From positions 1-16,417 of the forward strand of contig JAEOTQ010000180.1 of assembly GCA_016839785.1 (NCBI GenBank): DNA of 16,417 nt. Direction: 5' to 3'. The stretch's first letter is position 1, and every line of letters begins with the position of its first letter. This document shows positions 1 to 16,417 of this stretch, piece by piece. The position numbers and the translations under genes are program-made. The notes under the pieces were generated by a model. It had not been told where the DNA came from. It saw only the letters and a program-made list of their open reading frames with translations, and ran no database searches. The DNA comes from Candidatus Hodarchaeota archaeon (GTDB lineage Archaea; Asgardarchaeota; Heimdallarchaeia; Hodarchaeales; Hodarchaeaceae).

Positions 1-305
1 GAAATATTCTCCCCTTCAATCCACTCTTTGGAAAAATTCTGATTTTCAATCTCCCATAGTCCATCAATATTTACTGTGTGAACAACCATCCGTCTTGTAT
101 TTTCTATTGCTTCGGATCCAGGAATACGTGATCCTAATTGAACTTGATCTTCAATTAATTCATAAGCTTTAGTTTTATTAAAATATAGATTGGAGGTAAA
201 TGTTAAATCGGTATTTACCACACTTTGTATACCCAATCCAGAATTAAAAGACATGGGGATAGCTAGGATGAGAATAAATACTAGGGTGCTAGTTCTGTCA
301 CACAT
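1..305 (-). CDS. M28 family peptidase / glutaminyl cyclase-like protein with N-terminal signal or anchor (partial, runs off the window)
   Basis: Not in the ORF track. Manual translation from ATG 305-303 is open to the window edge: MCDRTSTLVFILILAIPMSFNSGLGIQSVVNTDLTFTSNLYFNKTKAYELIEDQVQLGSRIPGSEAIENTRRMVV... The hydrophobic N-terminus is followed by FN-x3-AY-x5-Q-x2-LG-x-R-x-PGS, typical of the N-terminus of M28/QC-like proteins. Overlaps the upstream stop codon (ATGTGTGA). Confidence 0.7.
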   Translation of the reverse strand, partial: MCDRTSTLVFILILAIPMSFNSGLGIQSVVNTDLTFTSNLYFNKTKAYELIEDQVQLGSRIPGSEAIENTRRMVVHTVNIDGLWEIENQNFSKEWIEGENI

Positions 306-1269
306 TATTGGACTCATCTAGTTTTGATTCTTCCCAATCTGCAACAATGTTTCGAGCATCATGAGCATATTTCACAGCCTTTTCCGAAAATTGAGGATCA
401 AACCTATCCATATCTACTGAAGTTTCAGCTTCTTTCACTTTTCTAATGTTTTCTTCAGCTAACTTCTCATATTCTTCCAAGTTTTCATTTTTTGCTGCAT
501 CTCGGGCAATTTTAAGGGCATCCAACGCTTCTTGGAAGTTCTGATCTTTTGCAGACAAAAGTCCTTTCGCAATTAAACTAGAGATCATTGCATCAATTTT
601 CTCAGATGCTAATGCTCGTTTCATTATTTCATCAATATCATTTAGATCTAAGTTAATAGTCTTTGATTGAGTTTTTTCATCAGTTTCAAAGGATTCTAAA
701 ATATTTGCAGTTTGAATTGCCTGATGTATAAACTCAGAGGTCTGTGATAGAGCTGTAGTAAGCTCACGTGATGATGATTGGATAATAGCTCCCATTTCTT
801 TTATTATCTTTTGACCTTCACCACCTATCTTGTCAATCAAAGAACCTACAATCCCTGGAAGTGTTCCTTTCTTATATTTCTCAATAGATTCTAATATTTG
901 GGTAAGTAGAAATTCAGGTGAATGATCAATGGGTTCCAAATAAACATTGACGAATACATCTTTTGATCCAAATCTCAGATGGACAACTTTAGATTTCTTG
1001 AACCAAGAACCGAGAGTAGCAACAGAAGAATACTGTAAGTCTTTCATGGGATAAGACCGACTAAGATTCTCATCAGATTTTTGTGGAGAAAATACAACCA
1101 TTGCTTCTTGGCATTTTACTACTCCTAATTCATTCTTAAGATCTGTAAACGGTTCCTCTTTCTTCAAAATTACCCGATATGATTTAATTTCCATCTGTAA
1201 CCCGATTTCAGGTGAAAATGTAGATCTTATTTGCTTTATGGTAACAACACTGGGGTAAATGATATTCAT
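298..1269 (-). CDS. Hypothetical protein; possible PH/GLUE-like N-terminal domain and helical (TPR/MIT-like) C-terminus; start may be 1194
   Basis: 323-aa ORF. A beta-rich segment ending in one amphipathic helix (aa ~26-133) is followed by helical sequence, including LIAKGLLSAKDQNFQEALDALKIARDAA. The ORF is credible; the domain calls are tentative. Confidence 0.6.
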   Translation of the reverse strand: MNIIYPSVVTIKQIRSTFSPEIGLQMEIKSYRVILKKEEPFTDLKNELGVVKCQEAMVVFSPQKSDENLSRSYPMKDLQYSSVATLGSWFKKSKVVHLRFGSKDVFVNVYLEPIDHSPEFLLTQILESIEKYKKGTLPGIVGSLIDKIGGEGQKIIKEMGAIIQSSSRELTTALSQTSEFIHQAIQTANILESFETDEKTQSKTINLDLNDIDEIMKRALASEKIDAMISSLIAKGLLSAKDQNFQEALDALKIARDAAKNENLEEYEKLAEENIRKVKEAETSVDMDRFDPQFSEKAVKYAHDARNIVADWEESKLDESNNV

Positions 1270-1321
1270 AATTAATTTAATGTTAAATCTATACCCCTTT
1301 ATTAAGAAGGAAGAGTAATCT

Positions 1322-1783
1322 GTGGCAAAAAATCAGGATACACCACATCAATATGACGAAGTATCATGCGGTGGAGTTCCAGTATATTTCAATTCGAATA
1401 ACAAGCCTGAATATTTACTAGTTCTACATAACACTCCTCACAAATATTGGGCATTCCCCAAAGGACGACAAAATGAAGGAGAAACTTATAAACAAACCGC
1501 AATTCGGGAGATTAGTGAGGAAACTGGAAATACCAACTTTAAAATCATCAAGCGTCTCATCAGTGACTCAATTTACTTTCCTAAACGGGGTACAAGAACA
1601 ATTATAAAGAAAGTCGTTTTTTTTCTTGTAAAATTTCAGACCAGAGAGATCAAGCTTTCATCAGAGCATGTTAACTGGACTTGGGCGACATTTGAAAAAG
1701 CATTATCTCTCTTAACATTTGATGATTATAAAAGAGTTCTACTGGAGTCAAATGAATTAATACTTAATGAACCATTTTTTTGA
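1322..1783 (+). CDS. NUDIX hydrolase, Ap4A hydrolase (bis(5'-nucleosyl)-tetraphosphatase)-like
   Basis: Nudix box GRQNEGETYKQTAIREISEETG preceded by WAFPKG. SCG near the N-terminus, KKVVFFL and LSSEH..W match the asymmetrical Ap4A hydrolase subfamily. Confidence 0.85.
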   Translation: MAKNQDTPHQYDEVSCGGVPVYFNSNNKPEYLLVLHNTPHKYWAFPKGRQNEGETYKQTAIREISEETGNTNFKIIKRLISDSIYFPKRGTRTIIKKVVFFLVKFQTREIKLSSEHVNWTWATFEKALSLLTFDDYKRVLLESNELILNEPFF

Positions 1784-1784
1784 T

Positions 1785-1803
1785 AAAAAAGAAAAAAAGA
1801 AAA
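1785..1803 (-). terminator. Oligo-T terminator between the convergent NUDIX and RDD genes
   Basis: A6-G-A7-G-A4 on the plus strand gives T-tracts on the minus strand just after the 1814 stop. Confidence 0.5.
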
Positions 1804-1813
1804 GGGATGGAGA

Positions 1814-3241
1814 TTAAAAGCGATTTGATACAAACTGAGTTGTCGCTTCCCTCTTTTGTTGTTTCTGAATAACGACCACTCGACTCCATTTTTGTGACAA
1901 TCTTTGGTTCATATCAGGAACTTGGGTTTCATTACGCACAATCCTACCAATAATAAAGTCAATAGGCAAGAAAAATGCTCTTCCTGCGCTACTGATTGCA
2001 AGATCTTGTAACAATGGACGTTCACCGGTGTTTTCAGAAATAACTTCCAAATTGAGTGCCATTTTCCCTAAGGTTTGGCCATAATAATTTTCCATTAGGA
2101 GTGTGTAAAGGAAGAACACCAGAGAGGAAGGACCAAGACTGAATAACCATTGGAAGGGACTAAAAACTCCAAATGACCACCAACTCCAATCACTAAAAGT
2201 AAAAAATAGGATAGAAGTGAAAGCACTTGTTATTGCACTAACTATGAAGAAATCAATCACCAAAGCCCAAAATCTTGGACCCCAGTCGGCTATAACGAGT
2301 TTTGTGCCACTAGGTTCAAAAGATTCTAACTTTGACGATTTTACCGCAGTATCAACTGATTTTCTATCTTCTGACAGCAGAATCTCTCCACATTGAGAGC
2401 AAAATGTACTGTCAGCTTCACTTATTGATCCACAGTTAGAACACTGAAGTTGATAGTTCGAAGGGGTTTTTACAATAGGTTCTACACGCGTTGTCATTGC
2501 TCCCTGATAATATCGTGTTCTTTTAGCTCCTCGAGGTTTAGATCGTAAGCCACTCCAGATGATAATGATCCCTAATAGTAAGAATAATCCTCCAAAAACG
2601 GTTAAAACCCAACCAATTACATTAATGATAGGAACACGTGCTCCAATGCTGAACGTAAGGTCAACTTTATTACCTAATCCCATATCAGCATTCATCATGA
2701 TTAATGTAAGAGTCCCTACCGTCAAATCTGAATAAGATGGAGACCAAATAAATTCTTTACCGCTTGATCCACCCAAACGCCAATTGGCATCAGTAGGAGC
2801 AGGAATTCTAGGTGTTGCGTCTGTAATAACAGGTTCCATGCTTATTGCAGAACCAGATTCCTCTGAATTAAATGGGAAACTATCTGAGAAGTCAAGATTA
2901 GTGATTCTTAGATAAGAAACATTCTCTAAGAATATATTAGCTTGCTCATCAGTTGTCAATCCCAAGAATACATCATCATTTATTTCCCCAAAAACATTTA
3001 ATTTGAGGGTAACAAAATCCGAAGGATCGATCTGTATACCGAGCTGGACGTTATCTAATGGAATATCCAATCTAACCGCAGTTACAGTATCGTCGATGAT
3101 ATGATAACTAGGTGATATGAAATAACCTTGATCATCCGCAAATACGGGTGTAACGAGTAGAACTGCAGATCCACCAAGAAAAATAGGAAATCCAATTAGA
3201 GCAATAATAATTCCAGCAACAAGTTTAATTGTACTTGCCAT
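1814..3241 (-). CDS. Membrane protein: extracytoplasmic domain + zinc ribbon + RDD domain
   Basis: Order of parts: N-terminal TM, ~170-aa external domain (DDQGYFISP...VFLGL...IMMNAD), second TM, CSNCG-x7-FCSQCG ribbon, then RDD motifs ADWGPRFWALVID, GQTLGKMALNLEV and QRL. Confidence 0.85.
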   Translation of the reverse strand: MASTIKLVAGIIIALIGFPIFLGGSAVLLVTPVFADDQGYFISPSYHIIDDTVTAVRLDIPLDNVQLGIQIDPSDFVTLKLNVFGEINDDVFLGLTTDEQANIFLENVSYLRITNLDFSDSFPFNSEESGSAISMEPVITDATPRIPAPTDANWRLGGSSGKEFIWSPSYSDLTVGTLTLIMMNADMGLGNKVDLTFSIGARVPIINVIGWVLTVFGGLFLLLGIIIIWSGLRSKPRGAKRTRYYQGAMTTRVEPIVKTPSNYQLQCSNCGSISEADSTFCSQCGEILLSEDRKSVDTAVKSSKLESFEPSGTKLVIADWGPRFWALVIDFFIVSAITSAFTSILFFTFSDWSWWSFGVFSPFQWLFSLGPSSLVFFLYTLLMENYYGQTLGKMALNLEVISENTGERPLLQDLAISSAGRAFFLPIDFIIGRIVRNETQVPDMNQRLSQKWSRVVVIQKQQKREATTQFVSNRF

Positions 3242-3303
3242 AATATCAATTCCAATATTAGAAATACTTTATTTACTGACCACAAAAGGTGAATTATATA
3301 ATC

Positions 3304-3630
3304 TTAGCTAACGGCATCGTATATGCCAGATTCCCGCTGCTTGTACTTCTTAAGTGTGTTTAATAGCGCTTTTTCCAAATTAATACCGAAATTGTTAGTT
3401 AAACAAAGTAAAGCAAATAGTAAATCACCACTTTCCTCTTCAATATCTTGGATCATTGCAGGAGAAATGGTTGAAGCTCCTTCTTCCCTTATTCCAGCAA
3501 AAACTTGCATTGCTCGTGACAATTCACCCACCTCTTCGATTATAGCTGAAAGAAGCCAAGCTGGCTCCCAGTATCCACCATGTTTGTTGATGAAAGAATC
3601 AATTTCAGCAGCTAATTTTGTCAAATCCAT
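3304..3630 (-). CDS. MazG-like nucleotide pyrophosphohydrolase (YpjD-like)
   Basis: GGYW, IIEEVGELSR, IEEESGDLLF, NNFGINL and K-Y-x2-R motifs. The ATG at 3630 (MDLTKL) is preferred over 3669. Confidence 0.9.
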   Translation of the reverse strand: MDLTKLAAEIDSFINKHGGYWEPAWLLSAIIEEVGELSRAMQVFAGIREEGASTISPAMIQDIEEESGDLLFALLCLTNNFGINLEKALLNTLKKYKQRESGIYDAVS

Positions 3631-3745
3631 ATTCTTGCCCCTAAATCGATGAAAAATGAAGTTAATCAAGAAAAGGCCATTGTTTTAGCTTCAGTACGAA
3701 GTGCATATAAACGCCCTTTTGATTACAGCTTTTGAGGTTCTATTA

Positions 3746-5119
3746 ATGAGTTACGTTGAGAAAGCATTCTGGGATTATCTCAAGTCTACTTTATTCGGTG
3801 GGGTACGTATTCTTCTTTCCCGCCAATTTATTTTATTCTCTGTCATTCTATTTGTGATTTCGGTATCTACAACAGGTTTAGTTGTTATGCAAGATCAAGC
3901 TTCTGAACTAATAACGCCAGAACTAATCGATATCGCATTCAGTCTTGAAATCAGCCTAGCAATTGGTTTCATTCTCTCTGGTCTTGTTGCTAAAAGATTG
4001 AATTTCATTTCACGCTTAATTCTGATGCTTGTCATCGTTGTGTTAGTTTTTATTCTCTCTCTTCTTTCAACCGAGATTGCCTTATTAAATGATTTTACTG
4101 ATTTATTTATAGAAGTGTTTCCCCTATTGGCTTTCTTTTGTTGGTCTTTCTTAATTCCTGTTGCATCATTTGCTTTTGCCAAAGGTATGTTTTCAAATAA
4201 AGTAACAGGTAGCATTTTATTTTTGGGCAAACCTAAGACTGAAAGAAAATCCATATTTTCTGGAGTTTTAACCATAATAGCGGTCTTTTCTCTTATTGGT
4301 AATGGTTTAATGATTTATGCGGGAATGATGGATTCTAGAGTTAGCTATGTTGTTTTAGGAATCTTTGCGTTTGCAGTTTCTGTAATAGTGATAATAATTG
4401 TACAGGGATTCTTATTCTCTGATGATATTTTCAACTCTGTCTTAGGTCTTTTCTTTGTCATGCTTCTGCCTAATCAAATGATGATTGTGTTAACCTCCAT
4501 CAGTGGTTCTGAAAATATCATAACCAGTTTTGACTTTTTACTCGTTGCTTTTACTCTTCTATATAGTGCGCAAAGTATCTCTCGCAGGATTAAACTTAAA
4601 GGCGTAGTTATAGATGAATCAGGAAAAGTAAAAAATGTGAAGGGTGATGATCCCTTCAGAATAGGTCGTTTCATAGGATTCGTAGGAGGCGAAGGTATCG
4701 TTCTTATCTATCTAGGACTTGCACTTGGATTTCATCTGATACAACTCCAAATTTTGAATAATACTGCAGGAATTTATGAAGAATTGTTTTCTGAACTAAG
4801 TTTTTCAGAGGCCTATCATGATATCACTTCCATGTTTTCCTTTCTAATCTTTGGGATTGTAACATTGACGTACTTCTTACAACGAGGGAGAGGATACTGG
4901 GAAGCGGACATTCTGCGACTTGATTTTCTCCCCCCCTATGATGAGCTAAAGGATTATATGGAAAGAGTGAAAAATGGCGAGATCTCAAAAACAGAGCTTG
5001 CTTTAACCGTTGGTAAGAAAGTGGGAAAATCTGCAGTTAATGCGGGGAGTGCGGGTATATTTTCTGCAGCAAGAATGTTTCGTGATAGAATTTTCAAAGA
5101 CTCAGATAAAAAGGAATGA
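3746..5119 (+). CDS. Uncharacterised multi-pass membrane protein (~11-12 TM)
   Basis: Long ORF with many hydrophobic spans. GAGGT at 3734-3738 precedes ATG 3746, favouring it over GTG 3701. No family recognised. Confidence 0.75.
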   Translation: MSYVEKAFWDYLKSTLFGGVRILLSRQFILFSVILFVISVSTTGLVVMQDQASELITPELIDIAFSLEISLAIGFILSGLVAKRLNFISRLILMLVIVVLVFILSLLSTEIALLNDFTDLFIEVFPLLAFFCWSFLIPVASFAFAKGMFSNKVTGSILFLGKPKTERKSIFSGVLTIIAVFSLIGNGLMIYAGMMDSRVSYVVLGIFAFAVSVIVIIIVQGFLFSDDIFNSVLGLFFVMLLPNQMMIVLTSISGSENIITSFDFLLVAFTLLYSAQSISRRIKLKGVVIDESGKVKNVKGDDPFRIGRFIGFVGGEGIVLIYLGLALGFHLIQLQILNNTAGIYEELFSELSFSEAYHDITSMFSFLIFGIVTLTYFLQRGRGYWEADILRLDFLPPYDELKDYMERVKNGEISKTELALTVGKKVGKSAVNAGSAGIFSAARMFRDRIFKDSDKKE

Positions 5120-5127
5120 TCTTGGGA

Positions 5128-5973
5128 TTATTCCTTTCTTTTAGTTTCAAAATCGGCCTTAGCTTCAGGGTTAGTACTTGTACTTCCCCTTGAAATTATG
5201 TTATGTTTATGAATTGACTCCAATGAAGTTGTAGATGCTTCTATGTTGAGTTCCAATTCTTTAAACTCCTGAGCTGCGTTTATTAAAAGGTTTCGAGTTA
5301 CATCTTCAACAAAAAGCGGATTTTCATACATTCTGTTTACTACCCACTGTTCATCTTCTTGTTTTAATAAGGAAAAAGACGGTGCAGAAAAGCTCTGATC
5401 CAGAATTTTACTTATAATTTCCATATCAGGAATTTCCGAAGTGTTTCCTTTTAAGGTAAGCTCTGCATATGCTCTCTGAATATGAGTTCTATTTTGGGGA
5501 TTGTTTGCTAGAGCATGAGGACAAGCTGTGCTCCCCGACGTGCCCAATGAAAGTTCATGAGCTACTGATCCATTTTTCCAATATGTAACTAGTTGACCTT
5601 GGTAGTTTTCAAGTGATTTTCGCTTTGATACTGGTGTGAGCCGAGGAGTAAAGAATTCGAAGGACAAAGTAATCATTCCAGTCTCGAATGGATGACGGGT
5701 GAATAATTCCTGCAGAACTTGGACAGACATTTCCTCCAATGAGAAAAACGAGTCTGTTTTACTTGATAATATTTCTGAAATCGATTCAATAAACCTAGAC
5801 ATATGGACGCCCTTTTTGGAAGGGGGTAGATTTATTACAACTTTGATATTCGTAGTATATCTGTAAATCTTTGTTCCTCTGCTGATAGAAATTTGAGTTC
5901 GAAAATCAGTTATCCCTACCTCATCCAATGATAATAATACATTTGGAGGTTGATCTTGTGTTTCTAAATTCAT
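5128..5973 (-). CDS. mptA: GTP cyclohydrolase MptA / FolE2 family
   Basis: Family motifs VGI, KGVHMSRF, TACPHA, THIQR, NPLFVEDVTR and ESIHKHN. Confidence 0.92.
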   Translation of the reverse strand: MNLETQDQPPNVLLSLDEVGITDFRTQISISRGTKIYRYTTNIKVVINLPPSKKGVHMSRFIESISEILSSKTDSFFSLEEMSVQVLQELFTRHPFETGMITLSFEFFTPRLTPVSKRKSLENYQGQLVTYWKNGSVAHELSLGTSGSTACPHALANNPQNRTHIQRAYAELTLKGNTSEIPDMEIISKILDQSFSAPSFSLLKQEDEQWVVNRMYENPLFVEDVTRNLLINAAQEFKELELNIEASTTSLESIHKHNIISRGSTSTNPEAKADFETKRKE

Positions 5974-6170
5974 GAAAGGGGCTCCTCAATATCATTTTAC
6001 TTGATAACAGACATTCAACAGGAAGTAAATGGTTTCTTATAATTATTTTCAGTCCTAATAATTCCATGGGAGATTTCTTCAAATAAGATTAGTTCTTTGT
6101 TTCATAATCCTTTAACGGAAAAAAGCTAATAAGTAAGTGGTTAACTGCTTAGAGAAGGAGAAAAATTAGT

Positions 6171-6290
6171 ATGAAGACAATTGGAGTTTTAGGCGTAGGA
6201 ATAATGGCGAATGGAATAGCTCTGGTATCTGCGGTCTCAAGTTACAAAGTGATTCTTCATGATATTAATTAAAAATTTATAAATCAAGGA
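6171..6290 (+). pseudogene. Remnant of 3-hydroxyacyl-CoA (3-hydroxybutyryl-CoA) dehydrogenase NAD-binding N-terminus
   Basis: AGGAG at 6156-6160, ATG 6171, translation MKTIGVLGVGIMANGIALVSAVSSYKVILHDIN*KFINQG. It matches the family pattern IGVLGAGxMGxGIAxxxAxxGYxVxLxD and continues plausibly past the in-frame TAA (6270-6272) before similarity ends. Confidence 0.8.
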
Positions 6291-6379
6291 CATTTACTAT
6301 GAGCAGATATCATTTCTGAATAACCACAATCATCACATTCTTTAACGTGACTTCATTAAAAATTGTGTATGGGAAAAAT

Positions 6380-8071
6380 ATGGACTTTCCAAAGGTAATT
6401 AGCATTTATTCGCGGACTTCAAGCGTTGGTAAACAAACCTTAGCCCTAAATGTATTCTTGTCATATATAAAGTCTAATCCTGGTACGAGAATACTGATTG
6501 TTGACTTTTCACTGACAGAAAAACTGCGATATAGCCTTTCAAAGTACGGAAAGTCACACTTTAATAGTACAGAGTTCATCAGCGAAATTTCAGATGATAT
6601 TCTAGTTAAAGAGTCTCTTCTCTTGCATGAAGAAGAAAGTCAAGGATCATTCGTTAGGGTACTCCCTTCTGCAGGCTGTCAACTAAATGAAAGTGGTCTA
6701 CCTGGCAAGATTAGACATCGTGTAAATTCTTTATTCTTCAAAGATATTATTGATATATTAGTATTTATTATTCCAACGACGCTAGAAGAAAAATCAATTT
6801 CGATGGCAACACTATTAGAAAGCGAAATGGTATGGTTCATCTCAACAGATAAATATCCTTCAATAAATTTAACCAGATCTTCTATACAAAACTTTTTTCA
6901 TTTCCTAACAGTGCCAACATTATTGATTGTGAACATGGTCCATCCCCCAATGATTTTGGAAAAAGTGGATATGTTCTTGAAGAAAATTGAAAATAAGGTA
7001 CGGGGGCCAGTTTTTTATGTCATTCCCTGGATTCAAGATATTCACGATTTTACAGATCTCGGGGTTTTCAGTTTAGAAAATCCAAATTCTAATGTGAATG
7101 GAATCTACCTTGATTTCATAGAAAAACTAAAGAGTGCGGTTGAAATTCGAAATCTTGGTTCAATCGAACCTAAATCAATAACTTCTCCCCAAGCATTGTT
7201 TATGACAGATAGATACTCAGGATCAACAATGTATTATCATTTCTTTGGTAAAGCTCAAGATGAAATGAAAAATCCCGCCTTGATTACTGCTGCATTAAGT
7301 AGTATCGCTCATATGATATCTGAAACGGCAGGAAAAAGTGGAGATCTTCTAGGTATTGATAATGGTAATTCATATATTGACTTTCAGTATGGAAAAAATA
7401 TTATAGGCATCCTTTACAGTACAAAGGAGGATAAAACACTTTCTAGCCTATTACTGACATTTACAACTCGCTTTGAAGATGAATTTCAAGAGACAATCCA
7501 AGATTTTTCGAATACTGGAAGAATTGGGGGATTTACAAAGGCAAAAGCTCTTGTTACCAAAGTCTTTGAGGATTGGATCTTTGAGATAAATACTGTGAAT
7601 CCTCAACTAAGGGAAAATATACTAAATTTTCAAGAGAATAGTCAGCAACTCCGAGTGGATCCTGAAGAAACGTTTCAAAATTATGTAACAGAAAATATTG
7701 CAGATATGAACATCCACAATTTACTCTATTACGAATTTACTACCTCTCATAATCAAAGACATGAATTTCTTCTGAATTTGGGAATAAACCCACGACAAAA
7801 GAAAATGATCATCGAAGAAGAAATAGGGAGCTCCCTTTGTTCTTGCACTGAACCACCAAAATATGTACAAATACAAGGTTTCGATGCTTTGGGTTTACTT
7901 GATCTCCCAGAAAAGCTACGCCCAACAGCTAGAGCGCTCTTTGCGTCTAAAATTCTCACTCCAGAATCAGCTTCAAAAATTACCTTTAGAGATCAAAATA
8001 CTGAGTTAGAAGTACTAGAGGAATTAACAAGACTGGGATATATGCGAAAAATCACACCGAATGATGAGTAA
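6380..8071 (+). CDS. Multidomain protein: degenerate MinD/ParA-like domain + longin-like domain + C-terminal winged helix
   Basis: KVISIYSRTSSVGKQTLALN (deviant Walker A), ILIVDF, LLIVNMV and VIPW...ENPNS follow MinD order. LFMTDRYSGSTMYYHFF...PALITAALSSI...FTTRFEDEF fits the longin pattern common in Asgard archaea. LTPESASKITFR...LEELTRLGYMRK is wHTH-like. ATG 6380 is preferred to GTG 6347. Confidence 0.75.
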   Translation: MDFPKVISIYSRTSSVGKQTLALNVFLSYIKSNPGTRILIVDFSLTEKLRYSLSKYGKSHFNSTEFISEISDDILVKESLLLHEEESQGSFVRVLPSAGCQLNESGLPGKIRHRVNSLFFKDIIDILVFIIPTTLEEKSISMATLLESEMVWFISTDKYPSINLTRSSIQNFFHFLTVPTLLIVNMVHPPMILEKVDMFLKKIENKVRGPVFYVIPWIQDIHDFTDLGVFSLENPNSNVNGIYLDFIEKLKSAVEIRNLGSIEPKSITSPQALFMTDRYSGSTMYYHFFGKAQDEMKNPALITAALSSIAHMISETAGKSGDLLGIDNGNSYIDFQYGKNIIGILYSTKEDKTLSSLLLTFTTRFEDEFQETIQDFSNTGRIGGFTKAKALVTKVFEDWIFEINTVNPQLRENILNFQENSQQLRVDPEETFQNYVTENIADMNIHNLLYYEFTTSHNQRHEFLLNLGINPRQKKMIIEEEIGSSLCSCTEPPKYVQIQGFDALGLLDLPEKLRPTARALFASKILTPESASKITFRDQNTELEVLEELTRLGYMRKITPNDE

Positions 8072-8084
8072 GCAGTGGAAGCAG

Positions 8085-8092
8085 TTTTTTTT
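8085..8092 (+). terminator. Oligo-T terminator
   Basis: T8 tract 13 nt after the 8071 stop. Confidence 0.5.
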
Positions 8093-8214
8093 ACGATATT
8101 ATTGTCATAAAGATTCTTTATCCGAGCTGCATCAGATGATATATATGTGCTAGAAGAATGGAGATTCTAAACTGATTTTAAACGGTCATACTTACAAAAA
8201 CGCGTACTAACGAG

Positions 8215-8961
8215 GTGAAAAAGAAGTTGGTTAGACAACACACGGACTACGCTAGTTTAAAGGTTGAAGATATGATTAAGGATCGACGAGTTTCCCCTCA
8301 GCAAGATTATGAAAAAATAATCAAGAATAAGAGCTTAGTTCAGGAAATTCTTGGTCGAGTTCGTGGAAGTGAAGCGAGTAAACCCGAAGTTGATTCGACG
8401 ATTAAATGGCTTGAAAAAGTGTCTAAATACGTTCCAATTGCATCAGATAAGCAATTAGAAGAAATTGTAAAAATTATGGTTTTGTTGAGTAAGGAAAGAG
8501 CCAAGTTTAATGAGCTTTATGATAAACCAGGCCTTGATTTGATGAAGCGTGTTCGAGAAGGAATGATTCGTTACATGGTTGTGTTAAGCGAACTTAGAGC
8601 CAAACGAAATGAGTTCTTAGAGCATTGGTTTACCGATGAATATTGGATCGGCGAATGGAGTCGAATCCTCCTTGATCTAGCACCTGATAATAATATGATA
8701 AAATATGGATTTGATGATATTAAGGCAAGGGACTTTTTATTCCTCTTGGAATTAGAATTAGCCGCTGCTGATGATGCTTCAAAAGTTGAAAAGCCTATGA
8801 TTCGTTTACAACCTATTGAGAACAAAGATTCGTTTTTGATTATCCCAACTGAGGTTGCAGCGGAAGATTATAGAATATATGTTGATCGAATATTTAAAGG
8901 AGAAATTACTTTCACACAATGGGTAGGTGATACCAGCATTTCGTTAAAAATACCCAGTTAA
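8215..8961 (+). CDS. Hypothetical, mostly alpha-helical soluble protein
   Basis: 248-aa ORF with no recognised family. The GTG at 8215 lies inside an SD-like GAGGTGA (8212-8218), so the true start may be the in-frame TTG at 8227. Confidence 0.75.
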   Translation: MKKKLVRQHTDYASLKVEDMIKDRRVSPQQDYEKIIKNKSLVQEILGRVRGSEASKPEVDSTIKWLEKVSKYVPIASDKQLEEIVKIMVLLSKERAKFNELYDKPGLDLMKRVREGMIRYMVVLSELRAKRNEFLEHWFTDEYWIGEWSRILLDLAPDNNMIKYGFDDIKARDFLFLLELELAAADDASKVEKPMIRLQPIENKDSFLIIPTEVAAEDYRIYVDRIFKGEITFTQWVGDTSISLKIPS

Positions 8962-8988
8962 GACTAAATTAAAAGAAAGGTGAAATGA

Positions 8989-9522
8989 ATGAGTGACGAT
9001 GTTCGTTTATGGAAAATTGTTTTAGCAGGCGATGGAGCTGTTGGAAAAACATCCCTACGCAAGCAATATTTAGGTTTAGGATTCGAAACTGACTATTTGA
9101 GTACGATGGGAGCAGATTTTGCCCTTCACGATACAACCGTTAATGATACCCATATAAGATGGCAAATATGGGATTTAGCTGGGCAACCAATGTTCAAAGA
9201 TGTCGTACAAGCTTATTATACGAAAATTTTTGGTGGTGTTATAGTTTATGATGTAACACGCCGTCAAACATTTGATAATGTAGAAAAGTGGTCAAATGAT
9301 ATGTGGAAAAACTCTGGACGTGACAGAAATGTCCCTATTGTCCTTCTTGCTAATAAAATAGACTTACGTGAAGAGGGTGCAGAAACTGTTTCGTCAGATG
9401 AGGGGAAAAAACTAGCAGAGAAGCTCGGAGTTCCATTTATTGAAACCAGTGCGAAATCGGGTGAAGGTGTAGACGCCGCATTTGAAACACTAGGAAAAAG
9501 TATAATGGATTATACCTCATAA
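8989..9522 (+). CDS. Rab-like small GTPase (Ras superfamily)
   Basis: G1 GDGAVGKT, G2 YLSTMGADF, G3 QIWDLAGQ, G4 NKID, G5 ETSAK, plus YY and IVYDVT Rab-type motifs. SD AGGTGA at 8978-8983. Confidence 0.95.
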   Translation: MSDDVRLWKIVLAGDGAVGKTSLRKQYLGLGFETDYLSTMGADFALHDTTVNDTHIRWQIWDLAGQPMFKDVVQAYYTKIFGGVIVYDVTRRQTFDNVEKWSNDMWKNSGRDRNVPIVLLANKIDLREEGAETVSSDEGKKLAEKLGVPFIETSAKSGEGVDAAFETLGKSIMDYTS

Positions 9523-9607
9523 GTGGTTCATTAATAATCTACCATACTCTACCATAAGACTGGAACGTATGAGAAGCAAGAGAGCTGCTTTTCCCAATCC
9601 CTCCTAA

Positions 9608-9614
9608 TTTTTTT
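9608..9614 (+). terminator. Oligo-T terminator of the GTPase transcript
   Basis: T7 tract in the gap between convergent genes. Confidence 0.4.
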
Positions 9615-9615
9615 C

Positions 9616-10065
9616 CTAACTCTGATTTGCGGGTCTGAAAACTACATTTCTAGACTTGTCAGGAGTAGTTCCATAAGTTTTAAGCAATAAGTTTCTCTGA
9701 TGAAGTTCATTAAGATATTGGCTGGTAGTACTTCTACTTCGGCCAATCCTATCTGCAACTTCCTGCGTAGTTAGAGGTCGGGGAGCTTCAGCAAGAACAT
9801 CATACGCCCTTTTTAACATTTCATCTTTATTGTCAAAGTTAACTTGGGGGGTAGCTCTTGGATCTTGTGAGTCTGAAACCGTTACAGTTGAAATTTCTTG
9901 ATGAGGAGATCCCTCTAAAATCGACAATCTTCGATCCATGATATTTATCTGATCACAAACCGAATTTAGGGAAGTAACAAGCGGTTCTAGTTTCTCTTCC
10001 AACTTCTTTTCTAGAAGAAGACTTATCTCTTCTAAGATGGTAGAATTTTTTTCTGAAGAATTCAT
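9616..10065 (-). CDS. Coiled-coil + winged helix-turn-helix protein (putative transcription regulator)
   Basis: N-terminal heptads (LEEKLEPLVTSLNSVCDQINIMDRRLSILE), a linker, then PLTTQEVADRIGRSRSTTSQYLNELHQRNLL. AGGAG SD at 10080-10076 supports ATG 10065 rather than 10197. Confidence 0.85.
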   Translation of the reverse strand: MNSSEKNSTILEEISLLLEKKLEEKLEPLVTSLNSVCDQINIMDRRLSILEGSPHQEISTVTVSDSQDPRATPQVNFDNKDEMLKRAYDVLAEAPRPLTTQEVADRIGRSRSTTSQYLNELHQRNLLLKTYGTTPDKSRNVVFRPANQS

Positions 10066-10452
10066 TAAGTTAATTCTCCTAATGAAGCTCAGATTCAATT
10101 CAAATAAAAGCATTGACCTTTCAGAACTGAGGAAATTATCCACCGGTAGGTGTTGTTGAAAAAAAGATGACAAAATCTGAAATTCTGTATCCCTCAATTC
10201 TAAAAAACACCATTCCCATATCAGAGAAATTTAGGTTCCCAGAAATTTAGTAAAAAATGAATTATTGATTGATACTGAACAGATTCACACATTCAAAAAA
10301 TGAATAGCTGAATCTTAAGACTTATTACCAATTAGAGCACATGCTTTGTTACTTTCTTCTAAAGATTTAAAATTACGTATTCATTCGAGACTACAACAAC
10401 TGAACTCATATTTTTAGTCTAAAAACTGAACAAATTTGGGACTAGATTAAAA

Positions 10453-10468
10453 GCAAAAGGTTTTAAGG
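10453..10468 (+). promoter_or_regulatory. Putative BRE + TATA box for the Roadblock operon
   Basis: Purine-rich GCAAAAGG followed by TTTTAAGG about 30 nt before ATG 10499, which has no SD. Consistent with a short-leader archaeal transcript. Confidence 0.45.
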
Positions 10469-10498
10469 AATGATTAGTAGATTGGATAATGATTAACA

Positions 10499-10849
10499 AT
10501 GTCCCAAGGTGCAGGTTATTTATCACATCAAGCGCTTGAAAAAGTAATAGAGTCCGTTGGGAAACACAAGGGAGTATATGGAGCAGTACTAAGCGATACT
10601 GATGGATTACCGTTACAATCGAGTCTTCCTGGTGAAGATACAGAGAGAGTTTCTGCTCATGTTGCTTCTCTTGTAGGAAAAGTAAAGGTTATTTCAAAAG
10701 AAATTTCTCAAGAGATTGCTCGAAGCATCCGACTTGAATTAGAAGTTGGTGACGTAGAGATTATACCTGATTATGATTCTGAGATTATTATCATAGCGCT
10801 AGTTAAACGAGAGAGTAGTCAAATGACACTCACTTCGAAAGATAAGTAA
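10499..10849 (+). CDS. Roadblock/LC7 domain protein
   Basis: GVYGAVLSDTDGLPLQS, a long second helix and a three-strand C-terminus (IRLEL..VEIIPD..IIIALV). Confidence 0.92.
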   Translation: MSQGAGYLSHQALEKVIESVGKHKGVYGAVLSDTDGLPLQSSLPGEDTERVSAHVASLVGKVKVISKEISQEIARSIRLELEVGDVEIIPDYDSEIIIIALVKRESSQMTLTSKDK

Positions 10850-10866
10850 AAATAGGTGAATGAAAA

Positions 10867-11184
10867 ATGTCCGGTGAAGAATACGTCATTCCTTCAGTGT
10901 TACAAAACACTATTAAAAGACTGGCCGCAAGACAAGGTGTGCGCGGAATTCTAGTTTGCGATGAAGATGGTTTACCTCTAAAAAGCAACTTACCTCAATC
11001 TGATGCAGAACGCGTCTCTGCTCATGTTGCTTCGCTTGTAAAGAAGGTACGAAGTGTCTCAGATGCATTAGATCATGGGAAATTGCAAAGTGTCTATGTT
11101 GAAATGCCCAAATCAGAGATTATCATTACTCCTGATGAAGCTGCAGGTTTCACAATCGTCGTTCTCAAAGATAGATCATATTAA
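10867..11184 (+). CDS. Roadblock/LC7 domain protein (dynein light chain roadblock-like)
   Basis: TIKRL..QGVRGILVCDEDGLPLKS...EIIITPD. SD AGGTGA at 10854-10859. Lies 17 nt after the previous paralogue. Confidence 0.93.
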   Translation: MSGEEYVIPSVLQNTIKRLAARQGVRGILVCDEDGLPLKSNLPQSDAERVSAHVASLVKKVRSVSDALDHGKLQSVYVEMPKSEIIITPDEAAGFTIVVLKDRSY

Positions 11185-11199
11185 ATCTTTGTGTTGTTG

Positions 11200-11215
11200 T
11201 TTTTTTTTGGTTTTT
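11200..11215 (+). terminator. Oligo-T terminator after the Roadblock pair
   Basis: T9-GG-T5 starting 16 nt after the stop. Confidence 0.55.
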
Positions 11216-11414
11216 AAGCAAAAATATCTGTTATTTAAAAATTTGTTTTCATTTTCTAGATTAGGGAAGGCTAAAATCGAAGAAATCGAAGAAATCTAAA
11301 CTCTACTGAAAATATCCTCAATATTGGTACATTTTTGAATACCACAAAACAATCCTTTTCTTGAGGATGTGAATAATACGAATATCAGTAAGATATCTGT
11401 ATATTCATACGAAG

Positions 11415-12278
11415 ATGGTTTTAATGGGTCAAAATGAGAATTCACCTGTAATGAAATATTGTGGGAATTGTGGTAAGGAATTAATTGCAAATGCAACCTT
11501 TTGTGCTTATTGCGGTGCTCCGATACCAAAAGCCGGAGATCTATTCCCTTCACAAGGTAGTACTCCATATGTCGTGATAAAAACACCTGAAATTACCCCT
11601 CGTCGACCGTTTTTAGACAATTTTCGTGGTGCACTCCTCACCCCTAAAATAAAAATGCCCCAAATCGCTTCTTCTCCGAATTATTCTCAACCATTATTAG
11701 TCAATTTAATCGTAGGCTTTCTCACGGTCATAGGACTTATGATCTTTTTCAGTAAGTATGAGATTATCTTTTCTGAATCATTTTTTTCTTTCCTTCCTAC
11801 TAATGAAACCGATATCACGGAGTTTATGGATCTTTACAAAGTATTATTGCCAATTTCCTCACCAATTTCAACCTTAATCAATTGGTTAATATTGAGTTTA
11901 CTTTTGTGGTTATTACATGCGATTTTTGCCTCCGATCTAAATTCAAATGCAAGAAATTTCAAAACAATGGCAACAATTGTAGGTTGGGCACAAATTCCTA
12001 TGATATTCAATCAGGTCATTACTATTATCTATAATCTATTCTTTCTCTCTAAAGGGGGTCAGGTGGTGTTTCGTTCAATAGGAGAAATGGAAATTAGTGC
12101 CCCAGGAGGAGGAACGGACGTTCCATTTGATACATTCCTTTTGGGAATTGAGATAATATTAATTCTGTGGAGTTTAGTGTTAATATACTACGCTATTAAA
12201 TCATTGGGATCATTTAAATCCAATCCAATTGTAATTTGTGCAATATTTGGAGTATTGAGCCTCCTACTACCAATCTGA
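11415..12278 (+). CDS. Zinc-ribbon + Yip1-domain membrane protein
   Basis: YCGNCG-x7-FCAYCG, then ALLTP...PLL, about five TM helices, FKTMATIVGWAQIP and LWSLVLIYYAIK, as in prokaryotic Yip1 domains. Exact start uncertain (11415, 11424 or 11451). Confidence 0.8.
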   Translation: MVLMGQNENSPVMKYCGNCGKELIANATFCAYCGAPIPKAGDLFPSQGSTPYVVIKTPEITPRRPFLDNFRGALLTPKIKMPQIASSPNYSQPLLVNLIVGFLTVIGLMIFFSKYEIIFSESFFSFLPTNETDITEFMDLYKVLLPISSPISTLINWLILSLLLWLLHAIFASDLNSNARNFKTMATIVGWAQIPMIFNQVITIIYNLFFLSKGGQVVFRSIGEMEISAPGGGTDVPFDTFLLGIEIILILWSLVLIYYAIKSLGSFKSNPIVICAIFGVLSLLLPI

Positions 12279-12294
12279 AATCACCCATAACAAT

Positions 12295-13008
12295 TTACTT
12301 TATACTACGGGGTTTATAGTGGATTTTCAAGTTTAACCAAATCATGTCTCCATATATTTTGTGATTCAGAATTTCGAAGAAAGGAGACTGGTCAAGAGAA
12401 TTCATTGCGTATGGCAAGGAAAAAAATGGTACTCCATTCCCTCCAAGAACTGGAGCGATTGAAACTTGAATCTCATCAATTAACTTTTCTGCGATCATAT
12501 TCCCGTTTAATTTACTTCCTCCTTCCAGCAATAGACTGTTTATCTTGTAATCCTTGTAGAGAATCATCATTAAATGCCTTAAATTCACTAATGGCCCCTC
12601 CCCGCATAATAATACTTCACATCCTTTTCTGAGGAATTCTTTCTTCTTGATGGACGAGCATTTCTTAGTGGTAGCAATAATTGTGGGAATATCTGGACGA
12701 AAAGTTATAATTCTAGAGTCAAGGGGGATCATTCCACTTGAAGTAACAACAATGCGTACGGGATTCTTGATGAGATGTCCTGACTCAAAATATTCAGGTT
12801 TTATTGTTAATTTTGAATCATCCGTTAAGATGGTTCCACTCCCTACCATGATGGCCTCATTTTCAGCTCTAAGATGATGGACTCGTCTCCAGTCTTCAGT
12901 ATTTGATAGATTATTATCTCCTGTTAAAGAAGCTATTTGACCATCAAGGGTTATTGCAGCAGATAACGTAATTTTTGGACGTTTTTCTCCATTATTATTC
13001 GAGACCAT
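12295..13008 (-). CDS. arfC: 2,5-diamino-6-(ribosylamino)-4(3H)-pyrimidinone 5'-phosphate reductase (stand-alone RibD C-terminal domain)
   Basis: RP-x-ITLSAAITLDGQI, VHHLRA..AIMVGSGTILTDD, PVRIVV, LLLEGGSKLN and IAPVLGG. No deaminase domain. Confidence 0.88.
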   Translation of the reverse strand: MVSNNNGEKRPKITLSAAITLDGQIASLTGDNNLSNTEDWRRVHHLRAENEAIMVGSGTILTDDSKLTIKPEYFESGHLIKNPVRIVVTSSGMIPLDSRIITFRPDIPTIIATTKKCSSIKKKEFLRKGCEVLLCGEGPLVNLRHLMMILYKDYKINSLLLEGGSKLNGNMIAEKLIDEIQVSIAPVLGGNGVPFFSLPYAMNSLDQSPFFEILNHKIYGDMIWLNLKIHYKPRSIK

Positions 13009-13120
13009 TCTTTATCAAACTTCGAAAATGTTGGGTAATTAGATAAGCTTATTGATCTCACAAAAGTTTTTTAGACCAAAAAAACCTCTTTTAGTAATAT
13101 ATTACAAAATTACAACAATA

Positions 13121-13128
13121 TTTTTATA
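13121..13128 (+). promoter_or_regulatory. Putative TATA box
   Basis: TTTTTATA about 30 nt before the start of the structured region at 13158. Confidence 0.45.
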
Positions 13129-13157
13129 CTCGAAAATTCAAGAATCAATTCCTTGTT

Positions 13158-13270
13158 AGGGTCCAATTACATTTGGATTCCATCATGGAAAGAATCCTGA
13201 AACGAAAGTTTCGGTGTGGTATAGCCTAGCTATATCGGAAAACAAGTCCAGCTTTGGAAGTTTTCCCCTC
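13158..13270 (+). ncRNA. Putative structured 5' leader RNA (multi-hairpin)
   Basis: Adjacent stems: GGGTCCAA/TTGGATTC, CTGAAAC-GAAA-GTTTCGG (GNRA loop), GGTATAGC/GCTATATC, and GGAAAAC/GTTTTCC with inner TCCA/TGGA. G-U pairs work only on the plus strand. Confidence 0.6.
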
Positions 13271-13294
13271 AAACAAAAAAAAGGAGGTAAAAAT

Positions 13295-13507
13295 ATGACA
13301 ATCGAAATTGAAGAAAATGTAGATTTACACCATCAAGCCGAGATGGAATTGGTTTGTCCCTGGTGCCACACAAACAGCATTAACACTATTGTCAACCATA
13401 GTACTTTACGTCTCAAATGTAATGAATGTGGTATGGACGCATTCGTCACCCGTATTCCTCGAGACAAGAAACTATCTGACTATATTTCACGTAGACTGAT
13501 TGCGTAA
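13295..13507 (+). CDS. Small zinc-ribbon protein (70 aa), Elf1-like
   Basis: Strong SD AGGAGGT at 13282-13288 then ATG 13295. CPWC-x17-CNEC(G) followed by a C-terminal helix. The 13214 start in the ORF track falls within RNA hairpins. Confidence 0.75.
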   Translation: MTIEIEENVDLHHQAEMELVCPWCHTNSINTIVNHSTLRLKCNECGMDAFVTRIPRDKKLSDYISRRLIA

Positions 13508-13510
13508 ATA

Positions 13511-13590
13511 AAAGGGAAAAAAGTGTACATTTCGGGAAGGAATAATTGAGATCGCTTAGGTTATCATTCGGAGATACTTTCTCCCCCTTT
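13511..13590 (+). other. Long imperfect hairpin in the 3' region between convergent genes
   Basis: Nested pairs AAAGGG/CCCTTT, AAAGTGT/ATACTTT, TTTCGGG/TTCGGAG, ATAA/TTAT, and TTGAG/CTTAG around an ATCG loop. Confidence 0.55.
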
Positions 13591-13606
13591 AGCGTCCTTA
13601 ATACCC

Positions 13607-14995
13607 TTAACTACTGATTGGTTCAAATAGTGCATTAAAGTGACGTAAGAGACCTGGGTCATAAGTCATTTTCAAACCCTTAATTTCCTCTTTTGATTTG
13701 TAGAGATCGATAATGGATTGACATACGTAATCGAGATGTTCTCTCGAATATACTCTTCGCGGTATGGCTAATCTAACTAATTCTAGATCAGGATAAACCC
13801 AAGTTTGATCCTCTTTTTGATGGGCAAACACTACTGATCCTAATTCAACTGATCTTATCCCGTATTTCTCATATAAAGCAATCGTAAGAGCCCAACCTGG
13901 AAATTGTGATTGGGGAATGTGTGGCAAGAATCTTAAGGCATCAAGATTAACAGAATGTCCTCCTACTGGTAATAAAACAGGAATGTTTGCCTTAACTAAG
14001 TTGTTGCCTAAATATTGGAGTTGTTGATATCGATAGCGTAAATAATCTTCAGAGAGAACCTCAGTTAAGCCCCTGGCTATTGCTTCGAGATCTCTTCCAG
14101 CTAGGCCTCCATACGTAGGAAATCCCTCTGTAATCACCATTCTCTCTTTTATACGATTATATGTGTCTTTGTTGTTGAGAGCAATAAAACCTCCAATATT
14201 AACTAAACCATCTTTCTTTGCACTCATCATACAACCGTCAGTGTAAGAAAACATCTTTTGAGCAATTTGCTTAGGAGTAAATTCTGAATATTCTTTTTCA
14301 CGTAATTTAATGAAATAGGCATTTTCAGCAAAACGTGCAGCATCTAAGAAGAGCGGAAGATTATGCTTTTTTGCTAGCTTTGAAACGTCTTCTATATTTC
14401 TCAAGGAAACAGGTTGTCCTCCTCCTGTATTATTTGTTACAGTCAGGATTATTACTCCTACATTTGAATTTTGATTGAGAAAATTTTCTAAAGCGTTTAT
14501 ATCCATGTTTCCCTTGAAATCATGATAGATAGATGTATTGTATGCCTCTGGAATAACCAAATCATGAGCTTTCGCCCCCATAGATTCAATGTTTGCTCTT
14601 GTCGTATCAAAAAATTGATTTGATACCGCTATTTTTGTTTTATCTAGATTCAGTGCGTAAAATACCAAATTTTCGGCACTTCGTCCTTGATGCGTGGGAA
14701 TGATGAACTCAAAGCCAGTTATTTCTTTTACCACAGAACGTAAATTGTAGAAATTCTTACATTGAGCATATGATTCGTCACCCAGCATTAAACCTGACCA
14801 TTGGTTATCTGACATTGCAGAAGTACCTGAATCCGTTAGCAAATCAATATAGACTTTTTCAGCAGGAATGTTAAATATATTATAACCTGCGGCTTTTAAA
14901 TACTCTTTTCGCTCTGCTAGAGTAGTTAATTGTATTGGTTCAACCATTTTAATTTTGAAAGGAGGCGGAGGGAGTGTATCATTAGTTTGAGACAT
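13607..14995 (-). CDS. tnaA: Tryptophanase (tryptophan indole-lyase)
   Basis: IDLLTDSGT, THQGR, FDTT, DAARFAENAYFI, PLP lysine motif MSAKKD, EGFPTYGGLAGRD and RLAIPRRVY. C-terminal LRHF, whereas tyrosine phenol-lyase has MSGKKD and LRFF. Confidence 0.92.
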   Translation of the reverse strand: MSQTNDTLPPPPFKIKMVEPIQLTTLAERKEYLKAAGYNIFNIPAEKVYIDLLTDSGTSAMSDNQWSGLMLGDESYAQCKNFYNLRSVVKEITGFEFIIPTHQGRSAENLVFYALNLDKTKIAVSNQFFDTTRANIESMGAKAHDLVIPEAYNTSIYHDFKGNMDINALENFLNQNSNVGVIILTVTNNTGGGQPVSLRNIEDVSKLAKKHNLPLFLDAARFAENAYFIKLREKEYSEFTPKQIAQKMFSYTDGCMMSAKKDGLVNIGGFIALNNKDTYNRIKERMVITEGFPTYGGLAGRDLEAIARGLTEVLSEDYLRYRYQQLQYLGNNLVKANIPVLLPVGGHSVNLDALRFLPHIPQSQFPGWALTIALYEKYGIRSVELGSVVFAHQKEDQTWVYPDLELVRLAIPRRVYSREHLDYVCQSIIDLYKSKEEIKGLKMTYDPGLLRHFNALFEPISS

Positions 14996-15157
14996 GAATT
15001 ATCATTCCTATGGATTTCATATTAAAATTAACTGCAATATTTCTCTTCGTTTTGTGAATGACAAAGAAAGATAAACAAAGGAAATATAAAAATTATTGCA
15101 TTTGTAGTAGAAGGACTTACTTATGTCTTTTTAATATTTTTTAGCTATCTGGTTGTT

Positions 15158-15781
15158 ATGGCAGAATCTTTCCCCCAATTTATCCTCGCAAGTAATTCTC
15201 CAGCTCGGGCGCGTGTTCTCTCTCAAATTAACTTAGAATATCATATCATTCCAAGTGAAATAAATGAAACATTATCTATGGAAACTCCAGAATCTTATGT
15301 AACCGAACTTTCACTTAAAAAAGCTAAAACTGTAGGTGAAAGGATTAAATCTAGGTACACGAGATATATCGTTCTAGGTTGTGATACAATTGTGATTGAT
15401 CCCTTGAATCAAATAATTGGAAAACCAATGGATAGGTTACATGCGAAGCAAATGCTTGTTTCACTTTCAGGAAAATGCCATCATGTGCTTACAGGTTGTA
15501 CTATAATAGTCTATCCTTCAGAAGAGACATATCAGCAAGTAATTTCTACTGAAGTTGAATTTCGTAATCTTTCCAGTGACGAAATCGAGTTTTACTTATC
15601 AAATAATGAATGGATGGGAAAAGCGGGAGCATATGCAATACAAGGTATTGGAAGTTTGCTAATTAAGGAAATAAGAGGAGATTATTATAATGTGGTAGGT
15701 CTACCGGTACATTGGGTATGGCAAACTCTTCTAAATCATTATAATAAAGTATTTCTTGAAACAGTTGGAAAAAAGGGGTAA
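15158..15781 (+). CDS. maf: Maf family nucleoside triphosphate pyrophosphatase (YhdE-like)
   Basis: ILASNSPAR, LSLKKA, GCDTIV, IIGKP, LSGKCHHVLTG, GKAGAYAIQG and GDYYNVVGLP. Confidence 0.95.
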   Translation: MAESFPQFILASNSPARARVLSQINLEYHIIPSEINETLSMETPESYVTELSLKKAKTVGERIKSRYTRYIVLGCDTIVIDPLNQIIGKPMDRLHAKQMLVSLSGKCHHVLTGCTIIVYPSEETYQQVISTEVEFRNLSSDEIEFYLSNNEWMGKAGAYAIQGIGSLLIKEIRGDYYNVVGLPVHWVWQTLLNHYNKVFLETVGKKG

Positions 15782-15787
15782 CAAAGA

Positions 15788-16057
15788 TTAATTGACACTT
15801 TCACGGACATGAAAAAGGGAAGTTCTCATATCGGTAAAATTAGCCACTTTGCGAACAAGACCAATATTTATTAGTTTTTTAAGCGCATTCCTGACTGTTC
15901 GGTCAGAATAACTACATTTTTTTTCAATATCACCTGAGGTGAGAGGTCCATCTCGGTTTAGAATTTCGAAGATCTTTTTAGCGCTTGTTGGAACCGAATA
16001 AGCATCTATTGGTAAAATTTCAGTATTCATTCTATCTTTCAATTCTTGAGCTTGCAT
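15788..16057 (-). CDS. Small winged helix-turn-helix protein (MarR/TrmB-like)
   Basis: PTSAKKIFEILNRDGPLTSGDIEKKCSYSDRTVRNALKKL...DMR. SD-like GAGTGA precedes TTG-ATG at 16060/16057. The longer 16198 start adds only low-complexity Asn-rich sequence. Confidence 0.85.
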   Translation of the reverse strand: MQAQELKDRMNTEILPIDAYSVPTSAKKIFEILNRDGPLTSGDIEKKCSYSDRTVRNALKKLINIGLVRKVANFTDMRTSLFHVRESVN

Positions 16058-16182
16058 CAAGGTTTTTTTCACTCTTTTTTCTAGTTTATTTCCGTTTCTA
16101 ACTGTGGAAGTAGTACTGAAACAAATGTTGTTGTTTTTGTTTCTGTTGATATTGTTGTCGTTGGTGTTAATAAACATTTCGG

Positions 16183-16407
16183 TGAAAAAAGAACCCATAT
16201 TCCCTCTCTCTATCCTGTGAAATCTAGTCTGGAAAAATAGTGGAGTGGACCAAATGTCGAAACATCCGCTTTTGCTTGGCCGAACTCAATTGTGTTCAAG
16301 ACCCCGGCCCTTCAAGCATAACTTCTCGGTCTTAGAGATGCTCTTTCCCAAGCCTATCCCGTTTTGACCTTGTTTTCTTATTCTTCTCTCCAGAAGAATC
16401 TCCACTA
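16183..16407 (-). ncRNA. Putative structured leader or ncRNA upstream of the wHTH gene (may extend beyond the window)
   Basis: On the minus strand, TAGTGGAG/CTCCACTA encloses ATTCTTCT/AGAAGAAT, GGTC/GACC, GGCCG/CGGCC and GATGT-TTCG-ACATT, followed by a G-U-rich GAGAGAGGG/TTCTTTTTTC stem. Visibly higher GC than the other intergenic regions. Confidence 0.5.
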
Positions 16408-16417
16408 GAAGCCACCA

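Follow-up and report, generated by a model that had tools for sequence, protein, structure and literature searches.

The locus raises the question of whether seven consecutive genes at positions 6380–12278 of the window (the whole 16,417-nt stretch of DNA that was analysed) encode one full GTPase switch, i.e., a GTPase with GEF/GAP candidates, a membrane receptor and transcriptional control, as the sequence-only reading had proposed. The ORFs were found to be real in an ORF and Pfam scan, and the domain calls largely hold, all except the longin being verified: a dead-MinD-fold protein of 563 aa (A574), a 248-aa orphan (B248), a Ras/Rab-like GTPase, a divergent wHTH protein, two Roadblock/LC7 proteins and a Zn-ribbon/Yip1 protein. 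This Hodarchaeales neighbourhood is real and lineage-specific, and its reading as one full switch is partly supported; outside one genus, only gene pairs, not the full seven-gene set, have been found together so far. The cluster was described as free of metabolic genes, which is true of the seven, with the caveat of a 40-codon 3-hydroxyacyl-CoA dehydrogenase remnant directly 5′ of A574 (6171–6290). The metabolic flanks are folE2 on the left (5128–5973, minus strand) and RibD_C on the right (12295–13008, minus strand).

The expectation of a cluster rather than a single operon was correct: the T-tracts are present as T8 (8085–8092), T7 (9608–9614) and T9 (11200–11208) runs on the plus strand and split the locus into five transcription units. 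Oligo-T is an archaeal termination signal, and on this basis the T8 run, located 3′ of A574, is read as a likely terminator; the T7 run lies where the GTPase and wHTH genes converge, and the T9 run follows the Roadblock pair. Contigs from one metatranscriptomic run map to the GTPase, Yip1 and the two Roadblock genes and span the B248/GTPase (8929–9077) and Robl1/Robl2 (10771–10921) junctions, which is a weak hint only, since such contigs can neither prove a single transcript nor exclude DNA.

The GTPase (177 aa, 8989–9522, plus strand; PF00071 Ras, E 1.2e-45) has intact G1–G5 motifs, with GDGAVGKT, DLAGQ, NKID and ETSAK invariant or nearly so among 20 orthologues. Its best solved relatives are the Thorarchaeota Rab 7ezb (2.5e-39), followed by Rab1A, Rab11A and Sec4 (~1e-33), and its C-terminal end, ...MDYTS, carries no Cys. 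B248 (8215–8961, plus strand), encoded 27 nt 5′ of the GTPase gene, represents an orphan family of the Hodarchaeales group: it gave no Pfam match, and its 114 homologues are all “hypothetical,” with Hodarchaeales/Heimdallarchaeota as source names. The AF2 model (pLDDT 88, pTM 0.86) consists largely of helices, with a small alpha/beta portion at the C-terminus; it had no PDB fold match at E ≤ 0.001, and the Atlas search gave no lead (best 0.79). B248 is optional, being present at 8 and missing at 9 of the 17 genus loci, with the nearest copies in those nine genomes located elsewhere; of 18 paralogue loci, 16 lack a Ras gene within 5 kb, and ABC-transporter-like genes are the neighbours at many. 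A promoter-like box, ATCAGATGATATATATGTG (8131–8149, plus strand), precedes B248, or the GTPase gene itself where B248 is missing. It occurs at the orthologous place with ≤ 3 mismatches in 11/17 genus loci, with or without B248, and has 35 matches at ≤ 4 mismatches across the 4.04-Mb genome.

The interactions anticipated within the cluster found weak support in one pair, GTPase and B248, for which three complex-prediction runs gave ipSAE values of 0.49, 0.23 and 0.44 (median 0.44; best of three controls 0.00), with at least 75% contact agreement among runs and partner pLDDT of at least 80. Of 80 solved complexes, 58 pass the mark applied, as do 2 of 110 mismatched pairs, and the range up to 0.60 holds only seven of those 80 complexes together with both mismatches that passed. 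B248 may bind the GTPase.

The wHTH gene (9616–10197, minus strand; 193 aa from a TTG, the true start being uncertain) is divergent from the Roadblock pair. Its product matches HTH_IclR (2.1e-8) at residues 133–171, in the C-terminal third, and is found in 17/17 genus loci at 28–78% identity, with conservation starting at about residue 19–70. The Roadblock/LC7 proteins 1 (116 aa, 10499–10849; PF03259 8.2e-13) and 2 (105 aa, 10867–11184; PF03259 1.2e-17), both on the plus strand and 17 nt apart, share 39% identity with each other and are 81–99% and 84–96% identical across the genus, respectively. The best solved relatives of protein 2 are 7f8f (“Robl_LC7 domain-containing protein,” 3e-10) and dynein light chain roadblock (2.5e-9); against the LAMTOR5 Pfam family, both Roadblocks remained below the cut-off (23.8 and 26.1 bits vs 27). 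A conserved 21-nt element, TTAAAAGCAAAAGGTTTTAAG (10447–10467, plus strand), ends 31 nt before the Roadblock ATG; it forms an imperfect inverted repeat, TTAAAAGC-N4-GGTTTTAA, and shares part of its length with a TATA-like TTTTAAG. Its 17-nt core is exact in 13/17 genus loci, with one mismatch in one locus, two in two and no match in L037, and the surrounding intergenic region otherwise does not align among these loci; at ≤ 1 mismatch, no second copy of the core occurs in the window or in the genome to which it belongs. This repeat is a likely operator for the divergent wHTH protein. Both this element and the common box 5′ of B248–GTPase or of the GTPase alone are details new to this analysis, and they support the switch reading; a search for an operator shared between the transcription units found none, which weakens it.

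A574 (563 aa, 6380–8071, plus strand) starts at the ATG at 6380, in agreement with its 99%-identical representative P0001, and is described from AF2, Foldseek and profile evidence; no Pfam match exceeded the cut-off. It consists of a MinD/ParA fold (residues ~1–255), a longin-like domain (~268–380), a helical region with an H-x3-H ... C-x-C pattern (H457, H461, C487 and C489 invariant) and a wHTH-like C-terminal end, an architecture for which no description was found in the literature searched. The “pseudo-MinD” designation was borne out: the AF2 model (pLDDT 71.9) matches ParA/MinD chains in Foldseek (E 3.6e-9, TM to target 0.65), an end-to-end alignment links the family profile to P. furiosus MinD 1g3q (E 9.2e-5), PF01656 is touched by 10/25 family members, and the Walker motifs are degenerate: in Walker A, other residues replace the signature Lys, the two Gly and the Mg-binding Thr, and a hydrophobic residue replaces the Walker B Asp. 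The family is small, a search of 1.84 billion representatives giving only 19 clusters at E ≤ 0.001. Of the longin claim, the predicted beta-beta-alpha-beta-beta-beta-alpha-alpha topology at residues 270–379 (pLDDT there 43–90) remains, along with some sub-threshold leads, so that the central domain appears longin-like on topology; it has no match among the Pfam longin families and no profile similarity to Roadblock, both of which weaken the switch reading. In favour of that reading, another locus of the same genome (C74:7773–8777) encodes a Ras-like domain followed, in one fusion, by an A574-type domain.

The polytopic Zn-ribbon/Yip1 protein (287 aa, 11415–12278, plus strand; PF04893 1.2e-10, 42 bits vs cut-off 28.6; Zn_Ribbon_1 8.4e-8) is encoded in 14/15 genus loci reaching that position (absent in L027) and also in L082, at 30–73% identity. 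The Pfam Yip1 family also matches in 7/14 ordinary control genomes, these seven (E. coli, B. subtilis, Haloferax and four others) having no Rabs, and membership therefore does not imply Rab binding. Moreover, as the GTPase has no prenylation Cys, the Yip1-type insertion of prenylated Rabs cannot apply as such.

The predicted synteny was confirmed within the genus, where the order A574-(B248)-GTPase-wHTH-Robl-Robl is kept in all 17 loci extending past A574, and failed in the sister family, where the parts are dispersed. Collinearity extends equally to the metabolic flanks (folE2 in 17/18 loci, RibD_C in all reaching its position, and likewise the orf97 and lyase genes), so the conserved order does not show function and may be mere recency. 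It is accordingly possible, at about one chance in three, that trafficking-like genes became adjacent by chance in the genus ancestor and that kinship kept their order, the products acting in unrelated processes. Chance adjacency is favoured by the 58 Ras and 10 Roadblock Pfam matches in ~4 Mb; a Roadblock gene lies within 2 kb of a Ras gene at 2/8 Roadblock loci of this genome vs 5.9% for random positions, which is not significant (binomial P ~0.08), and among 18 further loci of the best Roadblock homologues, a Ras-like gene is found within ~6 kb in 2 and in none of the other 16. Close GTPase duplicates (~70%) in two genus genomes have no cluster partners nearby. Tran et al. (2024; PMC10933270) describe MK-D1 GTPase genes as generally not in operons with Roadblock, longin or TRAPPC3. 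On the other hand, the order persists despite divergence to 54% (A574), 30% (Yip1) and 28% (wHTH) and despite gene gain, loss or decay inside the region (B248, Yip1, dehydrogenase gene), and in one genome, where folE2 and TM472 are replaced, the HAD gene still adjoins A574 and the right-hand genes are kept. This synteny break coincides with the start of the HAD–A574 block and counts for the switch reading.

The comparison with a sister family, a sample of one family and two fragmented genomes, showed the cluster parts on different contigs with other neighbours: the GTPase orthologues, next to a TPR gene or proteasome/SBDS/exosome genes, are on contigs other than those of the Roadblock pairs, and the gene 3′ of an A574-like gene is radical-SAM-like, a label taken from its Cys motif. 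A 53% GTPase relative in another family likewise had no cluster partners nearby. However, against chance collinearity, three different sub-links recur in the sister family in other arrangements. A B248-like ORF (30% identity over 173 residues, blastp 1.9e-14) overlaps the start of the GTPase orthologue (55% identical) by 4 bp; a 256-aa protein, the N-terminus of which matches the A574 central-domain profile (27.8 bits; hhalign E 1.7e-4, probability 49.5%), is encoded 90 nt 5′ of the Roadblock pair; and, in the other sister genome, a polytopic membrane protein is encoded directly 3′ of the Roadblock pair.

This separate occurrence of the sub-modules, together with the division into five transcription units, which have T-tracts of their own and differ in their conserved promoter elements, would also fit two or three small modules without cross-talk: B248–GTPase, a wHTH-regulated Roadblock heterodimer with the membrane protein, and A574. 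The heterodimer would then serve another GTPase or a non-GTPase role, and a separate Roadblock–GTPase–Roadblock cluster in the same genome (C116:27570–29657) indicates that its Roadblocks do pair with other GTPases; A574, with its MinD/ParA fold and wHTH-like end, would act in positioning or DNA binding and have no connection with the GTPase. Such independence is considered unlikely, given the A574-type longin-like protein directly 5′ of a Roadblock pair, the fusion of this domain to a Ras-like one and the adjacency of the modules in 17/17 genus loci.

The explanation tentatively preferred, at a little under an even chance, is a lineage-specific grouping, within one Hodarchaeales genus, of genes for small-GTPase systems, with two tighter sub-modules and looser companions. 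Gene content, folds, motif loss, transcription-unit boundaries, within-genus conservation, cis-elements and the sister-family sub-links were established by the analysis, and we infer every protein–protein contact and activity in what follows. The first sub-module would run from the promoter box through B248, where present and then probably co-transcribed, to the Rab-like GTPase, presumably a normal, hydrolysis-competent switch. In the second, the wHTH gene diverges from two Roadblock genes whose products may heterodimerise into a platform like those of LC7, LAMTOR and MglB, acting on the neighbouring GTPase in a GAP- or GEF-type manner. A574 could be a scaffold or localiser, and the Zn-ribbon/Yip1 protein a possible membrane site. 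The optional nature of B248 and the locus without Yip1 weaken the extension of this scheme to a full switch.

Among known systems, MglA–MglB pairs a Ras-like GTPase of bacteria and archaea with a Roadblock-dimer GAP; there, as in Ragulator–Rag, Roadblocks are expected to work as a dimeric platform. The present locus likewise encodes a potential Roadblock dimer near a small GTPase, but this GTPase ranks with Rabs rather than MglA or Rag, carries the catalytic Gln within DLAGQ and lacks a C-terminal Roadblock domain, and its gene is separated from the Roadblocks, which rank with 7f8f and dynein LC7 chains, by an opposite-strand regulator gene. In eukaryotes, longin domains form the Rab GEF platforms Mon1–Ccz1, TRAPP and DENN, and Yip1/Yif1 are Rab-interacting membrane proteins; here, one locus encodes a Rab-like GTPase together with a longin-like fold and a Yip1-domain protein, with the differences that the longin is a predicted topology, the Yip1 family extends to Rab-less genomes and the GTPase lacks a prenylation Cys. 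A574 shares the fold of MinD/ParA (SIMIBI-class) ATPases, but has lost the deviant Walker A and Walker B residues listed above and fuses this fold to the three further regions. A predicted Asgard operon, as described by Liu et al. (bioRxiv 10.1101/2020.10.19.343400), combines one LAMTOR1-like Roadblock-superfamily gene with those for a Rab-like GTPase and a DENN-domain protein. In contrast, Pfam detected no DENN domain in the seven proteins of the present one-genus arrangement, in which two LC7-type Roadblocks have their own transcription unit and the companions are A574, B248, wHTH and Yip1. What both have in common is a Rab-like, not Rag-like, GTPase gene beside Roadblock-superfamily genes in an Asgard genome, and the operon was proposed to encode a GEF-type platform.

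The seven genes lie on contig C158 (the window, 16,417 nt, G+C ~35%) of a 4.04-Mb genome (248 contigs, 84.5% complete), between folE2 (5128-5973, minus strand) and a RibD_C reductase gene (12295-13008, minus strand), and the cluster described in the sequence-only reading was confirmed, with its genes and T-runs in place. The order on the plus strand starts with the gene for the 563-aa protein A574 (6380-8071), whose ATG at 6380 agrees with the 99%-identical representative P0001, followed by the 248-aa orphan B248 (8215-8961) and a Ras-family GTPase (8989-9522); beyond the wHTH gene on the minus strand (9616-10197) come the genes of Roadblock/LC7 proteins 1 and 2 (10499-10849 and 10867-11184) and of a membrane protein with a Zn-ribbon and a Yip1 domain (11415-12278), all three on the plus strand. 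T-tracts had been placed at 8085, 9608 and 11200, and runs of T8, T7 and T9 were found exactly there, with none in the 27-nt gap between B248 and the GTPase gene or in the 17-nt gap between the two Roadblock genes. So, the locus reads as five units, namely A574, B248-GTPase, wHTH (opposite strand), the Roadblock pair and Yip1. The Asgard origin of the DNA also held, the sources of close homologues of one encoded protein being named Candidatus Hodarchaeales, Hodarchaeum or Heimdallarchaeota. No Rfam family or tRNA was found in the window, and a bacterial promoter/terminator scan of it returned the same counts as shuffled sequences, the bacterial model being inapplicable to archaea.

Between folE2 and A574, the window retains a 40-codon remnant of a 3-hydroxyacyl-CoA dehydrogenase gene (6171-6290, plus strand; 62% identity to residues 1-40). 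This gene is full-length at the same spot in the compared loci L022, L023 and L035, keeps its C-terminal 178 residues in L021 and is a 53-residue C-terminal stub in L037; the cluster edge is a place of independent decay of a metabolic gene in several lineages.

All five G motifs (G1-G5) are present in the GTPase, the catalytic Gln in DLAGQ included; 20 orthologues show little or no variation in GDGAVGKT, T39, DLAGQ, NKID and ETSAK. The protein matches PF00071 with 155 bits (cut-off 21.6), and in a ranking by similarity its top 60 solved matches are all Rab/Ypt/Sec4, with 7ezb, a Thorarchaeota Rab, at the head (2.5e-39) and Rab1A, Rab11A and Sec4 next. The prenylation Cys of eukaryotic Rabs is absent, since the protein ends in ...SIMDYTS and its last 20 residues are Cys-free. 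The two Roadblocks match PF03259 with 48.3 and 63.9 bits (cut-off 23), share 39% identity and have as solved relatives 7f8f (deposited as 'Robl_LC7 domain-containing protein') and dynein light chain roadblock. The Yip1 domain (PF04893, residues 73-284) scored 42 bits against a cut-off of 28.6; because this family was matched in seven of 14 control prokaryote genomes, membership alone is no predictor of Rab binding. The N-terminal Zn-ribbon of this 287-aa protein is common to a second membrane protein of the window, a 475-aa RDD-domain product (1814-3241, minus strand); tblastn cross-matches between the two were limited to the ribbon, and a Zn-ribbon joined to a membrane domain is a common prokaryotic design. 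Elsewhere in the same genome, a second, different cluster (C116:27570-29657, minus strand) encodes a Roadblock (164 aa), a small GTPase (193 aa, only 41.7 bits against PF00071) and another Roadblock (144 aa). We take it to resemble the MglB-MglA type, and it adjoins glycyl-tRNA-synthetase-like and V-ATPase-B-like genes, labels read by eye from the sequence.

The A574 family is rare: of 1.84 billion representatives, 19 clusters match it at E<=0.001, and five of these are full-length. In the AF2 model (25 relatives in the alignment, pLDDT 71.9), the N-domain is Rossmann-type, and Foldseek led from it to ParA/MinD/NifH (3ea0/1hyq, E 3.6e-9); the family profile aligns with Pyrococcus furiosus MinD 1g3q over residues 2-249 (9.2e-5), and PF01656 is touched by 10 of the 25 family members. 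The Walker A position reads SRTSSVGKQT (family consensus SRTPSCGKKT) against SGKGGTGKTT in MinD, and the Walker B position FI(I/L)P against IDCP. Residue alignment with MinD shows the loss of the signature Lys and both Gly, of the Mg-binding Thr, and of the Walker B Asp. The label pseudo-MinD was apt: A574 has the SIMIBI P-loop fold and lacks the deviant Walker A motif xKGGxGK[ST] that is typical of MinD; ATPase activity has probably been lost.

The proposed longin-like domain is suggested by predicted topology and has no curated profile match. In the model, residues 270-379 follow the order of a longin domain, beta-beta-alpha-beta-beta-beta-alpha-alpha, at a pLDDT of only 43-90; DSSP assigned strands 270-277 and 283-288, helix 299-316, strands 325-327, 332-337 and 341-347, and helices 352-368 and 370-379 to the model. 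No Pfam match to a curated longin family was obtained for A574 or the 25 family members, and the match of one distant relative to Sybindin (E 0.0083) fell below the cut-off. The Atlas neighbours of the central domain scored 0.85-0.86, under the lead line of 0.9; one of them is labelled 'Roadblock/LAMTOR2' (with Fuz_longin_1 on 22% of members) and another 'clathrin adaptor small chain'. At profile level, the central domain showed no similarity to the Roadblocks of the locus (hhalign probability 0.65%). Between this domain and the wHTH-like C-terminus, E452, H457, H461, C487 and C489 are invariant in 25/25 family members, including those at 24-28% identity, and the resulting H-x3-H ... C-x-C motif (residues 452-489, window about 7733-7846) is possibly a metal site.

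A search for stand-alone shorter relatives of the central domain gave one fragment only. In the genome of the window, the domain occurs in 16 ORFs (E<=0.01); a polytopic (MFS-like) membrane protein of ~560 aa carries it as its cytosolic C-terminus (C76:20380-22086, plus strand), and a 335-aa ORF combines it with a Ras-like domain (C74:7773-8777). The sister-family locus L079 encodes a 1041-aa membrane protein that ends in this domain, beside a homologue of TM472, a gene of the left flank. Enrichment of the domain near Ras genes was judged not significant, with 3 of the 16 ORFs, the window counted, lying within 2 kb of such a gene or fused to it.

A conserved neighbourhood was found within the genus. 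Full-length A574 orthologues are present in 19 of the 21 other genus genomes, and about 12.7 kb around each was compared. Across the 17 loci that reach past A574, the GTPase, wHTH and Roadblock 1 genes occur in 17/17, Roadblock 2 in 16/16 and Yip1 in 14/15 (L027 lacks it). The lowest identities across the genus are 54% for A574, 75% for the GTPase, 81-84% for the Roadblocks, 30% for Yip1 and 28% for wHTH. The flanks are equally collinear (folE2 in 17/18 loci, RibD_C in all loci reaching that far), and so order within the genus alone does not test function against recency. The adjacency may be functionally empty, a reading that we hold to be a serious possibility, though less likely than not. 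One informative break is seen in L035, which retains A574 and all genes to its right; on the left, folE2 and TM472 have given way to the complete 3-hydroxyacyl-CoA dehydrogenase gene and to a gene for a membrane protein of 512 aa. Two genomes without a full-length A574 orthologue were left out of the evidence: G002 has no TM472, Roadblock-2 orthologue or GTPase above 52%, maybe owing to a missing region and not to co-loss, and the G007 locus is interrupted within Roadblock 1 by a stretch of N. The single contig L083, found via the representative P0004, is a same-genus locus, probably from the species of L029, and was excluded from the counts; the A574 relative P0003 had no match in metagenome or genome contigs.

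For the GTDB order, the sample holds two further genomes only, both fragmented and from the sister family f2. Their A574-like gene (28% identity) is followed by a radical-SAM-like ORF (labelled by eye from a Cys motif), one GTPase orthologue (55%) precedes proteasome-alpha, SBDS, Rrp4 and RNase PH genes, a second (54%) stands beside TPR and EamA genes, and Roadblock pairs (50-55%) lie on yet other contigs. With such different neighbours and contigs, the seven-gene set is no unit in the sister family. What does recur there is three pairs. An ORF resembling B248, with 30% identity over 173 residues (blastp 1.9e-14), shares 4 bp with the start of the GTPase gene; one Roadblock pair is preceded, at a distance of 90 nt, by the gene of a 256-aa protein whose N-terminus fits the profile of the A574 central domain with 27.8 bits (hhalign E 1.7e-4, probability 49.5%); and a polytopic membrane protein follows the other Roadblock pair, with an hhalign probability of 3.9% against Yip1. 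The separate recurrence of these pairs would suit a locus made of two or three unrelated small modules, a reading that sits less easily with the modules staying adjacent in 17/17 genus loci and that we regard as unlikely. The B248-like/GTPase pair at L080 (G022:C416:1-5964) is directly upstream of, and on the same strand as, the proteasome-alpha, SBDS, Rrp4 and RNase PH (Rrp41-like) genes, the conserved archaeal exosome-proteasome gene string.

In the phylum at large, Roadblock-2 relatives (about 35-42% identity) were found in 243 of 301 genomes, and a Ras-like match lay within about 6 kb in 2 of 18 sampled Roadblock loci. GTPase relatives at E<=1e-54 occur in 22 of the 301 genomes, all but one in the same order; two 70% duplicates of the GTPase and the one relative outside the order have no partner genes nearby.

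B248 has 114 homologues, all unnamed, and a confident model (pLDDT 88, pTM 0.86), for which the PDB gave no solved structure at E<=0.001, several MarR-type rows at E>1 being no evidence, and the Atlas gave no lead. It is present at 8 of 17 genus loci, the family having 1-5 copies per genome, and is optional and mobile in position; genomes with a B248-less locus carry their nearest copy elsewhere, and 16 of 18 out-of-locus copies (L061-L078) have no Ras gene within 5 kb. In the tree, the in-locus copies are close to the nearest out-of-locus copies of B248-less genomes, with an unresolved base, unsettled bootstrap and the sister-family copy on a very long branch. The recurrent neighbours of these paralogues in genus genomes, labelled by eye from sequence, resemble components of ABC transporters and include a ~900-aa FtsX-type-looking permease (6/18 loci), ABC-ATPase-like genes (6/18) and large secreted substrate-binding-like proteins, a hint at an additional role of the family in transport systems.

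Multimer prediction, run for the GTPase with B248, gave weak support to a link between them, the median score being 0.44 (runs 0.49, 0.23 and 0.44) against 0.00 for the best control, with at least 75% contact agreement between runs and a partner pLDDT of at least 80. Of 80 solved complexes, 58 reach the mark applied, as do 2 of 110 mismatches; scores of 0.60 or less were given by only 7 of the 80 solved complexes, and by both mismatches that passed. The model is no more than a hint that B248 binds the GTPase. Additionally, the promoter-like box ATCA(G/A)ATGATAT(A/T)TATGTG follows A574 in 11 of 17 loci, before B248 or the GTPase gene alike, which argues that B248, where present, may ride on the GTPase promoter.

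The 301-nt gap between the wHTH and Roadblock genes is unalignable across the genus save for the block TTAAAAGCAAAAGGTTTTAAG (10447-10467). Its 17-nt core is exact in 13 of the 17 genus loci, has one mismatch in one and two mismatches in two, and is missing from one; in the 4-Mb genome of the window it is a single site at up to one mismatch. The element is an imperfect inverted repeat, TTAAAAGC-N4-GGTTTTAA, which overlaps a TATA-like TTTTAAG and ends 31 nt before the Roadblock ATG, and the simplest reading is a putative core promoter plus operator for the divergently encoded wHTH protein. An operator shared among the five units was rejected, because only chance-level 8-9-mers in AT-rich DNA were found and the 17-mer occurs once in the window. 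In the metatranscriptomic run X10, the GTPase gene, the two Roadblock genes and Yip1 have short contigs on them (95-99% alike), of which one spans B248/GTPase and another the Roadblock pair; contigs prove neither transcription nor a single transcript. The lack of X10 contigs on A574 and wHTH is uninformative, X11 and X12 are probably DNA, and word shares under 0.2 in other runs were left out for habitat.

The sequence-only reading had proposed that the locus may encode a full GTPase switch, comprising the GTPase, GEF/GAP candidates, a membrane receptor and transcriptional control. This was supported in part: the neighbourhood is kept in the genus, and the seven-gene unit is absent from the sister family. 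In our judgment it is quite possible, at a little short of an even chance, that as a minimum the Roadblock pair or A574, or both, act on the GTPase. Much bolder, and improbable on present evidence, is a prokaryotic forerunner of the Rab membrane-identity cycle. In such a forerunner, the unprenylated Rab-like GTPase would be handled by the new partner family B248, switched on a platform formed by the LC7-type Roadblock heterodimer and A574 as a longin-like scaffold with a recycled dead MinD domain, and docked at the Zn-ribbon/Yip1 membrane protein, while a wHTH repressor dedicated to the Roadblock arm would act at the inverted repeat of 10447-10467. If true, B248 and A574 would each represent a new class of small-GTPase regulator that only the Hodarchaeales group has.

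The finding offers experiments a good point of entry and is not a demonstrated system. Hodarchaeales have been placed closest to eukaryotes, and Asgard genomes contain dozens of small GTPases and Roadblock/longin proteins. Matching regulators with GTPases is hard in Asgard archaea because they are rarely encoded together, a point that Tran et al. (2024; PMC10933270) make for MK-D1. The locus nominates one Rab-like GTPase and a few well-defined candidate partners, and so brings direct assays of binding and of GAP/GEF activity within practical reach. It also offers a rare architecture (dead MinD, longin-like and wHTH) in A574, a confidently folded orphan family without a solved look-alike in B248 and, in the 21-nt element, a cis-element that is sharply conserved and whose candidate regulator is obvious. 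Should the links fail, the locus would still be useful as a negative case that shows the reach of 'suggestive' adjacency in paralogue-rich Asgard genomes.

Among known systems, Liu et al. (bioRxiv 10.1101/2020.10.19.343400) predicted that most Asgard archaea encode a Rab-like GTPase in one operon with a DENN protein and a protein of the Roadblock superfamily, and placed most ESP genes outside conserved neighbourhoods. According to Tran et al. (2024; PMC10933270), MK-D1 GTPase genes generally share no operons with Roadblock, longin or TRAPPC3 genes, and Köstlbacher et al. (PMC12962969) emphasise that Roadblock domains are common in prokaryotes. Full-text literature searches gave no account of a MinD-longin fusion or of this cluster, though the Liu and Tran supplements may list the families. 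None of the seven proteins matched DENN at E<=0.1, and a search of the genome with DENN PF02141 matched nothing, its controls being equally blank, and is thus uninformative. The present locus is of this known kind in setting a GTPase beside Roadblock/longin-type genes, but differs in its members (the dead MinD-longin-like fusion, the B248 orphan and no DENN) and by a multi-unit layout and a narrow range.
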